DNA from: an uncultured Candidatus Saccharibacteria bacterium
Lineage (GTDB): Bacteria; Patescibacteriota; Saccharimonadia; Saccharimonadales; Saccharimonadaceae
Length of the DNA stretch: 64,000 nt
NCBI GenBank assembly: GCA_947304135.1
Contig: CAMYZZ010000001.1
Location: 24,872-88,871, forward strand
Reading direction: 5' to 3'
Part shown: in pieces, positions 1 to 64,000 of the stretch
Layout of the letters: each line of letters opens with the position of its first letter
How positions within the stretch are numbered: the stretch's first letter is position 1
Made by a program: the position numbers and the translations under genes
Notes under the pieces: model-generated
Databases searched by the model: none
The model's input: only the letters and a program-made list of their open reading frames with translations
Told to the model about the DNA's origin: nothing

Positions 1-118
1 TGTTTTTTGTCTTTTGTCATAGAAAAAATCCCGTCAAGTGATTACTCAGTAATAGTATCATATTTGACGGGACTTGTCGATATTTTGGGTGTAGGCTATA
101 GTTGGTTGCGCTCTGGAA

Positions 119-1084
119 TTAGATGGACTCTAGGTATTCTACCCATTTTTCTACACAGATAGTAGAAGCTGGGCCATCTACAGGATGATAGAGGCCTGGG
201 GTACTGTTTACTTCTACACAGTGGTCGCCAAAATAATCGATGCCGATGACTGGAAGACGAGTGATATTAGCGATAGCTTCGGCTTCTTGGCGCTTGGCGT
301 CGGTGATTTTGTCTGTGATATCAACCATAGTGCCACCTTTGCCGGTGTTGCACATGCCTACGACCTGGACTTTTTCGCCAGACTCTGGAGTGTAATCTGC
401 GAGATTGTGTTTTTTGAGATATTCGTCGGAAGATTTTTTGTCTATGTAGTTTAGATTGGAGTGGTATGGCTCGGTGCGGATGGTTGAGTTTTCTATATCT
501 ATCAGCTCGGAGACCATATGGACACCATCGCCAGTGACCTGAGCTGGAATGCGTGCATAGGCTGCGACGAACTTGCCACCAATGCAAATGATGCGAATTT
601 CCGGCTCGTCGGAAAATAGCTGCTGCTGAGCTAGAATAGTAGTTTTGGAATTACGCGAATAGATATAGTCGTTGGTAGCAACTGCGTCCTCGTAGGTTGT
701 GAGGTCGGTAAATACATCGTTGCCATGAGCGCCGTCGGACGGCTTGATAACAATTGAGCCGTGTTTTTTAACTAAGTCTCTAAGCTCGTTCTTGTAATTA
801 TCTCTGGATAGAACGATGGTTTCTGGCTGAGGCACGCTAATAGACTGGAGTAAATGATAAGTCGCGAGTTTGTCGTCTGCTAGGACGCCAGAAAAATACG
901 AAGTGGCTGGGGCAGCGCAAGAACAGAACTCTAGCTTTTTGCCGTCTGGACGAGTCGCAAAAATAAAGCTCTCTTTGCCACGAATAACGCTGGCTTCTTT
1001 CCAGCCGTGGGCTTTGAAGATTGGGACAGCGGAGCGCAACGTCATAGGGAGAATATTTGGGTCAATTTCGAAAAGATTTTCCAT
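119..1084 (-). CDS. ATP-grasp ligase, cyanophycin-synthetase/GshAB-like ATP-grasp domain only
   Basis: Motifs ADDKLATYHLL, IVIKPSDGAHG, RIPAQVTGDG, GIDYF..VEVNSTPG. Start moved to ATG 1084 (MENLFE), 6 nt after TATAAT; the longer ORF-track start runs through a terminator and another small ORF. Confidence 0.8.
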   Translation of the reverse strand: MENLFEIDPNILPMTLRSAVPIFKAHGWKEASVIRGKESFIFATRPDGKKLEFCSCAAPATSYFSGVLADDKLATYHLLQSISVPQPETIVLSRDNYKNELRDLVKKHGSIVIKPSDGAHGNDVFTDLTTYEDAVATNDYIYSRNSKTTILAQQQLFSDEPEIRIICIGGKFVAAYARIPAQVTGDGVHMVSELIDIENSTIRTEPYHSNLNYIDKKSSDEYLKKHNLADYTPESGEKVQVVGMCNTGKGGTMVDITDKITDAKRQEAEAIANITRLPVIGIDYFGDHCVEVNSTPGLYHPVDGPASTICVEKWVEYLESI

Positions 1085-1106
1085 AACGTCATTATACATC
1101 TTAAAA

Positions 1107-1137
1107 CAAAAAAATGCGACAGGAGAGCTCTGTCGTA
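1107..1137 (-). terminator. Intrinsic terminator after the 44-aa small ORF
   Basis: Minus strand TACGACAGAG-CTCTC-CTGTCGCA followed by a T run. Confidence 0.75.
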
Positions 1138-1143
1138 TTATTT

Positions 1144-1278
1144 TTATAGGGCGGCGCCGACGATACGTTCTTCGACGAGGCCGGTGGACATATTTCGCAC
1201 AACGAGATCGACGCCATTGGCGGAGCGCTCGATGCGGTGGGTAGCCCAACCCGATGCGTCACGTATGACAAGTGACAT
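1144..1278 (-). CDS. Unannotated 44-aa small protein (MSLVIRDASGWATHRIERSANGVDLVVRNMSTGLVEERIVGAAL)
   Basis: SD GAGGAGGT 5 nt before ATG, upstream TAAAAT -10, TAA stop followed by a terminator; below the ORF-track length cutoff. Confidence 0.7.
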   Translation of the reverse strand: MSLVIRDASGWATHRIERSANGVDLVVRNMSTGLVEERIVGAAL

Positions 1279-1333
1279 GTATTACCTCCTCACTTTCGTA
1301 ATATTTTAGCGCGGGTGGGAAGTAATGTAAAGA

Positions 1334-1687
1334 TTAATTTTTGGAAGCTTCTGCGGCTGGGATGCCAAGCGATTCGTCGGACAAAGGAGTGGCAGAGAAA
1401 GGAGATTCTAGGTTGTCTATCACATCGACAGCTTCTTCATAATGGTCGATAAAATCGTTTAAAACTGGCGCGTCAACGTTGCCGGTGGAGCTGAACGAGT
1501 AGTTGGACTCTGGCTTGGTTTCTACTTCTTCTTCGTCTGGGAGGAAGCCTGGGCGGGAGCGATCTAGATAGATGTCTCCGGAATTGTGGTAGATTACGAG
1601 ACTGGCGATGGTGGTGACTAGTGAAATGGAAATCGCTAGGACGCCAAGGATGAGGAGATTTTTGGAGTGAAGGCCGCTTTCTTGCAT
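1334..1687 (-). CDS. Hypothetical single-pass membrane protein
   Basis: N-terminal hydrophobic helix, acidic remainder; start overlaps the upstream stop. Confidence 0.75.
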   Translation of the reverse strand: MQESGLHSKNLLILGVLAISISLVTTIASLVIYHNSGDIYLDRSRPGFLPDEEEVETKPESNYSFSSTGNVDAPVLNDFIDHYEEAVDVIDNLESPFSATPLSDESLGIPAAEASKN

Positions 1688-2238
1688 TATTTGTTCTCCT
1701 TTTCGGTTTGATCTGTTGAGGTAAGTGAGTTTCTGAGAAGTTTGACGTCGGTCAAATATTCTGAGAAAAGATTGCGCATGTTGGTAGTAGTAGTGGAGAG
1801 AGTGGCGCGCTTCTCGCGAGTGTTGACAAGCTTAGTATAGAACTCTTCTGGAGAGCTTTGACAATCTGTGGCGATGAGGTCTTCTAGGGCTTGGCTATAG
1901 CTGGTGTAATCGGAGATGAACTGTTTGCGAGTATCAATGATGCGCGAGTGGATGGTGGTGAGATTGGCATTTGGGCGACCGCTGCTAATGAGACGGAGGT
2001 CTAGTGGGGTGATGTAGTTTGCAATTAATGATTCGTAAGCAGAACCAAGATAAGCACGGGAGCGGGCATCGGTGCGCTGGAGAGTTTTGAGAGACTGTTT
2101 GGTGGTGGCGCAGTGTTGAGAGATGGCGCCTTTTTGATCGTCGTTTAGGTCGGTAGCGCTGGCAGACGCGGCAAAGCAGAAAATAGAAACTAGGGCGAGT
2201 GCTGGGACGGCTGCCAAAATAAGCTGTTTCTTAGACAT
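1687..2238 (-). CDS. Hypothetical secreted helical protein
   Basis: Signal peptide MSKKQLILAAVPALALVSIFCFAASASA; ATG 6 nt after TGCTATAAT. Confidence 0.75.
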   Translation of the reverse strand: MSKKQLILAAVPALALVSIFCFAASASATDLNDDQKGAISQHCATTKQSLKTLQRTDARSRAYLGSAYESLIANYITPLDLRLISSGRPNANLTTIHSRIIDTRKQFISDYTSYSQALEDLIATDCQSSPEEFYTKLVNTREKRATLSTTTTNMRNLFSEYLTDVKLLRNSLTSTDQTEKENK

Positions 2239-2286
2239 ATTCATATTATAGCACGAAAAAACATCTTCAAAGGAAGATGCTAGACA

Positions 2287-2362
2287 TGGTCGGGGCGACA
2301 GGGCTCGAACCTGCGACCTCACGGTCCCAAACCGCGTGCGCTACCAACTGCGCTACGCCCCG
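2287..2362 (-). tRNA. tRNA-Pro(UGG)
   Basis: Cloverleaf CGGGGCG...CGCCCCG-ACCA, anticodon loop TTTGGGA, GTTCGAG T-loop, encoded CCA. Confidence 0.95.
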
Positions 2363-2409
2363 AACATATAATATATTGTAGCATATCAGGTGGGAAAATT
2401 CAAGGGGAG

Positions 2410-3978
2410 TTATTTGGAGAGCTCAAAAGCGGTAAGATGCTTATCGGAAAAATCGGAAACAATATGGTAGTCTTTGAGAACGTCTGGGAATTCGTAGTCT
2501 GTGGTATTTTCTGGGACCTCACTAGTTTTGACTAGGTACCAGATTTTGTCTTGGCCTTTTAGGAATTCTGCGTCGTTTTCGACCATATTATATTTGTAAC
2601 GTTCTATCGGCAGGAAGGAGTCGTATGGAGTGTTGACGAGCGCATCTAGACCATAGACTGGAGTCTTGTCATTAGAATAGAAGACTGCATCATAATAAAC
2701 CCACTCGTCTGCTGGAATGATTGGCGTACCTGATTCGGAAATTGCATCAATAGCAAGGACAGCTTGCTTAACGTAGCTTTCGGTTTCGCGAGTTTCGACA
2801 TTGATGACGCCAAGGATGGCGGTGCTAATAGTAGGTAGGACAAGGGCGGCGGAGAGCGCAAGTCTGACAAGGACGGTGGCGTGGATGGATTTTTGCTTGG
2901 AGTGCTCGGCTAGATTTTTTTGGTGGTTCTGGCAAACGAATTTTGCAACGATAGTGCCAATCAGTGCCCAAAGGAGGGCAGCGGCATAGGTGACGTAGCG
3001 ACTGACAAAAATCGGTTTGAATGGCGGGACGCTCAGGAGCATTAGAATAATTGGCGGGATAAAAACTAGACTTGCGAGCAATAGGAAGCTTTGTTTTTCT
3101 CTTGCTTTGAAAGCTTTGTAGATTTTGGCTCCAGCGAAAATAACGGCAAGAATTGTGGCGAGGAGGAGTACTACCAGCCAGTTTTTTGCAGCACTAGCAT
3201 CTTTAAAAATGAGGGCTTCGGAAATATAGCTGGCGGCAGTACCGAATGACAATTCCGGGATCCAGAAGCCACTTTGGACGGAATTGGTCTGAGCGAGGAA
3301 CGACGGTATCCATGGAATGTAAAGCAAGACGGCTAGCGCATAGGTCAGCAGGAATTTTTTGTCCCAAATTTTGGCGCGACGGGCGGCCATATAATATATA
3401 ATATGCGCGAGCCAGGCGATGGCGGTGAAATAGTGCGTCCACATGCCAAGTGAAATCAGGATCGCATATAATATATAGTAACGAGTTTTCTTGGTTTCTA
3501 ATGCTATGTCTAGAACATAAGTCGCAAGAGCGACGATGAAAAAGACCAGCATATACATGCGCATTTCTTGGCCATAGCGGACAAACATCGGGGAGAGTGT
3601 AAGGAAAAATGTGGCGACGGATGCGATTTTGAGACCGAACCAGCGCCTTAGTAAATAGAACAAAATAATAATCGTAAGAGCGCCAAAAAATACTGACATG
3701 AAACGGAGCGCAACGTCGGAATAGCCAAAAATTAGCGACCAAATTTTGAGACAGAAATAGTAGAACGGCGGGTGGACGTCGGAAGCGGTTAGACTCCAAA
3801 TGTCGCCAAAATTGCCACGAATAAGGTAGGCTGAATAGGACTCGTCAAACCAAATTGAATTTTTGAGGCCAACCATGCATAAGACCATAAATAAAACGGC
3901 GCATGAAACTGGCACTATGATACTAAAAAAGATTTTTAGACGGTTTGATTTTTTACCTTTTTGGTTTTCCCTGTTCAT
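2410..3978 (-). CDS. GT-C fold glycosyltransferase (family 39/PMT_2, ArnT-like)
   Basis: SIWFDESYS, DVHPPFYY, LRFMSV, QEMRMY, HYF motifs; multiple TM helices. Confidence 0.85.
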   Translation of the reverse strand: MNRENQKGKKSNRLKIFFSIIVPVSCAVLFMVLCMVGLKNSIWFDESYSAYLIRGNFGDIWSLTASDVHPPFYYFCLKIWSLIFGYSDVALRFMSVFFGALTIIILFYLLRRWFGLKIASVATFFLTLSPMFVRYGQEMRMYMLVFFIVALATYVLDIALETKKTRYYILYAILISLGMWTHYFTAIAWLAHIIYYMAARRAKIWDKKFLLTYALAVLLYIPWIPSFLAQTNSVQSGFWIPELSFGTAASYISEALIFKDASAAKNWLVVLLLATILAVIFAGAKIYKAFKAREKQSFLLLASLVFIPPIILMLLSVPPFKPIFVSRYVTYAAALLWALIGTIVAKFVCQNHQKNLAEHSKQKSIHATVLVRLALSAALVLPTISTAILGVINVETRETESYVKQAVLAIDAISESGTPIIPADEWVYYDAVFYSNDKTPVYGLDALVNTPYDSFLPIERYKYNMVENDAEFLKGQDKIWYLVKTSEVPENTTDYEFPDVLKDYHIVSDFSDKHLTAFELSK

Positions 3979-4020
3979 ATAGATATTTTAACAGTTATTT
4001 GATAAAATATAAAGGCGAAT

Positions 4021-4096
4021 CAGGGTGTAGCGCAGTTGGTAGCGCGCAGCGTTCGGGACGCTGAGGTCGTCGGTTCAAGTCCGATCACCCTGACCA
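4021..4096 (+). tRNA. tRNA-Pro(CGG)
   Basis: CAGGGTG...CACCCTG-ACCA, anticodon arm CAGCG-TTCGGGA-CGCTG. Confidence 0.95.
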
Positions 4097-4106
4097 TTTT
4101 TTGTGT

Positions 4107-5147
4107 TTAGCTATTTGGAGAGAGGAAGAGTTTGACCATTTTGAGGAACATTTGACGGTCGGATTTTTCTAGTTTTCTGTAGGATTCGTAGATTTTTGGA
4201 ATGACGCTTGGGCCGGTTTTCATCATGTCGTTTGGAGTGCCAACTCCGCTATCTTCTAGGACTTTAAAAACAAGGTCGAAGAAGGCTTCTTTTTCTTTGT
4301 TGGTGAGCTTGTTGATCCAGCGTTTGAGAGCACGGTCGGCAATGTCAGACTTTTTGTTGATGGTGGTGCGGATGAGCTTGCCGGTTTTGAGGCTGACATG
4401 CCAGGAATAAATATTGTGCTGGAATAGTAGCTTAGCATCGCTTTTTACGACTACGGTTTTTTCGGTATGGTTAAGCAAACGGCCGACAAAAGAATCTTGC
4501 GGAATATAGTTGACGACGTTTTCTGGAATGCTGTGCGCAAATTTTTGGGAAAGACCAGGTGCGTCAAAGCTGTAGACATTTTTGATTTTTGACTTGATGG
4601 ATTTTTTGGCAGTCGTGACAGCATACATGGAAAGCGTGCCACCTTTGGAATGGCCAACTAGACAATAATCAAATTCTGGATATAGCTTGAATATGTATTT
4701 GAGATATTTTTTGGCGGATTTTTGAGCAGGAATAGTATCCAGAATCGCCATGTTGCAATCTTCGCGCCAGCCGTTTAATGTGCTGTCTGTGCCAGTGTAA
4801 GAAATCACAACTGTACCACCAGGAATGTAAACTGAGATAGCAGAAAACTGTTCCGTGGTTCTTTTGTTGGCACGTTTTTTGAATTCGAAAGCAGGCAAAT
4901 CGCGGTAGCGTTTGGTTTTGCTCATTCTTTCTATGAGCTTTTTGTCTTCTGGCCAAATGTAATGTTTGTCGGCAACATGTTCCATTTTTTTAGCAATGGA
5001 AGAAACAGACTCGACTTTTTGCATTTTGATTTGATCGAACGGAAGATAGGAAAAACGCGACAAAATCATGGCGTCAATTTCAGTTAGCGGGCTTTTGGCG
5101 GAAAACTTTTCTTTGCAATTTTTGTTGAGATAGTCAAAGACGTCCAT
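4107..5147 (-). CDS. DUF2974 (Mbeg1-like) alpha/beta hydrolase
   Basis: EIDAMILSRFSY, QFSA, GTDSTLNGWRED, nucleophile GHSKGG, FDAPG, VGRLL, H near C-terminus. Confidence 0.85.
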   Translation of the reverse strand: MDVFDYLNKNCKEKFSAKSPLTEIDAMILSRFSYLPFDQIKMQKVESVSSIAKKMEHVADKHYIWPEDKKLIERMSKTKRYRDLPAFEFKKRANKRTTEQFSAISVYIPGGTVVISYTGTDSTLNGWREDCNMAILDTIPAQKSAKKYLKYIFKLYPEFDYCLVGHSKGGTLSMYAVTTAKKSIKSKIKNVYSFDAPGLSQKFAHSIPENVVNYIPQDSFVGRLLNHTEKTVVVKSDAKLLFQHNIYSWHVSLKTGKLIRTTINKKSDIADRALKRWINKLTNKEKEAFFDLVFKVLEDSGVGTPNDMMKTGPSVIPKIYESYRKLEKSDRQMFLKMVKLFLSPNS

Positions 5148-5162
5148 ATCTTATATTATACC

Positions 5163-5192
5163 AAAAAGCTACGCCTTTTGACGTAGCTTTTT
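5163..5192. terminator. Bidirectional-type intrinsic terminator
   Basis: AAAAAGCTACG-CCTTTTGA-CGTAGCTTTTT. Confidence 0.75.
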
Positions 5193-5209
5193 GTAAGTTT
5201 AACGGCGTA

Positions 5210-6157
5210 CTAGCGCATCATGCCGCGACCGGTTTGGCCAGGCTGCTGGTTGGTCCGGCCGGGCTGCTGACCACCGCCACCGTTTGCAAATTGATTGGTG
5301 ATTTCGGTGGTTTCAGTACCGTTTACAATCATTTTGCCACCAGTGTATTTTGCGGTACCGTCGTAGTCGAATGGAGACTGGGCGGTAATTGTAAGTGTAC
5401 CACCATTGATGTAGAGATCGCCATTTGAGTCAATGGCGTCAGTATCGCCCTGACCCATGTCAATCGTGATATCTCCGCCATTGATCTCGACCTTGACGGA
5501 ATATTTGTCGGATTTGTTGGCGGCGTTGATACCGTCGTCTGTGGCGGTAATTTTGAGTGTACCGCCATCAATCACGACATAAGTAGCCTCAAGACCTTCG
5601 GCAGCAGTGATGGCGACATCGCCGTTTTTGATTGTAAGTTTGCCATCCGCGTGGATACCGTCGTCATCAGCTTTTACCACGAGCGAGCCCTCGCCGGCGA
5701 TGGTTAGATCGCCTTCGGAATTGATACCGTCGCTATCTACAGCGCTGGTGATTTTATTCACGCCAATGAGCTGGATTTCTACGTTACTTCCCTCCTGACA
5801 TTTGATAGCGGCGCCATCGTTGCCGGTGGTTGTAACGCCGTTTAATATAATTGTGACTTTTTCTGTAGTATCAACAGAAATTTTGCCCGTGATAGCTCCA
5901 GTAAAAGTATAGGTGCCGCCGGAAGCAATTTTGTTGCTACCGTTTTTTAGCTCTGTGGAGCTTGTAGCAGCGCTAGAGGTTTGACTGTCAACAACTTCTG
6001 TGTCGGCAGAAACGATAGTTTCTGATTCGGTTGCCTGGTGACTTATAACATAAAATCCACCAAACCCTAGTCCCGCCACCAACGCACTGGCGCCGATGCC
6101 GAGTGCGATTTTTTGACCTAATTTGAGGCCGCCAAATTTATAAACTTTGTTACTCAT
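5210..6157 (-). CDS. Carbohydrate-binding beta-helix protein (Cthe_2159/DUF4353 family), membrane anchored
   Basis: GTYTFTG, IILNGVT, DGINS, DDGIHA, DDGINA, DTDAIDSNG repeats; N-terminal TM; Gly/Gln tail. Confidence 0.85.
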   Translation of the reverse strand: MSNKVYKFGGLKLGQKIALGIGASALVAGLGFGGFYVISHQATESETIVSADTEVVDSQTSSAATSSTELKNGSNKIASGGTYTFTGAITGKISVDTTEKVTIILNGVTTTGNDGAAIKCQEGSNVEIQLIGVNKITSAVDSDGINSEGDLTIAGEGSLVVKADDDGIHADGKLTIKNGDVAITAAEGLEATYVVIDGGTLKITATDDGINAANKSDKYSVKVEINGGDITIDMGQGDTDAIDSNGDLYINGGTLTITAQSPFDYDGTAKYTGGKMIVNGTETTEITNQFANGGGGQQPGRTNQQPGQTGRGMMR

Positions 6158-6820
6158 TTATAATTCCTCCTCTATCATTGGATGTGACAAAGCAACTTTG
6201 AGGTTGCCGTTTTTGACACGAATTTTATCTATAAAATCTTTTTCGTTGATTTTATTCTTTGTCTCGATATCATAGGTTAGCTCAAACATACTACCCATGT
6301 TGGTAGTTTTGGTTTTGATGAGCTTGTGCTTTTTGGTGTAAATTTTGAAAATATCATCAAACATTTCGGTGTAGTCAAGATCTTCTGGAATAAGAATGGC
6401 GAGCTTTTTGTTGAACGAATTGTTTTCGCCAAAATTAACATATTTTAGGAATGCGATAATCGCAGAAACGATGGCCGTGAAGATTGCTGCAAAGGCAACA
6501 TAGCCGGTACCGACCGCAAGACCAATCGCCATCGCAAAGAAAATGGAAAGGATGCTTCTGGAATTTCCTGGAATAGAACGGAAGCGGACAAGCGAGAAGA
6601 CGCCGACCGTGGCGACACCTGCGCCAAGGTTGCCGTTGACAAGCATGATAGCCATTGCGACGAGCATTGGTAAAATTGCAAGCGTGGTGACAAAACCGCT
6701 ACTGGCGCGGCTGGTCTTTTTGTGGACTAATGCTACGATTAGTCCGAGTACGAGGGCGACGCCCAGACAAATGAAGAAATTCGCCGGAGTTACGCCCGAA
6801 GTAATAATACTTTGAAACAT
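6158..6820 (-). CDS. DUF4956 membrane protein
   Basis: VNGNLGAGVATVGVFSLVRFRS, FFAMAIGLAVGTG, IPEDLDY, TTNMGSMFELTY, RVKNGNL; SD GGAGA. Confidence 0.9.
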   Translation of the reverse strand: MFQSIITSGVTPANFFICLGVALVLGLIVALVHKKTSRASSGFVTTLAILPMLVAMAIMLVNGNLGAGVATVGVFSLVRFRSIPGNSRSILSIFFAMAIGLAVGTGYVAFAAIFTAIVSAIIAFLKYVNFGENNSFNKKLAILIPEDLDYTEMFDDIFKIYTKKHKLIKTKTTNMGSMFELTYDIETKNKINEKDFIDKIRVKNGNLKVALSHPMIEEEL

Positions 6821-6828
6821 ATTTCTCC

Positions 6829-7527
6829 TTAATAAACATTGTGATTATATATTACTTTTTCGGTGACGCGTCCGTATTTTGAAAATGACGCGGGATAAAT
6901 TTTTAGCTTGGAAAGTGCACGGACAAAGAAAAATGGATAGGCATCTAGTGCTTTTACTTCCATCACGACAATTCCTTTTTTGAAAAATTTTTTGCCATGA
7001 TCGCCTTTTTCTAGCCTTAAATTGTTGTTCCTGCTACGAACGTTGCGGTCAAAGGTGACACGGAAAGTCGGGTCATCTTTGCTACAATACGAGGTTCGAT
7101 CGTAGGCTAAGAACATGGTTGGCTCAAGGCTATATCTCTCTATACAAGTGTCTAATTCTTTTTTGATAACTTCCGAATTGCTGTCTAGCTGCCCGGTTTT
7201 TAGATATTTGTAGAAATCGGAAAGCTTGACTGGGATACGGCGTTTACTGCCGACACCGTTAAATTTCTTCTTGATTTCTAGAAAAACTGTGTCGCTTAGT
7301 TTTGGGACACCATAACTTCTAATACGGATTTTTTCTTTGTACACTGGCTTTTCCATGGAATGAATTGCAAGGTAACGATTTTTGTTATCGAAATAAACAC
7401 TGCAGTTCGTTCCTTTGAAATATTTATCCTTTTTTAGATATGGCGAAACCTGCCACATCAAGTCTTGGACCTGCTTTTCCGTCAGCAAGTATTTGATTTC
7501 TTGGCGACGGAAAATTTGTTGAGCCAT
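6829..7527 (-). CDS. VTC (polyphosphate polymerase, CYTH/TTM-like) domain protein
   Basis: FRRQEIKYLL, SVYFD, KEKIRIRSYG, FLEIKKK, KRR, YDRTSY, RVTFD, MEVK, FSKYG. Start MAQQ with SD AAAGGA. Confidence 0.9.
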   Translation of the reverse strand: MAQQIFRRQEIKYLLTEKQVQDLMWQVSPYLKKDKYFKGTNCSVYFDNKNRYLAIHSMEKPVYKEKIRIRSYGVPKLSDTVFLEIKKKFNGVGSKRRIPVKLSDFYKYLKTGQLDSNSEVIKKELDTCIERYSLEPTMFLAYDRTSYCSKDDPTFRVTFDRNVRSRNNNLRLEKGDHGKKFFKKGIVVMEVKALDAYPFFFVRALSKLKIYPASFSKYGRVTEKVIYNHNVY

Positions 7528-7599
7528 GTTAATCCTTTCTACCAAAACATTCATTTTGGTAGCTTTATTATAACTTTTATAACTTAAAAGAACCTTAAC

Positions 7600-7750
7600 G
7601 GAACGTGGGCGACTAAAACAGACTATTGCAGTTCGGGACTTGCGAACTTGTAAAAAATACAACACCTTCTAGGTGCTGTATTTTTTACGTTCGCAAATCT
7701 GGTCTAAATCTCATTACGAACTGCAATAGTCTGTTTTAGCCACCCGTTCC
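7600..7750 (-). repeat. ~150-nt near-palindromic rod directly after the aspS stop (REP/MITE-like element or structured RNA)
   Basis: Outer arms include a 23-bp perfect IR (CTAAAACAGACTATTGCAGTTCG); inner arm ~25 bp; several mismatches are G-U wobbles on the minus strand. Confidence 0.8.
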
Positions 7751-9549
7751 TAGTCTTCTGGCTCGATAATAGCGATTCCGGCTTCTTCGAGTTGGACGTC
7801 GTCGACTGCGGCTGGGGAGTTCATCATGAGATCTACGCCGGCGCCGTTCTTTGGGAAGGCGACGATGTCGCGGATGTTTTTGTTGTCGTTTAGGATCATA
7901 AAGATGCGGTCTAGGCCTGGAGCACAACCAGCATGTGGAGGCGCACCAAATTTGAAGGCGTTGAGCAAACCGCCGAAACGTTTTTCTACATAGGCCTGAT
8001 TGTAACCAAGTAAACCAAAGACTTTGTACATGATTTCTGGATTGTGGTTTCTGACAGCGCCGGAAGCGACTTCGTAGCCGTTCATAACCATGTCGTATTG
8101 GTCGGCAACGATAGCGAGTTTTTCTGCATCTGTCTTGGCATTTTTTAGAGCTTCCATACCGCCTTTTGGCATAGAGAATGGATTGTGGCCAAAGTCTAGT
8201 TTCTGGTTATTTTCGTCCCATTCGTAGAATGGAAAATCGATCACCCAGCAGAGGGCGATTTCGTTGTCTTTTTTGAGTTCAAAATGATCTGCAAAGGCGA
8301 TGCGGAGCTGGCCTAGGACCTTGTTGACTTTGTCGCGAGTGTCTGCACCAAAGAATACGGCGTCGCCATCTTCTGCGCCGGTAAGCTCTTTGATTTTGGC
8401 AAGCTCTTCTGGTTTTAAGAACTTGGCAATTGGAGATTTTTCTTCGCCAGATTCATATAATATATATGCAAGGCCGCCGGCACCAAGTTTTTTGGCTTGG
8501 TCTGTAAAATTGTCGATTTGAGAACGAGTGAGAGAAGCGCCACCCTTAACACATAGAGCTTTGACGCATGGGCTCTGAAAAACTTTGAACTCGGTGTCTT
8601 TTAGTGCGTCGGTAAGCTCGATGAGCTCCATGCCATAGCGAAGGTCTGGCTTGTCGACGCCGTAAAGATTCATTGCGTCGCGATATGGGATGCGTGGGAT
8701 AGTCTCTCCACTAGGAATAAACTTTTTGGCAGACTCGGAGCGAAGGATGATTTTTTTGCTCACGAATTTTGTAGCTAAATCGATATAAAGTGGCTCGATT
8801 TCTTTTCGGACAACCTCACCGTCGTCAACAAATGACATCTCTAAATCTAGCTGGTAAAAATCGCCATAAAGACGGTCTGCGCGAGGGTCCTCGTCACGGA
8901 AACATGGGGCGATTTGGTAATATTTTGGAACGCCACCAACCATAAGAAGCTGCTTGAACTGCTGTGGGGCCTGTGGCAAAGCATAGAACTGGCCTGGATG
9001 AAGGCGGGATGGAATCAGAAAATCACGGGCACCTTCTGGAGAAGAGTTGGCCAAGATTGGCGTGGCTACCTCGATGAAATCGTGAGCCTCCATGTAATCG
9101 CGGATGAACTTGTAGTACTCGGCGCGGCGTTTTAGTGTGCGCTGCATGGAAGGACGGCGAAGATCAAGATAACGATATTTGAGACGCATTTCTTCTGAAG
9201 ACTCATCGCCCTCGTCGTGAGTGTTGACCGGGAGAGGCTCGGAGCGATTTAGGAGTGTTAGGCTATCTACGACAAGCTCGATATTGCCGGTCTCGATGTT
9301 TGGGTTTTTGAGATCGTCTGCACGCTCGCGGATGGAGCCGCTAGCTTTTATCACGAACTCGTCACGTAAGGTTTCTGCGAGAGCAAAAGCATCTTTGGTG
9401 TCTGGCGTAATAACGAGCTGAATAATTCCCTTGTGGTCGCGGAGGTCGATAAAGATTAGGCCGCCATGATCGCGGCGAGAATTAACCCAGCCAGCTACAG
9501 TGACAGTGTTTCCGATTTGTGATTTTAGGTCAGTAGATAATGCTCTCAT
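7750..9549 (-). CDS. aspS: Aspartate--tRNA ligase
   Basis: RRDHGGLIFIDLRD, RLKYRYLDLRR, PEGARDFL, LPQAPQQFKQLLM, CFRDED, FGAPPHAG. Confidence 0.97.
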   Translation of the reverse strand: MRALSTDLKSQIGNTVTVAGWVNSRRDHGGLIFIDLRDHKGIIQLVITPDTKDAFALAETLRDEFVIKASGSIRERADDLKNPNIETGNIELVVDSLTLLNRSEPLPVNTHDEGDESSEEMRLKYRYLDLRRPSMQRTLKRRAEYYKFIRDYMEAHDFIEVATPILANSSPEGARDFLIPSRLHPGQFYALPQAPQQFKQLLMVGGVPKYYQIAPCFRDEDPRADRLYGDFYQLDLEMSFVDDGEVVRKEIEPLYIDLATKFVSKKIILRSESAKKFIPSGETIPRIPYRDAMNLYGVDKPDLRYGMELIELTDALKDTEFKVFQSPCVKALCVKGGASLTRSQIDNFTDQAKKLGAGGLAYILYESGEEKSPIAKFLKPEELAKIKELTGAEDGDAVFFGADTRDKVNKVLGQLRIAFADHFELKKDNEIALCWVIDFPFYEWDENNQKLDFGHNPFSMPKGGMEALKNAKTDAEKLAIVADQYDMVMNGYEVASGAVRNHNPEIMYKVFGLLGYNQAYVEKRFGGLLNAFKFGAPPHAGCAPGLDRIFMILNDNKNIRDIVAFPKNGAGVDLMMNSPAAVDDVQLEEAGIAIIEPED

Positions 9550-9594
9550 AACTTATATATTATATCACAAGTTCCAGAGGTGAACAAGCGGAGT

Positions 9595-10245
9595 TTAGCC
9601 TTTGATTTCTCGTTTCATGACGGCAGCTATGGACGTGTCGTCGTCGAAATTGTCCTTGTCTTTTGGGATGTAGCCGAGGAGGCAAGCAACCAGAGTTGGG
9701 AAAGTGAGCAGACCGACGAGGTGGCCGCCTTTGTCGACGACCAGGAAGAAGAAGCAATTCGTGCGCATAAATGCTGTCATAGCTTGCTCTAGATTGTAGT
9801 CTGAGCGGAGATAATAAACCTTTGGGTCGATAAATTTGGAGGCACGGTCGGTATCTTTGATTTCTAGAGAGTTGAGATGGCTGGTGTGGATGAGACCGAC
9901 AACTTGGTGGCCATCGGAAGATAGGACTGGAAAATGCGAGAGACCGGATTGGTATAGCTTGTCTAGCATCAAAGGTCCAAGAAAATCGTGCTCAAAGACA
10001 AAAGTAATATCCGCGCGCGGGGTCATGATATCGCCGACTTTACAGTCTTTGAAACTCATACAGGCGACAATCATGGCACGCTCTTTGCCAGATAAATAGT
10101 CTTTGGGAGTGCGGCCAATAACGCCTATCAAATCTTCTGTGGATTTTGGCACATAAGGAGGCTGGGGCTCCGGAGGTTTTTTCTCGCGGTATTTTTCAAG
10201 AATAGGATCCACCCATTTGGTAAGTTTGATCATGAAATTACTCAT
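9595..10245 (-). CDS. CBS-pair protein (CorC/CNNM-like, no DUF21 membrane domain)
   Basis: VGDIMTPRADI, GLSHFPV, VVDKGGHLVGLLT. Confidence 0.8.
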   Translation of the reverse strand: MSNFMIKLTKWVDPILEKYREKKPPEPQPPYVPKSTEDLIGVIGRTPKDYLSGKERAMIVACMSFKDCKVGDIMTPRADITFVFEHDFLGPLMLDKLYQSGLSHFPVLSSDGHQVVGLIHTSHLNSLEIKDTDRASKFIDPKVYYLRSDYNLEQAMTAFMRTNCFFFLVVDKGGHLVGLLTFPTLVACLLGYIPKDKDNFDDDTSIAAVMKREIKG

Positions 10246-10305
10246 GGCACTAATCCCTTTTTTATGCTAGTATTATTATATCATATTCGAATTGCAAGGA
10301 GGAGA

Positions 10306-11025
10306 ATGAACGAAAAAGGAAAAAATATCGGGTGGATTGTAGCAGTCGTAGTTCTGATCGTTGGGTTTTTGGGCGTTGTGATTTGGAGAATGGCTGACAA
10401 AAAAGCAAATCAAGTTGACTATAGTAAATATGATGTTAACTCTATAATTGCCGGGAACGAAGACAACGGCGGGATTGGTGACCATGTCAAAGGATCTGCT
10501 GACGCGCCGGTGGTGATATATGAATATGCGGACTATCAATGTTCTGGGTGTGCCTCGGCGAATCCACGCGTAAACAAGTTGCTTACGGAATACGACGGCA
10601 AGCTAGCGGTGGTGTACCGAAATTTCTTATTAAGCTATCACCAGAATGGAACGGCGGCAGCTAGCGCGGCGGAAGCGGCGGGGCTCCAGGGCTATTTTAA
10701 AGAATACGCGGACAAGCTATTTGCCAACCAATCTGTCTGGTCTAGCGCAACTGGCAATTCTCGCACGGACATGTTTGTAGATTTGTTTAGAAACGTGACT
10801 GGTGGCGAGGGTGACGAAGAAAAGTTTATTGCCGATATGGGCAGCGCCGAGGTGAAGGCTAAAATCGACTTTGATACGGGACTATCAGAAGATCTTGATA
10901 TTCCTGGGACACCTTCATTCTTCTTAAACGGGGAGAGGATTGACCTAACTAATGTCTCCACTGAAGACGAATTTATGAAGCTGATGCGCGAGAAGATTGA
11001 CGCTGCGCTGAAAGTGGCAAAATAG
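10306..11025 (+). CDS. Membrane-anchored DsbA/BdbD-family thioredoxin-fold protein
   Basis: DHVKG, EYADYQCSGC (CxxC), VYRNF, GTPSFFLNG; SD AGGAGG before ATG 10306. Confidence 0.9.
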   Translation: MNEKGKNIGWIVAVVVLIVGFLGVVIWRMADKKANQVDYSKYDVNSIIAGNEDNGGIGDHVKGSADAPVVIYEYADYQCSGCASANPRVNKLLTEYDGKLAVVYRNFLLSYHQNGTAAASAAEAAGLQGYFKEYADKLFANQSVWSSATGNSRTDMFVDLFRNVTGGEGDEEKFIADMGSAEVKAKIDFDTGLSEDLDIPGTPSFFLNGERIDLTNVSTEDEFMKLMREKIDAALKVAK

Positions 11026-11031
11026 TATTTG

Positions 11032-11060
11032 AAAAAAGCGGCCGTGGTGGCCGCTTTTTT
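11032..11060 (+). terminator. Intrinsic terminator of the DsbA-family gene
   Basis: AAAAAAGCGGCC-GTGGT-GGCCGCTTTTTT. Confidence 0.85.
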
Positions 11061-11090
11061 GTTGGTGTGCTGGCTGGACAAGAACACGAG

Positions 11091-11356
11091 AAAAGCCTCC
11101 GGCTATCCTGCCAGAGGCTTTTGCGCTTTTTACCAGCGAAACTTATATGGTGCTGTCACGTTCGAGCAGTAAGGGACTGCTGAGTAAAATCGCAACTTAC
11201 ACCCCCTAAACAATTTTCGTTTCGATGAACTCAAGGCCGAGGCCTAAAGGTTCGTGCGACTTTTTACGTGCATAAGCACGCTTAAGTCCGATACGCATGT
11301 ACTGACGTACTCCTGTTTAGTTTTATCGGCTTACGACGTCTTGGAAAAAGCCGACC
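11091..11356 (-). ncRNA. Candidate ~265-nt structured RNA of unknown class (contains a possible 30-aa ORF)
   Basis: Own TTGCTT-17-TACAAT promoter, terminator AAAAGCCTC..GGAGGCTTTT at 11091-11122, several hairpins, no long ORF. Confidence 0.5.
11206..11298 (-). CDS. Possible 30-aa small protein (MRIGLKRAYARKKSHEPLGLGLEFIETKIV)
   Basis: AGGAG 11 nt upstream of ATG inside the candidate RNA; no recognisable family. Confidence 0.3.
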   Translation of the reverse strand: MRIGLKRAYARKKSHEPLGLGLEFIETKIV

Positions 11357-11361
11357 TATTT

Positions 11362-11390
11362 ATTGTATCAAAAAATGGCCAAAAAAGCAA
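11362..11390 (-). promoter_or_regulatory. Sigma70-type promoter TTGCTT-N17-TACAAT with extended TG
   Basis: Read directly; 17-nt spacer ending in TGA. Confidence 0.7.
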
Positions 11391-11457
11391 CCCCTGACAC
11401 CGGTTATGGCTTTAGTTGGAAATTTTTGCGGTTTTTATGTCTGGTTAGGTGAGAGAA

Positions 11458-11799
11458 CTAATCATTTTTATAAAGCGTGGTGGTGATGTCGTAGAGTTTT
11501 TGGATATGATTTTCAAGAAAGTAATAATGTTTAATATAGAAGGCGGTGATAATAAAGAGCAAAGCCGCAATAATGGAAGCAAAAATTGTAAATGGGCCGC
11601 CAACAAAAATGATACCATGGAGAGCAATTGTCATCATGACGAGGGTCAAAGCGACGAAAAATAGCATGACTATAAGATGTACAGCGCGCTCGTGTTGGAA
11701 ATTTCTGACCATTTCGGAGTGATAAATTTTGAGCTCGGAAGTTGGGTGCTTGGCGGCTTCTTTGATGAATTTTTCGTAGTTTTTGATGCGGTTTTCCAT
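11458..11799 (-). CDS. Uncharacterised two-TM membrane protein
   Basis: FQHERAVHLIV..YIKHYYFLEN.IQKLY pattern; ATG 6 nt after TGCTATAAT (ORF-track N-terminus is spurious). Confidence 0.8.
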   Translation of the reverse strand: MENRIKNYEKFIKEAAKHPTSELKIYHSEMVRNFQHERAVHLIVMLFFVALTLVMMTIALHGIIFVGGPFTIFASIIAALLFIITAFYIKHYYFLENHIQKLYDITTTLYKND

Positions 11800-11836
11800 A
11801 AGGTAATTATAGCACGGTCTCTTGCTGTAGTAGCTT

Positions 11837-11883
11837 TTGGCTTCAGCCTGGAAAATTCTTGCAATTTTTATGTTTAGCCAGGC
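11837..11883. repeat. Half-copy of a dispersed palindromic element; forms a hairpin just after the surface-protein stop
   Basis: TTGGCTTCAGCCTGGAAAAT (11837-11856) identical to 61974-61993; minus strand GCCTGG...CCAGGC hairpin. Confidence 0.7.
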
Positions 11884-11899
11884 GGTTTTTAAAGCTAGG

Positions 11900-12055
11900 T
11901 TAGCGAACAAGACAAACCACATCGAGCGAGCCCGTACGATAGGTGTCGCTGTAGATGAAGGCGTACACGCTATCGACGTGGAGGTAGTAGGCGCGGTTAG
12001 TAGAAGCGCGCGGAGTAGACGACCAATAGTTGCCGGACCAGCCCGTAGTATTGTA
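11900..12055 (-). other. Putative DGR variable region (VR)
   Basis: Last 51 sense codons contain no A-ending codon; 17 of 19 codons at 11942-11998 are NNC; located at the extreme C-terminus of a CLec-like domain. Confidence 0.65.
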
Positions 12056-14950
12056 TAGAGCTTCGTCCTCACCATAGGTGTTGATTAGGGATTGAAATTC
12101 AGATTGAGATGGAACGCCAGTACCGGAAGGACAAAGGGATGCGGTATTATCGAAGGTTGCGGTTCCTTGGCTAGATTTGGTATAGCAAGCACCGGTAGCT
12201 CCAAAGTCACCAATTAGTTTAATGTATTCAACGCTATTATAGGTAAAGGTGCCTTTGTTTGCGGTTGCAACACATGCGCCCTGTAGCGATGGGCGTGGTA
12301 GTGCGTAAAATGTTATAGTAGTTGTACTTATAGAGTCATTATTTGTTACTGTTATAGTTTGCTGTCCAGTACTGTCGAGTCCGGTAGAATATCCCGTACA
12401 GCTATATCCAGATGGACAAGTAACTCTAGATAGATAGTAGCCAGAGCTTGGTGTGACGGTTACGGTCTTACTGCCGCCATATGGCACGGAGAGGCTAGAT
12501 GCGCCGGAAGTAGTGTTGTTGTTGCTGATGTTGACGGTATAGTTATTGGCGGCACAGACGGCATAGTAGGTAGTGTTGCCAGTAATAGTTCTAGAAGTTC
12601 CGCCAGTATACTGTGTGCCGGAAGCGCTACCTTCGGCCCATTTACAACTATGGCCAGTCTTAGAGATGGCTGGGAGAGTGAAGGAGTTGGAAGTATTGCT
12701 ATAGGAGGCTGTCAAAGTAGCTGCACCAGCACCGTAGGTAAACGTATTGGTCGAGCCGACCCAAGTACCGGAACCGCTAAGGCTCCAGGAGGAGAATGGA
12801 CGAGTGACACTGGTTGGGGAGCCTGTATAGGAAGCCCCCTGTCCGTTACCGTCATAGGAGATTGTATAGCTAGGGCCAGCGGTTGGGTTAGAGATGATAA
12901 TAGATTCGTTGTAGGTGCCGGTACGCTGATTGTTAACGAACCCAGATTGTGACCAGGTGCCACCATTGGGGTTGACTGTTAAGGTGTAGTGGTTATCCCA
13001 CTTAGCGTAAAGATTCTTGGTAGTATTATGTGTGCCACAATAGCTTGCAGTCTGGGCGGCGGTGAGAGTGGCGCCATTAGCGAACACTACCGAACCACTA
13101 GCAGATTCTGCCCATCCTAAGAAAGTATAGCCCGTGATTGAGAATGCATTGCTGGTTAATGTTACTGCCTGGTTGTATGTCATTGACGAATCGCTCATTG
13201 AGCCACTGGCAGTAGTGCCGGATGGGGCGTTAGAGTTGTAAGTGATAGGACAGGTATTGATGGCGCCATTAGCAGTGACGGAGACGTCATTGTCTGGCAT
13301 GGTAAATTGATTGTTATTGATAGTCACACCACCAGAGTTGACGGTCCAGCTGGAGAAATGGTAGCCAGTACTAGCGGTGGCGCCAATGTTAACTGTACTA
13401 CCATAATTATGGCTGCCAGAGCCTGTAGTAGATGCAATGTTTGTGCCTGCAGTGACAGTGACGTTGTGAGAGTTAACAGCACACACAGCATAGAACTCCG
13501 TGTTGGCGGTGATGGTGACGTTGGTTTCTCCGCTAGCGTGGGAGGCTCCGGAGGCACTGTTCTCATGCCAGGTGCAGGTATGGCCGGTCTTGGTGACAGT
13601 TGGGAGAGTGAAGGTGTTTGAAGTGCTGTTATAGCCGGCGGTTAGGGTGTCGCTAGCGATATTGTAGGTATAGGTATTTGTAGTTGTGTCAAAGGAGCCA
13701 GATGGAGAGCCGCCGCCAGTTGCAGTTAGTGTCCAGCCAGTGAAAGGCCTACTGACGCTGGTTGGGGCTGGAGGGTTAGGATTATAGGTTGCACTTTGAG
13801 AGTTGTCATTGTAGGAGATTGTATATGTGGCGTTGGCAGATGGAGTACCAATAACTTTTGTACTGCCGTAGTCTCCTGGGAAGGTTTGCGTAGAGGTGGA
13901 GCCGCTCCAGGTGCCGCCATTTGGATCTACTGTAAGGGTGGAGCTAACAATAGTCCACTGCGCATTAAGAGTTTTTGTACCAGAGATGACAGATGCGGTT
14001 GGGTCAGCTGTAACAGTGACATTATCGCCTGGTAGATACGGATTTGTTCTACTTCCCTTTTCCCCTTCTTCTGCTTCTGGATCTACGTAATTACCAAAGG
14101 TATACCCTACTAAGGTTGGGGCGGTATCTGGAATAGTGAAGGTGTAGGATGTTGCGGAGGCAGAGGCGGTTTGGTTGACTGGGAAGTTCTCAATATCTGA
14201 TGGGTCTACACCACTTGGTGCGTTCTTGTCGAAGTAGAGAGTGTAGTCAATGGACTCTGCATTAGCGATAGCAGTGAAGAGGAGCTGGTTGGTGTAGGAA
14301 CCGGCGGTGATAGTAGTATCTACGCCAACATTAATATCTACATTAGCCTTTGTAGAAGTGGTTGGTGACATGAGCATGCCAATCTGGTCTGGGTTACCAT
14401 GGGCTGGGACTACAGTAGCAGAAGATGTGAGAGGGTTGGTGTAGTTCCAGAAGTTGAGGTTAGAGGCTGTACTAGTGGAGGTTGGGATGACATGGGAGTC
14501 CGCAGTGTCTCCTTGGACGAGGTCTGTGGTGTATTGGTTGTTGTGGTCTTTGCCATTAGCCTCTACATAGAGTTTGTAGCCGGTAATGTTACTGGTAGAG
14601 ACATCCACGATGGCGCGCTTGGTGGAAGTAACGCCAGCTGCAGTTGGGGTGAGATCGAAGGAGAGGAGGGAGAGGTCAGAGGTGGCGGTACTATCTAGGA
14701 TGCGGACGGAGATAGAATTGCCTAGGGTGAGGTTAACATCTAGGGATTTGCTGGTTTGGTCGGCGAAGGCGGGAGTGGAGAGGGTGGTTAAGATGGCTAG
14801 GGATAGAGTGGCGGCGGTGCCGAGGCCCAGTATACCCTTGATACTAATCATGCCAAAGGAGGAAATACCGCAAAAAGATAAAATAATTGTTGCTAAACAT
14901 CGACATAGGGTTCTATGTGCGCTTTTTGCTAGCTCCTTGAAGCTTGGCAT
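11900..14950 (-). CDS. Large secreted surface protein: N-terminal beta domain, InlB-B/Listeria-Bacteroides-type repeats, C-terminal C-type-lectin-like (DUF1566/FISUMP-like) domain; probable DGR target
   Basis: SD AAGGAGGT before ATG 14950; signal peptide; TVDPNGG/TGYTFLGW/FTMPDNDVSVTAN repeats; C-terminus CPSG..VPS.SEF..L..YWSST..AYYL..VVCLVR. Confidence 0.85.
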   Translation of the reverse strand: MPSFKELAKSAHRTLCRCLATIILSFCGISSFGMISIKGILGLGTAATLSLAILTTLSTPAFADQTSKSLDVNLTLGNSISVRILDSTATSDLSLLSFDLTPTAAGVTSTKRAIVDVSTSNITGYKLYVEANGKDHNNQYTTDLVQGDTADSHVIPTSTSTASNLNFWNYTNPLTSSATVVPAHGNPDQIGMLMSPTTSTKANVDINVGVDTTITAGSYTNQLLFTAIANAESIDYTLYFDKNAPSGVDPSDIENFPVNQTASASATSYTFTIPDTAPTLVGYTFGNYVDPEAEEGEKGSRTNPYLPGDNVTVTADPTASVISGTKTLNAQWTIVSSTLTVDPNGGTWSGSTSTQTFPGDYGSTKVIGTPSANATYTISYNDNSQSATYNPNPPAPTSVSRPFTGWTLTATGGGSPSGSFDTTTNTYTYNIASDTLTAGYNSTSNTFTLPTVTKTGHTCTWHENSASGASHASGETNVTITANTEFYAVCAVNSHNVTVTAGTNIASTTGSGSHNYGSTVNIGATASTGYHFSSWTVNSGGVTINNNQFTMPDNDVSVTANGAINTCPITYNSNAPSGTTASGSMSDSSMTYNQAVTLTSNAFSITGYTFLGWAESASGSVVFANGATLTAAQTASYCGTHNTTKNLYAKWDNHYTLTVNPNGGTWSQSGFVNNQRTGTYNESIIISNPTAGPSYTISYDGNGQGASYTGSPTSVTRPFSSWSLSGSGTWVGSTNTFTYGAGAATLTASYSNTSNSFTLPAISKTGHSCKWAEGSASGTQYTGGTSRTITGNTTYYAVCAANNYTVNISNNNTTSGASSLSVPYGGSKTVTVTPSSGYYLSRVTCPSGYSCTGYSTGLDSTGQQTITVTNNDSISTTTITFYALPRPSLQGACVATANKGTFTYNSVEYIKLIGDFGATGACYTKSSQGTATFDNTASLCPSGTGVPSQSEFQSLINTYGEDEALYNTTGWSGNYWSSTPRASTNRAYYLHVDSVYAFIYSDTYRTGSLDVVCLVR

Positions 14951-15186
14951 TTGACCTCCTTTAGTATGATTAGTAAGTGTCTGGTCGCACAACCCCGCCA
15001 GGAGTATCAAGGCTAAAATAACAATCCACTATTATTTTTATGCCAGGTATCGCATTCATAGAACGAAAAATGCGACCATCTACTAGTCGCTAAACCAAGT
15101 CTGCTCCAAAAAACGAACAAACGCGTAGATGATCGCATCTCACGCTCGTTTCTTGGATATAAAAATATTAAACAGACTGGTTTAGC
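14951..15186 (-). promoter_or_regulatory. 236-nt structured 5' leader (possible riboswitch/attenuator) downstream of a TTGCGC-17-TATAAT promoter
   Basis: Helix 15186-15173:15103-15089; crossing 13-bp helix 15137-15125:15083-15071; short GCGAC/GTCGC hairpin followed by ATTTTT. Confidence 0.55.
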
Positions 15187-15250
15187 AATTTAATTATACC
15201 AACATAAAAAATTTAGCGCAAGTTTTTTGCGCTAAATTGAATAATAGTAT

Positions 15251-16057
15251 CTATATCTGAATCAGGAGGATGATGAGGACGATGAGGGAGATAATGACGC
15301 GGTAGATACCAAAAGCCTTTAAGGAGTTGGACTTTTTGAGGTATTTGAGACAGAAAGAGATCGCAAAGAGGCCGGAGGCAAAGGCTACGATGTTGGCCAG
15401 GGTGAGGACACTGAAATTGCTTATCAGATAATCACGCGTAGTGGAAGAAATGAGAGTCTTAGCGCAGACTGCCGTCATGAGTGGAATAGAGACTAAGAAG
15501 GAATAATCAGCTGAAGATTTAGAGTTAAGACCCATGAGGCGACCAGCAACGATAGTGCTGCCAGAGCGAGAGACACCCGGGATGAGCGCAAAGACCTGGG
15601 CAAGACCAATAATAAGGGCGCGTGGCTTGGTGAGGTAATTCTCGTTTTTTAGCGCAGACTTTTTAGGAAGTTTATCAACGATAATCATCAAGATACCAAC
15701 GACACCCATGGCGATGGCGATAGTGTAGAGCGAGGAGAAAAACGGGGATTCTTCGATGAAGTGGCTCAACGCCAGACCAGCGAGACCAGCTGGGATGCAG
15801 GTGATGATGATGTTGAGGGCTAATTTATAATTGTGCTTTTTGAAGATGTCTTTTATAATCTCGACGATGCGCTTGCGATAGTAGATGAGAAGGGCGAGGA
15901 GAGTGCCAAAGTTGATTAGCTCTAAAAAGAGATGGAAATCGTCTGCGCGGCCGCCGATGAGCTGTTGGACGAGTTCTAGGTGCCCAGATGAAGAGACTGG
16001 GATGAATTCTGTGAGGCCTTGGACAAGGCCGAGTAGTAAACCGATAAAAATATTCAT
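15251..16057 (-). CDS. uppP: Undecaprenyl-diphosphate phosphatase (BacA family)
   Basis: GLVQGLTEFIPVSSSGHL, GTLLALLIYY, AQVFALIPGVSRSGSTI. Confidence 0.95.
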   Translation of the reverse strand: MNIFIGLLLGLVQGLTEFIPVSSSGHLELVQQLIGGRADDFHLFLELINFGTLLALLIYYRKRIVEIIKDIFKKHNYKLALNIIITCIPAGLAGLALSHFIEESPFFSSLYTIAIAMGVVGILMIIVDKLPKKSALKNENYLTKPRALIIGLAQVFALIPGVSRSGSTIVAGRLMGLNSKSSADYSFLVSIPLMTAVCAKTLISSTTRDYLISNFSVLTLANIVAFASGLFAISFCLKYLKKSNSLKAFGIYRVIISLIVLIILLIQI

Positions 16058-16076
16058 AATCTATATTATATACTAA

Positions 16077-17555
16077 TTAGTTGGCTTGATCCTGCGGAAG
16101 GTCGGAGATTGGGATGCGGCCATAGGTATCTGTGCCGTTTGAGAGGAGTTGGTCGCCACCGCTGGCTTGGTCGTTTCCTGGTTGGTCGTTTTCTGGGGCT
16201 GGATTATCTGGCGAGTCTGGGCTTGGGCCGTCTTCTGGCTCTGGATCAGTGTCTCCGTAGGTCGTAATAGTATTCATTACGTTAATTGCCTCTATCACGG
16301 TTTCGTTGTTGATAGCAACTGAGTAGGTACCGTATTTGAGCGATGAGCTAGAGTAGATAATTGTGCGGAAACTATTGCCAGCGGTAACCTTGATGATTTC
16401 GTTACTTCCAGAATCTAGAATAGCAAGAGTAGATTTAGCATCATAGGCTTTGTCCAGCGTGATTACAAGCGTGTTCTGCTTGGAGCTGTCGCTTGGTTTC
16501 TCTAGCATATCTGAGCCTAGGGCGATTAGGGTACCACCATTGATAGTGTAGCCGGTCTCAGTGTCAATGCCGGCGTTACCGCCGTTGCTCGAACCTACGA
16601 CGTAGGTTGCGCCGCCGTTGATAATAAGATCCTTATTAGAGTCAATACCGTCACCATCAGCCTGAATGAAGATTTCGCCATCGTTAATAGTGATTGTACC
16701 GCCATCGCCGCCAGCATTGATACCATCATCAGTAGCAAAGACATTGATGACGCCACCATCTATGGTAATGTCATTGGATTTAGTAGTGATTCCCTCACCC
16801 TCGGCCTGTTTGCCGGTGACGTCAAGCTTGCCAGAATCGCCCTTGATAGTAAGAGCGCCGTCAGAATAAATACAGCCATCATAGTCGGAAGCTCCGCCGT
16901 CAGAGAGGATATTCTCTGTCCCGTCGGCAAGTTCAATAGTGAGAGCGTTTGGCGTAACATTGGCAATTGCAGCCATTTCAACAGCAGAGATAGTGGCATT
17001 ATTTAGATAGAGAGTAACCTCGCCGTTAGCATTGACGATGACTGAATGGTCTATAAGTTCACCTGTCAGCTCGTAGACGCCTGGCTCAGTGATTTCTAGG
17101 TTGGCAGACTGCTCTGTAAGATCAAAGCTATCTGTGAAATCTTTGTCCACTACTGCTGGACTTGGAGAAGGATTATTAGGGGTTTTATTATTGTTAGCAT
17201 TTGTAATCATGATAATTGCTACTACGGCGCAGACAACCAAAGCGGCCGCAATGATAATGAGAGCGATCATACGAGTGTTGACTGGAGGCTTAGGAGAGCG
17301 AACCGGAATGTCTGGCATAGGGTCGGAGTCTGGGATGGTTGAGGCTGGCTGGATTGGAGATGGCTGAGCCGGGAGTGGCTGAACTGGAGATATAGCTGGA
17401 GATGACTCTGGGACTGGTTGCGGTTCTGGAGTTAGCGCAGGAGCAGGCTCAGCGATTGGCTGTGGAGCAGGCTGCGGCGCCGGCGTTGGCGCTGGGTTAG
17501 TTGGCTCCGGGATGGGGTTTTGGTTTGGAGAAAAAGATTGGTTGTCGTTATTCAT
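16077..17555 (-). CDS. Second Cthe_2159/DUF4353 beta-helix protein with Pro-rich N-terminal cytoplasmic tail and one TM
   Basis: PGVYELTG, LYLNNATI, DGCIYS, DDGINA, DGIDSN, AGID repeats; ATG 6 nt after TGCTATAAT. Confidence 0.85.
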   Translation of the reverse strand: MNNDNQSFSPNQNPIPEPTNPAPTPAPQPAPQPIAEPAPALTPEPQPVPESSPAISPVQPLPAQPSPIQPASTIPDSDPMPDIPVRSPKPPVNTRMIALIIIAAALVVCAVVAIIMITNANNNKTPNNPSPSPAVVDKDFTDSFDLTEQSANLEITEPGVYELTGELIDHSVIVNANGEVTLYLNNATISAVEMAAIANVTPNALTIELADGTENILSDGGASDYDGCIYSDGALTIKGDSGKLDVTGKQAEGEGITTKSNDITIDGGVINVFATDDGINAGGDGGTITINDGEIFIQADGDGIDSNKDLIINGGATYVVGSSNGGNAGIDTETGYTINGGTLIALGSDMLEKPSDSSKQNTLVITLDKAYDAKSTLAILDSGSNEIIKVTAGNSFRTIIYSSSSLKYGTYSVAINNETVIEAINVMNTITTYGDTDPEPEDGPSPDSPDNPAPENDQPGNDQASGGDQLLSNGTDTYGRIPISDLPQDQAN

Positions 17556-17647
17556 AGATATATTATAGCATAAGCATTTTAGGAATAAAATCCGAGACCA
17601 AAAAACCGGCGCGAATTGCACCGGTTTAGAAATACTTGGTGAGGCAA

Positions 17648-18349
17648 TTATGCTAAGTTGGTGTGGACGGCGGTGACGTCGTCTAGGTCGTCAATTGCGT
17701 CTAGGAGTTTTTCGGCTTTTTCTAGATCGTCGCCGGCAAGCTCGACAGGAGTATTGGAAAGATATTTGAGCTCGGCGCTGGTAACATTTAGGCCGGCGTC
17801 AACTAGGGCCTGGCGAACTTTGGCAAGGTCGCTATCGGCGGTGATAATCTCGATGCCATCATCTTCTTCGGTGGCATCCTCAGCACCGGCATCTAGAGCA
17901 ATCATCATAGCATCGTCACCTTTGTCGGTGATAACAATCTCACCTTTGCGCTGGAACTGGAACATCACGCTGCCTGGATCTGCCATGCGGCCACCATTTT
18001 TGGTGAGGGCATTTCTGACTTCTGGCATGGTGCGATTCTTATTGTCGGTTGCGACTTCGATGATGATGCCGATGCCACCTGGGCCGTAGGCTTCGTAAAT
18101 CTCCTCGACAAGAGCCGCAGAAGACTTGTCTGCTGCACGAGCAATAGCGCGCTCAATGTTGGCTTTTGGCATGTTGGCATGACGAGCTTTTTCTAGAACC
18201 ATAGCGAGGCTAGGGTTCATGTTTGGGTCTGTGCCACCGCGAGCAGCAATCGCAATCTGATTGCCAATCTTAGTAAAGAGTGCGCCGCGTTTTGCATCGA
18301 CGACGGCTTTTTGACGCTTGGTGGTTGCCCATTTACTGTGTCCAGACAT
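17648..18349 (-). CDS. yebC: YebC/PmpR family protein
   Basis: MSGHSKWATTK, NMPKANIERAI, YEAYGPGG, TDNKNRT, DDLDDV. Confidence 0.95.
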   Translation of the reverse strand: MSGHSKWATTKRQKAVVDAKRGALFTKIGNQIAIAARGGTDPNMNPSLAMVLEKARHANMPKANIERAIARAADKSSAALVEEIYEAYGPGGIGIIIEVATDNKNRTMPEVRNALTKNGGRMADPGSVMFQFQRKGEIVITDKGDDAMMIALDAGAEDATEEDDGIEIITADSDLAKVRQALVDAGLNVTSAELKYLSNTPVELAGDDLEKAEKLLDAIDDLDDVTAVHTNLA

Positions 18350-18407
18350 ATAAATCCTCAAAAATTAATGATATAAAACTTGTAATGATTATAACATTTT
18401 TTGCTAA

Positions 18408-19289
18408 TTAAAACAAGCGGTTCTTCTGCTCTTCTTTTTTGCGAGAGATGAGGTAGGCTACGAGGCTGGCAGTAAAAATGCCGAGGCAGACGACCAGGAC
18501 AATGAGGCTGCCGGTCATGACATCTGCAGGGATGACGATGGCGCCAATAGCGGCAACTGGGATGGCGGTGGCGATTGGAGCGTCGGAGGTGACACCGAGA
18601 GGTTCGGCAAAGGCTTCTTCGCCAGAGGCGGACTCTGCGGGAGCCTGGTCTGACTCGGAGACGGCAACTGTCTCGTCTGACGAGGCAGGCTCAAAGGCGA
18701 TAGAATTATCACTAATGGCGATGCCGGTTTTGTCGCTGACAATTTTTGCAAGAAAGGCGACTTTGTCGGAAACTACGCCAGAAGCAGAAGGAGTAACAGA
18801 ATATCTAAAATAGACCGTATTGTCACTACTGCCGCCTGTGCCGAGGTATATTTCTGAGGAGAGCTTAAAACTATCTTCGTCTTCGCCAGGAGCAACAATG
18901 GCGACTGGTGTCCAAGAGTTAGAGGCGTCTGGATAGTAGGAATATTCTAGCGAACTTGAATCAAGCGGAAGAAAGCCTTTTAGCTCTCCATCGATATAGG
19001 AAGCAACGTGAGTAATAGAAGCGGGGTTGTTTGAATCTGTATTTGTGACTGATGTAGTATAGACGATATGATCGCCTGCTACTTTAGAGCTTGTCTGGCT
19101 AGAGAGAGTATTTGCCATGTCGTAATCTACCCAGGACGCAGGAATGCCGTTTTGATTGGCGATGGTAACATCATCGACTTCGGCCGATAAGTGGTTGACA
19201 GTATAGGCAGTAAAGCCAGCGAACGCAATAAAAATAGCTACCGCGATAATACAAATGGCTTTACCTGGTTTTTTTGACATGGCGCTCAT
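18408..19289 (-). CDS. Hypothetical membrane-anchored protein (N- and C-terminal TM, beta-rich middle)
   Basis: Hydrophobic ends, basic tail; ATG 6 nt after TAGAAT. Confidence 0.7.
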   Translation of the reverse strand: MSAMSKKPGKAICIIAVAIFIAFAGFTAYTVNHLSAEVDDVTIANQNGIPASWVDYDMANTLSSQTSSKVAGDHIVYTTSVTNTDSNNPASITHVASYIDGELKGFLPLDSSSLEYSYYPDASNSWTPVAIVAPGEDEDSFKLSSEIYLGTGGSSDNTVYFRYSVTPSASGVVSDKVAFLAKIVSDKTGIAISDNSIAFEPASSDETVAVSESDQAPAESASGEEAFAEPLGVTSDAPIATAIPVAAIGAIVIPADVMTGSLIVLVVCLGIFTASLVAYLISRKKEEQKNRLF

Positions 19290-19298
19290 GCTTTTATT

Positions 19299-20081
19299 CT
19301 ACTTGTTTTTGGACTTTTTAGCAAGAGAGGTTTTACCTTTGGATGTCTTAGCCCTGTCTTTGGATTTTAGGAATTTGAGCAACTCGTTTTGACGGAAGTA
19401 GAGGAAGGCAAAAATTAAGACAGAAACTACCGTAATGATAACGACGACAATTGGGTTGCCCTCACCGCTGAAGCCCATGCCGATATAGTTGTTGGAAACG
19501 ACTGCAGGAAGGCGGCCAAGAGCGAAGATTAAAATAAGTTTCTTTAGCGGGACGTCTGTAAGGCCGGCGACGTAGCAGACGATGTCGTCTGGCAGGCCAG
19601 GGATGATAAAAATCAAGAATAGAATCAGGCTGGCACGCTTGCCGATGACGAAGTCGAATTTTTCTAGAGATTCTTTTTTGACAAGTTTTTCGACGAGTTT
19701 GCGACCATAGCGGCGGGATAGCCAGAAGACGACAGCGGCGCCAAGTGTGGCACCGATTGTGGTCCAGAGCACGCCCAGCCAGCCAAAAAGGAAGCCGCCG
19801 ACAATACCGACGAGATTACTCGGAATTGGCGCGACAATTCCCTGCAAAGCTTGGAGTAGCATATAGACAACCGGGCCAAACGGACCGAGGCCTTGGACGA
19901 TACGGATTAGCTCGTCACGGTTAGAGAAAAGCTGCGTGAGAGGACCGCCAGCTGCAACATCCCAAATGATGTAGCCGATGATTAGAATGACAGCGAGAGT
20001 GCCGATGACAATCTCGGCCTGGGTCTTGCGGCTGAGGCCTTTTAGAGATTGCCTGATTTTGGACTGAGTTTTATTTGGCAT
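19299..20081 (-). CDS. TVP38/TMEM64 (DedA/SNARE-associated) membrane protein
   Basis: APIPSNLVGIVGGFLFG, GATLGA, IPGLPDDIVCYVAGL, GRLP. Confidence 0.9.
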   Translation of the reverse strand: MPNKTQSKIRQSLKGLSRKTQAEIVIGTLAVILIIGYIIWDVAAGGPLTQLFSNRDELIRIVQGLGPFGPVVYMLLQALQGIVAPIPSNLVGIVGGFLFGWLGVLWTTIGATLGAAVVFWLSRRYGRKLVEKLVKKESLEKFDFVIGKRASLILFLIFIIPGLPDDIVCYVAGLTDVPLKKLILIFALGRLPAVVSNNYIGMGFSGEGNPIVVVIITVVSVLIFAFLYFRQNELLKFLKSKDRAKTSKGKTSLAKKSKNK

Positions 20082-21588
20082 ATTCTACCGCGCGAGTCTC
20101 GCGAATGACATTAACTTTGATAACACCTGGATAGGACATGGTGGCTTCAATTTTGTTTGCAATGTCACGGGCGAGTTTGAGGGCGGTAAGATCGTCAATT
20201 TGTTTTGGTTCAACAATGACGCGGATTTCGCGACCGGCAGAAATGGCATAGGCCTTGTCGATGCCTGGAAAACTTGTGGCAATGTTTTCTAGGTCGCGCA
20301 TGCGCTCGGCAAAGTTCTCTGCGGAGATATTGCGGGCGCCCGGGCGAGCGGCAGACATAGCGTCACAAATCTTGACGATGATAGCTTCTGGAGTGGTTGG
20401 CTCGATGTCGTCGTGATGAGCGGCGATAGCATGGACAACCTCGTCTGGCATGCCATATTTTTTGGCGAGTTCAGCACCAATGTCTGCGTGTTTGCCTTCG
20501 ATTTTGTGAGTAACAGCTTTGCCCATATCGTGCATCAAGGCAGCAGTCTTGGCGATGCGTTTGTCGGCGCCGATTTCTTCGGCAATCATGCCAGCAACGT
20601 GAGCCATCTCGACAGAATGAAGAAGAACGTTTTGGCCATAGGAAGTGCGGAATTTGAGCTCGCCCAAAAGGTGGACTAACTCACGCGGGATACCAACAAG
20701 GCCAACCTCGCGAACGGCGTCTTCGCCGGCACGAACAACTTCTTTTTCGATTTCTTTTTCGCCTTTGGCGACGGCTTCTTCAATGCTGGAAGGGTTGATG
20801 CGGCCATCTTTCATGAGACGCTCCAAAGCGTAGCGAGCAACCTGGCGACGGATTGGATCAAAGGAAGACAAGACAACCATGCCTGGAGTATCGTCAACCA
20901 TGATATCAACACCAGTGGCACGTTGAAGAGCTTGAATATTGCGGCCTTCTTTGCCGATGATGCGACCTTTCATTTCGTCGTCTGGGAGTTTGAGGCTAGT
21001 GACGGTGCGGTCTGCGGTGACCTCGGAGCTCATGCGTTCCATAGCGGTCAAAAGAATAGACTGGGCAGTCTCGTCGATGTCATGTTTGATTTCTTTTTGC
21101 TCTTTGGCGACGAGATTGACGAGATCTTGTTTGATGTCGTTTTCGGTCATTTTCATGAGTTTGTCACGAGCGTCTTGTTTGGAGAGACCAGCGATTTTTT
21201 CGAGTTTCTCGTGCTGCTTGTCGCGGATACCGCGAATCTCGGATTTCAAATCTTCTAGCTCTTTTTCTTGCTTGACGAGTCGCTCAGATTTTTTCTCGAT
21301 TTGATCTAGCTTACTATCTAGAGTAACTTCGCGCTCAGCGAGACGGTTTTCTGTGCGTTTCCATTCGCGGCGACGCTCGGACTCTTCGTTCTTGGTCTTT
21401 TCGGCGATGTCAGCAGCTTCTTTGCGGGCCTTGGAAACGATGTCTTGGGCTTCGTTTTTGGCTTTTCGGACTAGATCCTCGGCGCGGTTTTTGCCACCGT
21501 TTTCGTTCTTTTTATTAACAACATAAAGCCCACCAACACCAGCCCCAAGACCGAGGATGGCGGCAATTATAATACCTGCTATTTCCAT
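20071..21588 (-). CDS. rny: Ribonuclease Y
   Basis: N-terminal TM, coiled coil, KH (GRIIGKEGRNI), HD (LMHDMGK), SAARPGAR, AISAGREIRV. Confidence 0.97.
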   Translation of the reverse strand: MEIAGIIIAAILGLGAGVGGLYVVNKKNENGGKNRAEDLVRKAKNEAQDIVSKARKEAADIAEKTKNEESERRREWKRTENRLAEREVTLDSKLDQIEKKSERLVKQEKELEDLKSEIRGIRDKQHEKLEKIAGLSKQDARDKLMKMTENDIKQDLVNLVAKEQKEIKHDIDETAQSILLTAMERMSSEVTADRTVTSLKLPDDEMKGRIIGKEGRNIQALQRATGVDIMVDDTPGMVVLSSFDPIRRQVARYALERLMKDGRINPSSIEEAVAKGEKEIEKEVVRAGEDAVREVGLVGIPRELVHLLGELKFRTSYGQNVLLHSVEMAHVAGMIAEEIGADKRIAKTAALMHDMGKAVTHKIEGKHADIGAELAKKYGMPDEVVHAIAAHHDDIEPTTPEAIIVKICDAMSAARPGARNISAENFAERMRDLENIATSFPGIDKAYAISAGREIRVIVEPKQIDDLTALKLARDIANKIEATMSYPGVIKVNVIRETRAVEYAK

Positions 21589-21704
21589 AGCTTACCTTTC
21601 TTTTTTGCCGATATTTTCCTGATATCAGCGGGTTAACATTAAATATAACAAAAAATTTATAGTTCCACTTTTTATTATACCACGCGGGGGGATTATTTTG
21701 TAGA

Positions 21705-22037
21705 CTATTTCTTTTGCTTGGTGATATTGGCTGGGCGACCGTAATCCGGCATAATAAGCTTGTGCTTTTCTCCGTTTTGATCGGCAATAGGAATATCTAA
21801 ATAGTCGGCGAGCGTATTAATAACGCTAGCGCCAATGCGTAGGCCGGTAAAGCTGCCTGGGCCGGACATAAACTCTAGCTCCGTGATATCGTCAAAGGTT
21901 TTGTTGTTTTCTGCTAATTTTTCTTTGATAAAACCGAGGAGCTTTTCGGCCATTTCGTGGCCAAGTTCAGACTCATAGACTTTGTCGTCTAGTTTTAAAA
22001 TACATTTGGAAGTTGAAGTATCTAGGGATAATTTCAT
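21705..22037 (-). CDS. tsaB: t6A biogenesis protein TsaB, short form (110 aa)
   Basis: LSLDTST, GPGSFTGLRIG; ends soon afterwards with PDYG. Confidence 0.85.
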   Translation of the reverse strand: MKLSLDTSTSKCILKLDDKVYESELGHEMAEKLLGFIKEKLAENNKTFDDITELEFMSGPGSFTGLRIGASVINTLADYLDIPIADQNGEKHKLIMPDYGRPANITKQKK

Positions 22038-22456
22038 AATGTGGTCTCCACGGTGCGAGTGCCATCTTCGTTTAAGGAAATAAAAATAGAAATATGATCT
22101 TCTGGAAGGATATTTTCTACAGTGTCAGCCCATTCTACGAGCGTGATAGTGTTTTCGTCGGCGATTGATTCGGCTAAATCTTCTGACATAATGCCTGGAT
22201 CTGGCAGGCGGTAAAAATCGTAGTGGGCAAGGTATTTTTCTTCGTTTTCGCGATTTAGAAAAGAATATCTTTTGACAATAGTGAAGCTTGGGGAGGTGAC
22301 TGGCTCTTTGACGCCAAGCCCCTCGGCAATACCGCGAGCTAAAGTAGTTTTGCCGGCACCAACATCACCAACAAGTTCTATTACTACAGAAGATTTGAGT
22401 CCGCGCCCAATATTTCTACCGTATTCTAGCATTTCTTTTTCGCTTGAAAAAATCAT
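22034..22456 (-). CDS. tsaE: t6A biogenesis ATPase TsaE
   Basis: GDVGAGKTT, VTSPSFTI, HYDFYRL, VEWAD. Confidence 0.95.
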   Translation of the reverse strand: MIFSSEKEMLEYGRNIGRGLKSSVVIELVGDVGAGKTTLARGIAEGLGVKEPVTSPSFTIVKRYSFLNRENEEKYLAHYDFYRLPDPGIMSEDLAESIADENTITLVEWADTVENILPEDHISIFISLNEDGTRTVETTL

Positions 22457-22477
22457 ATAATATATTATAGCATAAAT

Positions 22478-24106
22478 TTAGATGACACGGGAAACTTCTT
22501 CTAGGGAAGTCTCGCCTTTTAGGGCTAGGATGACACCCTTTTGTTCTAGGGTGAGCATGCCATTTTTGATGGCAACTTCTGTAATTGCATCAGTATTGAC
22601 GTCTTTGATATCTCCGCGAATGAAGGCCTGGATTTCGTCGTTAACGATGAGTTGCTCCATGATGACGGTGCGGCCACGATAGCCGAACGGATCACCCTCG
22701 GTTGGGACTGGTTCGTAAAGGGTGATATTGTCTAGATCTACGCCGTAGGTTTTTAGTTTTTCGGCTGGGATACTGTCTAGGACTTTGTGGATGTATTCCA
22801 GGGTTGCCTTGTCTGGCTGATAGGATTTTTTGCTGGAAGAGAGCTTGCGGACGAGGCGCTGGGCGATGACTAGGCGGATGGAGCTGGAGAAAATTGGATT
22901 GGTGCCAATCATGTCGATCATGCGAGAGAAGGCGGCCGGAGCGCTGCTGGCGTGGAAGGACGAAAGCACGAGATGGCCTGTGATAGAAGCCTGGATGGCG
23001 GTGCGAGCGGTGTCGGCGTCGCGAATTTCACCAACCATGACAACATCTGGATCGAGACGAAGGACCGAGCGTAAGCTGTCGGCAAAATTCTCGCCATGAG
23101 TTGTGTCGATGGAAATTTGGGAAATGCCAGCAATACCATATTCTATTGGGTCTTCTAGAGTGATGATTTTTCTTTCGGTGGAATTTAGGGCGTTCAAAAT
23201 TGAATAGAGCGTGGTGGATTTGCCCGAGCCGGTTGGACCAACCATGAGAACGAGGCCGTGTGGATGAGAGATGACGTTGTTGATTTCGGCGCGCTCGTCT
23301 TTTTCTAGGCCAAGCAGGTCCAAATTCATAAGGCTCTCGTCAAAATTAAATAGGCGGAGGACCGCATCTTGGCCGTAGAGAGTCGGGACGGTCTCTACGC
23401 GAATATTGAGGAGATGTGAACCGTTGTCGTCGTAAATGTCCGTTTGCATATGGCCGGATTGAGGAGTGGTGGCAGCAGTAGAAACGTTGGCGCGGCTAGA
23501 AAGTTCGCCCATGATAACACGGTAGCGCTCGCGAGAGACCGAGGCGACTGGGTGCAGGATACCATCCACACGCATGCGGATGCGGATGTCGTCGCGCTGA
23601 TTTTCTATGTGGATGTCGGAGGCACCGAGTTTGTCGGCTTGATTGATGAGATAGTCGAAAACCTTGTCACTTGGGACTTCTTCTAGGGTCTGCGAAACCG
23701 AGCCAAAAGTTTTGGAATCGCCCTCGTCTGCGATTTCGATATCGTCAAAATGGGCTTCTTTTGGTGGATCGTAGCGAAGCATGAAAGCCTTATAGGCGGA
23801 TTCAGAAATGAGGAAGAAATCGGCGCGCTCGCCACCATTTAGATATTGCTCGCGCATCTTGTCTACGGCGCTTTTTGGAGTGGCGCTAGTGACTAGGAAC
23901 TGATAGTGACTTTCTTCGGAACCTTTTTGGAGGGGGATGATTTGCTTTTCTTTCATTTCTTCGACAGTAAGAACGCCTTTGACTAGCGGAATGTCATTTT
24001 CGAAACGGCGAGTGTCAAGATATGGAAAACCAAGCACACGCGCGCGTTCGGCGGTGCCGCGCTCTTCGTTTGCACGACGCTTTCTCTGTACTTCTTGCTC
24101 GTCCAT
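22478..24106 (-). CDS. Type IV pilus/T2SS assembly ATPase (PilB/GspE family)
   Basis: ASDIHIE, RMRVDG, GPTGSGKSTT, ITLEDPIEY, LRLDPDVVMVGEIRD, GHLV. Confidence 0.92.
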   Translation of the reverse strand: MDEQEVQRKRRANEERGTAERARVLGFPYLDTRRFENDIPLVKGVLTVEEMKEKQIIPLQKGSEESHYQFLVTSATPKSAVDKMREQYLNGGERADFFLISESAYKAFMLRYDPPKEAHFDDIEIADEGDSKTFGSVSQTLEEVPSDKVFDYLINQADKLGASDIHIENQRDDIRIRMRVDGILHPVASVSRERYRVIMGELSSRANVSTAATTPQSGHMQTDIYDDNGSHLLNIRVETVPTLYGQDAVLRLFNFDESLMNLDLLGLEKDERAEINNVISHPHGLVLMVGPTGSGKSTTLYSILNALNSTERKIITLEDPIEYGIAGISQISIDTTHGENFADSLRSVLRLDPDVVMVGEIRDADTARTAIQASITGHLVLSSFHASSAPAAFSRMIDMIGTNPIFSSSIRLVIAQRLVRKLSSSKKSYQPDKATLEYIHKVLDSIPAEKLKTYGVDLDNITLYEPVPTEGDPFGYRGRTVIMEQLIVNDEIQAFIRGDIKDVNTDAITEVAIKNGMLTLEQKGVILALKGETSLEEVSRVI

Positions 24107-24135
24107 AAGTGGTAATGCCCTCTTTGTTCCTTTTT

Positions 24136-24153
24136 GTGATATAATTATAGCAC
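24136..24153. promoter_or_regulatory. Overlapping divergent -10 elements (GTGATATAATTATAGCAC)
   Basis: Near-palindrome giving TGnTATAAT on both strands, between the divergent PilB-like and TetR-like genes. Confidence 0.7.
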
Positions 24154-24174
24154 ATAAACTCGGAGGATGATATT

Positions 24175-24759
24175 ATGTATCATATCGTTACGGGGAGAAA
24201 AGAACGCTTGAAAAACCGACAGGATCCGCGGTATTTGGCAATTCACAAGAGATATTTGCAGGCCGTGGGGAAATCGATCTGTCGTGGGAAAATGTCCAGA
24301 ATGAAGATCAAAGAACTTTCAGATAGCGCACGCGTCTGGAAGTCTACTTTTTATGATCACTTTTTGCATATGGATGATGCAATAGACCAGTTTTGGCACG
24401 CAAAAGATGCTGAGCTAGTAAAGCTAAAACAAAGCCTCGGCAACAACAGTATTGAGAAAACTATTTCCAAGATTTTGTTTTTTATTTATCGTAATCGTGA
24501 TTATTACTACGTAGTAGTGAAGAAAGAAAACCCGGCTCCGCTCAAAGCAATTGTAGAAATATTTCGCGATAAAATCGAACGGAGCTGGAGCCACTACGAA
24601 AAAGATGTCATGCAAAGATGTATGCTGATTTTTTCGTGGGAATTTTCTGCAGCAATTTGCTATTGGGGCAAATATGAGAAGTTTAATTTTGACATGATTC
24701 CTAAAAAAGTTCGAGAGCTAGCAAGACTTTGTAGAAATGCTACGCAAAGATTAGTATAA
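24175..24759 (+). CDS. TetR/AcrR-like regulator
   Basis: HTH-like KIKELSDSARVWKSTFYDHF; SD GGAGG. Confidence 0.65.
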   Translation: MYHIVTGRKERLKNRQDPRYLAIHKRYLQAVGKSICRGKMSRMKIKELSDSARVWKSTFYDHFLHMDDAIDQFWHAKDAELVKLKQSLGNNSIEKTISKILFFIYRNRDYYYVVVKKENPAPLKAIVEIFRDKIERSWSHYEKDVMQRCMLIFSWEFSAAICYWGKYEKFNFDMIPKKVRELARLCRNATQRLV

Positions 24760-24776
24760 GTGTTATAATAATATAT

Positions 24777-25148
24777 ATGTTTGCCTTTGATTTAGCAAAG
24801 TGGTGGTATGCCAAAGGTTGGCATGTGTTTTTTGCGGATTTTAAAACCAAGCTGCGCGACACGACAGATACTTTTTCGATTGGCGAGCTGGTTCGGACAC
24901 TTTTTAAACCATATAAGCAAATCGGCACAGAAAGTAAGGCTGGAGAGCCGGGGCTAAATATTTTTCTCGATAAACTTATTTCTAGGATTGTTGGTATGGC
25001 ATCGAGGCTGGTTTTGATTGTGACGGGGCTCGTCGTGATTTTGGTTGAGGCTATCCTAGGAATTGTTATTACTGTAATTTGGCCGCTAGTTCCCTTGCTG
25101 CCGATTGCGGGGATTGCGCTGACAGTGATTGGGGTTAAGCTATGGTAG
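24777..25148 (+). CDS. Hypothetical membrane protein upstream of the Clp ATPase
   Basis: WWY..GW..F, LFKPYKQI, two C-terminal TM helices; leaderless-type start. Confidence 0.75.
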   Translation: MFAFDLAKWWYAKGWHVFFADFKTKLRDTTDTFSIGELVRTLFKPYKQIGTESKAGEPGLNIFLDKLISRIVGMASRLVLIVTGLVVILVEAILGIVITVIWPLVPLLPIAGIALTVIGVKLW

Positions 25149-25160
25149 AAAGGGTGTGCT

Positions 25161-27611
25161 ATGAATTTTGATCATGGTTCCCTGCGTGCGAGAGAGGCCC
25201 GGGCTGGGAAGGTTTTGGGGGCTCCGGCTGGGTTTGTTTTGATGATTCTGTTGGTTTTGATTTTGCTTGGCGGCGGGGTTGCATTGTTTGTTTTGAAGAC
25301 GCCGTTTTTCTGGCTGTGTTTATCTGGCATTGTGATTGTGCTAATGATTCTTTATTATACGCGCAAGGAGCTGGTGCCGGTGCCAGCAATTAATGATGGC
25401 GAGGCTCTTAATATTAATAATTTATTATCTAATGATATGTTGGCGGCATTGCCAAAAAATCCGACAGTGCGCGATTTGGCGGCGGCGGTAGCCAAGACTA
25501 ATAGCGGCCGTTTTATGCATGTGCGGTATGGAATTTCTCCGCAAATGCTTGCGGCTATTGCCGAGCAGCTGACTGTTGACGTTGGTCCGATTTTCCAGAC
25601 GGCAATCAAAATCCAGCAGGGGACGGATTCGGAAGAAATCCATGGAGCGATGGTTGGCGTGGCTATTATTGCAAATCATCCTGATAATGAGATGATTTTG
25701 AAAAAAATGCGCCTTGAAATGGTGGATTTACTTGATGGTATTATTTGGTTTAACTATCTAAATGGGCTGGTCAAGAGCATCGGGAAAAGACGCCATACCG
25801 GCGGAATTGGACGCGATCTTTCGTTTGGCTATATCCCGACACTTGAAAAATATGGGCAAAATATTTCTGAGCAATTACCTGCAAAAAGAACCCACATTCA
25901 CCTTGCGTCACACAAAGAAATATTGTCGCAAATGGTGGAGATTTTTGGGAGTGCCGGACGTCAGAATGTGGCTTTGATTGGGCCGGAAGGCAGTGGCAGA
26001 ACGACAATCGTGCAAGCATTTTCTGAACTTTTGATGGACGCAGATAACGACCTGCCACGTGGGCTGAAATATCGTCAGATTTTTAAACTTGATGCGGCAT
26101 CACTAATTAGCTCATCACCGGAAAGGGGCGATGTGGAAGGTTTGATTATGCGGGTGCTAGGCGAGGCCTATGCGGCAAGGAATATTATTATATGGCTAGA
26201 AAATGCGCAGCTGTTTTTTGAGGATGGGACTGGAAGTATAGATATTACGAATCTGCTTTTGCCGATTTTGGAGGCTGGGAAACTCCGCATGATTTTGACG
26301 ATGGATAGACAAAGGTTCTTGGAAATTTCTGCACGGAAGCCTTCGCTTGCTAATGCACTAAATAAAATCATGGTACGCCCGGCAAACCAGCAGGAAACCA
26401 TGAAGGTGATGCAAGATCAGGCGCCGCTGATTGAATACCAGCATAAGTGCTCGTTTACAATTTGGGCGCTAAAGGATGCTTATAGACTGAGTGAGAAATA
26501 CGTGCATGACGTGGAGCAACCAGGACGGGCGATAACTTTGCTCGAAGCGGCGGCGAATTATGCAGACGTGAGGACAAGGCTTGTGACTGCAGAGAGCGTG
26601 CAGGAAGCAGTCGAGAAAACTGCGGGGGTAAAAGTCTTCTCAGCTGGCGGAGCGTCGGCAGATGATAAATCCAGGTTGCTGAATTTGGAAGCACTACTTC
26701 ATGAGAGAATGGTTGACCAGGAAGAGGCTGTGAAGACAGTTTCTGATGCCTTGCGCCGAGCGGCGGCAGGCGTGCGGAATGAGGGTAAACCGATTGGAAC
26801 TTTCCTGTTCCTTGGCCCAACCGGTGTAGGTAAAACTGAGCTAGCTAAGGCACTTTCGGAAGTATATTTTGGCGGAGAAAAACACGTTATTCGGCTTGAT
26901 ATGAATGAGTTTGTGACGGCAGAGGACGTATCGAGATTAATTGCGGACGGCGCGGAAGACGAGATGAGCTTGACGGCGCAGGTGATGAAGCAGCCGTTTG
27001 CAGTGGTGCTGCTCGACGAGATTGAAAAGGCGCACCCGCAAGTTTTGACGACATTACTCCAGATGCTTGACGAAGGCATTTTACGCGATGTGCGCGGACG
27101 AGAGATTAGTTTCCGTGATACGATTGTGATTGCGACAAGCAATGCAGGTGCGGAGATGATTCGGGGGATGGTTGGTGGAGCTAATGGTGGTTTTATGGTT
27201 GGCGCAGATGGCGCTGCTACACGCAAAGATTTTACTACTCTCAAGGATAATATATTAAATGAACTGATGAAAAGTGGCGTGTTTAAGCCGGAATTTATTA
27301 ACCGCTTTGATGAGATTTGTTTGTTTAAGCCATTATCGCCAGAGGATTGTTTGAAGGTGCTAGACCTTTTGGTTGTGAGTGTGAATAAAACTTTGGCACC
27401 ACAAAAAATCGCTGTGAGCGTGGACGACGATGCAAAGAGGTTGTTGGTTGAGCGAGGGTATGATCCACAGCTTGGTGCTAGGCCGATGAAGAGGATTGTG
27501 ACCAAGACTGTTGAGAATCTAGTGGCAAAGATTATGCTGAGCGGACAAGCGGAAAGTGGCGCGACGATTCGGATTACCCGCGAGATGATTGAGGGTGAGC
27601 TTGGGCGATAG
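25161..27611 (+). CDS. Membrane-anchored ClpA/ClpB-family AAA+ ATPase
   Basis: Two N-terminal TM helices; AAA1 GPEGSGRT/WLEN (degenerate); AAA2 GPTGVGKT, LLDEIEKAH, KPEFINRFD, GARP. Confidence 0.9.
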   Translation: MNFDHGSLRAREARAGKVLGAPAGFVLMILLVLILLGGGVALFVLKTPFFWLCLSGIVIVLMILYYTRKELVPVPAINDGEALNINNLLSNDMLAALPKNPTVRDLAAAVAKTNSGRFMHVRYGISPQMLAAIAEQLTVDVGPIFQTAIKIQQGTDSEEIHGAMVGVAIIANHPDNEMILKKMRLEMVDLLDGIIWFNYLNGLVKSIGKRRHTGGIGRDLSFGYIPTLEKYGQNISEQLPAKRTHIHLASHKEILSQMVEIFGSAGRQNVALIGPEGSGRTTIVQAFSELLMDADNDLPRGLKYRQIFKLDAASLISSSPERGDVEGLIMRVLGEAYAARNIIIWLENAQLFFEDGTGSIDITNLLLPILEAGKLRMILTMDRQRFLEISARKPSLANALNKIMVRPANQQETMKVMQDQAPLIEYQHKCSFTIWALKDAYRLSEKYVHDVEQPGRAITLLEAAANYADVRTRLVTAESVQEAVEKTAGVKVFSAGGASADDKSRLLNLEALLHERMVDQEEAVKTVSDALRRAAAGVRNEGKPIGTFLFLGPTGVGKTELAKALSEVYFGGEKHVIRLDMNEFVTAEDVSRLIADGAEDEMSLTAQVMKQPFAVVLLDEIEKAHPQVLTTLLQMLDEGILRDVRGREISFRDTIVIATSNAGAEMIRGMVGGANGGFMVGADGAATRKDFTTLKDNILNELMKSGVFKPEFINRFDEICLFKPLSPEDCLKVLDLLVVSVNKTLAPQKIAVSVDDDAKRLLVERGYDPQLGARPMKRIVTKTVENLVAKIMLSGQAESGATIRITREMIEGELGR

Positions 27612-27665
27612 AAGATGAGCTCAGCTGATTGAGCGCGTGCTTGGTTGATTGAGGGTGAGCTTGGC
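27586..27665 (+). repeat. Four degenerate tandem copies of a 20-bp unit (TGATTGAGGGTGAGCTTGGN)
   Basis: Units start at 27586, 27606, 27626, 27646; units 1 and 4 share 19 of 20 nt. Confidence 0.75.
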
Positions 27666-27699
27666 ACAAAATAAGCCGGCGCATAGCCGGTTTTAAGGT

Positions 27700-27776
27700 T
27701 GGTACCGCCTGAGGGATTCGAACCCACGACCCCTTGTTCCGAAGACAAGTGCTCTAATCCGCTGAGCTAAGGCGGC
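27700..27776 (-). tRNA. tRNA-Arg(UCG)
   Basis: GCCGCCT...AGGCGGT-ACCA; anticodon arm CTTGT-CTTCGGA-ACAAG. Confidence 0.93.
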
Positions 27777-27850
27777 ACGGTATTTTGTTGCGTATCACGT
27801 TGCGAAAAAGGCAGGCGTGAGCTGTTGTACTGCTTGGCCTGCCGAGCAAA

Positions 27851-27931
27851 CTATTTGTTGTGTTTGCGTTTTTCGCTGTGCTTGTGATTGTTATTGCGAT
27901 TTAATTTCGCAATACGTACTGATTTAGCCAT
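27851..27931 (-). CDS. Possible 26-aa basic leader peptide (MAKSVRIAKLNRNNNHKHSEKRKHNK)
   Basis: ATG 6 nt after TGATATAAT; followed by a GGCAGGC/GCCTGCC hairpin + TTTTT, then tRNA-Arg. Confidence 0.45.
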   Translation of the reverse strand: MAKSVRIAKLNRNNNHKHSEKRKHNK

Positions 27932-27950
27932 AAATATATTATATCATGTT

Positions 27951-28886
27951 TTAGCCGAAAATGCCACGCTTTTTGGCGCCTTTGAATTCTTCTAGTAGTT
28001 CCCTTTGCTTTCTGGAGAGATTCTTTGGTGTCTCTACGATAATCGTAACGATATGTGGGCCACGATCGCCATCGGCACGGAACGGGACGCCATGGCCGGA
28101 TAGCTTGAACGGTGTGCCAGACTGGGTGCCGGCTGGAACTTTCATGGTGATTGGGCCATCGACGGTTTCTACCTCGATCTCGCAGCCAAGTGCGGCGTCA
28201 ACCATGTTGATCTTTTGCTCAGAAAGGATGAGTGTGCCTTCGCGAGTCAAAGTCTTGTGTGGACGGACACGAACGACGACATAAAGATCACCCTTTTCGC
28301 CGCCTTCGGCTGGGGCTGGGCCGCCGCGACCTTTGAGGCGGATGCTCATACCATCATCAATGCCGGCTGGAACTTTAATTTTGATGTTCTTGCCCTCTGA
28401 AGAGATGGTCTTGGTGGTGCCAAAAATTGCATCTTTGAAATCAATCGTGATCTGAGTGCGATAGTCTGCGCCGCGCATAGGGCGACGACGGCCGCCACCG
28501 AAACCAAAGAGACTACCTAGAATATCGTCGAGACCAGCGCCAGAAAATGCGCCACCCTGGCCGCCGCCAAAGTCGAAGTGAAACTCCTGACCGTTGAAGT
28601 TGAAGGCGCCGCCCTGGCCAAAAGGATTGCCACCGGCAAACGGATTGCTGCCAGCGCCGCCATTTACACCAGCGTGACCGAATTGGTCGTAGCGAGCGCG
28701 TTTTTGCTTGTCGGACAAAACTTCGTGAGCCTCGGAAACTTCTTTGAATTTTTCTTCGGCCTCTTTGTTGCCTGGGTTTTTGTCGGGATGATATTTAACA
28801 GCAAGCTTGCGGTATGCTTTTTTGATCTCGTCATCAGATGCGTTTTTTGATACGCCTAGAACCTCATAATAGTCTCTTTTTGCCAT
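27951..28886 (-). CDS. dnaJ: DnaJ-family chaperone lacking the zinc finger
   Basis: J domain with YHPD, G/F-rich linker, CTD (VPAGTQSG); no CxxCxGxG repeats. Confidence 0.9.
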
Positions 28887-28893
28887 ATTTATT

Positions 28894-28931
28894 ATTATAG
28901 TTAGCTAGCACTCTAAAGTCAAGAGTGCTAA
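28894..28931 (-). promoter_or_regulatory. CIRCE operator over a TTGACT-17-TATAAT promoter of dnaJ
   Basis: Minus strand TTAGCACTC-N9-GAGTGCTAG at 28931-28905; ATG 7 nt after the -10. Confidence 0.9.
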
Positions 28932-28993
28932 TTGTGGGGACTTAACGTCTGGCCTTTTTCATGATATAATTGGTGGCAAATAAGGAGTTTTTG

Positions 28994-30226
28994 ATGAAAA
29001 ATAAACTGATTCTGATTACAAACCCAGGAAGCTCAAGCCGTAAATATGCGCTTTATAAAGGTAATGATGAGGTCTGTTCCCTACACTTTGAATTTGAAGG
29101 AAAAGATGTTATCTGCACCCTCAAAAAAGCTGATGGCAAGAAGAAAGTTCTGAAACAAGATTTTAAAGAGCTTACTTCGACTGTTGCCAATATTAACCGT
29201 ATTTTGACCGAGGAAGGTATCCTTGGAGGCATGGCCAAGATTGACGCAATTCTCGCACGCGTGGCTTGCCCAGGTGAGTATTTTACTCAGGATCACATTG
29301 TTGATGAAGATTATCTAAAGGCTCTCGACAAGGCTAAGAAACGCGCTCCACTTCACGTGCCTGTAGTTGCGGCTGAAATTGAGCACCTTGTTAAAAGCTT
29401 TAAGGGTACTCCAGTTATTGCTATTTCCGATTCTTCGTTCCATGCGGACCGTCCAGAACTGATGAAATATTACGCGTTTGATACCGAGCTTGCTGACAAA
29501 GCCGATGTAAAACGATTTGGCTATCATGGTCTTTCTGTTGGTTCCATTGTCAACTACATGAAATCTCAGGATATTTTGCCACAGAAATTGATTGTCTGTC
29601 ACCTTGGCTCTGGTTCTTCTATTACCGCTGTGTTTGAAGGTAAGTCTCTTGACACCACTATGGGCTATACTCCACTTGAGGGCCTAATGATGGCGACTCG
29701 CTGTGGCAATATCGATCCAGCTGCCGCACTTGCAGTTAAACATTATCTCAAATACGAGAGTGATGAATCTATTGAAAAGTATCTCAACAAGGAATGTGGC
29801 CTGAAGGGCGTTTCTGGACAAAGTGATGATATGCGCGAGATTTTGAAACTTCGCGACGAAGGCGACAAACGCGGTACGTTTGCGCATGCGATGTATGTCT
29901 ATAAGGTTCAGAGCTTGATTGGCCAGATGGCTGCTTCGCTTGGTGGAGTAGATGCAATTGTGTTTACTGCAACTATTGGCGAGCGCTCTGACGAAATCCG
30001 CCGCACTGTTTCCCAGAAACTCAACTATCTTGGATTTGCAATTGATGAAAAGAAAAATGTGGCTGACATGCCAGAGCGTCATACGAATATTGCCGCCGAC
30101 GGCAGTAAGCCGGTTTGGGTTATCCGTACGGATGAAAGCGAAGAAATGATTCGCCGTGCAGGTGCAATTCTTGACACTAACAAAGACGGCGAAGTTTCTG
30201 ACGAAGAGCTCAAAGATGCGGCGTAA
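28994..30226 (+). CDS. ackA: Acetate kinase
   Basis: NPGSSSRKY, APLH, RFGYHGLS, CHLGSGSS, TMGYTPLEGLMMATRCG, TATIGE, TDE. Confidence 0.93.
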   Translation: MKNKLILITNPGSSSRKYALYKGNDEVCSLHFEFEGKDVICTLKKADGKKKVLKQDFKELTSTVANINRILTEEGILGGMAKIDAILARVACPGEYFTQDHIVDEDYLKALDKAKKRAPLHVPVVAAEIEHLVKSFKGTPVIAISDSSFHADRPELMKYYAFDTELADKADVKRFGYHGLSVGSIVNYMKSQDILPQKLIVCHLGSGSSITAVFEGKSLDTTMGYTPLEGLMMATRCGNIDPAAALAVKHYLKYESDESIEKYLNKECGLKGVSGQSDDMREILKLRDEGDKRGTFAHAMYVYKVQSLIGQMAASLGGVDAIVFTATIGERSDEIRRTVSQKLNYLGFAIDEKKNVADMPERHTNIAADGSKPVWVIRTDESEEMIRRAGAILDTNKDGEVSDEELKDAA

Positions 30227-30851
30227 CTCGCACACTGAATATTTGCAGCAGGTCTCCGACATGGAGACCTCTGTGATTTTGGATTGTTTACGAAAAGTCC
30301 TAGGCGCTAGGATCCCTGGCGACGTGACAGAGTTTGGGTGCTATCGTGGCGATACTTCCCTTTTGATGGAAAAGATTTTGGAGCGGGAGTTTCCCGACTC
30401 TCTATCTCGGCTCTGGATATACGATTCGTTTGAGGGCTTGCCAGACAAAACCCGCGAAGACTCTTCGTCGGCTGGCGAAGAGTTTAAGGAGGGCGAACTT
30501 TTTGTAACGAAACGCGAGGTCGTGGAGCGGTTTAAGAAAGCGGGGTTATATGTTCCGCGAGTGAGAAAAGGATTTTTTGAAAATTTGAATCCACAAACCG
30601 ACTTACCAGAAAAAATTTGTTTCGCGTTTTTAGACGGCGATTTATATCAGTCAATTAAAACTTCGCTTGCCCTTGTGACTCCACGAATGGCACGTGATGA
30701 AAATGACAAGATACTTGGAACGATTATCGTGCACGATTATAATAATCCTCAACTCCCAGGGGTCTCTAGGGCGGTTGACGAGTGGATGGCGGCACAAAAA
30801 ACGGCGCCGCAATTGCAGCGCCGGGAAACTCTTGCGATTATTTCTTGGTAG
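30216..30851 (+). CDS. TylF/MycF/NovP-family O-methyltransferase
   Basis: PGDVTEFGCYRG, YDSFEGLP, KGFFE, FAFLDGDLYQS, HDY, GVSRAVDE. Confidence 0.85.
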   Translation: MRRNSHTEYLQQVSDMETSVILDCLRKVLGARIPGDVTEFGCYRGDTSLLMEKILEREFPDSLSRLWIYDSFEGLPDKTREDSSSAGEEFKEGELFVTKREVVERFKKAGLYVPRVRKGFFENLNPQTDLPEKICFAFLDGDLYQSIKTSLALVTPRMARDENDKILGTIIVHDYNNPQLPGVSRAVDEWMAAQKTAPQLQRRETLAIISW

Positions 30852-31509
30852 TTTTCTTAGCTTTAGCCTCTTTGACTTCTTCTACTTTTTCTTTGATAGC
30901 TTTGGCGGCTTTGGCAAGTGGCTTGTCCTGACCGACGAGACGAACGTGGTATTCGGCCATGGTAGTTTCAATATATGGAACGACCCAGACATAGGCAATG
31001 CCAAGGGTGGCAATGCCAAGAAGATGCCATGGGATAAAGGAGAGCTGGAGGACGAAATATTCCCATTTGTGACCCTCCATCATTTCCATAGATTTTCTCT
31101 GGGCGGCGCCAGCTTCTAGCTTTTCATCGTCTGCCATGAGGTAGAACATCTGGGAGTAAGAAATGCTCTTGATGATGCCTGGAATAATAAAGAGTAAGGT
31201 CCAGAGGAAGACAAAGACTTCGTAGCGAATATAGGCGATTAGTGTGCGAAGAAAATTGTCACCCTTAAAACCGATTAATAAGTCCTCAATTTTTGGCATG
31301 CGAGATTTTTTGGTGATGCCAAGATAGATGAAAGCCTGGGCCAAAGCGATTGGGCCGGCGATCAACAATGTGACAATGCCGCTGATTGGGCCCAGCACAA
31401 AGCTGATGATTGAGCTCACGGCAAAAACGATGATATAGATTGCGAGAAGCGTGAAGATCTTACCTTCAATTTGCTTCTTCGCGTGTTCTTTCATAGATAC
31501 GCGATCCAT
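30838..31509 (-). CDS. DUF975 family membrane protein
   Basis: LWTLLFIIPGIIKSISYSQMFY, SMEMMEGHKWEYFVL, WVVPY. Confidence 0.9.
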   Translation of the reverse strand: MDRVSMKEHAKKQIEGKIFTLLAIYIIVFAVSSIISFVLGPISGIVTLLIAGPIALAQAFIYLGITKKSRMPKIEDLLIGFKGDNFLRTLIAYIRYEVFVFLWTLLFIIPGIIKSISYSQMFYLMADDEKLEAGAAQRKSMEMMEGHKWEYFVLQLSFIPWHLLGIATLGIAYVWVVPYIETTMAEYHVRLVGQDKPLAKAAKAIKEKVEEVKEAKAKKTTKK

Positions 31510-31552
31510 AAAAACTCCTTAAATATTATTACTTTTATGATAACATAGATAT

Positions 31553-32110
31553 ATGAAAACTGTAGTAAAAATCTTAAAATATACCTTAGCGGCACTCGGT
31601 GTGTTCTTAGTGGTTCTATTTTTTATACCAAATACTGGATATACGAAAGTTTGGAGCTATCTTGCAACGATTTTGCTGCCTTTTGCAGTAGATATTGTTC
31701 GCTTGTTTGGAGTGAAAGTATCTAGGGAATTTGAAATGTGCTATTTGATATTTTTGATTCCGGCGATGGTGCTCGGGATTGATTTTGACCTTTATAAAGT
31801 ATTCTACCCGCTTGATAAAATTGCGCATGGATTCTCTGGAGTTTTATCTGCGTTTGGCGCAAAAGAAATATTGGACCAGGCGAGTGGTAAACCAGACGAA
31901 AAATGGTTCAAGGTGCTCTGGACAATTGCTTTTGTAGGATTTGTAGCGATGGTTTGGGAATGCTTTGAGTTTGCCTGCGATCAGATTGGCGGAACATCTA
32001 TGCAGCAGTTGATTGCACCGGGAATCGCCGATACGATGTATGATATGATTGTAGCGATGATTGGTGGGGTTGTTGGGACAATATTTATCTTTGTTAGAAA
32101 GACGAGATAA
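31553..32110 (+). CDS. Uncharacterised integral membrane protein
   Basis: DKIAHGFSG, WECFEF, DTMYDMI pattern; several TM helices. Confidence 0.75.
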   Translation: MKTVVKILKYTLAALGVFLVVLFFIPNTGYTKVWSYLATILLPFAVDIVRLFGVKVSREFEMCYLIFLIPAMVLGIDFDLYKVFYPLDKIAHGFSGVLSAFGAKEILDQASGKPDEKWFKVLWTIAFVGFVAMVWECFEFACDQIGGTSMQQLIAPGIADTMYDMIVAMIGGVVGTIFIFVRKTR

Positions 32111-32129
32111 ATTGCCTTCCATCTCTGTA

Positions 32130-32205
32130 TTGGCACTCTTGACATGAGAGTGCTAATTTGCTAGAATAAGGTCAAGAATTAGCAGTCTTCTGGTGTGAGT
32201 GCTAA
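32130..32205 (+). promoter_or_regulatory. Tandem CIRCE operators with a TTGACA-17-TAGAAT promoter upstream of dnaK
   Basis: TTGGCACTC-N9-GAGTGCTAA (32130-32156) and TTAGCAGTC-N9-GAGTGCTAA (32179-32205). Confidence 0.9.
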
Positions 32206-32264
32206 CGCTTATCAGAGGCCCGGCTAATAGCAAACAACCTAATAAAATCCTAGAAGGAGGAAAA

Positions 32265-34178
32265 ATGGGAAAAATTATTGGTATTGACCTTGGTACTACC
32301 AACTCGGCATTTGCCTATATGGTAGCAGGCAAGCCTGAGGTGATTACTAACGCTGAGGGCGATAGAACTACGCCATCAGTAGTCGCTGTCACCAAAAAAG
32401 GTGAGCGTCTAGTTGGCAAAGTTGCGCAGCGTCAGCGCGTGACTAACCCAAAGAATACTATCTATGGTATTAAGCGCCTGATTGGTCGTAAGTTTGACGA
32501 CAAAGAGGTTCAGCGTGATCTTGATATCATGCCATACAAGATTGTTAAGAAGGGCACCCAAGCCGCAGTAGAGATGGACGGCAAAACTTATACTCCAGAG
32601 GAAATTTCTGCAATGGTGCTTTCTAAGATTAAGGCTGATGCCGAAGCTTTCCTTGGTGAAAAAGTTACTGAAGCTATCATTACTGTTCCAGCTTACTTTG
32701 ACGATTCCCAGCGTCAGGCAACCAAGGATGCTGGTAAAATTGCCGGGCTTGAAGTTCGCCGTATTATCAACGAACCAACTGCAGCTGCACTAGCTTATGG
32801 CCTCGAGTCTAAGAAAGACGAGCAGATTGCTGTGTTTGACCTTGGCGGTGGTACATTTGATGTCTCTATCCTTGAGCTTGGCGATGGCGTTTTTGAAGTG
32901 AAATCTACAAACGGTGATACCCACCTTGGTGGTGAAGATTTTGATAATATCATTGTTAATTACTTGATTGATGAGTTTAAGAAAGAAAGTGGCGTCGATA
33001 TCCGTGACGACGCGGCAGCAATGCAGCGCATCAAGGACGAGGCTGAGAAGGCCAAGAAGGAGCTTTCCTCTGCTACTTCGACTGATATCAACTTGCCATT
33101 TTTGACCGCTGACGCTGATGGTCCAAAGCATTTTGAGCACACTTTGACTCGTGCAAAGCTCGAGGAACTAGTTGAGCCGCTGCTTGAAAGACTTGCTGAA
33201 CCGGTTGAGAAAGCACTCAAGGATGCAAAACTCAAGGCCTCTGACATCGACGAGGTAGTGATGGTTGGCGGTATGACTCGTATGCCAGCTGTGGTCGAAA
33301 AAGTGAAAAAGATTTTTGGCAAAGATCCAATGCAGGGCGTCAACCCAGACGAAGTTGTGGCTGTAGGTGCTGCAATCCAGGGCGGTGTGCTCCAGGGTGA
33401 TGTCAAAGACGTGTTACTACTTGACGTTACTCCTCTTTCTCTTGGCATTGAGACTATGGGTGGTGTTTCTACTAAACTAATCGAGCGCAACACTACTATC
33501 CCTACTTCTAAATCTGAAGTATTTTCTACCGCCTCTGACAACCAGCCACAGGTTGAGATTCACGTGCTCCAGGGCGAACGTGAATTTGCAAACGACAATA
33601 AGTCACTTGGTCGTTTTATTCTTGATGGTATCGCACCAGCTCCACGCGGCGTGCCACAAATTGAAGTGACCTTTAATATCGATGCAAACGGTATTTTGAA
33701 TGTAACTGCAAAGGATAAGGGCACCAGTAAAGAGCAATCTATTACGATCCAGAACTCTGGCAATATGAGCAAAGAAGATATCGAGAAGGCCCAGGCCGAG
33801 GCTGAGGCACATGCCGAGGAAGATGCCAAAAAGCGCGAGGCAATTGACGCCAAAAACAAGCTAGAGAATGCAATTTACCAGGCAGAAAAGATGCCAAAGG
33901 ATTTTAAAGACAAAATTTCTGAGGACGACGCAAAGACTATCAAAGAGGCTGCCGAAGAGGCAAAGAAAGTTTTGAATGATTCTTCTGCAGATAAAGACGC
34001 ACTAGAAAAAGCTGCTTCTGATTTGTCTGAAAAAATCATGCCGATTGGAGCAAAGATGTACCAGCAAGCTGGCGGGGCTGACGCTTCTAAAGATGCTTCC
34101 GAGGCTACTGGCGCTGGTGCTGATAAGAAGTCTGGTGACGACGACGAGCCAGTTGAAGGCGAAGTGGTAGACAAATAA
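32265..34178 (+). CDS. dnaK: Chaperone DnaK
   Basis: [52 protein letters not shown]; SD AGGAGG. Confidence 0.98.
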
Positions 34179-34194
34179 TATTGCTCCTACTCAG

Positions 34195-34225
34195 AAAATA
34201 TCCCCTCCCTACGAGGGGATATTTT
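34195..34225. terminator. Bidirectional terminator between dnaK and the LTD gene
   Basis: AAAATATCCCCTC-CCTAC-GAGGGGATATTTT. Confidence 0.85.
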
Positions 34226-35913
34226 TAGTGTCGGATTTTGGTGATGAGACTATGGAAGAAATAGATGATTTCGCGACGGAATTGGAAGACGACGTAGACT
34301 AGACCAAGTCCGGCTATGGCAAGAATAGCCCAAAGTGCAACAAACGAGGTTTGGTCTTCTGTATTTGTAATTGGCACAACGGGATAATCGGCGCCGGAAT
34401 TGTTTTTGATTTTGCGGCAACGGTTGGTTTCTGGGTTTCGTTCGTAACCTTCTTGACATGGAGCTTGTTCACTATCTTTTGATGAGTAGGATTTGCAACG
34501 GCCAGTTTCTGGATTTCTGTATTTCCCTGCCCCACAATCATTAAGTGAAGATTTCATAGTCGAGACATTGACACAGTTGCCGGTCAACACATTAATGATT
34601 TTACCAGCAGGACAAGTTTGGAATTCTTGAAAGACGTTAGCGGATCCGGGAGTTATATTATATGTGATTTGCCAAATCTCTGAGCCATCCGGATTGTGGC
34701 CAGTGAGGGCGTAGGAGGTCTTTTTCTTTTGGCCGTGCGGGAGACTTAGAGAATCTACGATATCGCCGTTTGTGTCGACAATTTCAAACAGTAGATCAGA
34801 TGTTGGGTTTTTGGTAAGAGCGGTTTCTGGACGATAGACGTAATACGCGCCCGGAAGAACCAAAGAAGAAGGCGTAGAATTGAGAGCCGCAGGACTAGCT
34901 AGGTTGTAGAGCTTCTTTTTGTAGCGCAAGCTGCACTTTGAGATGTCGACGGACTTTTCTGAGCTATTGTAAATTTCGATAAATTGCTCGGAGGGATTAT
35001 CGGAATAGTATGTTAGAATCTCGGAAAATTTTAGTCCGGTGCAGACCGGCGAAGCGCTGGGATTAAAGCCAGACGATGCGTTGGTTTTGGAAGAGGAAGA
35101 TGAAGTCGAGCCAGAATCGTTAGAAGCTGACGAGGCTGAGTCGGGTGCTTCTGGAGGGAGGTATAAGCCGGAGGATTCTGGGCTAAATAATAGTTCTGGA
35201 TTATTTACGTGAGAGTATTCGCCAGTTTCATCGTCTCGTAAAATCGTTGTGTAGGACCGGGATTTGACCGTGGTCGAAAAAACCGGAAGACAGCCTTCTT
35301 CGCCCGTCCAGCAGACTTGGCTGAGAGCTGTTTCAGATTCAGTAGCGCCGATAATAGAATCCGAATTGGCACTCGTGGAAGGTTTAATTAGGGCTAGCGA
35401 GCCAGCCATAGCGATTGATGTATCATAGACCAAATCCTCGGCATCATCAGAGACTTCTGGTGCGCCAGAATATCTCAATAAAATCGACCCGCCGACGAAT
35501 CGTGCGCCAGCTGGAAATTCATAAAGAACCGTGGGATTTGCTGCGGATTTTGATTTGTAGACAAGCTGTAATCCGTCTAGCAAAACTTCGTCATCAGACA
35601 GGTTGATCAGCTCAATTAGCTCGCCGGTGTTTTTCCCAGCATCTGTAGTATAGCCAGGATTAACGGCGCGGATGGCGACATTATCCGAACTGGCCAAGGC
35701 GGCGCTTGCAATACTTGCTACTTCATTTTCTGGACTAGAGGCTAAAGTAGCAGAATCACCCTCTAGTGATAAGGTCCTTAGAGTGGTTACTCCAGACAGT
35801 AAGCCACTCGGCGCGCTAACGGCAGAAGCTGGGCAAGCAACGCTGCTAGCACACAAGACCAATACCGGAAGTGGAAAGAGTATTGCCCTTGAAGCTGATT
35901 GTAAAGAACACAT
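34225..35913 (-). CDS. Lamin-tail-domain surface protein with Cys-motif repeats and C-terminal TM anchor
   Basis: ELIELINLS and LKFSEIL..EQFIEIYN LTD motifs, ITPGSAN, three CxxGxxxNPxTxxC-like repeats. Confidence 0.8.
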   Translation of the reverse strand: MCSLQSASRAILFPLPVLVLCASSVACPASAVSAPSGLLSGVTTLRTLSLEGDSATLASSPENEVASIASAALASSDNVAIRAVNPGYTTDAGKNTGELIELINLSDDEVLLDGLQLVYKSKSAANPTVLYEFPAGARFVGGSILLRYSGAPEVSDDAEDLVYDTSIAMAGSLALIKPSTSANSDSIIGATESETALSQVCWTGEEGCLPVFSTTVKSRSYTTILRDDETGEYSHVNNPELLFSPESSGLYLPPEAPDSASSASNDSGSTSSSSSKTNASSGFNPSASPVCTGLKFSEILTYYSDNPSEQFIEIYNSSEKSVDISKCSLRYKKKLYNLASPAALNSTPSSLVLPGAYYVYRPETALTKNPTSDLLFEIVDTNGDIVDSLSLPHGQKKKTSYALTGHNPDGSEIWQITYNITPGSANVFQEFQTCPAGKIINVLTGNCVNVSTMKSSLNDCGAGKYRNPETGRCKSYSSKDSEQAPCQEGYERNPETNRCRKIKNNSGADYPVVPITNTEDQTSFVALWAILAIAGLGLVYVVFQFRREIIYFFHSLITKIRH

Positions 35914-35978
35914 AGTGGCAGTCTAGCATGCGGGAAATTATCTTTCAAGCATAAGCAAAATGTTATATAATATATAGT

Positions 35979-36671
35979 ATGGATCATGATATCTTTATCG
36001 TAGTGTTGGCCGGGCTAATCCACGCGATGCTGCAGCTTGGCGTTGGGACGCTACTTTTGCTTTATCATGCAAGCGCAGGTAAACATATTAAAAGAAAAAC
36101 TGGCGAGCTTGCAACTAGTTATATTTTTGGAAATGGCTTTTTGATACTCACTATGGTCGCCGCAATTGCTTTTGTAATTTGGACGATTTTTGGAGATAAA
36201 ATGAATCCGGCGATGATGACCATCGCTGTCGGAATTTTGGTTGCTCTGTCGGCTTCGGTCTGGCTGTTTTATTATCGTTGGGGTGGTAAAAGTACCGAGT
36301 TATGGTTGCCGAAATCTGTGGCAAAATTCATTAATAAGCGCGCGAATTTGACCGATAACAATACCGAGGCTTTTGGGCTGGGGCTACTGGCCTGTTTTGC
36401 AGAGCTGCCTTTTACAATAATGCTGATGATAGCGGCCGCAAATAGTATACTGAGTCTCCCCGAAGGATTGAGACTTTTTATGACGACAGTTTATGCACTA
36501 CTTTCGGTTTCTCCAATGGTCGCTTTTCGCATTGCTATCACAAATGGTCAGACGGTTGTCGATATTCAAAAGTGGCGTCTTAAAAATAAGAATTTTCTCC
36601 GCGTTTGGTCGGGTGCGGCGTTTGCTGTTTTAGCATTCTTCTTGTTAGCATTTAAAATTATCGGAGGCTAG
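35979..36671 (+). CDS. Hypothetical multi-pass membrane protein
   Basis: About six hydrophobic segments; ATG 7 nt after TATAAT. Confidence 0.75.
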   Translation: MDHDIFIVVLAGLIHAMLQLGVGTLLLLYHASAGKHIKRKTGELATSYIFGNGFLILTMVAAIAFVIWTIFGDKMNPAMMTIAVGILVALSASVWLFYYRWGGKSTELWLPKSVAKFINKRANLTDNNTEAFGLGLLACFAELPFTIMLMIAAANSILSLPEGLRLFMTTVYALLSVSPMVAFRIAITNGQTVVDIQKWRLKNKNFLRVWSGAAFAVLAFFLLAFKIIGG

Positions 36672-36674
36672 GTG

Positions 36675-36974
36675 ATGTTTAAAAAAGCAAAAGCGAAATC
36701 AAAATTAGCAGAAGCGCAATCGGCAAAAACACGAGCGGAATTGTTCACCAAAGAGCTTGTGGTAAAAGATTTACTAAAACAAGCACGAGCATTAAATATC
36801 TCAGAGGCTGTTGTGGAGGAGTATGCTGGCAAGGTGGGAGAGAAAGTTGAGAAGTGGGTGCGAGCTCGCGGTGGAGTAACAGAAGATGATGTTAACTCGA
36901 TAATCGCAAGAGAAATCAAGAAATATAACAGAGATATTGCGTTTATCTATGAGAATCGTGGTAAAATTATTTAG
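36675..36974 (+). CDS. Hypothetical small helical protein
   Basis: SD GGAGG 7 nt upstream; in operon between neighbours. Confidence 0.75.
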   Translation: MFKKAKAKSKLAEAQSAKTRAELFTKELVVKDLLKQARALNISEAVVEEYAGKVGEKVEKWVRARGGVTEDDVNSIIAREIKKYNRDIAFIYENRGKII

Positions 36975-36983
36975 AGGACAGAT

Positions 36984-38366
36984 ATGGGAAAAAGATTTGA
37001 CTTTGAATATATAGTGATAGGTGGCGGTCCAGCCGGGATTACCGCTGCAACTCAACTCGCAGAGGCTGGCAGAAAAGTTGCAATTGTCGAAAAGAGCAAG
37101 TTGGGCGGGTCTGACGTTTGTTATAGGAACATGCCTCAGAAGGCGCTTAATAGTTTTTCTCATCTTTATTCAGAAGCGGTTGCTGGCGCAAGATTTGGGA
37201 TGTCTTCAGCAAGCATGAGATATAACTATCCGACGGTTCAGCATTGGAAGGAGCGTGCAGTTGATCGAGCAACAAAGGTTAATTCCAAGAAAGGCTTGGA
37301 AGAGATTGGTATAACCGTCCTAAGAGGGCAGGCTCACTTTGTAGGCCCATATGACGTCGTGGTTGGCGGGCAAGATAAGCAAGTTTCTGCAAGTAAGTTT
37401 TTGATTGCGACAGGCTCTGTTCTTAATACAGACGGGATTTCCGGAATTGACGCCGTACCATTTTATACGGCAGAGTCGATTTTGAGCATTCCGCGCGTAC
37501 CGAAAACGGCACTGATTGTCGGCGGTGGAGCTTCGGGATGCGAGGTTGCGCAATATCTTGCAGAACTCGGGACAAAGGTTGTGCTTGTCGAGGCCGCAGA
37601 TTCTATTCTTCCAAATGAGAACGAAGAAGTTGGCCGTGTGATGAGCGAGTACCTCGCAAAGCGAAATGGTATTAAATTCTTTACTAAAACAAAAGTTATC
37701 GCACTGGAAAGAGATAAGGTATCGGCTCGGGTGGTCTTTGTCCGGGGCGGACAGGAACGCACAGTGCGCGTTGAGACGATCGTTCTTGCAACTGGCAGTA
37801 AACCAGCAATAGACATTGGCCTAAAAAATGCGAAGGTTAGCTTTGATAAGAATGGGATTATTGCCGATAAGACACTCCAGACTAGCGCAAGAAACATTTT
37901 TGTGGCTGGTGATGTACTAGGCGGACAGAGCTCAACAGAAAGAGCTGTTTATTCTGCTGAAGTGGCTGTAGCAAACATGATTGGTAGGAATAAGAAGTTT
38001 GCTAACTATGCTGGTTTTATGAGAATAGTTGATACTGACCCACAGATTGCTTCGGTTGGAAGGACGGAAGCTGAGTTAGCAGCAAAAAAGCGAAAATATA
38101 AGCGTGTGTTTGTGCCACTTTCTAGCATTTCTGCGTCTATCGCGGCGGACTTTAGAATTGGATTCTTGAAAATTTTGGCAGATTCACAAGGAAAAATTTT
38201 GGGTGCTACCATGGTTGGCCCACATGCGGCAGATGTATTGCAGGAAATTTCTCTGGCAATCCGTCATGATTTGCCACTGGTTCAAATCGCAAGCACGCCA
38301 CATCCAGCCAACGAATGGTCGGCAATAGTGAAGCTGGCAGCAAGAAGATTACTGCTTTCTAAGTAA
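36984..38366 (+). CDS. FAD-dependent pyridine nucleotide-disulfide oxidoreductase family protein (LpdA-like) without the canonical CxxxxC
   Basis: IGGGPAG, LIATGS, IVGGGASG, IFVAGD, HPANE; active-site region reads LGGSDVCYRNMPQKAL. Confidence 0.85.
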   Translation: MGKRFDFEYIVIGGGPAGITAATQLAEAGRKVAIVEKSKLGGSDVCYRNMPQKALNSFSHLYSEAVAGARFGMSSASMRYNYPTVQHWKERAVDRATKVNSKKGLEEIGITVLRGQAHFVGPYDVVVGGQDKQVSASKFLIATGSVLNTDGISGIDAVPFYTAESILSIPRVPKTALIVGGGASGCEVAQYLAELGTKVVLVEAADSILPNENEEVGRVMSEYLAKRNGIKFFTKTKVIALERDKVSARVVFVRGGQERTVRVETIVLATGSKPAIDIGLKNAKVSFDKNGIIADKTLQTSARNIFVAGDVLGGQSSTERAVYSAEVAVANMIGRNKKFANYAGFMRIVDTDPQIASVGRTEAELAAKKRKYKRVFVPLSSISASIAADFRIGFLKILADSQGKILGATMVGPHAADVLQEISLAIRHDLPLVQIASTPHPANEWSAIVKLAARRLLLSK

Positions 38367-38369
38367 AAC

Positions 38370-38409
38370 AAAATAGACGCCGCTATGGGGGAATAGTGGC
38401 GTCTATTTT
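38370..38409. terminator. Bidirectional terminator
   Basis: AAAATAGACGCC...GGCGTCTATTTT. Confidence 0.8.
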
Positions 38410-38457
38410 GTTCGCGAAGTTGGTGAAAAGCGGCGTGGCTTTTCTTTCGTGAAAACA

Positions 38458-38534
38458 TGGTGGCGGGAGTTGGATTTGAACCAACGACCTTTTGGTTATG
38501 AGCCAAACGAGCTACCAGGCTGCTCTATCCCGCG
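38458..38534 (-). tRNA. Initiator tRNA-fMet(CAU) with atypical anticodon stem
   Basis: CGCGGGA 5' end with a C1:C72 mismatch, GAGCAGCCTGGTAGCTC D-arm as in fMet tRNAs; stem TTTGG-CTCATAA-CCAAA. Confidence 0.9.
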
Positions 38535-38610
38535 ACATAATGAAGATACTGAGCTAGCGTTTCTAGCTCTGTTATGTATTGTAGCACAAGTAACCAAAAA
38601 AGTCAACAGA

Positions 38611-39897
38611 TTAGACTCTACCAGAGTTGCCGCAGGTGCTGGCATTGCCATTTTGGACGAGCCAACAGTTTTTGGTAGCCCAGAGATTTTTCTCAAGTGC
38701 ATCGGAGACTTCTATCACGAACTCTGGGTATGGGAAGCCAGTATCGACAAGTTCAATGCGGGTTTCTACACGACGATACATATCGTTGGCTCGGCCAGTG
38801 GAATCAACGCGAGCCTGGACTGCAGTAAATGTGCGAGTATTTTCTGAGCCGCCGCCAGAAACACTGGTAGCACAGGCCTCGTTGTTGCAGAGACTAATTG
38901 AGAAGTCGGTGGCTGGGGCGCCATAAGGTAAAGTCACGCGGAAGAAGAAGGTGTTGGGGTTGCGGTTGGCGCCAGTATTACCATTGTATGTTGGCGGGAG
39001 TTGGATGTAGGTGCCACAGTAGAAACCATCTGCGTTAGAGGAGGAGCCACAGTTGACATTGATTGGGGTATTGTCGGATTTGTCAGAGACGTCAAGTACA
39101 CGACCGGAGTTGATAGAATTAGTGCCTCCTGTGGAAACCGGATTTAGAACAAGCATTGCATGATCAGTTCCCTTGCCAGAAGTGCCATTATTGACGGATA
39201 GTTCGCCAAGTGAGAAGGTCATGTCGGTCTGGACAAACTCAAAGGTTACGACTGGCGGAGCATAGGATTTACTGAGGTTATTTGACCTTAGGGTGGTGCC
39301 CATCATGTTGTTACCGTCGCCGTTGTTGTCGGAATACCATTGGAAATAGACACCTGTAATATCATCAATAGAATCTGCACGAACAGGAATAATGCGTTGG
39401 CGATTGTCTGCATTGAGATAGGCACGATAATCTTCTAACTCTTCTTCGATCGTCACACATGTGTAAGCCTGATCAAGAACGGTGGCTTTGTTTTCGCTGG
39501 TGGAGTTTGTCTCTTGGACCATGACCTCGCCACTATCTTCTTTTGGACGATTGAGAACATTGGAAACCGTGTCACAGGATTTGTCGCGGATTCCGTCTTG
39601 CATGGCTGCAACAATGTAACTACAGGTGCCTTTCGGAGCAGTGATACTGCCGGTCTTAGTGCCGCTACTGAGACACTGGTGATATTTGAGCAGGGCAACT
39701 TTTGCATCTTCTATGCCAGCGAGGGCGGAGTCGTAGGCGGACTGAGAGAGATCATAGTTGCTAGTCTGCTCAGCTTCGGAAATCATAATGCGGACAAAAC
39801 TAATTGTCAAAATGCTGAGCACCATAGTAGTAAAGACTACTACGTAGATTGACGTGGCGCCTTTCTTAGTGCTTATGGTTTTCTTGAAACTTCTCAT
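38611..39897 (-). CDS. PilX/GspK-like minor pilin
   Basis: KKG|ATSIYVVV class III signal without E5; SQSAYDSALAGIEDAK. Confidence 0.8.
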   Translation of the reverse strand: MRSFKKTISTKKGATSIYVVVFTTMVLSILTISFVRIMISEAEQTSNYDLSQSAYDSALAGIEDAKVALLKYHQCLSSGTKTGSITAPKGTCSYIVAAMQDGIRDKSCDTVSNVLNRPKEDSGEVMVQETNSTSENKATVLDQAYTCVTIEEELEDYRAYLNADNRQRIIPVRADSIDDITGVYFQWYSDNNGDGNNMMGTTLRSNNLSKSYAPPVVTFEFVQTDMTFSLGELSVNNGTSGKGTDHAMLVLNPVSTGGTNSINSGRVLDVSDKSDNTPINVNCGSSSNADGFYCGTYIQLPPTYNGNTGANRNPNTFFFRVTLPYGAPATDFSISLCNNEACATSVSGGGSENTRTFTAVQARVDSTGRANDMYRRVETRIELVDTGFPYPEFVIEVSDALEKNLWATKNCWLVQNGNASTCGNSGRV

Positions 39898-39920
39898 GGT
39901 TATTCCCTTTCCTCCTATGC

Positions 39921-40787
39921 TTAGTAGTGTCCCATGGCAGAGCGGTCAGCGTCAGTGAGCTCGCCGGTGGCGCGGACGGCAAAATTAAATTTGTTAACGG
40001 CACAGTAATTAAATTCGGTATCTAGACTATCAGTAGATGGGGCGGTACAGAAATCGCCTGTAGACATGATATTGACACCACCTTGGAGAGTGCCAAGAAT
40101 GAAAGTGATAGAGTAGAAGGAGTGCTGAGTAATAGCGTGGGAAGCTGCTGGGAACGGAACAAAGTCGTAGAGAGTGAGATTGTCTTCCGAACCGGAAAGA
40201 AGCTCAATCGGGTTATCATCCGAAGAAAGATTATAGGAATATTTGTTACCACCATTGCCACTGTAACGATAGGAGTTGCTATTCATGTAAGCACCACAAA
40301 GTTTGCGATCGTCATCGTTGACACGCATAATACGGAATTTGTCCCCATAATTAATATCGTTGACAATTAGCTCGGCACGATGCTTATCATTGGAACTTTT
40401 GAGGGCATAGCCGGTGTTCCAAATATATGAGAAGCGGCCGGTACAGAAAACGCCATGAACCGGAACGTCGGCATCATCAATTCTGGCCGTATCCTGGTGA
40501 TACATGAAGAGGTTTGCTTCGCCTGCTTCGCAAGCTGCGCGAGCGGCTTCGTTGCTGCCATAATAGGAGCTACATAGATATGACACGCCTTTGGACGGGG
40601 CGGAGCTGATACCGCGAGTGAATTCGTCTACCAATTCCCTGCCGGTTGAGTTAACGGCACGGAGGGCGAGACCTTTTTGGTAGATTGACATCATCTGCAT
40701 GATAACCAGTGCGACAGTGATAAGGAGTGTCGCAACAAAAGTCATAGCGATAGTGATTTCTACAATAGTAAATCCGCGGCGTCTCAT
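39921..40787 (-). CDS. Prepilin-type protein (PilW-like)
   Basis: MRRRG|FTIVEITIAMTF. Confidence 0.85.
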   Translation of the reverse strand: MRRRGFTIVEITIAMTFVATLLITVALVIMQMMSIYQKGLALRAVNSTGRELVDEFTRGISSAPSKGVSYLCSSYYGSNEAARAACEAGEANLFMYHQDTARIDDADVPVHGVFCTGRFSYIWNTGYALKSSNDKHRAELIVNDINYGDKFRIMRVNDDDRKLCGAYMNSNSYRYSGNGGNKYSYNLSSDDNPIELLSGSEDNLTLYDFVPFPAASHAITQHSFYSITFILGTLQGGVNIMSTGDFCTAPSTDSLDTEFNYCAVNKFNFAVRATGELTDADRSAMGHY

Positions 40788-41575
40788 TTGGCTTTCTCCA
40801 ATAGTTCTGGGTTATATAGACGGATGATTGTACCGATAGTAGACGGAACGTTGGCGCCTGGGGCGTACCAACAAGTGCGGATATGGAAATCGTAATATTC
40901 TGGAACTCCGGTATAGACAGAGTTGCTAGTGTTTTTGACGCCGGCGATAGTTGTAATCCAGATACCTTCGGCGCTAGCAATAGTGGTGTATTTTTGGCCC
41001 GAAGCTAGGATGTCGTCGTCGGAGTTTTGGTCGTTATTAAGGTTGCCAGTATTGCTATAGATTATGCGCGGATAGAGACTAGTTGGGGAGAACTTAGTCT
41101 GAGAATATGGGATGATAGTATCATTGACGTTTGTAGGATCAATCTTTCTAGTATTAACAACGAAGCCATGGACAGACTGGATGCTATTTGGCTGGCTATT
41201 GTCGTATGGAACTTTGCAGTCTGAATAGTTTAGATCTGGAACATCGGTATAGTCATTAGCGAGGCCGCCAGCAACATTACTGTCGGTGAGACGTTTCCAA
41301 AGAGCCTTGTAAACCTGCTCGGACTCGGCATATTCGCGCTCTGAGAGGAAGGAATTATGAATGAAGCGGAGAGCTTCGGCTTGGGCATCGATTTCGTTTC
41401 TGGCCATAGTGACTTCTAGTGAACCTTGAGCGGTCTCAATGCTATCGTTCATAGCAGCGAGGGAGATAACGGCGACAAGCGAGAAGACAGAAATCGCAAA
41501 GATGACTTCTATAAGGGTGTCGCCACGGCGGAATTTTGCGCGAGCCATTGTAGTGGCTTTTTTAATTATTTGCAT
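40784..41575 (-). CDS. Prepilin-type protein (PilV-like)
   Basis: RRG|DTLIEVIFAISVF; EIDAQAEALR. Confidence 0.85.
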   Translation of the reverse strand: MQIIKKATTMARAKFRRGDTLIEVIFAISVFSLVAVISLAAMNDSIETAQGSLEVTMARNEIDAQAEALRFIHNSFLSEREYAESEQVYKALWKRLTDSNVAGGLANDYTDVPDLNYSDCKVPYDNSQPNSIQSVHGFVVNTRKIDPTNVNDTIIPYSQTKFSPTSLYPRIIYSNTGNLNNDQNSDDDILASGQKYTTIASAEGIWITTIAGVKNTSNSVYTGVPEYYDFHIRTCWYAPGANVPSTIGTIIRLYNPELLEKAK

Positions 41576-42501
41576 CTGTTGTCCTCCGAGTCAGTTTCGA
41601 CGAATTCTACGGCTGAAGTATTGCGACCGTCAGCTTTGATTCGTAAATCACGGCGACTGGAGCCGGCAGCATAAAGATCTGGAGAGTTGATACAAATATC
41701 TACGTCGCCAACTTCAAAATTGTCACGGTTTAGATGGTAGTTGATACCCTGGATAGTGTTGGATTTGGCGATAAGTGAGTTGGCATTACCACCACAGCTA
41801 AAGGCGCCTGCTTCTAACTCTTTAGCAATATTGACCGTGTTGCCTGGTTTGAGACGGTAGGTGTGGACTGCACCAGAGATTGGAGAGCGGATGATCATAT
41901 AGGCGGTTTTTAAGAGGTCGCTACCGCCAGTAGCTTCTAGTCTAGCATCCCAAAGTGGAGTGAAGGTGCTGGAAGTGCCGGCAGTAGAAACGATACACTG
42001 AGTAGAATCAGCTCCATAATCAAAGGCGTAAGCATCAGCACCGACAACTTTTAGTGCGTCAAAAATACTGCTGACGCCACCCTCCGCCTCGGACGAGCGA
42101 AGCTGCCCAACGACTGTGTAGACACGAGCCTTAGTTTCGTCGTTTTCACCAAAGGTAACAAGCTTGCCATAGATAGAACATTTAGAGCGCCCGGCGTGAG
42201 TACCTTCATCTGAGTCAATAATCTTGGCGGAATTGTTATTTTTTAGAGTCTCCACCTGGAATGGGCCAGAACAAAATGATTGATTGAACGCGATATCGTC
42301 GCGGCCGTTTTCAACATTGATAACCTCGGAATAGACGCTGCGCAAAAAATCTTCGACATGTTGAACAGTGTCGGTGTAGCGCTGCGCGGCAACACGAACG
42401 TTGATGGCGCCAAGGATACCAAAAAGCATTAAGCCGGTGACCGCAAGAACAATTGCGGCCTCGACCATGGTGAAACCTTTTTTGATATGACACTTCGCCA
42501 T
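41566..42501 (-). CDS. Prepilin-type protein (FimT/PilE-like)
   Basis: KKG|FTMVEAAIVLAV; ATG 6 nt after TGCTATAAT. Confidence 0.85.
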   Translation of the reverse strand: MAKCHIKKGFTMVEAAIVLAVTGLMLFGILGAINVRVAAQRYTDTVQHVEDFLRSVYSEVINVENGRDDIAFNQSFCSGPFQVETLKNNNSAKIIDSDEGTHAGRSKCSIYGKLVTFGENDETKARVYTVVGQLRSSEAEGGVSSIFDALKVVGADAYAFDYGADSTQCIVSTAGTSSTFTPLWDARLEATGGSDLLKTAYMIIRSPISGAVHTYRLKPGNTVNIAKELEAGAFSCGGNANSLIAKSNTIQGINYHLNRDNFEVGDVDICINSPDLYAAGSSRRDLRIKADGRNTSAVEFVETDSEDNRCK

Positions 42502-42539
42502 GGTATTATTATAGCATTAGCGGAATGAAAAAACGAGGG

Positions 42540-43133
42540 TTATTCGGCGGATTCTTGGTCAGTTTTCTGGTCGGATGATTCATCGGAATCTTGATCTACA
42601 TCTGCACCACATTTATGCGTCCAGTCGTCGTATAGTAGCTGGTATTTAGCGGCTAGATCTGAACTACCAAATTTACCATAAGCATCAGCGAGATGCTGGT
42701 ATAGATAAAGAAGATCTTCCCCGCTAACTGCGTAATACTCTAACTCTTTAAGTGTCATTACGGCGGTATTGTACTTTTGAAGACCATAATAATACTCAGC
42801 TTTGGCTTTCAAGGTTTTAGCATAGCTATTACGCGTATTTTCGTTGTCCGTCTCCTCTAATAGGCGCTTGATATCTGACTCTATCTCTTCGTTGTGGCCG
42901 TTGCTATAATCATAGTTTTGAACTTTCTCATAGAGTTCATCTGCGGTGGCTGGAGCAGTAGCGTCGATGATGTTTCTGGCAATAAAGAATACTCCTACCC
43001 AAATTGTGCCAAAAATTACGGCGATAGATAGTGCGGCAAACGCAATTTTAAACGTTTTATAAGACTTTTTGGTTCTTGTTTTTTTTGGTGCTGGAATGTT
43101 TGACTGAGTGATTTTCTGACGTTTTTTGAACAT
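42540..43133 (-). CDS. Membrane-anchored TPR-like hypothetical protein
   Basis: Basic N-terminus, one TM, KAEYYYGLQKY/LADAYGKFG helical repeats, acidic tail. Confidence 0.7.
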   Translation of the reverse strand: MFKKRQKITQSNIPAPKKTRTKKSYKTFKIAFAALSIAVIFGTIWVGVFFIARNIIDATAPATADELYEKVQNYDYSNGHNEEIESDIKRLLEETDNENTRNSYAKTLKAKAEYYYGLQKYNTAVMTLKELEYYAVSGEDLLYLYQHLADAYGKFGSSDLAAKYQLLYDDWTHKCGADVDQDSDESSDQKTDQESAE

Positions 43134-43142
43134 GGTTGCTCC

Positions 43143-46100
43143 TTAGTATCGTGGCGAAAGTTCGCGACTGTAGGTGATAGTTGCCTGAGAGAAATTCTGT
43201 GATTGTTGATAACCCCAAAGATAAGCATCTGGGCGGAGATTGAAGATTTCTGCTGGAGTCATGGAGCCATCATCCGTAAGGTTATTTGATGCTCCAGGTC
43301 CATTGTTTTGTACCCAGGTTGAGCGAGTATAAGCACCAGCAGTGCGGTTTAGAACCAGATCATTTGCAATGGTTGGACCATTTACTATCAATGTTTTGGA
43401 ACATGTATCACTGCTAGATGCACCAATGTTGAGCTGGTAGCAGGTATTTATCACTCCAGATGAGCCGAGTGCAACCAGCCAGGCGTCGAGCTGCGTAACG
43501 TTTTCGGAGATATTAATATTATTTGCAATGATAATAACCTGTGGAAGCTCAGAAAGATTAGAGAACCTTTGACTATTACGGCCGCCTAGGACAAGCGCGT
43601 TATCATATCCCTGGCAAGTGCCAGAGCCGTAACAGATATTGGAATTAATGGTGAGCGTCCCTGGAACACGAATAACAAGTAGTGGACTATTCGCTCCGCG
43701 AACTATTGTACCATTTATTACTCCGTCGCCAGAAGTCATCACATACTCCCCAGTACGTGTGCCAGTTGTGGTGTTGGATAGTGGGGAGGCCGCAGCGACA
43801 TTGATATTAACTCCAGAGTTTACTGGCATGGACGTTGACGCTGGACTATATCGAGTGACCATCCTGGAAAGAATAGCATTGTTTAGATTGATCTTGGACA
43901 AACCGACGTGATTACAGTTTTCATTTGAGATAGACATGTGCGATAGATCACAGAAGTTCCCCGTCGGCGAGTGACCTCCAGTAATTCTCATGGTCGAGCC
44001 TTCATAGCCGAGTGCGGCGCCAGAAGCAAATCCGGTGATATCTCCCTTGGAAATAGCAAGATACTCTTCCCAAGAGCCAAAGATTCTGTCTGGAGAGCTG
44101 TTGGTTCCAAGAGCTGCGCCCTCGTATTTGCTTGCAATCGCCGTATTTATCCCGGCAAATGTATAGAGATTTGCATTCCAAGCCTGGAAGTTTGGCTTTT
44201 TGGCAATAGTGCGGCAAGAGAGCGAGACGCGCCATCTGCCGTCAAAGTTATGCCAGCCACTAACCGTACCAGAGTCGCCGTTTGGATGACTATTTGCAAT
44301 AGTCATACCGATAGCGACGCAATACTTGGAGCCAATGTCTGCATTGTTTGGCACATTGTAGGTTGCGCTCATGCTCCAGGTCCAGCCATTATAGCGACCT
44401 TCGGCATTTTTCCAGTTGTTGCCTGTATTGCTGACTGGAATAGTGCCACACTGAGTTCCGCCAAAGTAGCTACACATGCTACTGCCGATTGGGAGCACGC
44501 CACTAGTCTGAGCTGGGATAGAGGAGTTTGGTCCAATGATAAATTGTTCGACGCGAATATCGCCTGGATAGACTGTAGCATAGGCCGAGGTAGTACTCTT
44601 GATAGAAGAGTTGACTACTGGCAAGACGGATGCAGTGAAGGCTGAGGAGACGGTTTCGCCAGCGTAAATTGTACTGCCGGCATTGATAGACGAGGTGTCG
44701 GAAGTGCGGAAATTATAAGGAATGTAGACGTTGGCAACAGATACGCGATTGCCATAATCACGGAAGCGAACTGGGTGTCGAGTACCGATAATACCGTAGC
44801 TATACCAGCCATTACATCCGCTGATCGTACTACCGCGATGATAATGACAGGTCTTAGAATGATGCACTGAATCTACTGCCGTATACACACCATTAACCAT
44901 GCCATAAATTGTTTCATCCCAAGAGCAATCATAGTCATAATCATCACCGGCATCGCTACAATAGCACCCGTTCTGACCTGCCATGCCTGGACAATTGAGG
45001 TCATACTGAGTCTCCGAGCAGGAGGTACTACCACAGTTAGGAATAGAACTATAATATGAAGAGCCATAGCGGTCGGTGGCAATACTACCATTATTGTTGC
45101 CATAACCAAGGTTTGTGTAGTTGGTATAAACTGAACTATTGACAGAGGTTGATCTTGTCCCGCAGTTACAGGTCCCGCCATTATGCGAGTGGCCTTCATA
45201 TACCCAGGCTTGTTGATATGGGTAAGTGATCTGTTGGGAAATTGTAGTGCCGACTTCATTAGTGCGGCCGGTCGCATTTGAAGCGGTACAACTACCGCGC
45301 CAAGATTCAAACCCTGGGATTTGAAAACCGTTCGCAATAAATCCTGAGAAATCAAAGACCAAACAATTATAGCGGTTTGCATCAACTGAATTCTTTGACG
45401 GCGACATGAGAACTAACTCGTAATTACCATTTGATTCTGCGTCGATTTCTCCGTAGGAATAAACAGGCACCCAGTAAATACGCCAATTGCGTCCATCATA
45501 GTATTCCCTCGGTATATATTGAACTTGGCGGCCGCCATCTAGATTGCGAGCGACAGAACTAAAGCGTTGGAGAGTTACGCGGGAGCCGATAGAGCCTTGG
45601 TCTCTTCTTAGTCCGAAGAGATATTGGCTTCCTCTATTTGAGCTAATCTGGAACCAGCTTTCGCCCACTCTGTCGCTAAGTGCGGTTGCCGAGCTTGGCG
45701 ACGAGCGACTTCCACCATAGGAGTCTGATTTCGTGACAGCTTGTACACCCCAGGAGAAACAGTGTGCAAAGCTGATTGTATCACCCGGCTTAGCCCAAAC
45801 TGTGCTAAGCCATCCGGTATCGCCAGAGATATTACTTGCGTTCATCACTCTCGATACACCGTTGGTGTCGCCGTAATTTACACTCTTTGTTGATACTCCT
45901 CCGAGGGTGGCACAGGTTGGCGTCGGAATAGTGACTGGGCGGAGATTGATACAGGCTGTGGAGCTGCCAGTGCCGCTATATGTAACATTGGTCCCAGTGA
46001 TAACATAGCTTTTTGGACTATGTGTTATGGTTTGGCAATATAATCCACTTGATCCAACTGGAACACTGATACTCGTTGAGACGACTTTTTCCCACTTGCC

Positions 46101-47003
46101 ATCTGTTCTGGCTGTCCAACCGGTCGATCCAAGATTCAGGACGCCACTAGGGGGATTATTGCGAGAAGCATAAACGCCACCAACGGACCAACTAACATTG
46201 ACAAGGTTCACGCCTGACGATGGATCTTTTGACGATACAATTCGGTGAGTAAAGACCGCTGTAGAGCTTGCATTTGCCGAGCTTGATGGGACTACCATAG
46301 TTGTCGTTCCGTCGAGAGGGGAAGTCTGTGTAGTGCTGGCGAATGTTACAGATGATGTACTATAGACCTGGCTCCCACTACCGCCACCACTAGTACCATA
46401 GCAGAACCAGTCTAGAGTGCTATCGTAGCTCCAGGTCTGACCATTTCTTGCATCTGCGGCTAGGCTTTCGAAGTGGTCCCTAACGGTTGCTAGGCTTTCA
46501 CCCCATCTTTCACTGACTGCGCCATTACCAAAATCGTCTGTATATCTATCCACGCTAATAAACCAAGGTGTATTTGTATCTCCTTTTTCGCGATAGACAT
46601 AGTTGCCGCCATAGCCTTGAAGCTTTCCAAGTTTCTGAGTGCCGTATGTTCCGCCTGTATAATTGCCGTTATCATCATGCTCAAAATTAACTAGGACATA
46701 AAAGCCACCAAACTGCCTACACTTTGCGGGGATTCTAACCCAGCTAGCTGATCCTGACCAGTATGTATGACGAACATCAAGATCGCCACTACCTGTGCCA
46801 ACGTATTTGTAGTAAACCCATGTAGCACCATATTTAGAGCCATATCTGCCCTTGCCGGATGTGTTTGAGTTGTTACCAAAATAGGCGGCACTACCTGCGG
46901 CGCCATCCTCAGCGTAGGCATTGTGCCCTATCACTAAGCTACCTAGGGAAAGGATACTAATCGCTATAGCGACAAACAGTTTGACTCTTGTTCTATTCAG
47001 CAT
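43143..47003 (-). CDS. 1286-aa secreted Cys/Gly/Ser/Tyr-rich protein, putative pilus-associated adhesin
   Basis: Signal peptide ending AYA; next to the pilin cluster; C-terminal IIIANNINI..QLDAWL..PAEIFNLRPD..ELSPRY. Confidence 0.75.
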   Translation of the reverse strand: MLNRTRVKLFVAIAISILSLGSLVIGHNAYAEDGAAGSAAYFGNNSNTSGKGRYGSKYGATWVYYKYVGTGSGDLDVRHTYWSGSASWVRIPAKCRQFGGFYVLVNFEHDDNGNYTGGTYGTQKLGKLQGYGGNYVYREKGDTNTPWFISVDRYTDDFGNGAVSERWGESLATVRDHFESLAADARNGQTWSYDSTLDWFCYGTSGGGSGSQVYSTSSVTFASTTQTSPLDGTTTMVVPSSSANASSTAVFTHRIVSSKDPSSGVNLVNVSWSVGGVYASRNNPPSGVLNLGSTGWTARTDGKWEKVVSTSISVPVGSSGLYCQTITHSPKSYVITGTNVTYSGTGSSTACINLRPVTIPTPTCATLGGVSTKSVNYGDTNGVSRVMNASNISGDTGWLSTVWAKPGDTISFAHCFSWGVQAVTKSDSYGGSRSSPSSATALSDRVGESWFQISSNRGSQYLFGLRRDQGSIGSRVTLQRFSSVARNLDGGRQVQYIPREYYDGRNWRIYWVPVYSYGEIDAESNGNYELVLMSPSKNSVDANRYNCLVFDFSGFIANGFQIPGFESWRGSCTASNATGRTNEVGTTISQQITYPYQQAWVYEGHSHNGGTCNCGTRSTSVNSSVYTNYTNLGYGNNNGSIATDRYGSSYYSSIPNCGSTSCSETQYDLNCPGMAGQNGCYCSDAGDDYDYDCSWDETIYGMVNGVYTAVDSVHHSKTCHYHRGSTISGCNGWYSYGIIGTRHPVRFRDYGNRVSVANVYIPYNFRTSDTSSINAGSTIYAGETVSSAFTASVLPVVNSSIKSTTSAYATVYPGDIRVEQFIIGPNSSIPAQTSGVLPIGSSMCSYFGGTQCGTIPVSNTGNNWKNAEGRYNGWTWSMSATYNVPNNADIGSKYCVAIGMTIANSHPNGDSGTVSGWHNFDGRWRVSLSCRTIAKKPNFQAWNANLYTFAGINTAIASKYEGAALGTNSSPDRIFGSWEEYLAISKGDITGFASGAALGYEGSTMRITGGHSPTGNFCDLSHMSISNENCNHVGLSKINLNNAILSRMVTRYSPASTSMPVNSGVNINVAAASPLSNTTTGTRTGEYVMTSGDGVINGTIVRGANSPLLVIRVPGTLTINSNICYGSGTCQGYDNALVLGGRNSQRFSNLSELPQVIIIANNINISENVTQLDAWLVALGSSGVINTCYQLNIGASSSDTCSKTLIVNGPTIANDLVLNRTAGAYTRSTWVQNNGPGASNNLTDDGSMTPAEIFNLRPDAYLWGYQQSQNFSQATITYSRELSPRY

Positions 47004-47754
47004 TTTGGCTTTCCTCGTCTTTTGGTGAAGTTAAATCGTCTGGGTCCACTTCTTCTAGCCCCTCTGAGCTTGGCCACTCTCCAGTCTGGCAAAATTCTTC
47101 TTGGTCAGAGGCGAGATTATTGTAATGATCAGAGTCTGAAGTCTCGGTGCCATTATTTAATACTATATATGCTAAGGCATAAGCACTATAGTAGCGCTCT
47201 ATCTGGAAACATCCCATATCGTCTATATCAAGTGTTTTGAGCAGGCTTAGCGAAAGATCTACGTATCCTCTTCTTGCTAACTCTTCTGCGTATATTGTGC
47301 TGAGGTCAATAGCCTTTGGTTCTCGTTTTTGTGCCTCAATCAAGTTTGCATAATAGCTCCTAAAGTCATCGTCAGATAGTTTACTACCCTCACCTGCGAT
47401 GTTAGCGAGCTCCATACCCCACTTCTCTGCTTCTTCGTCGCTAAGCGGAGTGGTGTCTTTGTTTTGCTTCTGCCAGACTGTAAGGTTGAGGATGATAAGG
47501 ACCACAACAATAACAATCGCAACAAACAACAAAATGGTGACAATTTTGTGTTTGCCACGGAATGGGTGCTTGATATAGTTCAAGAATTTTACGCCAACAA
47601 ATTTGAAGGATTTGCCAATTTTGCCCAAAATAGCTCCGAGACTGAATCTGGCACGCCGCGCGGCCTTCTCGTTTGAAGCCACAAAAAAGTCAGGCTGTTT
47701 CTTCTCTGAAATTTTCTCAGAGGAAAATTGAACAGGATGACCTTCTTTATCCAT
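46993..47754 (-). CDS. Membrane-anchored helical hypothetical protein
   Basis: One TM, helical acidic C-terminal part; TTGCAA-17-TAAAAT promoter 6 nt before ATG. Confidence 0.7.
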   Translation of the reverse strand: MDKEGHPVQFSSEKISEKKQPDFFVASNEKAARRARFSLGAILGKIGKSFKFVGVKFLNYIKHPFRGKHKIVTILLFVAIVIVVVLIILNLTVWQKQNKDTTPLSDEEAEKWGMELANIAGEGSKLSDDDFRSYYANLIEAQKREPKAIDLSTIYAEELARRGYVDLSLSLLKTLDIDDMGCFQIERYYSAYALAYIVLNNGTETSDSDHYNNLASDQEEFCQTGEWPSSEGLEEVDPDDLTSPKDEESQNAE

Positions 47755-47780
47755 ATCTATATTTTAGCGTAAGCGAGATG

Positions 47781-47824
47781 TTTTTGCAATAAAAAGACCG
47801 CTCTACTAAAGCGGTCTGTTTTTT
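47781..47824. terminator. Intrinsic terminator
   Basis: AAAAAGACCGCT-CTACTAA-AGCGGTCTGTTTTT. Confidence 0.75.
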
Positions 47825-47828
47825 GAAA

Positions 47829-48269
47829 TTACGCGATTTTGTATAGACGGACAGTTGAGACGTGGAAGCCTTCGTTGAATGCAGCACTGGTGAATGGATC
47901 CTTGCGTAAGTCTGCCTCAGTACTTGGAGAGTTGATAATCTCGAACGCCACAACCACACCAAGTAGTCTTGGGTCAATCTGAGCCAAGACTTCTGCGATG
48001 CTTGGCTTAAAAAAGCCTTGGAATCCATAGCGATGAAGACACCTAAAGTCTTTCCCTTTGATTGGAGCGATTGTGCCATCAGGAACTCGCCGATCAAAGT
48101 TATCGCCCCAAGTGTAGGCTACGTGGCGCAGCTCGTCGTCGCTGAACTCTCGGAGCCAGTAAAGCTCGCCGCTGCCAGCCTTTTTCATCACGGGCTTAAT
48201 TCGTGAATACAGCTGTCTTAATCTTTCATCCGTAATTTCTGGAATTTGCAAATCAGTCATACAAAACAT
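47829..48269 (-). CDS. Hypothetical cytoplasmic protein downstream of a tRNA
   Basis: Own TTGCAA-17-TATAAT promoter, AGAAGGG before ATG, own terminator; motif HRYGFQGFFKPSIAEVLAQI. Start may be 48260. Confidence 0.75.
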   Translation of the reverse strand: MFCMTDLQIPEITDERLRQLYSRIKPVMKKAGSGELYWLREFSDDELRHVAYTWGDNFDRRVPDGTIAPIKGKDFRCLHRYGFQGFFKPSIAEVLAQIDPRLLGVVVAFEIINSPSTEADLRKDPFTSAAFNEGFHVSTVRLYKIA

Positions 48270-48361
48270 CCCCTTCTCTGTTTGCTGTACACTGGTTACT
48301 TATATTATTATAGCATATTCTATGTATTTTTGCAATAAATAAGCGCCCTTTCAAGAGCGCA

Positions 48362-48437
48362 TGGTGCGGGCGGTTGGGTTCGAACCAACGACCAAGCGGT
48401 TATGAGCCGCCTGCTCTAACCCCTGAGCTACGCCCGC
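48362..48437 (-). tRNA. tRNA with CAU anticodon, probably tRNA-Ile2 (lysidine type); elongator Met not excluded
   Basis: GCGGGCG...CGCCCGC-ACCA, fully paired 1:72; GCAGGCGGCTCATAACCGCTTGGTCG resembles Ile2 tRNAs. Confidence 0.85.
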
Positions 48438-48485
48438 ATAAACTGGACTTATTATAGCAAGAAATGCTATAATAAAAAAGCATAA

Positions 48486-48914
48486 ATGGAAAAGATTAAA
48501 CTACGCTTTAGGAGGCTTGGCTACCGGATAAAACACTGGTTCAACCAGGACCGTTTGATTTTTGTCGTAGCTGTTTCTATGTGTTTGATCTGGACCTGGG
48601 GCGCGATTTCTGCGATGAGCAGAAACTGGTCTCTGGAGCAAAGATTGGTTTCTCGCAGACAAGAACTGGCGCTTTTGCAGCTAGAAATCGATTCGCTGGA
48701 GCTCGAAAATCGCTATTATGCTTCCGAAGAGTACCAGGAGTTGGCTGCACGAGCCAAACAAAACAAGCTACTAGAAGGCGAGTCTTTGGTTTATCTCCCA
48801 GAGAATTCTGACTATGCCAGAAGCAAGCACAAAGAGATTATTGTCGCCGATGAAGAAGTCAAAGAAGAACCAAAAAATTACGAGCAGTGGCTCTCGTTTA
48901 TCTTTGGATCTTAG
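48486..48914 (+). CDS. Septum formation initiator (FtsB/DivIC-like)
   Basis: One TM, coiled coil, YQELAARAKQNKLLEGE. Confidence 0.7.
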   Translation: MEKIKLRFRRLGYRIKHWFNQDRLIFVVAVSMCLIWTWGAISAMSRNWSLEQRLVSRRQELALLQLEIDSLELENRYYASEEYQELAARAKQNKLLEGESLVYLPENSDYARSKHKEIIVADEEVKEEPKNYEQWLSFIFGS

Positions 48915-48932
48915 CTTACATGGTTGAATATT

Positions 48933-48962
48933 AAAAAGTCCGGATCTAGGTCCGGACTTTTT
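48933..48962. terminator. Bidirectional terminator
   Basis: AAAAAGTCCGGA-TCTAGG-TCCGGACTTTTT. Confidence 0.85.
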
Positions 48963-48976
48963 TATATGGTCTAAAC

Positions 48977-49183
48977 TTAAGCTTTCTTCTTAAGAGTCAA
49001 GAAGCCGTTGCGTGGGTTTTCATTAACAACGCGATCTGCTGGAAGATCAATTGGGGTACCCTTGCCGCCTTCGGCATTCTTGGTGAAGAAGTAGATCGTC
49101 TGGTGCTTGCCACCACGAAGGACAACTTCGCTCTGACGTAGGTAATAGGTAACGCCCTTGCTGTTAGTATGTTGGTAGGCCAT
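48977..49183 (-). CDS. Small basic conserved hypothetical protein (68 aa)
   Basis: TTGACA-17-TAAGAT promoter, SD AAGGAGG; MAYQHTNSKGVTYYL..LRGG..QTIYFF..NPRNG. Confidence 0.85.
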   Translation of the reverse strand: MAYQHTNSKGVTYYLRQSEVVLRGGKHQTIYFFTKNAEGGKGTPIDLPADRVVNENPRNGFLTLKKKA

Positions 49184-49249
49184 AAATTCCTCCTTAGTTG
49201 TTGTACTTCTTATCTTATGACCCCCACGCGTCTATGTCAAGGGGTTTTT

Positions 49250-49951
49250 CTAATTTTTTATAAAGATAAGCGCAATTTTAAGCAAAAGCCAGATGATAAA
49301 ACGAATTAGCACAATGATGGCTAGAATTAAACAAATAATCCCGATGATACCTACGGGAGAAAATGTCCATATCGGCGAGGCAAAATCATAACGGAACAGG
49401 TTTGTGGATGGCAAGGTAGCGGCATAAGTATCTTCGATTTTATCAGTGGTTGGATATTTGGCAATCTCATTGGTGTAGCAATTTATATATTCTGGAGTAT
49501 CCCAGGACCAACCGTTTTGTTGAGCAAGGGGTTGGCAAACGGCCATAGCCTTGGCAAAGACGTTGCCATTTGGGTTTTCGTCGGTGGCAGCATGCTCTTC
49601 AGCCTCGGCGAGAGCGGCGGAAGCTTTACGATTGTACTGCTTCTCCAGATAGACAGGGCCAGAACCAAAGGTGATACTTGAGATGCCGTTTTTTTCTACA
49701 ACATTGACAACAGTGTGAGAGTTGACATAGTCTTTGAGTTTATTCAGGGCATTTTTGATAGCTTCTTCGTCGCCGGACTCATCGGCGGCCGCTACTTCGG
49801 CTTTTATATCGGTCATATGAATATGGTTAAAACGAAGAAGCGTAGCTTCAATGAAGAGGGAAAGTATCAAAATGATGAGCAGCTGCCAGGTTTTGACAGT
49901 TCTCATTTTGCGTAGTGCAGCCTTGAGATTTTTCCTTTTGATACCACCCAT
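49250..49951 (-). CDS. Hypothetical membrane protein (N- and C-terminal TM)
   Basis: Start MGGIKRK at 49951, divergent from the Mur ligase. Confidence 0.75.
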   Translation of the reverse strand: MGGIKRKNLKAALRKMRTVKTWQLLIILILSLFIEATLLRFNHIHMTDIKAEVAAADESGDEEAIKNALNKLKDYVNSHTVVNVVEKNGISSITFGSGPVYLEKQYNRKASAALAEAEEHAATDENPNGNVFAKAMAVCQPLAQQNGWSWDTPEYINCYTNEIAKYPTTDKIEDTYAATLPSTNLFRYDFASPIWTFSPVGIIGIICLILAIIVLIRFIIWLLLKIALIFIKN

Positions 49952-49953
49952 AG

Positions 49954-49971
49954 ATGCTATAATTATAGCAT
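49954..49971. promoter_or_regulatory. Perfect 18-bp palindrome ATGCTATAATTATAGCAT: bidirectional extended -10
   Basis: Fills almost all of the 20-bp gap between two divergent ATGs. Confidence 0.8.
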
Positions 49972-51312
49972 ATGAATATCTATATTTCTGGGATTTCTGG
50001 AACGGGGCTTGGGCCACTCGCGCTAATGGCAAAGAAGGCCGGAATGGAGGTTTCTGGCTCCGACAAAAGCGAGGGTGCTGTTACTGGCGAGCTGGTGCGT
50101 GCAAATATTGACATGGAAATCGGCAAACAAGACGGAAGTTTTTTGAAAAAACAATTTGACAAAGGAAAGGTAGATTGGTTTGTTTATACTTCCGCATTGC
50201 CAGAGAACCATCCGGAGTTAGTCTTAGCACGCGAGCTTGGAGTGAGAATTTCTAAGCGCGATGAGCTAATCTCTTACCTTGTTGACAAAATGGGCCTCAA
50301 AATGGTCGCCGTGGCAGGAACGCATGGCAAGACTACAACCACCGCTATGATTATATATGGATGCCTCGCACTGGGTATGCCAATTTCCTACCTCGTTGGC
50401 ACGACGCTCCCTTTTGCAGAGTCTGGAAGGTATGATAGCGACTCGGATTTCTTGATTTATGAAGCTGATGAGTATGATAGAAACTTCTTACATTTTTACC
50501 CCTGGCTTTCGGTAATCACTACGGTGTCTTACGATCATCCAGACATCTATAAAACCAAGCTTGAATATTTGCAGGCTTTTGCTAAATTTGAGGGGCAGAG
50601 CGAAAACGTGATACGTGGGCGCGAGCTGGAAGGCGCAGCAGTGGACGCTGGCGCAGCAGAGACAATTGATTTGTCTGGCAAGTTTTCGCTTGCGGGGAAA
50701 GCTCGGCGCTATGATGCAAGCTTAGCAATGCAAGCAATTTTTGAGATGGTAGAAGAGCTCGATATGATGGAGGCCAAACCTAGCCTGATTGATGGGGTAG
50801 ACTACGCAGGTCAGGAAATCAATGAGGCCCTGGTCGTTGAAATTCTGAATTCGTTCCCTGGTGTGGGCCGGAGATTTGAGCGAATCATTGACGGAGTCTA
50901 CTCGGACTATGGACATCATCCAGAAGAGATTGCTGCAACAATCGAAATGGCACGCGAGGAGGCTGACCGTCTTGGACTACCTGGCGTAGTGGCAATTTAC
51001 GAGCCGCACCAGAATGTGCGTCAACACGAGATTTTTGATGGGTATAAAGATGCTTTTTCTGGGGTATCTAAACTCTTTTGGTTGCCAACATATTTAGTAC
51101 GCGAAGACCCAGCACTCAAAGTGATCACGCCGGCAGATTTTATTGCAAGTCTTTCCAATAGTGAGGTTGGCGAGCCGGCAGAAGTAGGGCCAGAGCTAGC
51201 CGCTAGACTTCGCGAGCTTCGTGACTCAGGGAATTTGATTTTACTTATGACAGCTGGTCCAGCAGACAAGTGGCTACGCAAGGAAGTTTTTAAATCTGGT
51301 AGCAAAGACTAG
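49972..51312 (+). CDS. murC: Mur ligase, MurC-like
   Basis: IYISGISGTGLGPLA, AVAGTHGKTTTT, EADEYD, GVGRRFE, DYGHHPEE, YEPHQ. Confidence 0.8.
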   Translation: MNIYISGISGTGLGPLALMAKKAGMEVSGSDKSEGAVTGELVRANIDMEIGKQDGSFLKKQFDKGKVDWFVYTSALPENHPELVLARELGVRISKRDELISYLVDKMGLKMVAVAGTHGKTTTTAMIIYGCLALGMPISYLVGTTLPFAESGRYDSDSDFLIYEADEYDRNFLHFYPWLSVITTVSYDHPDIYKTKLEYLQAFAKFEGQSENVIRGRELEGAAVDAGAAETIDLSGKFSLAGKARRYDASLAMQAIFEMVEELDMMEAKPSLIDGVDYAGQEINEALVVEILNSFPGVGRRFERIIDGVYSDYGHHPEEIAATIEMAREEADRLGLPGVVAIYEPHQNVRQHEIFDGYKDAFSGVSKLFWLPTYLVREDPALKVITPADFIASLSNSEVGEPAEVGPELAARLRELRDSGNLILLMTAGPADKWLRKEVFKSGSKD

Positions 51313-51319
51313 CGGAGAG

Positions 51320-52099
51320 ATGGCGATGACAAAAATTGCGTTCTGCGAATGGAAAAATGAGGTAATAGCACAGGCGATTCGCGACTGCTCGGATTCTGAA
51401 GATTTCCCTGGTTTTGAGCCGGTGAGCTGCGAGAATCTAGAGGCGGCCTGCGTAGCGGTGCGAGAGGGCATTGCGGACACCCTGATTGCTGGGATAGATT
51501 ATCCGTCCCGTGATATAATTTTGGCTTGTCGAGATATTATCGGTGTGAACGGCGCAACTTTTTCTGCCTCGTTCCTGTTTGAAAAAGGTGAACAAAAGTT
51601 GATTGTTGGTGACTGTGCAGCCTGTAAAAATCCAACCGAGGAGCAACTTTATGATATTGTTTTACAGACAACAGCGACGGCCGCACGGCTTCTCGACGAG
51701 GAACCTCGGGTAGCACTGCTTTCCTTTTCGACATTTGGTAGTGGCGGAAAAGATCCGTCAATTGAAAAGATTCAAGCCGTGGTGGCCAAGCTCCACACAG
51801 AGCATCCAGAGATTTTGGTGGATGGGGAAATGCAGCTTGATGCCGCAGTGAACCCGCAGGTAGCACTAAAGAAGGCTCCTGATTCCCCAGTGGCTGGGCG
51901 CGCAAATGTGTTGATTGCACCAGATTTAAACTCGGGGAACATATTATACAAATCCCTAGAGCAGTTTGGTGGGTTTACGGTAGCAGGACCGATTCTCCAG
52001 GGATTCAAGAAACCAGTTTCTGATTTGTCGCGCGGAAGCACAGCAAGAGACGTAAAACTCGTAATAAAAACTATGCTAAAGCTAGCTTTAAAGAGTTAG
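51320..52099 (+). CDS. pta: Phosphate acetyltransferase, compact form
   Basis: GDCA, PRVALLSFST.GS, DGEMQLDAA, PDLNSGNI.YK, GPILQG..PVSDLSRG. Confidence 0.88.
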   Translation: MAMTKIAFCEWKNEVIAQAIRDCSDSEDFPGFEPVSCENLEAACVAVREGIADTLIAGIDYPSRDIILACRDIIGVNGATFSASFLFEKGEQKLIVGDCAACKNPTEEQLYDIVLQTTATAARLLDEEPRVALLSFSTFGSGGKDPSIEKIQAVVAKLHTEHPEILVDGEMQLDAAVNPQVALKKAPDSPVAGRANVLIAPDLNSGNILYKSLEQFGGFTVAGPILQGFKKPVSDLSRGSTARDVKLVIKTMLKLALKS

Positions 52100-52121
52100 T
52101 AGAAAGGAAATATATCACCAG

Positions 52122-52670
52122 ATGAATAAAATATTAAAGTTTGTGGGCGTTGGTATCACGGTGACACTAATAGACTTTTTGGCCTATAACTTTGCTTTGA
52201 AAGTCCTTCTTGGAGGAAATAATGACCTAATCTGGCTTGCCTCAATTATCTCTGGTGTCGCCGGGACAATCGCGGCATATCTTCTGCATAGCAATATTAC
52301 CTGGAAAGGTCGCGACCCAGGGAAGTATGGCGTTTATAAATTTTTTGCCTGGAATGTACTCCTGGTAGTTGCGATCCGTCCAGCATTGACGTTTGTTTTC
52401 GGCGTGATGGACGGACTCTATGAGTTTGCATTTATGATTACGAGTGGAATGGGGCTACCATTTGCTTTTGAGTTTGTTGAAAGTACCGTAATTTATCTAT
52501 TGATGACGGTTGTTATTATGGTGTTAAACTTTTTGTTTTACGATCGGGTAGTTTTCGGAAGTGTCAGCAAGAAAGATAATCACAAGGAAAAAGTAGATAT
52601 GAATCGCGTTCGGAAGTCCGGAGAAAAAGAGAAGCGAACAGAGAAACGCGACAAGCGTACCAATAAATAA
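52122..52670 (+). CDS. GtrA family membrane protein
   Basis: KFVGVGITVTLIDF, four TM helices, LNFLFYDRVVF. Confidence 0.8.
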   Translation: MNKILKFVGVGITVTLIDFLAYNFALKVLLGGNNDLIWLASIISGVAGTIAAYLLHSNITWKGRDPGKYGVYKFFAWNVLLVVAIRPALTFVFGVMDGLYEFAFMITSGMGLPFAFEFVESTVIYLLMTVVIMVLNFLFYDRVVFGSVSKKDNHKEKVDMNRVRKSGEKEKRTEKRDKRTNK

Positions 52671-54002
52671 GGCAGAAGGTTTTTTCTGACAGCTTTTGAT
52701 TGCGACAACTGCAACGATTATAATTGCGGCGATGCCGATGATGCCCGTCTCTAGGAGGAGACTAACGTATTCGTTTTGAACAATCTCTTTTGGTCCAATT
52801 TCCTCTGGAGCTAGCTCGTGCATGGCGAGCCCGGCAGCACCGAGACCAGTACCAAGGAGCATGTAGCGCGGGGAACTGAGCCAGGTTTTGAACGCGCGAG
52901 AATTGAGGCCGAGGCGGATATCGGTCGATTCGGGAACGTAGCCGTCGAAGCTAGAGCTATCATTTTGGGTGTCGGTTTTGGAGTCGTCAGAGTTTGTGTC
53001 GGAGCTATCGGTTTGACTAGGCTGAGCATCTTTGACTTCTTCGGAGCGAAGGTCGAGTTTGCCCAGGGTGAGCTGATGTAAAGATTTGGTGACACCAGCT
53101 GTAAAGTTGTCTGTAGTTGGGCCAACGGCAGCAAAAACGCCTTGGGCGCAGAGGGAAAGGAAAAAGCTAATCAATACGATAATAGTGGATTTAAGAAAAC
53201 TCGTCTGTTTTTTGTGAATTCTGATTGTAATTTGCTGGACGATGAGGCCGATGATTGTAGCATAAATTGCGCCACGAGAAAAAGTAATAAATAGCGTCGT
53301 TGCCAGAAAAATAGTGGTGACGACAAGAAGCTTTCTATGCGGGTATTTGGCGACCGACAGGATATAGAAACAGAGAAGAATTGGTGCGATTAGGAGATTC
53401 CCCATAAACTGCGGCTCTATAGCGAAACCATTTGGATGAGGGAAGCCAAAGGTGGTAGAGATACAACCACGGCAGAGAAGCGTATAGTCTCGCGGAACGC
53501 CGGCAAGATCAAGCAGGCATTGGAGCCAACAAAAGCTTGAGGCAACAACCGCGGAGATAATCATAGATTTGATCATGAGCGCAAGTAGAGAACTAGAAGA
53601 TTTGAGTTTTCTGGCTGGCTCAGTTTTTAATATATATATTATATATAGTGTGACATAAACGATTAGGCTAAAAAGTCCGGCGGTGAGCAGGGCACGAAGA
53701 TGGTTTTTGGACCAGATAGCTGTCAATAAAAAGTAGGCTGGGACCACGGCGGCAAGAAGCAGTTTTTTGGCGCCATAAAATTTGACTGCGCTAACAAGAT
53801 GGGGCAGAGAAGCAAGGAAAAGCAGTATTAGCCAGATTTCTGCAATAGAAAACTCTAAGTTCATTGTCTCGGTTTCGGCCAGGGAAATGACCGGGTGATA
53901 GGAAAGAAAAAGGGCTGGGGGAAGCAGGATTAGTAAATATCTGGTCAGTTTGGTTGAAAATTTTTTGAGGGAAAAGCTCGGTTTTTTATTTGAGTTTTTC
54001 AT
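52524..54002 (-). CDS. O-antigen ligase/polymerase-like (Wzy_C) membrane protein
   Basis: GFAIEPQFMG, TFSRGAI, STDIRL, GTGLG, NEYVSLLLETGIIG. Confidence 0.8.
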   Translation of the reverse strand: MKNSNKKPSFSLKKFSTKLTRYLLILLPPALFLSYHPVISLAETETMNLEFSIAEIWLILLFLASLPHLVSAVKFYGAKKLLLAAVVPAYFLLTAIWSKNHLRALLTAGLFSLIVYVTLYIIYILKTEPARKLKSSSSLLALMIKSMIISAVVASSFCWLQCLLDLAGVPRDYTLLCRGCISTTFGFPHPNGFAIEPQFMGNLLIAPILLCFYILSVAKYPHRKLLVVTTIFLATTLFITFSRGAIYATIIGLIVQQITIRIHKKQTSFLKSTIIVLISFFLSLCAQGVFAAVGPTTDNFTAGVTKSLHQLTLGKLDLRSEEVKDAQPSQTDSSDTNSDDSKTDTQNDSSSFDGYVPESTDIRLGLNSRAFKTWLSSPRYMLLGTGLGAAGLAMHELAPEEIGPKEIVQNEYVSLLLETGIIGIAAIIIVAVVAIKSCQKKPSALFIGTLVAFLCSLLFFSGLPNAIHIYFFLVIIFLADTSENYPIVKQKV

Positions 54003-55209
54003 TGATAAGTTCCTTCATTTTTTGTTTGAAAATTTTTTTATCAAATCGACTGACAGAATCTTGGATTGCTTTGCGGGTAGTAGCAGACTTGCTGCAGAGC
54101 TTTGACTTTTGGAATTTTTGCATAGCGTCAGTGAGAGAGCTGACAGTTTGACGGTCAAAGAAAAGCCCGTTTGTATTTTTTACAACATAATCTTTGGCGC
54201 CGCCCTCGGCGTAGGCTAGGACTGGGATGCCGGCAGCCATGGCTTCTATTGGGGCAAGGCCAAATGGCTCTAGGCTCGGAAAAAGGAAGGCGTCGGACGC
54301 GGCAAGATGCTTGGCGACTTGAGATTGGGACATGGTCGGGAGGAAATGGATATTGGAAGCGCCGTTTGCAAGACGAGCGAGATTGTCATGCTCGGGACCG
54401 CTACCTATCAATGTGAGGTTGTCACCGGTTTTTAGGCATGCTTTAACACAAAGATCTAATCTCTTCCAGTTGACTTGTCTGGAAGTTGTGATGTAATTTA
54501 GCTTGTCTTTTGTTTGACTTTTTGTATTTTTATTATGTTCTATAGTGGAAAAGTTTGCTTCCCTTGTGGAAAACTTTTTTAGGTCTGCAGGTGGATAAAC
54601 AATGACTGATTCCCTCTTGTAGTATCTTTTAATCTGCTCAGCAGCGTAAGTGGAGATAGTAATAAATTGGTCTGGATTTTTAGCTGAGTGAAAATCTTTC
54701 TTTCGCATTGGGCCAACGAAGAGCTTGAGACCGAGGCGGGCAAGCGGGTTTAGGATGCCGAAGCCTGGGTTTTTGAGGTAATCCTCATACATGCCCCAGT
54801 AGTACTGGGTTGGCACGTGACAATAACAGAGGTGAGTGCAACGGTGTTCGGTTTGTTCGGGCTGTTCGGTTTTATTCGGATTTGTTCGGGATTTCCCTTT
54901 CCATGTTTTGACAGCCTTGGCCTCGGCGCCAGTAACAGAGATTACTAAATCGTAGTCTGATAAGTCTAGGTGAGAAAAATAGTATTGGCGAAGTGGGCCC
55001 AAAAAGCGACGGAGACCATTTGGAAAATGTTGGAGAAAGCCCGTGCGAACATCCGCATCATCAAACCAATCGATTCCCTTTTTGTCGTATTTGGAGGTGT
55101 AGATTGGGGCGGATGGGTACATTTCGTGGAGCGACAGCAAGACGGACTCTGCACCGCCAACCATGGTAAGCCAATCGCAAACCAAAGCGATGCGTGGCTC
55201 CTGCGCCAT
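53986..55209 (-). CDS. Glycosyltransferase family 4
   Basis: DWLTMVGGAE, KRLDL, EPFGLAPIEAMAAG. Confidence 0.92.
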   Translation of the reverse strand: MAQEPRIALVCDWLTMVGGAESVLLSLHEMYPSAPIYTSKYDKKGIDWFDDADVRTGFLQHFPNGLRRFLGPLRQYYFSHLDLSDYDLVISVTGAEAKAVKTWKGKSRTNPNKTEQPEQTEHRCTHLCYCHVPTQYYWGMYEDYLKNPGFGILNPLARLGLKLFVGPMRKKDFHSAKNPDQFITISTYAAEQIKRYYKRESVIVYPPADLKKFSTREANFSTIEHNKNTKSQTKDKLNYITTSRQVNWKRLDLCVKACLKTGDNLTLIGSGPEHDNLARLANGASNIHFLPTMSQSQVAKHLAASDAFLFPSLEPFGLAPIEAMAAGIPVLAYAEGGAKDYVVKNTNGLFFDRQTVSSLTDAMQKFQKSKLCSKSATTRKAIQDSVSRFDKKIFKQKMKELINEKLK

Positions 55210-56633
55210 TATTTTGCGCCTTTCCCAGAGAAGACAGCACCAATAGTGCGGAAAAGAATACTGATATCAAGCCATAGAGACCAGTTTTGGATATAGTAGA
55301 GGTCGAGAGAGCGACGCTCCTCAAACGAAATGTCGCGACGACCAGAAACTTGGGCGAGACCGGTAAGGCCAGACTTGACTGAAAGAAGAAGAGAGCGATC
55401 ACCATAGTCGCGGAGCTCGCCCGGAACAAGTGCGCGTGGACCGACTAAAGCGATGTCCCCTTTTATGACGTTGATTAGCTGCGGAAGTTCGTCGAGCGAA
55501 GTCTCACGCAGGAAGTGACCAATTTTAGTAATGCGTGGATCGTCTGGAAGATAATCGCCATTTTTGCGATACTTCTCTATTAGCTCGGGCTTCCCCATCT
55601 TTTTGAAGGCGTCTTCTGGCGACATACCAGAGTAGGCTGGTTTCATGGAGCGGAATTTGAAAATCTTAACTTTTTTGTTGTAGCGCGAGAGGCGGTATTC
55701 GGAATAGATTGCGTTGTGTTTGATGTCGGAAAGTTTGACAATGAGCCAAATAATTGCCATTGGAATGGCTGCGATAATTAGCGCAAGGGTGCCCAGGACA
55801 ATATCCATAGCGCGCTTGACGATTCTTGCTCCTCCGATAAGTGGAGTAACTTTGACGAGAATAGCTGGAGTGCCACCGATTAGTTCTAGATTACCAATGT
55901 GAGAAGATAGGGCGGCTTCTGACGGGACAAAATAGTATGATAAGTGGTTTTTGATGGCCTGACCATAGACATATTCGTTGTTTTTTTCGTCTGTCTGAAA
56001 GATCACATCTGGGTTGGTCCATTTGAGAGCCTCCTTCAAAGAGGTGAATCTCTTACCATGGAAGCCTATCGGAACAAATGTTTTGTTTGCAACGACAGCA
56101 GCAAGATTGTAACCCTCTTCCGGAAAATCGGAGATATGATCGATGAGGCGGGAGGTGTTGATGTTGTTGCCGATGATAACTGCGCGAAGGACGCCGCGAT
56201 TTTTGTGAACAAAACGACGGCGGATGCCATGGGCCGCTCCGCGAAAGAGGCAAAGCATGACAAAACTAATGAGGAGTGCATAGAGAGCGACAGCGCGAGT
56301 TGGGATGATGGTGCGTTCTGTAAAGAATCCATAGGTGATAATACTCATGATGCCTAGAATTGAGGCTATAAACAGCCTGGATAGCTCTGGAAAATGGGAA
56401 CGCGAAAAGATGACTGACTTACTATAGAGCCCGAGGATGGCGTGCAAAATGAGCCAGACCGGAACAATTAGGGCGATGGTAGACAGAACCGTCTCTAGCT
56501 CCGCTTCAAAATAATATGGGCGGCTATCGATATGAATGCGAATGAGATACGCAATCAGAAAGGCGGCTATTACGGCGATCGCATCGGTAAAAATCAGGAT
56601 GACACGGAAGATAAGTCCTGGGTCTTTTTTCAT
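55209..56633 (-). CDS. Undecaprenyl-phosphate sugar-1-phosphate transferase (WcaJ/CpsE-like)
   Basis: KRAMDIV, IFKFRSM, DPRIT..G.FLR.TSLDELPQ, GPRA, GLTGLAQV, DLYYI. Confidence 0.93.
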   Translation of the reverse strand: MKKDPGLIFRVILIFTDAIAVIAAFLIAYLIRIHIDSRPYYFEAELETVLSTIALIVPVWLILHAILGLYSKSVIFSRSHFPELSRLFIASILGIMSIITYGFFTERTIIPTRAVALYALLISFVMLCLFRGAAHGIRRRFVHKNRGVLRAVIIGNNINTSRLIDHISDFPEEGYNLAAVVANKTFVPIGFHGKRFTSLKEALKWTNPDVIFQTDEKNNEYVYGQAIKNHLSYYFVPSEAALSSHIGNLELIGGTPAILVKVTPLIGGARIVKRAMDIVLGTLALIIAAIPMAIIWLIVKLSDIKHNAIYSEYRLSRYNKKVKIFKFRSMKPAYSGMSPEDAFKKMGKPELIEKYRKNGDYLPDDPRITKIGHFLRETSLDELPQLINVIKGDIALVGPRALVPGELRDYGDRSLLLSVKSGLTGLAQVSGRRDISFEERRSLDLYYIQNWSLWLDISILFRTIGAVFSGKGAK

Positions 56634-56684
56634 GCATTAATTATAACATTTTTGATATAATTAGTTAAGATACAAGGAGGAAAC

Positions 56685-57683
56685 ATGAAAATTTTAGTGA
56701 CGGGTGGAACAGGATATATTGGTTCACATACGGCGGTAGAGTTGATTCAGGCTGGGCATGAAGTAGAAATATTGGATAATCTTTTTAACAGCAAAATTGA
56801 GGTTCTTGATATTATCAAAGATTTGACTGGCGTGAAGCCAAAGTTCTATGAGGTAGATTTGCTAGATGCGGCAGCGACCGACAAGGTTTTTGCCGATAAC
56901 AAGTTTGATGCGGTAATACATTTTGCAGGACTAAAAGCCGTGGGCGAAAGCGTGGAGCAGCCGCTACGCTACTACGAAAACAATATCTCTGGCACGGTCA
57001 ATTTATTAAAGAGCATGCAGGCGCATGATGTAAAAAAGATCATTTTCTCCTCTTCGGCAACAGTTTATGGCGACCCAGGAGTTGATGCGTTTACAGAAGA
57101 TTTGCCAACCGGCCAAGGTATTTCCAACCCATATGGCCGCACAAAATACATGATTGAAGAGATACTAAAAGATGTTTCTGTGGCTGATCCTGATTTTGAA
57201 GTGACGATTCTCCGCTATTTTAACCCGGTCGGTGCACATAAATCTGGCAAGCTTGGCGAAAACCCAAATGGCAGACCAAATAATTTGATGCCTATCGTGA
57301 TGAAGGTTGCAAAGGGTGAATACGAAAAACTATCCGTCTATGGCGACGATTATCCAACAGCAGACGGGACATGTGTACGTGATTATATCCACGTGGTGGA
57401 TTTGGCACTTGGACACATTGCAGCGCTTAATAAGATGGCGCCTGGAGTGCAAATTTATAACCTTGGCTCCGGCAAAGGTACTTCGGTACTAGAAATGATT
57501 GCGGCGTTTGAAAAAGCTAGCGGCGAGAAACTACCTTATGAAATTGCTCCGCGTCGCGCAGGAGATTTGCCAACACTCTATGCAAATCCAGAAAAAGCCT
57601 TGCGCGAACTTAGCTGGAAAACTGCGCTCACGATTGATGATGCGATGGAAGATACAATGCGCTACCTGCGGAATGCCGAGTAG
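56685..57683 (+). CDS. galE: UDP-glucose 4-epimerase
   Basis: TGGTGYIGSH, HFAGLKAVGES, SSSATVYG, YGRTK, LRYFNPVGAH, RDYIHV. Confidence 0.96.
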   Translation: MKILVTGGTGYIGSHTAVELIQAGHEVEILDNLFNSKIEVLDIIKDLTGVKPKFYEVDLLDAAATDKVFADNKFDAVIHFAGLKAVGESVEQPLRYYENNISGTVNLLKSMQAHDVKKIIFSSSATVYGDPGVDAFTEDLPTGQGISNPYGRTKYMIEEILKDVSVADPDFEVTILRYFNPVGAHKSGKLGENPNGRPNNLMPIVMKVAKGEYEKLSVYGDDYPTADGTCVRDYIHVVDLALGHIAALNKMAPGVQIYNLGSGKGTSVLEMIAAFEKASGEKLPYEIAPRRAGDLPTLYANPEKALRELSWKTALTIDDAMEDTMRYLRNAE

Positions 57684-58645
57684 GCTTGCCAAGATAATCT
57701 GAAGATTGATTTGCCAAGCAAAAGCGTATAGATTGCAAGTTTGTCACGAAGTGTGGCGTATGGGTTTTTGGTGATATACTGCTTGTTGGATTTGAGATAG
57801 TTGATGATTTCCTGCTCTTTTTGTTTCTGAGCACTGGTGAGGCTCTTGGCAAGAGCCATCTGGCGGAGCACAGAAAAGCGGGCGTGCATACGGCGAAGGT
57901 TGACAGTGCTGATGAGATATGGGAAGTTCGTCTCGGCACTACTGCACATTTCGTCAGTTAGTTTGATGATATCAAGTTTTTTGTCGGAGAACTCAGCGGT
58001 AGAAATAGAGTTTTTGCGCTTTCTGTAAATGTATTTTGGGTCTGGACCGTAAGCAACTTTTGGGCATTTTTCGATGAGCTTATAGGTAGTGCCAAGGTCT
58101 TCGTGGACACTACCTTCTGGAAATGTGATTCCCTGCCAAAGGTCGCGGCGATACATTTTGGCATAGGCAGAAACATTGAATCCTTCCTCGCGAAGCATGC
58201 GCCCAAAAGCCTCTTCGGTACTCATGGCCTTTTCTTGGTAGTCGGCGCCATAATTGATTTGGTGATTTTTGATGGTAAGCTCAGAGATAGCGCAGATAGA
58301 CATAAGTGTGCCATGGCGGGTGATAAGCGAAAAAAGATAGGAGATGCAATCTGGAGCAATGTAGTCATCGGAGTCGACAAAGGTGATATATGTACCAGTG
58401 GCAACCTTTAGGCCGGCGTTCCTAGCAGCCGAGAGGCCGGCGTTGGCCTGGTGAATAACCTTGACACGCGGATCTTTTTTGGCAAATTCATCACAAACAA
58501 CGCCGCTGCCATCGGTAGAGCCGTCGTCAATTAGGATGATTTCTAGCTTGGGGTAGTTTTGCTTCTTTAAGGAATCGAGACAAGCGTCCAAATATTCACG
58601 AACATTATAAACAGGGACAATAATAGAGATTAGTGGCGTTTCCAT
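57662..58645 (-). CDS. Glycosyltransferase family 2
   Basis: ISIIVPVYN, IDDGSTD, GLSAARN, FVDSDD, EDL. Confidence 0.92.
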   Translation of the reverse strand: METPLISIIVPVYNVREYLDACLDSLKKQNYPKLEIILIDDGSTDGSGVVCDEFAKKDPRVKVIHQANAGLSAARNAGLKVATGTYITFVDSDDYIAPDCISYLFSLITRHGTLMSICAISELTIKNHQINYGADYQEKAMSTEEAFGRMLREEGFNVSAYAKMYRRDLWQGITFPEGSVHEDLGTTYKLIEKCPKVAYGPDPKYIYRKRKNSISTAEFSDKKLDIIKLTDEMCSSAETNFPYLISTVNLRRMHARFSVLRQMALAKSLTSAQKQKEQEIINYLKSNKQYITKNPYATLRDKLAIYTLLLGKSIFRLSWQAYSAFRR

Positions 58646-60255
58646 AGCTTTTTAACCTTTTCTGTGATTTTTAGTTGATGAATCTTTGGAATAATGAGCA
58701 CCCATCCCATGGCAGAAAATGGAATTATTAGAAGGAATGGTGGAAACATATATTGGGTTTTGGTTTCCCAGAATAAGTAGACTGCAAACAGACCGAGAGC
58801 TGCGATAAATGCGCCCATCTGGGTGATATCTAGTTTTTTGCGAAGGCCAATTAGTGCAGCTAGGAGGCCAACTGGGATGATGGTTTGGAGGGCGTCCAAA
58901 ATTAAGACGATGACCGCATGAGCTTTGTCATAATAAAACGACCTACCCAGCACGGTATATTGACGGTTACACAGGCTGCGCGGGTTAGAATCTCCTGGGT
59001 CTATCCAGTTGCTTGCTAGGAAAGCCTCGTAAGTTGGCTCAGTCCACTCTATGGCTAGCTTGTTTGCGAAAAATCCAAAAAACAGCTTTGGGTCTGAGGC
59101 AAAATGCTCGATGCGTTTTTTGAGATATTTAGAGTTGGCCTCGTTGAAACTTTCTGGTGAATACGTTTCTCCTGGGGTGGCCCATGGGTAACCATCGTAG
59201 TAGCCAGCATCGGCTGTGTTGTTACTCGTGTCTTCACCAGTAATATCGGAAAAATATTCGCTACTGCCGCCAACTCCCATAGTAATCCAGGTTGCAATCG
59301 GGACACCATTATGAAGGTTTGCGCCGGTCTTTGCTTCGACTAGAGCATTGATAGGCAACACGGCGTAATTTGCAAGAATAACACTAATCACAGCTACTGC
59401 TAGATACTGAAATTTATGATTCTGCAAACCCCAGACTATATAGACGATTGCGGCGGCAAGGACGACAATAAGAATTTGTTTTTTCAGGATAACCGCAACG
59501 GCTCCTAATAATATTGAGGAGACAATAAGTGCGGCTCGCTTTTTCCCTTCCTTGGAGTCGAGTGCCTTTTTTTGTAAAATTAGACAGCCCAGTATAAACG
59601 GAAGGCAGATGAGATTGCCATAGATGAATGTGGCGTACAAAATTAGTGGCGCAAAGAGCATTACCAAGATTCCAGAGAGCGTAGTAGCAGTTTTGTTTTT
59701 GAAGATAAGGTGCGTATATTTTACGATGAGATACATAGTTAGGCCGCAAGCGACACAGTTTATTATTTCTAGAAAAATAACATAGTTGCTGCCAGCAAAT
59801 TTCATGGCAAATAGCATGATCAAAGCAATAGGAGTCTGGTATGGATATCGTTCCATGTATGAACCTTGCGCCCAGCCATAAGTATTGGCAAAATCTTGGG
59901 AGCTGCCAAGTTCTGTTGCAGCGCGAGAAATATCGTATGGATCCCACATCGGAAAGGCGTCGGCGATAAATACCCAGACAAGTGATAGAATTAGCCCCCA
60001 AAGCAAAGCGGCGCGCGCAAATGTTTCTGGATTGATATTTTTGGTCTTATTAAAAACTGGCTTGCATGAAATAATGCCGACAAAAATCGTAATAACAATT
60101 ATAATGTATGGAGCAAAAGTTATCTCAATTCCTTTGGAAAAGCAGGCTGGCATCACGGCCGTGAACAAAAAAGTGACAAGCGAAACAATTGCCGCAAAAA
60201 TAATCCCAAAATAAATAGAAGAGTTTTTAATAAAAGCCGCGAGCTTTTTACTCAT
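58630..60255 (-). CDS. GT-C fold membrane glycosyltransferase (family 39-like)
   Basis: About 12 TM segments; WD, YMERYPYQ, WITMG, WETKTQY motifs. Confidence 0.7.
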   Translation of the reverse strand: MSKKLAAFIKNSSIYFGIIFAAIVSLVTFLFTAVMPACFSKGIEITFAPYIIIVITIFVGIISCKPVFNKTKNINPETFARAALLWGLILSLVWVFIADAFPMWDPYDISRAATELGSSQDFANTYGWAQGSYMERYPYQTPIALIMLFAMKFAGSNYVIFLEIINCVACGLTMYLIVKYTHLIFKNKTATTLSGILVMLFAPLILYATFIYGNLICLPFILGCLILQKKALDSKEGKKRAALIVSSILLGAVAVILKKQILIVVLAAAIVYIVWGLQNHKFQYLAVAVISVILANYAVLPINALVEAKTGANLHNGVPIATWITMGVGGSSEYFSDITGEDTSNNTADAGYYDGYPWATPGETYSPESFNEANSKYLKKRIEHFASDPKLFFGFFANKLAIEWTEPTYEAFLASNWIDPGDSNPRSLCNRQYTVLGRSFYYDKAHAVIVLILDALQTIIPVGLLAALIGLRKKLDITQMGAFIAALGLFAVYLFWETKTQYMFPPFLLIIPFSAMGWVLIIPKIHQLKITEKVKKLWKRH

Positions 60256-60301
60256 ATTGCTATTATATCATTTCCGTAAAAGATATGATAAAATAAGACC
60301 A

Positions 60302-61105
60302 ATGCACAACAGTTTTAGTAGAAGAAATCGTGTGCTCCTAGCCGAGCTAATTAAGACAGATTTTAAACTTAGGTATCAGGGTTCGATGCTTGGGTATATG
60401 TGGGCGATCCTGCGCCCGCTTTTGATGTTTGCAATTTTGTATGTGGTTTTTGCAAAAGTGTTGCGTTTTGGTGACGGAATTCCGCATTATCCAGTATATC
60501 TCCTCACCGGGACTGTGCTCTGGAACTTTTTTACGGAATGTACGTTCCAAGGGATTCACGCAATCGAGCAACGCGGAGATTTGATTCGCAAAATTAGTTT
60601 TCCAAAGTATGTAGTGGTGGTTTCTGCAACTTCTACCGCGTTAATTAACCTTTTGATTAATCTCGTTGTAGTGGTCGTGTTTGCGCTCATTAATGGAGTA
60701 GTACCAACTTGGAGCTGGCTGCTTGTGCCACTTTCTGTCGTGGAGCTTTATGTATTGGCGCTAGGCATTTCCCTGCTACTTGGCGCAATCAATGTGAAAT
60801 TCCGTGATATTGGTTCTATTTGGGAAGTTTTGATGCAGGCAATGTTTTATGCAGTGCCAATTATTTATCCAATTACCATGGTTACTGCAACAAGCGAAGT
60901 GATTGCAAAAATTATGCTACTGAATCCTATTGCGCAGGTAATCCAAGATGCTCGAAATAATCTAATCACAACTGAGGCTGTGACGACATGGGAGCTGGTT
61001 GGTCCGCTCGGTGGAATAGCCTCTGTCGGTATTGTTGTTGCAGTATTTGTGATTGCAGTTTTGTATTTTAGGAAGAAAGCTAAATACTTTGCGGAGGAAG
61101 TGTAA
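60302..61105 (+). CDS. Polysaccharide ABC exporter permease (Wzm)
   Basis: LRYQGSMLGYMW, FPKY, KFRDI, FYAVPIIYP, NPIA. Confidence 0.92.
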   Translation: MHNSFSRRNRVLLAELIKTDFKLRYQGSMLGYMWAILRPLLMFAILYVVFAKVLRFGDGIPHYPVYLLTGTVLWNFFTECTFQGIHAIEQRGDLIRKISFPKYVVVVSATSTALINLLINLVVVVVFALINGVVPTWSWLLVPLSVVELYVLALGISLLLGAINVKFRDIGSIWEVLMQAMFYAVPIIYPITMVTATSEVIAKIMLLNPIAQVIQDARNNLITTEAVTTWELVGPLGGIASVGIVVAVFVIAVLYFRKKAKYFAEEV

Positions 61106-61899
61106 TGAAGTGGACTGAAAAATATCTAAAGCGAATGCGTGAAAAAGCCCATGAGGAAGCTGAAGCTTCTGAGATTGCTATTTCCGTGAATGATCTTTAT
61201 AAGTCTTTTAAACTGCCTACTGAAAGAGCTTGGGGGCTGAAGCAGGCCATATTTAATAGGCTGAAAGGTATCAAAGGGTTTAGAAAACAAGAGGTTTTGC
61301 GCGGGCTGAGTTTTGACGTAAAACGCGGAGAGTTTCTTGGAATTGTCGGGCGAAACGGGTCTGGCAAGTCCACGCTACTAAAGGTTCTTTCGGAAATTTA
61401 TGTACCGGACAAAGGCTCCGTCAAAATAAATGGGACGCTTGTGCCTTTTATCGAACTTGGCGTTGGGTTTAATCCGGAGCTAACTGGCCGCGAAAATGTT
61501 TATCTTAACGGCGCTCTTTTAGGCTTCTCAAACAAAGAGATGGACGAAATGTTTGAAGACATCGTGAAGTTTGCTGAGCTAGAAGATTTTATGGACCAAA
61601 AGCTCAAAAACTATTCTTCTGGCATGCAGGTACGCTTGGCGTTCTCTATCGCGATTCGGGCACGTGGAGACATTCTTATTCTAGACGAGGTCCTAGCAGT
61701 TGGCGATGCAGCGTTCCAGGAAAAGTGTAACGAATACTTTAAGAGTCTACACGGAAATCAGACAGTTATCTTGGTTACGCATGATATGGGGAATGTTGAG
61801 AGGTTTTGTGATAGGGCGATACTTATTGAGGAAGGTAAGATTAAGTGTCAGGGGAAGCCATCTAAGGTTACAAAAGAATATCTCAAGCTTTGGGACTAG
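61105..61899 (+). CDS. Polysaccharide ABC exporter ATPase (Wzt)
   Basis: GRNGSGKST, GVGFNPELTGREN, YSSGMQVRLAF, LDEVLAVGD, H-loop. Confidence 0.93.
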   Translation: MKWTEKYLKRMREKAHEEAEASEIAISVNDLYKSFKLPTERAWGLKQAIFNRLKGIKGFRKQEVLRGLSFDVKRGEFLGIVGRNGSGKSTLLKVLSEIYVPDKGSVKINGTLVPFIELGVGFNPELTGRENVYLNGALLGFSNKEMDEMFEDIVKFAELEDFMDQKLKNYSSGMQVRLAFSIAIRARGDILILDEVLAVGDAAFQEKCNEYFKSLHGNQTVILVTHDMGNVERFCDRAILIEEGKIKCQGKPSKVTKEYLKLWD

Positions 61900-61907
61900 G
61901 GGCGGGT

Positions 61908-62018
61908 CCTGGCTAAACAAAAAATCGCTGCACTGGTGAAGCCGTAAAAATTACATTTCATTGTAATTTTTACTTGGCTTCAGCCTGGAAAATGCTGCGA
62001 TTTTTTGTTTGCGCCACC
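61908..62018. repeat. ~110-bp imperfect palindrome between convergent wzt and glf
   Basis: 14-, 7- and 12-bp perfect IR segments; shares exact 20- and 12-nt blocks with 11837-11883. Confidence 0.8.
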
Positions 62019-62022
62019 CGCC

Positions 62023-63150
62023 CTAGTTCAGGGTTTTGGACAATTCTAAGGCGTTTTTGATGGCGAGGTCCATGTCCCAGTAGCGGTAGGCGCCGAGGCG
62101 GCCGCCGAGGATGAGGTTTGGATATCTTTCTTTTGCTAGCGCGACGTAGTCGTTATATAGTTTTTCTGACTCATCATTGTTGACTGGATAGTATGCTTCC
62201 CCGCCCTTCTCAAAGTCGGCTGGGTACTCGTGACAGATGATAGAAGTTTTGTTTGTGACAACTTCTGGCTGGTGAATCTGATAATATTTGTAGTCATGCG
62301 AACGAGTATATGGGACGTCGGCGTCGGCCTCGTTGATGACGGCCTGGCCGAGAGAATCTTCGGTTCGCTCTTCTTCAAAACGGAGACTGCGATATGGAAG
62401 GACGCCTAGCTCATAGTCTAGAAGTTCGTCGATCTGGCCGCAGTAAATAATCTTGGCGGTCTCTGGGATTTCTGATTTGATATCGTTGAAGCTTGTGCCA
62501 AGTTTGGTATCAATATTGTCGGAGCTTAAAAGATTTTCGACAATTTTGGTGTAACCTTCTTTTGGAATACCCTGGTGCTTGGCGGTAATAAAATAGCGAT
62601 TGTCGTGAGAAAAACGAACTGGGATGCGCGACAAAATTGCGGCAGAGATATTGGTGGCTTTTTCGTGCCACTGCTTCTCGGTGTAATTCTTGAGAAATGC
62701 CGTGTAGAGTTTTTTGCCAACAAGAGAGAGACCTTTTTCTTCGAAATTCTTTGGGTCTTTTATGCCAGTCTTTGCTGCTTCTTCGGCGACAAACTTCTCG
62801 GCTTCTTCGGCAGTCATATTGGTACCATATAGGAGATTGATAGTATCCAAGTTGATTGGCATCGGATAGAGCTTGCCGTCATGTCTGGTATCTACAGTAT
62901 GAACATAATCGTTAAACTCGCCAAACTTGGTAATATAATCCCAGACCTCGTCGAGCTCGGTATGAAAAATGTGTGAGCCGTATTTGTGGATTTCGATGCC
63001 GGTTTCTGCGTCGGTATAGCTATAGATATTACCGGCGAGATGATCACGACGATCGATTACTAGAACTTTTTTATCTTTTTCTGCTAGTCTCTCTGCCACC
63101 ACTGCGCCAAAGATACCAGCGCCAACAATAATATAATCGTACTTTTCCAT
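62023..63150 (-). CDS. glf: UDP-galactopyranose mutase
   Basis: IVGAGIFG, HKYGSHIFHT, YRSLRF, PYYP-like AYYP, GRLGAYRYWDMD. Confidence 0.95.
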   Translation of the reverse strand: MEKYDYIIVGAGIFGAVVAERLAEKDKKVLVIDRRDHLAGNIYSYTDAETGIEIHKYGSHIFHTELDEVWDYITKFGEFNDYVHTVDTRHDGKLYPMPINLDTINLLYGTNMTAEEAEKFVAEEAAKTGIKDPKNFEEKGLSLVGKKLYTAFLKNYTEKQWHEKATNISAAILSRIPVRFSHDNRYFITAKHQGIPKEGYTKIVENLLSSDNIDTKLGTSFNDIKSEIPETAKIIYCGQIDELLDYELGVLPYRSLRFEEERTEDSLGQAVINEADADVPYTRSHDYKYYQIHQPEVVTNKTSIICHEYPADFEKGGEAYYPVNNDESEKLYNDYVALAKERYPNLILGGRLGAYRYWDMDLAIKNALELSKTLN

Positions 63151-63186
63151 ATGATTATTATAGCATAGGTGGTGCGGGTGCACGGA

Positions 63187-64000
63187 CTAGAGGCCAGCTT
63201 TTTTCTTTTTGCGGTAGGTCTTGAAAACTACCGTAAAGGCTTTTGGCGAAATGTCTAGGATCATACGAAGAGCACGCCAGTGGTTTTTTGGAAAATAGGA
63301 GCGCTTTAACATGCCCTTATTATCGGCATCGTGGAATTCTGCGCGCATGCGGAGGAGGAATTTTTCTAGGTCTTTGTCGGAAAGACGAAGCATATTCCAA
63401 TGATAGCCGGCAAATTTGGCGGCCTGAAAAATACAGCCGTAAGCATCCATAAGCTTTCGTTTTTTAAGGAAATCCTCTATCTCGGCATATTCTTTGTTAA
63501 CGGCAAAAACTTTCTCGCCGCTTTTTACAGAAGAAGTTTCGTTGTCGCGGCGATAGTGTAAATAGGCCTTTTCCGAAAAGACGATCTTGCCACCGGCAGC
63601 CAAAGTCTTAAAATTGAAGCTGGTGTCCTGATAAGATGCACCTGGAGTATCTAGGAAAAAGATTTTTTCTTTGATGAGGAAGGCTTTTTTGTAGAGTCCT
63701 GCCCAGATGGCCGGACCATAATAAAAGACACGGCTATCTTCCAGCGGGTTTACAATTTTGTTGGCGTCTGCTTCGGTAAAGTTTTCGTGCAGGAGATCTT
63801 CACCGTTTCGATATTCGAAGTAGTTGCAGCGGACAACATCGGCGTCGTATTTTTTGGCGAGCGCATAAAGCTCAATGAACATGGCTGGGTCGACAAAATC
63901 GTCTGGCTCGACAATGCCGATATATTCGCCTTTGGCCAGTTTGATTCCCTGGTTCAATGTGTCGCCATAGCCTGTGTTCTTTTTGGTGACGATTTTGATG
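63187..64000 (-). CDS. Glycosyltransferase family 2, 5'-truncated by the window edge
   Basis: GYGDTLNQG, GIVEPDDF, TPGASYQD; frame stays open to the end of the window. Confidence 0.85.
   Translation of the reverse strand, partial: IKIVTKKNTGYGDTLNQGIKLAKGEYIGIVEPDDFVDPAMFIELYALAKKYDADVVRCNYFEYRNGEDLLHENFTEADANKIVNPLEDSRVFYYGPAIWAGLYKKAFLIKEKIFFLDTPGASYQDTSFNFKTLAAGGKIVFSEKAYLHYRRDNETSSVKSGEKVFAVNKEYAEIEDFLKKRKLMDAYGCIFQAAKFAGYHWNMLRLSDKDLEKFLLRMRAEFHDADNKGMLKRSYFPKNHWRALRMILDISPKAFTVVFKTYRKKKKAGL

Follow-up and report, generated by a model that had tools for sequence, protein, structure and literature searches.

Does a bacterial relative of the yeast polyphosphate polymerase act at the cell envelope, and do the two genes that follow it belong to the same machinery? 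This question is raised by three adjacent genes in a Saccharibacteria genome that encode, in order, a VTC-domain protein, a DUF4956 membrane protein, and a Cthe_2159-type beta-helix protein. To our knowledge, what is known of polyphosphate in bacteria is built entirely on PPK1 and PPK2. The original prediction, made from the letters of the DNA, read the trio as a polymerase, a membrane conduit, and an extracellular polyanion binder. Here, we follow up this locus in the window, i.e., the whole 64,000-nucleotide stretch of DNA analyzed, and among its relatives. We arrive at a reading that is possible but well short of established, in which a two-gene core of a Vtc4-type enzyme and DUF4956, together with an exported beta-helix, would make a phosphate chain and deliver it to the envelope, the whole having been acquired en bloc from Bacillota.

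Results

Operon layout and signals

The trio is one translationally coupled operon. The three ORFs, all on the minus strand, run 7527..6829, 6820..6158, and 6157..5210, and the locus has the following features:

5163..5192, minus strand: terminator-like hairpin AAAAAGCTACG-TCAAAAGG-CGTAGCTTTTT followed by a T-run, closing the operon (by eye)
5210..6157, minus strand: Cthe_2159-type right-handed beta-helix protein, 315 aa (PF14262)
6158..6820, minus strand: DUF4956 membrane protein, 220 aa (PF16316)
6165..6170, minus strand: Shine-Dalgarno-like GGAGGA in the 3'-terminal part of the DUF4956 gene, 7 nt 5' of the beta-helix ATG (read from sequence)
6825..6830, minus strand: Shine-Dalgarno-like AAGGAG lying partly within the VTC stop codon, 4 nt 5' of the DUF4956 ATG (read from sequence)
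6829..7527, minus strand: VTC-domain protein, 232 aa (PF09359)
7533..7539, minus strand: Shine-Dalgarno-like GAAAGGA, 5 nt 5' of the VTC ATG (read from sequence)
7567..7572, minus strand: candidate −10 box TATAAT, ∼40 nt 5' of the VTC start, with a weak −35 region (by eye; inferred)
7607..7745, no strand assigned: long nested hairpin in the interval that separates aspS from the operon (inverted-repeat search)

The VTC stop codon TAA (6831-6829) is followed by 8 nt and then by the DUF4956 ATG at 6820, while the DUF4956 stop codon TAA (6160-6158) directly adjoins the beta-helix ATG at 6157. Gaps of 8 and 0 nt, together with Shine-Dalgarno sites, had been predicted and are read directly from the sequence. 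Because the three genes keep this order in Saccharibacteria contigs whose flanks differ and in dozens of Bacillota genomes, as had been claimed for Firmicutes, the adjacency is not due to chance. Intact frames and deep conservation rule out both chance adjacency and pseudogenes.

A sigma-70/terminator consensus scan listed neither the closing hairpin at 5163..5192 nor the −10 box at 7567..7572, both visible by eye, and was thus uninformative; an Rfam search of positions 5000-8000 gave no significant match. The hairpin at 7607..7745 consists of 29-nt outer arms around an 18-bp terminator-like hairpin and has a fold energy of −108.7 kcal/mol (z-score −15.3); its arm sequence occurs once in the window. 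It is probably the aspS terminator, insulating the operon from aspS. The downstream neighbor is an Mbeg1-like gene that starts at 5147 and has its own TATAAT.

The VTC protein and its likeness to Vtc4

The VTC protein scores 132.2 bits against PF09359 (cut-off 23) and covers profile positions 2-229 of 235. It is soluble, with no hydrophobic segment by hydropathy, and basic (pI 9.8), and its relatives are labeled "polyphosphate polymerase domain-containing protein" by NCBI. The AlphaFold2 model (pLDDT 93.7) has a closed beta-barrel tunnel fold that is nearest to Vtc4. The best Foldseek matches of this model are the yeast Vtc4 entries 3g3r, 3g3q, and 8i6v (E ∼1e-13), and the top 13 are all Vtc4, Vtc3, or Vtc2 (E 3e-13 to 2e-9); other tunnel enzymes, including triphosphatases and class IV cyclases, come next at E 2e-7 or worse.

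In a HMMER alignment to 8i6v_E/3g3q, K12, R68, R70, K86, Y142, R144, and R156 lie opposite Vtc4 K200, R264, R266, K281, Y359, R361, and R373, respectively. These Vtc4 residues reportedly matter for catalysis (Hothorn et al. 2009). Across 72 relatives, five of the seven aligned residues never vary, and K12 and Y142 keep their identity in at least 90%; E190, K192, and K217 are likewise invariant in this set, with S216 conserved in at least 90%. In the C-terminal third, HMMER gave no alignment for the catalytic residues E426, S457, and K458 of Vtc4, and equivalence there is read from Pfam and Foldseek coverage only; a profile of this third by itself gave no Vtc4 match among PDB sequences. Altogether, from its conservation and its model, the protein looks like a working Vtc4-type triphosphate-tunnel enzyme, in agreement with the VTC domain assigned in the original prediction. 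In the literature searched, we found no biochemical assay of any bacterial VTC protein.

The eukaryotic VTC complex (yeast Vtc4/Vtc3 or Vtc2/Vtc1; 3G3Q, 7YTJ, 8I6V) has the same catalytic tunnel fold, the seven basic or tyrosine tunnel residues of which are kept in the bacterial family, and its enzyme is likewise tied to a membrane protein, a tie that is genetic here. However, the bacterial protein has no SPX domain and consists of a single VTC domain in 232 aa, and it has no DUF202-type transmembrane subunit, either fused or separate. Instead, its membrane partner is unrelated and MgtC-like, with five helices and an ACT-like domain, and the putative target is the cell membrane rather than the vacuole as in yeast.

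The DUF4956 protein looks MgtC-like

DUF4956 scores 44.7 bits against PF16316 (cut-off 30.6), and all 77 of the 77 aligned relatives match this family as well. The protein has several hydrophobic segments by hydropathy, and its five predicted helices (12-127), with an invariant R79-F80-R81-S82 loop, are followed by a C-terminal beta-alpha-beta-beta-alpha-beta (ACT-like) domain at 137-212. Based on the positive-inside count, the N-terminus is predicted to be outside and the C-terminus inside, which would place the ACT-like domain in the cytoplasm. In Foldseek searches, the AlphaFold2 model (pLDDT 80) gave weak ACT-like matches, and no membrane-domain match, no pore-like match, and no match to the VTC channel or a VTC membrane chain.

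Several comparisons bear on a relationship to the MgtC family (PF02308). MgtC is known as a regulator and not as a pore. The DUF4956 protein itself scores 13.4 bits against PF02308, under the cut-off of 31.4; weak MgtC matches were obtained for 21 of the 77 DUF4956 members, with a best E of 0.0019, and hhalign of the two families gave a probability of 47.7% (E 1.9e-4) over 188 collinear columns. Both proteins are predicted to have five helices and then a cytoplasmic ACT-like domain, both end in ...EEL, and the weak matches between them are collinear. By sequence and model, DUF4956 looks MgtC-like, and the same description is given in a study of Streptococcus intermedius (PMC12345266). DUF4956 differs from MgtC in having its own invariant GAFSLVRFRS loop and in its linkage to VTC genes, which MgtC does not have. 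The conduit analogous to the yeast channel that had been proposed for DUF4956 was not recovered, in that the protein has no detectable likeness to the VTC channel and looks MgtC-like instead; as a conduit, it is putative.

The beta-helix protein is anchored, exported, and acidic

The third protein scores 106.5 bits against PF14262 (cut-off 25.8), so that all three of the original family assignments are borne out by Pfam scores above their cut-offs. Residues 65-257 match PDB 4peu/4phb at E 7.8e-9, and hydropathy gives a single hydrophobic N-terminal anchor at residues 17-35. The ectodomain is strongly acidic (net charge −20, pI 4.1) with repeated DDGI(N/H) motifs, and the tail is Gly/Gln/Pro-rich with Arg as the last residue. 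The export signal is of the lipoprotein type in Bacillota and an anchor in Saccharibacteria. Because the ectodomain is so acidic, any binding of polyphosphate would need cation bridging. Thus, the anchored, exported beta-helix of the original prediction stands, while its role as a polyanion binder is weakened by the charge of the ectodomain itself.

Cthe_2159 of Clostridium thermocellum (4PEU, 4PHB) belongs to the same Pfam family, and both are acidic beta-helices with Asp-rich turns. An operon-linked homolog in an Acetivibrio genome matches the Cthe_2159 structure at E 1.6e-40. The protein in the window differs from Cthe_2159 in that it is shorter and membrane-anchored and carries the Gly/Gln/Pro-rich tail. 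Cthe_2159 is reported to bind cellulose and polygalacturonate in a Ca-dependent manner (as cited in 10.1101/401869), and such binding is known just for the C. thermocellum protein. The domain has also been counted among adhesive domains (PMC9210967). A second Cthe_2159 paralog lies in the window at 16077..17621 and is not linked to a VTC gene.

Linkage of the core pair and its exported partners

In 69 of 75 related loci, the gene immediately downstream of VTC is DUF4956, and among 14 control genomes the same 3 have matches to both families. Of the loci, 66 leave enough room for a beta-helix gene after DUF4956, and in 30 of these the gene directly follows; the 30 span distant Bacillota as well as Saccharibacteria. 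The beta-helix gene is absent from about half of the related loci.

The VTC-DUF4956 core has been described among the accessory genes of Gram-positive pel loci (10.1101/768473). In the cotH/VTC/DUF4956 modules of these loci (SIR_1594, SIR_1593, and SIR_1592 of S. intermedius; NELoc-2 of Clostridium perfringens), the same pair is found beside an exported protein. By contrast, the partner here is the Cthe_2159 beta-helix, the genome has no CotH, and the locus has no pel context. A description of the beta-helix variant was not found in the papers searched. The CotH-type module being known, the beta-helix type is a variant of that uncharacterized module.

Among the 30 genomes with this VTC type, 18 also have CotH elsewhere, and ∼10 of those CotH places have their own second VTC/DUF4956 pair. 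Thus, CotH-linked and beta-helix-type pairs coexist in the same Bacillota genomes, and the second pairs beside CotH suggest one core with exchangeable exported partners. CotH might have been expected directly beside this VTC type as well; none was found directly up- or downstream in the related loci.

A Rosetta-stone search with an artificial VTC+DUF4956 concatenate recovered natural VTC-DUF4956 fused ORFs in several lineages. Some of these look frameshifted: the C-terminus of P0125 is garbled as if by a frameshift and has no SFSKYG, and in P0130 the middle of the protein is garbled. In P0128, SFSKYG is lost by deletion. Moreover, the DUF4956 N-terminus is predicted to be outside, which misfits a cytoplasmic N-terminal fusion. 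For these two reasons, we regard the fusions as weak evidence. The sole genetic data come from S. intermedius, in which deletion of the DUF4956 gene or the CotH gene altered aggregation and the Pel level; for deletion of the VTC gene, no change was reported (PMC12345266). These data do not support strict VTC-DUF4956 coupling.

Distribution and origin

Within the Saccharibacteria class, the genomes with VTC are also those with DUF4956, 8 of 201 in all, and 7 of these 8 have Cthe_2159 as well. Like the 69 of 75 loci above, these counts agree with linkage. Of the 117 genera in the class, 2 contain the trio. In the trees of VTC and DUF4956 alike, the Saccharibacteria form one clade (SH-aLRT 97 and 99, respectively), which in both is nested among Bacillota and adjoins a rumen Bacilli genome. 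Outside the phylum, one locus, L010, belongs to the nearest relatives for both VTC and DUF4956 and also has the nearest beta-helix (49% identity). These observations point to a gain of the operon en bloc by the ancestor of this Saccharibacteria genus from a Bacillota (Bacilli-like; gut or rumen) donor. Because the trio is rare in the class and the clade is nested among Bacillota, we read its presence as en bloc acquisition and not as the retention in a minimal epibiont that had been suggested. The GC content gave no sign of recent transfer. The host genome is small (0.7 Mb), and PPK1, PPK2, Ppx-GppA, DUF202 (PF02656), and CotH (PF08757) had no match in it.

Discussion

Our tentative reading of the operon as an envelope-directed phosphate-chain machinery can be set out as a sequence of steps. 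The core would be a cytoplasmic VTC enzyme with DUF4956 as its obligate membrane partner. With ATP or another NTP, and with the help of a divalent metal, VTC would build a phosphate chain on the cytoplasmic side of the membrane, where the ACT-like domain and the conserved RFRS loop of DUF4956 may hold or regulate the enzyme. The product would then be delivered to the envelope, where the acidic, putatively calcium-binding beta-helix would bind or act on it via bridging cations. Of these elements, the protein folds, the conservation of the tunnel residues, the strict linkage of VTC and DUF4956, the export of the third protein, and the lack in this genome of the other polyphosphate enzyme families sought are shown; we infer the polymerase activity, the VTC-DUF4956 contact, the translocation, and any interaction between beta-helix and polyphosphate. 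Polyphosphate synthesis at the membrane is plausible; its export and display are hypothetical.

Two alternatives concern the fate and the nature of the VTC reaction. VTC may be no polymerase at all and instead hydrolyze or cyclize triphosphate (tripolyphosphate or an NTP) like most tunnel enzymes, with DUF4956 responding to or regulating this activity and the "polyphosphate" label inherited from yeast. Triphosphatases and class IV cyclases are indeed the next-best structural matches, no assayed bacterial member was found in the literature searched, and the S. intermedius VTC gene could be deleted without a reported phenotype (PMC12345266). However, the Vtc4 match is about a million-fold better than those to hydrolases or cyclases, the residues opposite those of the Vtc4 tunnel, among them the counterpart of K200, vary little or not at all, and the Pfam VTC cut-off is exceeded by a wide margin; we regard this alternative as somewhat unlikely. 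It is also conceivable, and to us unlikely, that VTC does make polyphosphate that stays in the cytoplasm at the membrane. DUF4956 would then serve to adjust the phosphate and energy balance as an MgtC-like anchor or sensor whose ACT domain binds a ligand, and the beta-helix, a co-regulated protein of the surface, would at no time come into contact with the polymer. The MgtC architecture of DUF4956 with its weak but collinear sequence likeness fits this scenario, as does the lack of a pore-like match in Foldseek, and the S. intermedius authors suggested that polyphosphate may stay cytoplasmic (10.1101/2024.04.20.589940). Against it, the third gene always encodes an exported protein, either CotH or a beta-helix, and is coupled to the pair, here with a gap of 0 nt. 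Moreover, because none of the three handling families PPK1, PPK2, and Ppx-GppA is found in the genome, an internal polyphosphate pool would be a dead end.

The third gene could also be foreign to the chemistry of the other two, the beta-helix simply serving in adhesion, carbohydrate binding, or a lyase-like role on polymers of the host cell wall or of plants. The cellulose and polygalacturonate binding of Cthe_2159 (10.1101/401869) and the place of the domain among adhesive domains (PMC9210967) speak for such a role, as do the unlinked second paralog in the same window and the related loci, about half, that have no beta-helix. We consider this quite unlikely: the gene comes right after DUF4956 in 30 of 66 loci spread over distant Bacillota and over Saccharibacteria, the gap here is 0 nt, and the trio entered Saccharibacteria together, with L010 near for VTC, DUF4956, and the beta-helix (49% identity) alike.

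The envelope-directed reading can be extended to a more daring version, which is decidedly improbable as a whole. This would be a PPK-independent bacterial route in which VTC, docked on an MgtC-like DUF4956 oligomer, makes the chain from ATP and threads it outward through the cell membrane, and in which exported CotH kinases in one paralogous module, or calcium-binding beta-helices in the other, bind or use the chain where ATP is absent. In the present genome, this machinery would be borrowed from Bacilli, be the only polyphosphate machinery found, and give the epibiont a surface coat of polyanion loaded with cations, to be used in attachment or in the capture of cations and phosphate.

If VTC-DUF4956 makes polyphosphate, it would constitute a third bacterial route, and an envelope-directed one. 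It would then bear on the phosphoryl supply to exported kinases such as CotH and on reports of PPK-independent extracellular polyphosphate, as described in the Bacillus cereus group by authors who found no VTC4 homolog in B. cereus (PMC13484657). For such questions, the window comes from a clean minimal case, a 0.7-Mb genome without the other polyphosphate families sought and without CotH. The locus and its relatives further provide evidence that all three genes move together from one phylum to another, and that one and the same core pair occurs in duplicate, each copy beside a different exported partner.

Results

A run of VTC, DUF4956 and Cthe_2159 genes had been reported in the original prediction, and this observation is confirmed by Pfam matches above the cut-offs and by tight gene junctions.

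Features of the operon and of the second Cthe_2159 locus (positions in the window)
7750: end of aspS, upstream of the operon
7607-7745: nested hairpin of 139 nt, unusually long, between aspS and the operon
7527..6829, minus: VTC ORF (Pfam, 132 bits; curated cut-off 23)
6820..6158, minus: DUF4956 ORF (Pfam, 44.7 bits; curated cut-off 30.6)
6157..5210, minus: Cthe_2159 beta-helix ORF (Pfam, 106.5 bits; curated cut-off 25.8)
5192-5163: hairpin and T-run after the beta-helix gene, the last of the operon (read from sequence)
16077..17621, minus: second Cthe_2159 paralogue, 514 aa, without link to any VTC gene

As read from the sequence, the VTC stop codon is overlapped by AAGGAG and lies 8 nt from the DUF4956 start, the beta-helix ATG is preceded by GGAGGA and directly abuts the DUF4956 stop, and the downstream Mbeg1-like gene (start 5147) has a TATAAT of its own. 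Within the 29-nt outer arms of the nested hairpin sits an 18-bp terminator-like hairpin. The surrounding intergenic stretch (233 nt) folds at −108.7 kcal/mol (z-score about −15); the arm sequence occurs once in the window, and the nested hairpin has no Rfam match. Because of the short or absent gaps, the 3' hairpin with T-run, the neighbor's own TATAAT and the nested hairpin after aspS, the three genes are predicted to form a separate transcription unit. Downstream on the minus strand lie an Mbeg1-like alpha/beta hydrolase (4107-5147, 203 bits) and a PMT_2-type glycosyltransferase (2410-3978), both envelope-related, but with neither is the neighborhood to the operon conserved in relatives. Further away, 11900-15010 (minus) encodes a predicted surface protein of 1036 aa that is Ser/Thr/Asn-rich with repeated TLTV(D/N)PNGGTWSG... 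units.

The VTC protein is soluble and basic (pI 9.8), and in Pfam searches lacks an SPX domain and a membrane domain. A profile built on 72 relatives finds yeast Vtc4 among solved structures (E 2e-11). With its AlphaFold2 model (pLDDT 93.7), the top 13 Foldseek matches are all Vtc4, Vtc3 or Vtc2 (E 3e-13 to 2e-9, TM about 0.65-0.7), and the remaining triphosphate-tunnel enzymes rank behind (E 2e-7 or worse). By residue counts along the alignment with 8i6v_E, a full-length chain, K12, R68, R70, K86, Y142, R144 and R156 align with Vtc4 K200, R264, R266, K281, Y359, R361 and R373, respectively. In the 72-sequence bacterial alignment, five of these seven residues are invariant and conservation of the other two, K12 and Y142, is 90% or more; E190, K192 and K217 are likewise invariant, and S216 reaches at least 90%. 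Because HMMER does not align the C-terminal third to Vtc4, we only infer that E190 and S216-K217 are the counterparts of Vtc4 E426 and S457-K458. Overall, the protein belongs fully to the VTC tunnel family and looks catalytically competent.

In the DUF4956 model (pLDDT 80), five helices span residues 12-127, and residues 137-212 form a beta-alpha-beta-beta-alpha-beta domain. Foldseek returned only weak ACT-like matches for the model and none for the membrane part, VTC membrane chains included. Lys and Arg are concentrated behind helix 5 and in the loops at 34-42 and 79-88, from which an N-out/C-in topology is predicted; R79-F80-R81-S82 shows no variation across 77 sequences. Among the weak Pfam matches of family members, MgtC is the most frequent (21/77) and is collinear across the whole membrane part. 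An hhalign comparison with four MgtC proteins yields a probability of 48% and an E of 2e-4, with 188 collinear columns that take in the C-terminal domain. The Streptococcus intermedius homolog is likewise described as MgtC plus ACT in a 2025 paper (PMC12345266). MgtC-family proteins of Bacillota (L090-L093) and DUF4956 proteins (alignment A5) also share a C-terminal ending, ...EEL or ...EEI(K/R), a small feature consistent with distant kinship.

The beta-helix protein is a homolog of Cthe_2159, whose solved structure 4peu it matches at E 7.8e-9; an operon-linked homolog from an Acetivibrio genome matches 4peu at 1.6e-40. It has a single, N-terminal hydrophobic segment, where most Bacillota homologs have lipoprotein-type signals instead. 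The ectodomain carries repeated DDGI(N/H) turns and is strongly acidic (net −20, pI 4.1; family mean −42), so that it could bind polyanions only via bridging cations. The tail of most VTC-linked beta-helices (window 5210-5300; homologs L002-L082) is rich in Gly/Met/Gln/Pro/Asn, which make up 53% of the last 35 residues versus 25% of the core, and often finishes in Arg/Lys. By contrast, the unlinked paralogue, which has a Pro-rich N-terminus and a membrane anchor, ends in an acidic, Pro-rich tail; bacA (15251-16057) adjoins its gene.

We sampled 80 genome loci for the closest relatives of VTC, and the ORF caller labeled VTC in 75 of them. DUF4956 lies immediately downstream on the same strand in 69/75 loci, and a Cthe_2159 gene directly follows DUF4956 in 30 of the 66 with room for one. 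Flanks are variable; histidine kinases account for 7 of 43 upstream genes and CotH for none. In a sample of the class that covered 201 genomes and 117 genera, eight genomes from two genera have VTC; DUF4956 exceeds its cut-off in the same eight, and Cthe_2159 occurs in seven of them. VTC and DUF4956 also match the identical three of 14 control genomes. Several Clostridia-like lineages encode natural VTC-DUF4956 fusions (P0121-P0131; L086-L089), with ORFs of 440-477 aa and a gene of about 608 aa behind them. P0125 is found on >24 contigs, and its C-terminus is garbled, the conserved SFSKYG motif being lost to a frameshift-like stretch; this motif is deleted in P0128, and P0130 is garbled in mid-protein. 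The fusions conflict with the predicted outside N-terminus of DUF4956.

Discussion

The VTC-DUF4956 module itself has been noticed before, its function uncharacterized: the pair is known beside CotH at Gram-positive pel loci (10.1101/768473) and in C. perfringens NELoc-2. What is new here is that, in contrast to the CotH-type module, the partner is a beta-helix, in a CotH-free setting and in Saccharibacteria. CotH is present in 18 of 30 genomes with the beta-helix type, in no case inside the trio locus, and about ten CotH places have, within 1.5 kb, a second set of VTC and/or DUF4956 genes of their own. Thus, two paralogous modules coexist, each a VTC-DUF4956 pair with one exported protein. 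Of the arguments that the pair serves something beyond the membrane, this is the best. In S. intermedius, loss of the DUF4956 or CotH gene lowers aggregation in one medium by over half and alters Pel levels, while no change was reported for VTC-gene deletion (PMC12345266).

The best reading, which we hold tentatively, is that this Vtc4-type pair is membrane-associated, makes polyphosphate and is tied to a beta-helix at the surface. One main rival holds that VTC is a tunnel enzyme but not a polymerase; the literature searched yielded no assay of any bacterial member, and against this rival stands the ranking of Vtc chains ahead of other tunnel enzymes. Another has polyphosphate cytoplasmic and DUF4956 acting as an MgtC-like regulator, as its MgtC similarity would allow; the coexisting modules speak for a role beyond the membrane. 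The beta-helix might also be an unrelated adhesin, with the unlinked paralogue on one side of the balance and the recurrent gene linkage on the other. The original prediction of polymerase, conduit and display protein is therefore supported in part: VTC family membership and gene linkage stand, but Foldseek has so far given the conduit no structural support. The full chain is improbable, as the S. intermedius deletions, the garbled and topology-conflicting fusions and the unlinked paralogue point against it. In the whole genome (assembly of 711 kb, 96.7% complete; close homologs are named Candidatus Saccharibacteria or Nanosyncoccus), PPK1, PPK2, Ppx-GppA, CotH and DUF202, the membrane domain of the yeast complex, were each absent.

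The proposed "retention" in a minimal epibiont should read acquisition and maintenance, since the trees nest the trio among Bacillota. Saccharibacterial VTC proteins form one clade (SH-aLRT 97) inside a Bacilli, Erysipelotrichaceae and "Tenericutes" group within the Bacillota radiation. The DUF4956 clade (99) is sister to a rumen Bacilli genome (L010; 99), whose beta-helix also comes closest among those from outside the phylum (49% identity). GC content is unremarkable. These results point to acquisition of the trio en bloc, at no recent date. The VTC-DUF4956 operon also occurs in single bins labeled Muribaculaceae (L014) and Coriobacteriaceae (L081), nested among Bacillota sequences; these Bacteroidota- and Actinomycetota-labeled cases reflect either further transfer or mis-binning.

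Follow-up and report, generated by a model that had tools for sequence, protein, structure and literature searches.

Bacterial small proteins of fewer than 50 amino acids that are produced from stand-alone small open reading frames (ORFs) are exemplified by the microproteins of Escherichia coli and Salmonella (PMC10730256, PMC10117436). Here we describe a predicted gene of this kind in a 64,000-nucleotide stretch of DNA, referred to in full as the window, from an uncultured Candidatus Saccharibacteria bacterium. Like the E. coli and Salmonella microproteins, the gene has its own putative promoter, Shine-Dalgarno (SD) sequence and terminator, encodes a peptide of 26-35 amino acids and was missed by annotation; the ORF is conserved with synonymous variation, and its product probably binds a larger partner. 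It differs from the described microprotein families in having no sequence relationship to them (Pfam, NCBIfam, PDB) and in being restricted to the order Saccharimonadales. The small-protein family, with its conserved structured mRNA, is real and previously undescribed; literature searches on Nanosyncoccus, on small proteins and RNAs of Saccharibacteria and on the peptide motif returned nothing relevant.

We assign a probability of about 0.88 to the reading that positions 11390-11091 of the window, on the minus strand, form a self-contained small-protein transcription unit, the expression of which is predicted (Table 1). The initial annotation had proposed a transcript of about 265 nt at this site, made from a TTGCTT-17-TACAAT promoter with an extended TG, carrying AGGAG and a 30-codon ORF (11298-11206), and closed by a strong terminator that faces the terminator of a DsbA-like gene. 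Each of these elements of the transcript is present on the minus strand as described, and our predicted transcript length, with the start placed from the promoter, is likewise ~265 nt. The DsbA-like gene has a terminator of its own at ~11031-11060. A consensus promoter scan missed the promoter because its -35 box fits only 3 of 6 consensus positions; relatives have TTGCAT or TTGAC at this position, often with GCTTATG just before it. Each of the 21 loci in the window's clade has a TAnnnT hexamer that begins 12-13 nt before the first base of helix P1, leaving a gap of 6-7 nt, so that the stem stands at the predicted start of the transcript as in a 5'-terminal stabiliser. The terminator stem is 13 bp in RNAfold, and the region as a whole folds at -92.5 kcal/mol against -73.9 kcal/mol for shuffled sequences (z = -3.7; equalled by 0 of 200 shuffles).

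Table 1. Predicted features of the transcription unit and its convergent neighbour, in window coordinates
Feature	Position	Strand	Basis and remarks
-35 box TTGCTT	11385..11390	-	Read from sequence; 17 nt upstream of the -10 box
Extended -10 box TG-A-TACAAT	11362..11370	-	Read from sequence
P1 5' strand GUCGGCUU	11348..11355	-	Folding and covariation; at the predicted transcript start (~11355/11356)
P1 loop UUUCCAA...GUCGU	11333..11347	-	15 nt; reduced form of the family leader motif CCAA... GGUCG
P1 3' strand AAGCCGAU	11325..11332	-	Covariation
SD sequence AGGAG	11310..11314	-	Read from sequence
Small hairpin GUAC-GUCA-GUAC	11299..11310	-	By eye; SD-to-AUG interval
30-codon ORF MRIGLKRAYARKKSHEPLGLGLEFIETKIV	11206..11298	-	ATG at 11298 to TAG at 11206
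P2 hairpin GCGUGC-UUAU-GCACGU	11266..11281	-	Covariation; codons 6-11 within the ORF
P3 hairpin CUUUAGGC-CUCG-GCCUUGAG	11230..11249	-	Covariation; within the ORF
P4 5' strand UCAUCGAAAC	11219..11228	-	Covariation; Phe-Ile-Glu-Thr codons
Insert of 63 nt	11143..11205	-	Stop codon to P4 3' strand; holds a GCAGU/ACUGC hairpin
P4 3' strand GUUUCGCUGG	11133..11142	-	Covariation; followed by GGUAAAAAGCGCAAAAG
Single-stranded 3' UTR motif GGUAAAA(A/C/U)GCGCAAAAG	11119..11134	-	Conserved in the clade
Intrinsic terminator	11091..11120	-	Arms 11120-11110 and 11103-11093; T-run to 11091
DsbA-like thioredoxin-fold gene, convergent	10264..11025	+	Pfam Thioredoxin_4/DSBA

The ORF is, on comparative sequence evidence, a protein-coding gene for an unannotated microprotein. 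When 60 relatives were searched by blastn only 5 genomes matched, and the matching stretch stops at the stop codon of the ORF; a profile made from 16 peptides was far more sensitive and gave exactly one match per genome in 95 of the 101 genomes of Candidatus Nanosyncoccus, the genus of the window, whose Saccharibacteria come from gut and rumen. An ATG-initiated ORF of 26-35 codons is intact at all 106 distinct loci, which encode 93 different peptides. The remaining two sense frames are open in just 59 and 20 of these loci. Over the 12 conserved codons the entropies at codon positions 1, 2 and 3 are 6.2, 4.4 and 14.2 bits, placing the variation at the third position; the Ile codon, for example, is ATC, ATT or ATA among loci, all synonymous. 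The start codon, SD sequence and frame are kept across species with substitutions at synonymous positions, which argues against a fortuitous ORF.

An SD-like sequence precedes the ORF in 97 of the 106 loci and a terminator-like hairpin with a T-run follows it in 92. The spacing from SD to AUG is long, at 11-14 nt in most loci, and the small hairpin within this interval, for which GUUC/GAAC and GAAC/GUUC variants can be picked out by eye in relatives, may shorten the distance. The nine loci that have no SD-like sequence, together with L131, are leaderless, with a TAAAAT or TAGAAT box seven bases before the start codon (TAAAAT-N7-ATG). Neither P1 nor P2 is present at these loci, and their ORFs show no excess of structure over synonymous recodings, yet the approximately ten species concerned still encode PAEWQ(E/K)FIEI. 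The peptide is thus kept where the RNA structure is missing, which shows the peptide to be the core of the element and the RNA structure an addition.

Among 1.84 billion proteins, 54 representative clusters matched the peptide, with lengths of 26-87 amino acids and the match mostly at or near the C-terminal end. Those longer matches that we inspected were mostly miscalled upstream starts, and a few run past the stop codon. None of the 54 bears a name in the public collection.

Within Candidatus Nanosyncoccus the peptide follows the consensus MRIK, a basic stretch and then (I/F)(A/P)PAxWQEFIEI. The N-terminal half is rich in Lys and Arg (net charge +4 to +9) and variable, and most of the conservation falls in the last ~12 codons. 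The five-genome clade to which the window belongs is derived further, having replaced PPAPWQ with PLGLGL and lost the nearly invariant Trp and Gln; its peptide may work in a different way or may be decaying. The first peptide profile had no match outside Candidatus Nanosyncoccus. We then inspected the sequence downstream of the DsbA orthologue in 10 genomes from 8 sister genera, and in 9 of them it holds an ORF of 30 codons, of the type MPIAIEFVPSRRKKIAVDVVPAEWRIFIAH, that is convergent with dsbA. This is the widespread, 30-residue form of the family, MPIxI(R/K)(K/F)VPSRxK(R/K)I(A/E)V(D/E)VVPAEWQxYIAH, with codon-position entropies of 14.1, 12.6 and 39.2 bits. A combined profile places the family in 57 of 401 genomes and 39 of 255 sampled genera of Saccharimonadales, so that most genera of that order are without it; in a phylum-wide sample of 401 genomes all matches fall inside Saccharimonadales and none in another order. 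The survey shows a protein family restricted, as far as these sequences reach, to this order. We take the Nanosyncoccus peptide to be the derived form because the 30-residue form is more widespread, and the change would have run from the latter to the former.

Both forms of the peptide were without matches in Pfam, NCBIfam and PDB sequence searches. AlphaFold models made from both alignments are of low confidence (pLDDT 62-68) with no independent fold, and the 30-residue form has only a short helix, at residues 23-28 over EWQLYI (EWQxYI; pLDDT 62). A swapped-hairpin fold of the SpoVT/AbrB/MazE type, considered because of the pattern ..V.IP.E....L, was rejected on this model and on negative Pfam and PDB profile searches. 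A type I toxin was also rejected, as the peptide is hydrophilic, with a net charge of +2 to +7 and no hydrophobic stretch.

Four covarying helices, P1-P4, show that the predicted mRNA is under selection as well. We analysed alignments A3 and A4 of the window's clade by RNAalifold and by counting pairs. For P1-P3, 92.2% of cells are paired, against 81.7% in shuffles, and there are 47 double-change cells against 16; none of 500 shuffles reached either value, and slid controls gave 0.10 or less. Double changes occur in all 6 scored pairs of P1 across 80 loci, and 6 of 6 pairs of P2 covary. P3, which spans the PPAPWQE codons, replaces the CUCCUGCC-CCAU-GGCAAGAG of relatives by compensatory changes in the window. 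P4 joins the Phe-Ile-Glu-Thr codons to a stretch of the 3' UTR immediately ahead of the terminator (98.1% of cells paired), and here the third base of the Ile codon (C, U or A) covaries with its 3' UTR partner (G, A or U; CG 9, UA 7, AU 1). RNAalifold offered an alternative long-range helix between GUAUCG near the start and CGAAAC at the end of the ORF, which we rejected: it does not covary and is broken in the ATA variant, and P4 is preferred because it keeps the pair in that variant. A genus-wide covariance model of leader and ORF (R1) matched 80 of 97 loci over the full length. In the genus alignment, which is itself fitted to R1, 88.9% of cells are paired against 75.8%, with 199 double-change cells against 65 (0 of 500 shuffles) and compensatory changes at every pair of P1 and P2.

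The coding sequence bears the marks of these helices. ORFs are more stable than their synonymous recodings (mean z = -1.56; 79% below -1), and the conserved Pro, Ala, Gln and Glu codons of the peptide are atypical for the genome in the direction that P3 needs (CCT 71% versus 15% in the genome, GCC 69% versus 33%, CAA 85% versus 48% and GAG 83% versus 42%). The residues that flank the loop of P2 are pairs with complementary codons in 42 of 63 cases, including Ser-Glu (14), Asp-Ser (8), Glu-Ser (7) and Ala-Ala (6). The amino acids at P2 therefore look set by base pairing, and this part of the peptide would not be under protein-level selection.

Comparison with homologues thus found both the RNA structure and the ORF conserved in related genomes. 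Three of the helices that the initial annotation had listed, TCGGCTT/AAGCCGA (P1), CGTGC/GCACG (P2) and AGGC/GCCT (the top of P3), covary in relatives. Two others, GCAGT/ACTGC and the long-range pair AAGTCGCA/TGCGATTT, lack comparative support and involve the 63-nt insert at 11205-11143, which is common to no aligned relative; relatives have either no insert or unrelated ones there. The annotation had also left three readings open, and only that of a structured small-protein mRNA has held, given the ORF intact in 106 of 106 loci, the codon-position pattern and the retention of the ORF in leaderless, unstructured variants.

Conserved nucleotides outside the ORF are found at both ends of the transcript. 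Of the 96 Nanosyncoccus loci that have a leader, 88 carry GGTCG at a distance of 20-70 nt upstream of the ATG, against 4.2 expected from shuffles, and GGUCG is invariant in 16 of 16 leaders from sister genera. These genera have an equivalent helix near the predicted transcript start, and the loop that it closes carries CCAAAA along one side and the invariant AAAGGUCG along the other; the helix has a covariation score of 0.47 versus 0.26 (0/500) in a covariance-model alignment, which was used in place of a naive best-helix permutation test that picked spurious helices. The window carries a reduced version of this family leader. The leader model R2 found no leaders in other families of the order and no locus outside the family. 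Elsewhere in the window's genome the leader-loop motif has 3 matches, a chance level, all judged from sequence context to lie within coding regions. The 3' UTR motif occurs in 18 of 21 clade loci and is unique in the window's genome.

Such motifs raise the possibility that the transcript is a dual-function RNA that both encodes the peptide and regulates by base pairing or by sequestering a protein, with the motif GGUAAAAYGCGCAAAG before the terminator as its seed. The conserved unpaired nucleotides of leader and 3' UTR would fit this role, as would an RNA structure selected beyond the needs of coding. Small RNAs (sRNAs) commonly have a conserved unpaired stretch ahead of a terminator hairpin, a layout to which the 3' motif with its terminator conforms. 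Set against this, several clade members and most other clades lack the 3' motif, the leaderless variants are devoid of structure, and a scan of the genome for complementarity to the 3' motif returned only chance-level 10-mers, none of them near start codons or otherwise standing out. We consider a second, regulatory function of this RNA unlikely.

The neighbours of the gene offer leads to the function of the small protein itself. In 13 of 26 loci outside Nanosyncoccus a co-oriented Mg2+ channel gene lies upstream, encoding CorA in 11 cases and MgtE in 2. At 9 of the CorA loci the two genes are adjacent, the alignment ending 170-250 nt from the ATG, and at the other 2 a gene intervenes. The CorA arrangement was possibly inherited once, in which case MgtE represents the only independent event. 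Neither CorA nor MgtE is detectable in the window's genome. On the other side, a DsbA-like gene lies downstream and tail to tail with the small gene in 25 of 27 loci across the order, and the opposite flank varies. Gene order suggests that the peptide may be linked to a Mg2+ channel (CorA, MgtE) or to DsbA. Unlike MgtS, MgtR and MgrB, which are Mg2+-linked membrane peptides of enterobacteria, the peptide described here is hydrophilic. It is tempting, if distinctly speculative, to see the family-wide leader as a new RNA regulator acting in cis (a riboswitch or an operator bound by a protein) that controls a Saccharimonadales-specific microprotein working with Mg2+ channels, the N-terminal half of the peptide having been remodelled in this Nanosyncoccus genome, in which neither channel is detected; we regard this elaboration as quite improbable as a whole.

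The DsbA arrangement could alternatively mean that the unit is a convergent-transcription (antisense) regulator of dsbA, kept tail to tail because dsbA expression would be modulated by read-through or by an overlap of the 3' ends. Of the 106 Nanosyncoccus loci, 73 have a DsbA-like match no more than 1 kb downstream, convergent in 66, which together with the order-level pattern and the variable other flank would suit such a role; in many loci one bidirectional terminator is common to both genes, and some leaderless loci without a terminator abut the 3' end of dsbA. But the two genes of the window end at separate strong terminators, and whole clades of Nanosyncoccus have no DsbA-like match in the downstream sequence, which for many loci covers only ~385 nt. 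A very short intergenic region can by itself preserve such a pair, and antisense control leaves the conserved peptide unexplained, so we hold little expectation that it is the role of the locus.

We have also weighed the view that the peptide acts in cis on the ribosome, as a regulatory leader or arrest peptide in which PPAPWQEFIEI-stop acts in the ribosome tunnel and a ribosome at the stop codon controls the folding of P4 and the terminator. The conservation of the last ~12 codons behind a variable N terminus is in keeping with this, as are a motif rich in Pro and Trp and the pairing of the ORF end with the 3' UTR beside the terminator. Directly past the terminator, however, we see no co-oriented gene, but instead a convergent or separately promoted one; many clades are without P4 and the 3' motif, and the window's own clade has lost PPAPW. 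A leader or arrest peptide of the TnaC, SecM or MgtL type was rejected in particular, since the ORF is followed by a terminator in 92 of 106 loci and no dependent gene lies in cis. We judge ribosome arrest to be very improbable here.

The initial annotation had seen none of the landmarks of tRNA, transfer-messenger RNA (tmRNA), RNase P RNA or signal recognition particle (SRP) RNA, and ARAGORN and Rfam agree. ARAGORN detected no tRNA or tmRNA in the region; Rfam had no match there at the gathering threshold and only sub-threshold noise at E values up to 10, with no SRP, 6S, RNase P or tmRNA match even at E = 10; and no family matched in 20 + 19 related loci. No known family being found, the novelty of the element stands. 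A purely non-coding RNA with a fortuitous ORF, whether a new sRNA or a diverged housekeeping RNA of the SRP or 6S kind, could draw on the strong covarying structure and on the failure of Rfam models to detect SRP RNA or 6S RNA anywhere in the genome, but it is close to refuted: the ORF is intact throughout with its third-position substitutions and survives in leaderless unstructured variants; RNase P RNA and tmRNA genes are found on contig C7 of the same genome; the leader model has no match beyond the family, and most genera of the order do not have the peptide; and 40 other genomes from 17 genera likewise gave no match to the bacterial small SRP RNA (RF00169), so that the gap extends to all 41 Saccharimonadales genomes sampled and is unrelated to this element.

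We infer instead a partner-binding microprotein made from an mRNA that is stabilised or regulated. This very short message would be protected from end-dependent RNases by its 5'-terminal stem and its terminator, and the 5' stem, the terminator and the hairpins around the start codon may set the rate of translation or tune its initiation. The conserved unpaired nucleotides GGUCG and CCAA suggest a trans-acting factor that binds the leader, possibly for autoregulation or sensing. The peptide, disordered alone, most likely docks its conserved C-terminal segment onto a larger partner, and its basic N terminus in Nanosyncoccus probably contacts nucleic acid or an acidic surface.

Saccharibacteria have genomes of only ~0.7-1 Mb, and a gene that many of their genera retain as a single copy is probably important to them. 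The microprotein is therefore a candidate core factor for a lineage of largely obscure biology, lying outside the curated protein and RNA families, and its recurrent Mg2+ channel and DsbA neighbourhood provides functional leads that can be tested. The gene also offers an example of overlapping constraints, in which base-pair covariation in a hairpin within the ORF decides amino-acid pairs (Ser-Glu, Asp-Ser, Ala-Ala) and synonymous Ile codons covary with a base in the 3' UTR.

Three groups of structured bacterial RNAs offer points of comparison for the mRNA of this small protein. It resembles the dual-function sRNAs SgrS/SgrT, RNAIII/hld and SR1/SR1P (PMC12310071) in being a structured transcript of a predicted ~265 nt with a small ORF and conserved non-coding motifs. 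Unlike in those systems, conservation of the peptide reaches further than that of the RNA structure, which leaderless variants lack, and base pairing in trans is here only hypothetical. With riboswitches and ribosomal-protein leaders it shares a covarying closing helix and conserved unpaired nucleotides just upstream of the SD sequence, present across genera; it differs from the known members of these classes in having no Rfam match and, in the window, in being cut to a 15-nt loop.

The 5'-terminal stabiliser stem-loops of Gram-positive mRNAs are found in the aprE leader, ermC and the cryIIIA STAB-SD. The loop of the Saccharimonadales leader carries conserved CCAA... and GGUCG nucleotides that a pure stabiliser does not need. 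As in the aprE, ermC and cryIIIA elements, though, the stem starts no more than two bases from the predicted +1, the leaders of many relatives contain an SD-like GAGGUGGG, and a very short mRNA of this kind would gain protection from decay that depends on the 5' end.

The promoter regions of related loci carry a GCTTATG motif directly 5' of the -35 box (GCTTATGCTTGCA or GCTTATGATTGACG). The motif is kept across genera and families, and the window's own small-gene promoter lacks it. The 112-aa ORF that precedes this promoter matched no Pfam family above threshold. Because no clear terminator was seen between the two when the sequence was read by eye, transcription may read through from this ORF toward the 30-codon small gene.

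Features of the small gene and its flanks in the window and in related loci (L numbers)
Feature	Window position	Strand	Location or loci
112-aa ORF	11458-11796	-	directly upstream of small gene
4-bp hairpin GUAC-loop-GUAC	11299-11310		between SD and AUG; equivalents in relatives
GCTTATG motif (examples)			L003, L004, L006, L020, L164
Leaderless small gene			L091, L093, L104, L111, L115, L119-L121, L124, L131
Terminator loop ..AGGUGCC..			L003, L004, L020, L028, L036, L046

The spacer that separates the SD from the AUG holds a putative short hairpin, whose arms vary among relatives, appearing as GUUC/GAAC and as GAAC/GUUC; the hairpin would shorten this otherwise unusually long spacer. In other clades the corresponding sequence is GAUAC-AUGC-GUAUC, which places the AUG in a tetraloop. 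The leader is dispensed with altogether in about ten related species within Nanosyncoccus, the genus of the window's genome, in which the -10 box lies 7 bases before the ATG and both the SD and the 5' stem are missing.

In sister genera CorA is encoded directly upstream of the small gene. Neither a CorA nor an MgtE homologue was detectable anywhere in the window's genome by tblastn, with a CorA HMM built from relatives' sequences or with phmmer for MgtE (best E = 0.08).

The same 96.7%-complete genome gave no match along its whole length to the Rfam models for SRP RNA (RF00169 and RF01854) or to that for 6S RNA. RF00169 matched none of 41 Saccharimonadales genomes (this one and 40 relatives, single-contig genomes among them). 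SRP RNA may be too diverged for the model, or else it is lost at the first-look filter.

In the public protein collection a 209-aa 'protein' is grouped with the small-gene peptide (P0059 and P0060). We rejected it as a real fusion, judging the sequence to be an ORF called through a stop codon, probably through application of another genetic code.

At the 3' end, some leaderless loci lack a terminator, and the ORF there consequently adjoins the 3' end of the convergent dsbA. In several species the loop (..AGGUGCC..) of the bidirectional terminator common to the small gene and dsbA is conserved, and such sequence conservation in a terminator loop is unusual.

Follow-up and report, generated by a model that had tools for sequence, protein, structure and literature searches.

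The surface protein and its lectin-like tip

The window analyzed here is a 64,000-nucleotide stretch of DNA from a Candidatus Saccharibacteria bacterium. Its minus strand carries an open reading frame at positions 11900-15010, in which the ATG at 14950 is the likely start codon. The resulting surface-protein gene (11900..14950; ORF listing, Pfam and database protein P0001) encodes 1016 residues followed by a stop codon. P0001 has the same length, and both sources agree with the ~1016 residues given by an earlier reading made from the DNA letters alone (below, the sequence-only reading). The protein starts with an N-terminal signal/anchor segment, continues with InlB-type B-repeats and Ig-like modules, and ends in a C-terminal lectin-like domain. 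Its Pfam matches are Flg_new_2 and Flg_new, and its homologs carry the database name [quoted passage not shown]. The gene product is best explained as a large adhesin-like protein that this Saccharibacteria (TM7) bacterium either secretes or anchors.

The 0.71-Mb genome encodes about 18 lectin-tipped surface proteins. In the protein collection, P0001 forms a singleton cluster. Its nearest relatives in the database either show 60-62% identity across the last 237 residues or have whole C-terminal modules swapped. P0014 has a near-identical N-terminus (first ~100 residues), but a different kind of domain (type B, see below) at its end, and P0005 has the middle of the protein in common with the window protein and other ends. 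The best explanation is that the family also diversifies at strain level, via swaps of whole C-terminal modules.

The last 130 residues (11903..12292, minus strand) form a C-type-lectin-like domain (CTLD), here called type A, with the motifs CPSGTGVPS..EFQSLI..YG..YNTTGWSG.YWSST..AY.L.V.S...VVC(I/L)VR. The domain was assigned from an AF2 model, Foldseek and sub-threshold Pfam matches. The model has a pLDDT of 93.9 and a pTM of 0.87, and the top Foldseek matches in the PDB are all CTLDs (probability 0.98, TM 0.45-0.5), namely snake-venom CTLDs, Yersinia InvE, the Bd2740 C-terminal domain, BDCA2 and CD72. The C-terminal C-type-lectin fold proposed by the sequence-only reading is therefore borne out by a confident model, and the tip is best explained as a CLec2 / DUF1566 / Fib_succ_major kind of C-type-lectin fold. 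Below threshold, Pfam lists InvE_AD, Lcl_C (DUF1566) and Fib_succ_major for the tip; the gathering threshold was missed by Lcl_C (22.3 vs 34.9 bits) and by Fib_succ_major (18.4 vs 33.9). Precomputed PF09603 and PF07603 matches are present on homologs from the same protein family. The tip domain is a divergent relative of the Fib_succ_major / Lcl_C families, not a scored member.

The hairpin that the sequence-only reading had placed about 17 nt beyond the stop is real, with a 6-bp stem (11878-11883 / 11846-11851) that begins 17 nt past the stop and a fold z of -2.1. It is not specific to a diversity-generating retroelement (DGR), because it lies inside a dispersed intergenic repeat of 55 nt (11837..11892, plus strand; repeat copies and fold test). 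The genome holds at least 14 copies of this repeat, several of them at contig ends and directly 3' of genes for lectin-tipped surface proteins. The hairpin was therefore rejected as a DGR cruciform.

Codon bias and paralog comparison

None of the last 51 sense codons of the gene (12055-11903) ends in A, compared with 19.6% across the remaining gene. For one window, the probability of such a run is ~1.5e-5, and elsewhere in the gene such runs reach at most 29 codons. Further, 17 of the 19 codons at 11942..11998 (minus strand) are NNC (P ~1.7e-5 given a gene-wide C3 of 41%); the maximum in any other 19-codon window of the gene is 15. Our recounts of both features (0/51 and 17/19) reproduced the figures of the sequence-only reading. 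Adenine content is 15% in the last 47 codons and 27% elsewhere. Corrected for scanning ~1000 positions, the codon-bias figures alone are only moderately significant.

The DGR signal in the tip is strong because of the comparison with paralogs, not because of codon bias by itself. We aligned the window tip with the type-A paralogs C8:27109 and C4:238. The hypervariable part common to the three corresponds to 45 codons of the window gene (11903..12037, minus strand) and resembles a DGR variable region (VR). Of 44 sites in the tip, 21/21/6 are variable at codon positions 1/2/3; in the 51 codons immediately upstream, the counts are 7/4/14 (Fisher's test, positions 1+2, p = 1.5e-8). All three sequences have different bases in 16 columns of the tip. 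Third positions vary at 4/42 in the tip vs 39/84 in the upstream lectin scaffold (p = 2e-5), and this conservation would fit resetting from a common template.

The members of the trio also differ by indels of 1-2 codons, C4 has a W-to-L change in the YWSST motif, and the window copy has GTG vs TCG. Several substitutions between the window tip and its paralogs are unexplained by adenine mutagenesis. The indels, the W-to-L change and the GTG/TCG difference may be signs of decay or independence. The indels by themselves are not proof of inactivity, because accepted DGR pairs can have such indels opposite AAC runs (PMC5758913) and a VR adjacent to its template repeat (TR) in a genome of the same genus (G150, see below) has one codon indel.

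A second trio, formed by the type-B paralogs C10:5480, C1:10923 and C9:4515, displays the same footprint, and no TR was found for it. Because this trio repeats the TR-less footprint, orphaned tips appear to be a pattern in this genome. A DGR signature is present in at least 7 of the ~18 tips, and the template present matches only one.

Template repeats and reverse transcriptase in the genome and genus

Outside the window, contig C11 of the genome under study (G000) carries an intact DGR. Its parts are the target gene, an accessory gene of 283 aa, a reverse transcriptase (RT) and an inverted TR. The RT (C11:676-1830) matches RVT_1 above the Pfam cut-off, has IGNLTSQ and YVDD motifs in its translation, and finds 8ub7, a 328-aa RT, as its best PDB match (E = 3e-22). 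A search of the genome for a DGR-class RT, as proposed by the sequence-only reading, has thus located a bona fide one, and its statement that neither an RT nor a template repeat lies within the window was also correct. The TR (C11:~432-640) pairs with the adjacent VR over 207 nt with 25 mismatches, 25/25 at TR adenines. According to a scan for A-only mismatches, the adjacent gene is the sole VR of this TR. The tip that it encodes is type B, related to but distinct from type A. Pfam and PDB searches with the accessory protein were without match. The contig starts in a dispersed repeat, 430 nt from the TR.

In the assembly, which consists of 22 contigs and is 96.7% complete, neither a cognate TR for 11903-12037, differing from it only at adenines, nor any TR besides that on C11 was found by blastn, A-only mismatch scan, six-frame HMM or Asn-rich scan. 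An A-rich stretch at C11 ~25.2 kb raised by the A-only scan was discarded as low-complexity intergenic sequence. None of 369 genus genomes yielded a cognate TR with the 3' end of the tip. Exact-pattern scans of public genome, metagenome and viral collections with the conserved 3' end GTGGTTTGTNTTGTTCGCTAA gave one spurious match each in the genome and metagenome collections (a Bacteroidota MAG and an unrelated ORF) and none in the viral collection. The genes for the homologs P0016 and P0007 lie at contig ends, with neither RT nor TR in reach.

In order to reconstruct the type-A TR, we placed an A at every variable column of the trio, which gave AYNLNVNSSNANINNNNNRTDSNNVVCIVR. Searched with this inferred TR, 145 of the 369 genus genomes yield real TRs. 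The best match of the inferred TR among them is the real type-A TR carried by G150 (84% over 128 nt), which it fits as well as it fits the VRs from which it was built. The variable columns of the tip fall on the adenines of the G150 TR, and mismatches between the window segment and this TR affect 57% of the sites at which the TR has A and 24% of the remaining sites (p = 2.5e-4). The trio alignment and the G150 adenines thus both agree with the earlier proposal that the variable codons bear the DGR mark of AAC/AAT turned into NNC/NNT. In G150, the TR differs from a VR on another contig by 15 mismatches, all at adenines. Trans-targeting of the type-A domain thus happens in the genus, as this TR and one of the VRs that it writes are on separate contigs.

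The system is of a known kind, and the conclusion for the window locus is modest. The CLec2-class cellular DGRs (category “d”, DUF1566 / DUF823 / Fib_succ_major), exemplified by a Legionella DGR (Wu et al. 2018, PMC5758913), share several features with what we describe: a C-terminal lectin-fold tip, here with weak mixed Lcl_C and Fib_succ_major matches, NNC/NNT variable codons answering AAC/AAT, codon indels opposite AAC runs (PMC5758913), a surface-exposed target, and an RT with IGxxxSQ. Unlike in that class, the window tip lacks a cognate TR among the sequences searched, the TR in this genus is inverted and located downstream of the RT, and the 283-aa accessory protein matches neither Pfam nor PDB. 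Remote and multiple targets are exemplified by the Treponema DGR, which has seven non-adjacent targets, with other targets >100 kb away (Wu et al. 2018, PMC5758913). In such systems, a single RT/TR is able to write VRs of paralogous genes distant from the cassette, and the G150 VR on a contig other than that of its TR is similar in this respect. However, the targets of such DGRs all match their TR at non-adenine positions, and for the window tip no such TR is present. Like those of the CPR / Patescibacteria DGR clade (Roux et al. 2021, PMC8144416; CPR set PMC5758913), the DGR described here is cellular, targets surface proteins and belongs to an epibiont whose genome is tiny. CPR surveys, in contrast, score TR-VR pairs near the RT, so that TR-less VR families like the present one would go uncounted.

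Origin of the tip

The window tip is a DGR-type variable tip and looks more like a former target than a current one. We consider it most likely, with a probability of roughly 60%, that the tip was written by a DGR and is now orphaned, i.e., that it is a former target whose type-A template is gone; this is favored because the C11 TR is of type B and serves only its adjacent gene. The DGR RT would have used a template repeat with many AAC/AAT codons and misincorporated opposite its adenines. The cDNA would then have replaced the 3' end of the gene, so that the last 45 codons would be the product of mutagenic retrohoming, and the same rewriting would have taken place in the window gene, C8 and C4 after divergence of the paralogs. 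The type-A template would since have been lost from the genome as assembled, leaving the C11 TR to its type-B gene. The source of the footprint would accordingly be a lost TR, and homing would have stopped. The window tip would persist as a functional, fixed ligand-binding variant among the ~18 lectin-tipped proteins. The conserved third positions of the tip count against an orphaned tip, as they would imply fairly recent homing.

The same observation, i.e., third positions homogenised relative to upstream, favors the alternative that the tip is an active remote target, on which the C11 RT acts in trans via a second, stand-alone TR missing from the draft. The RT is present and looks intact, VR and TR of the same domain type lie on different contigs in G150, and a further TR may lie past the break at the start of C11, in the repeat 430 nt from the known TR, or be unbinned, given a completeness of 96.7%. 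With two independent trios lacking TRs, several TRs could be unassembled. Against this stand the four independent scans of the whole assembly, the 369 genus genomes and the public-collection scans, all without a suitable TR. Moreover, frequent homing off one TR would erase the indels of the trio and the substitutions that do not stem from A-mutagenesis, and a 14-bp hairpin after the stop codon of the C8 and C4 paralogs is absent from the window copy. We regard an active target as rather unlikely. Of the earlier claim of a hypervariable adhesin diversified in trans, the CTLD fold, the footprint, the DGR RT in the genome and trans-targeting in G150 stand; a cognate TR in the assembly does not.

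The C11 TR itself might be considered as the template, since it belongs to the same domain superfamily, has the GNYWSST...AY.L motif in common with the tip, and contains one 22-nt stretch that is 91% identical by blastn. However, its best alignment with the window tip (81 matches in 138 columns, ~59%) needs 11 gap columns and leaves 25 mismatches at positions where the TR has C, G or T. Nor are the two related at their 3' ends, the site at which homing starts: the 3' end (IMH region) of the window tip has no homology to the C11 TR past the stop codon, and true TR/VR pairs (C11 in G000; G150) share 25-30 nt beyond it. The gapped alignment and the single adjacent VR refute the C11 TR as the template, a relationship to which we assign practically no probability, and the template repeat for 11890-12060 that the sequence-only reading had proposed to look for in the genome was not found. 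It is also very improbable that the tip is an ordinary paralog domain, with a surface loop shaped by diversifying selection and recombination and never by a retroelement. The family is clearly mosaic (P0014, P0005), and C3 is already 41% gene-wide. Selection, however, would not fix third positions at C/T while positions 1 and 2 show three bases (16 columns), the variable columns match the adenines of a real TR, and DGRs have demonstrably written homologous tips both in G150 and on C11.

An extension of the orphaned-tip explanation, which we put forward tentatively and hold to be possible though somewhat doubtful, is that DGR targeting came in successive generations. Each trio of intact, full-length adhesin genes would have received its tips from a shared template following paralog divergence, both templates would have vanished, and the single RT would now work on a third one. 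As an alternative to template loss, one RT may use several stand-alone templates that are routinely missed by short-read assemblies.

Saccharibacteria live as obligate epibionts whose host range is probably governed by surface adhesins. If templates do turn over, a minimal genome could in this way build up and keep a repertoire of binding specificities. If targeting is indeed successive, Saccharibacteria DGRs would retarget by template turnover, leaving binding tips frozen as libraries within expressed genes. Counting only TR-VR pairs would overlook part of the DGR-shaped repertoire in these genomes.

The window gene follows a DsbA-like gene. In the relative G003, a DGR cassette directly follows the DsbA-like gene, at the place taken by the window gene in G000. 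Nothing was found after the DsbA-like gene in G022 and G080, and other relatives differ. This locus is a variable hotspot, and the shared place is not proof of positional orthology.

Codon composition and fold of the surface-protein tip

The surface-protein gene of the window (ORF 11900-15010, minus strand) ends in ...CPSGTGVPSQSEFQSLINTYGEDEALYNTTGWSGNYWSSTPRASTNRAYYLHVDSVYAFIYSDTYRTGSLDVVCLVR*, and the database version of its product, P0001, comprises 1016 aa from a start ATG at 14950. The sequence-only reading had taken its C-terminal lectin-like end (the tip, VR-like at 11903-12037) for a hypervariable adhesin target of a diversity-generating retroelement (DGR) acting in trans, in which a variable region (VR) is rewritten from a template repeat (TR) at its adenines. 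The codon pattern that it had described was confirmed. None of the last 51 codons ends in A, compared to 19.6% in the rest of the gene (P ~1.5e-5), where the next longest run without an A-ending codon is 29 codons. At 11942-11998, 17 of 19 codons are NNC, compared to a gene-wide C3 of 41% (P ~1.7e-5), and no second 19-codon window of the gene exceeds 15 NNC. The adenine content is 15% in the tip and 27% in the remainder of the gene.

The proposed C-type-lectin fold was borne out by a predicted structure. In the body of the protein, Pfam identified InlB-type B-repeats only, and for the last 132 aa it gave sub-threshold matches to InvE_AD, Lcl_C (DUF1566) and Fib_succ_major. From an alignment of 10 sequences, AlphaFold modeled the last 130 aa with a pLDDT of 93.9 and a pTM of 0.87. 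The best PDB matches of this model according to Foldseek were all C-type-lectin-like domains (probability up to 0.99, TM 0.45-0.5), among them snake-venom CTLDs, Yersinia InvE, the Bdellovibrio Bd2740 C-terminal domain, BDCA2, CD72 and Mincle. Homologs of the tip are Saccharibacteria proteins, many with PF09603 or PF07603. On the basis of the model matches and the Pfam families of the homologs, we assign the tip to the CLec2 / DUF1566 / Fib_succ_major class of DGR targets (Wu et al., 2018; PMC5758913).

Two paralogs in the genome, C8:27109-28998 and C4:238-2196, end in the same domain (type A). In the codon alignment of the trio, variable sites at codon positions 1/2/3 numbered 21/21/6 in the last 44 aligned codons, as opposed to an ordinary 7/4/14 in the 51 codons upstream of the Trp in NTTGW (Fisher's test for positions 1+2, p = 1.5e-8). 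In 16 tip columns, the three sequences have three different bases. Third positions were variable in 4/42 tip codons versus 39/84 upstream scaffold codons (p = 2e-5), as expected from resetting by a common template, with the contrast to the nearest 51 codons alone not significant (p = 0.13). A hypothetical template with A placed at each variable column of the trio encodes AYNLNVNSSNANINNNNNRTDSNNVVCIVR.

The resident retroelement and the template of a congener

The genome (711 kb in 22 contigs, 96.7% complete), of which the window covers C1:24872-88871, contains a single reverse transcriptase (RT) gene, C11:676-1830 on the minus strand. The translation has IGNLTSQ and YVDD motifs, and its best PDB match is a 328-aa reverse transcriptase (8ub7, E = 3e-22), so that the DGR-class RT implied by the sequence-only reading does exist, outside the window. 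The RT belongs to a complete DGR (C11:1-4944) in which the target gene (a 716-aa frame ending at C11:2797, minus strand) comes first, followed by a 283-aa accessory gene (minus strand) without Pfam or PDB match for its product, and by the RT. The TR (C11:~432-640, plus strand) follows downstream of the RT in an orientation inverted with respect to both RT and VR, an unusual layout also seen in the congener G150 (L051) and in the relative G003 (L057). The alignment of the TR and the adjacent VR spans 207 nt and shows 25 mismatches, 25/25 at TR adenines. In a scan of the whole genome that allowed mismatches at TR adenines only, this VR was the sole partner of the TR.

The window tip is ruled out as a target of the C11 TR. 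Of the 138 columns of their alignment, 81 are matches and 11 contain gaps, 25 mismatches fall on a C, G or T of the TR, and their 3' ends are unrelated, whereas the true TR/VR pairs that we aligned stay identical for 25-30 nt beyond the stop. The genome thus has a DGR, but one that serves another tip. Judged from the alignments, the window tip nevertheless bears a DGR footprint.

A template of its own was not found in the assembly. A blastn search of the genome with the tip returned only the three paralog copies and 22 nt of the C11 TR, and an A-only mismatch scan, a six-frame HMM search and an Asn-rich frame scan detected no further TR, so that the assembly, scanned whole, holds one. Exact-pattern scans of genome, metagenome and viral collections gave no cognate TR; the sole two matches were spurious.

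A real type-A template is present in G150, of the same genus, in a cassette of C11-type architecture (RT 49% and accessory protein 24% identical). Its TR (L051, G150:C10) encodes ...GWSGNYWSSTENNSNNAYNLNVNSSNANVNNNNKTNSNNVVCYR, a type-A tip. Compared with a VR on another contig (G150:C17; L052:12984-13157), it shows 15 mismatches, 15/15 at adenines, and no gaps. Compared with the adjacent VR, it shows 17 A-mismatches, 2 others at the 5' edge, and one extra codon inside an AAC run. It did not match other type-A copies of G150, on its contigs C7 and C28. The window tip differs from this TR at 26/46 A sites versus 21/89 other sites (p = 2.5e-4), and the C8 and C4 paralogs behave likewise. G150 provides an independent validation of the footprint, and the DGR-type codon variation proposed for the tip was upheld by both comparisons. 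In a BLAST search of 369 genus genomes, the inferred template matched TR-like sequences in 145, with the G150 TR as best match (84% over 128 nt, E = 7.5e-35), but none of the matches ran through the 3' end ...GTGGTTTGTATTGTTCGCTAA.

Probably orphaned tips in a mosaic family

The reading as a remote, DGR-diversified target is thus partly supported: the footprint and an RT in the genome stand, and the cognate TR is absent from the assembly. We favor the explanation that the tip was written by a DGR and is now orphaned (probability about 0.6). An active target whose TR escaped assembly appears rather unlikely. The assembly is a draft, the dispersed repeat in which C11 starts is only 430 nt away from the C11 TR, and the third positions of the window tip are homogenized, all of which would suit an active target. 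However, no cognate template was found in the assembly, the 369 genus genomes or the scanned collections, and the trio also differs in ways beyond A-mutagenesis, including a W-to-L change in the YWSST motif of C4, the GTG of the window copy versus TCG, and C/G differences at some third positions. In addition, C8 and C4 have a 14-bp hairpin after the stop that the window copy lacks. The indels of 1-2 codons among the paralogs likewise speak against continued rewriting, although accepted DGR pairs also have indels opposite AAC (PMC5758913) and the adjacent VR of G150 has its extra codon in an AAC run. That no DGR was ever involved is very improbable in the light of the codon-position contrast and the G150 comparison.

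It is already established that DGRs occur in CPR bacteria, that targets can be of the CLec2 type and that they can be remote (PMC5758913, PMC8144416), and the window tip resembles them as a new member. Less common are DGR-written tips without a template, carried by intact full-length genes.

The genome encodes 4 type-A lectin domains and ~14 of a related but different class (type B). Three further full-length surface-protein genes, all outside the window (C10:5480-7189, C1:10923-14075, C9:4515-7799), form a second trio, with type-B, Fib_succ_major-like tips that differ almost solely at positions 1-2 of NNC/NNT codons, as if derived from one TR. With 25/22/6 variable sites and no indels, this footprint is cleaner than that of the window trio, and third positions were variable at 6/60 in the tip versus 23/40 upstream (p = 7e-7). 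No TR for these tips was found in the assembly, Asn-rich scan included.

In the protein database, relatives at the strain level are near-identical to the window protein over long stretches and have different C-terminal modules. In P0014, the first ~100 residues are near-identical to the window protein N-terminus, and a type-B domain forms the C-terminal end; P0005 has the middle in common with the window protein, and its ends differ. P0007 and P0016 combine a type-A and a type-B domain in one protein. By these comparisons, the family is a mosaic, and module swapping is a second route of diversification.

Dispersed repeat and neighborhood

The hairpin noted ~17 nt after the stop is real (z = -2.1) and forms part of a 55-nt intergenic repeat (window 11837-11892; TTGGCTTCAGCCTGGAAAATTCTTGCAATTTTTATGTTTAGCCACCCGGTTTTT) with at least 14 genome copies. 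The hairpin is therefore uninformative on the DGR and was discarded as a DGR feature. Other copies are found on C1 (2 more), C10 (2), C14 (2), C2, the end of C3, C9, C17 and C18, and at C4:130-183, C8:27001-27051 and C11:1-55. The repeat is frequently located directly behind genes for lectin-tipped surface proteins, and it is where contigs C11 and C3 break. In several places, it makes up one half of a longer imperfect palindrome (~150 nt) that is MITE- or REP-like and terminator-like.

A candidate small RNA or leader is located in the intergenic sequence downstream of the DsbA-like gene (window ~11206-11390, plus strand as read). This element shares 87% identity with G003, compared to ~68% DNA identity of the flanking genes, and is also recognizable in G080, G022, G078 and G048. 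RNAalifold predicted three stems, with 5 pairs kept via double changes; Rfam gave no match at E <= 1.

The region that follows the CBS-domain and DsbA-like genes is a hotspot of rearrangement (window 9595-18361 versus L057-L069). It holds a DGR cassette in G003, UppP and YebC directly in G022 and G080, in the orientation opposite to that in the genome studied here, and in the latter a small membrane-protein ORF (11458-11802) together with the large surface-protein gene.
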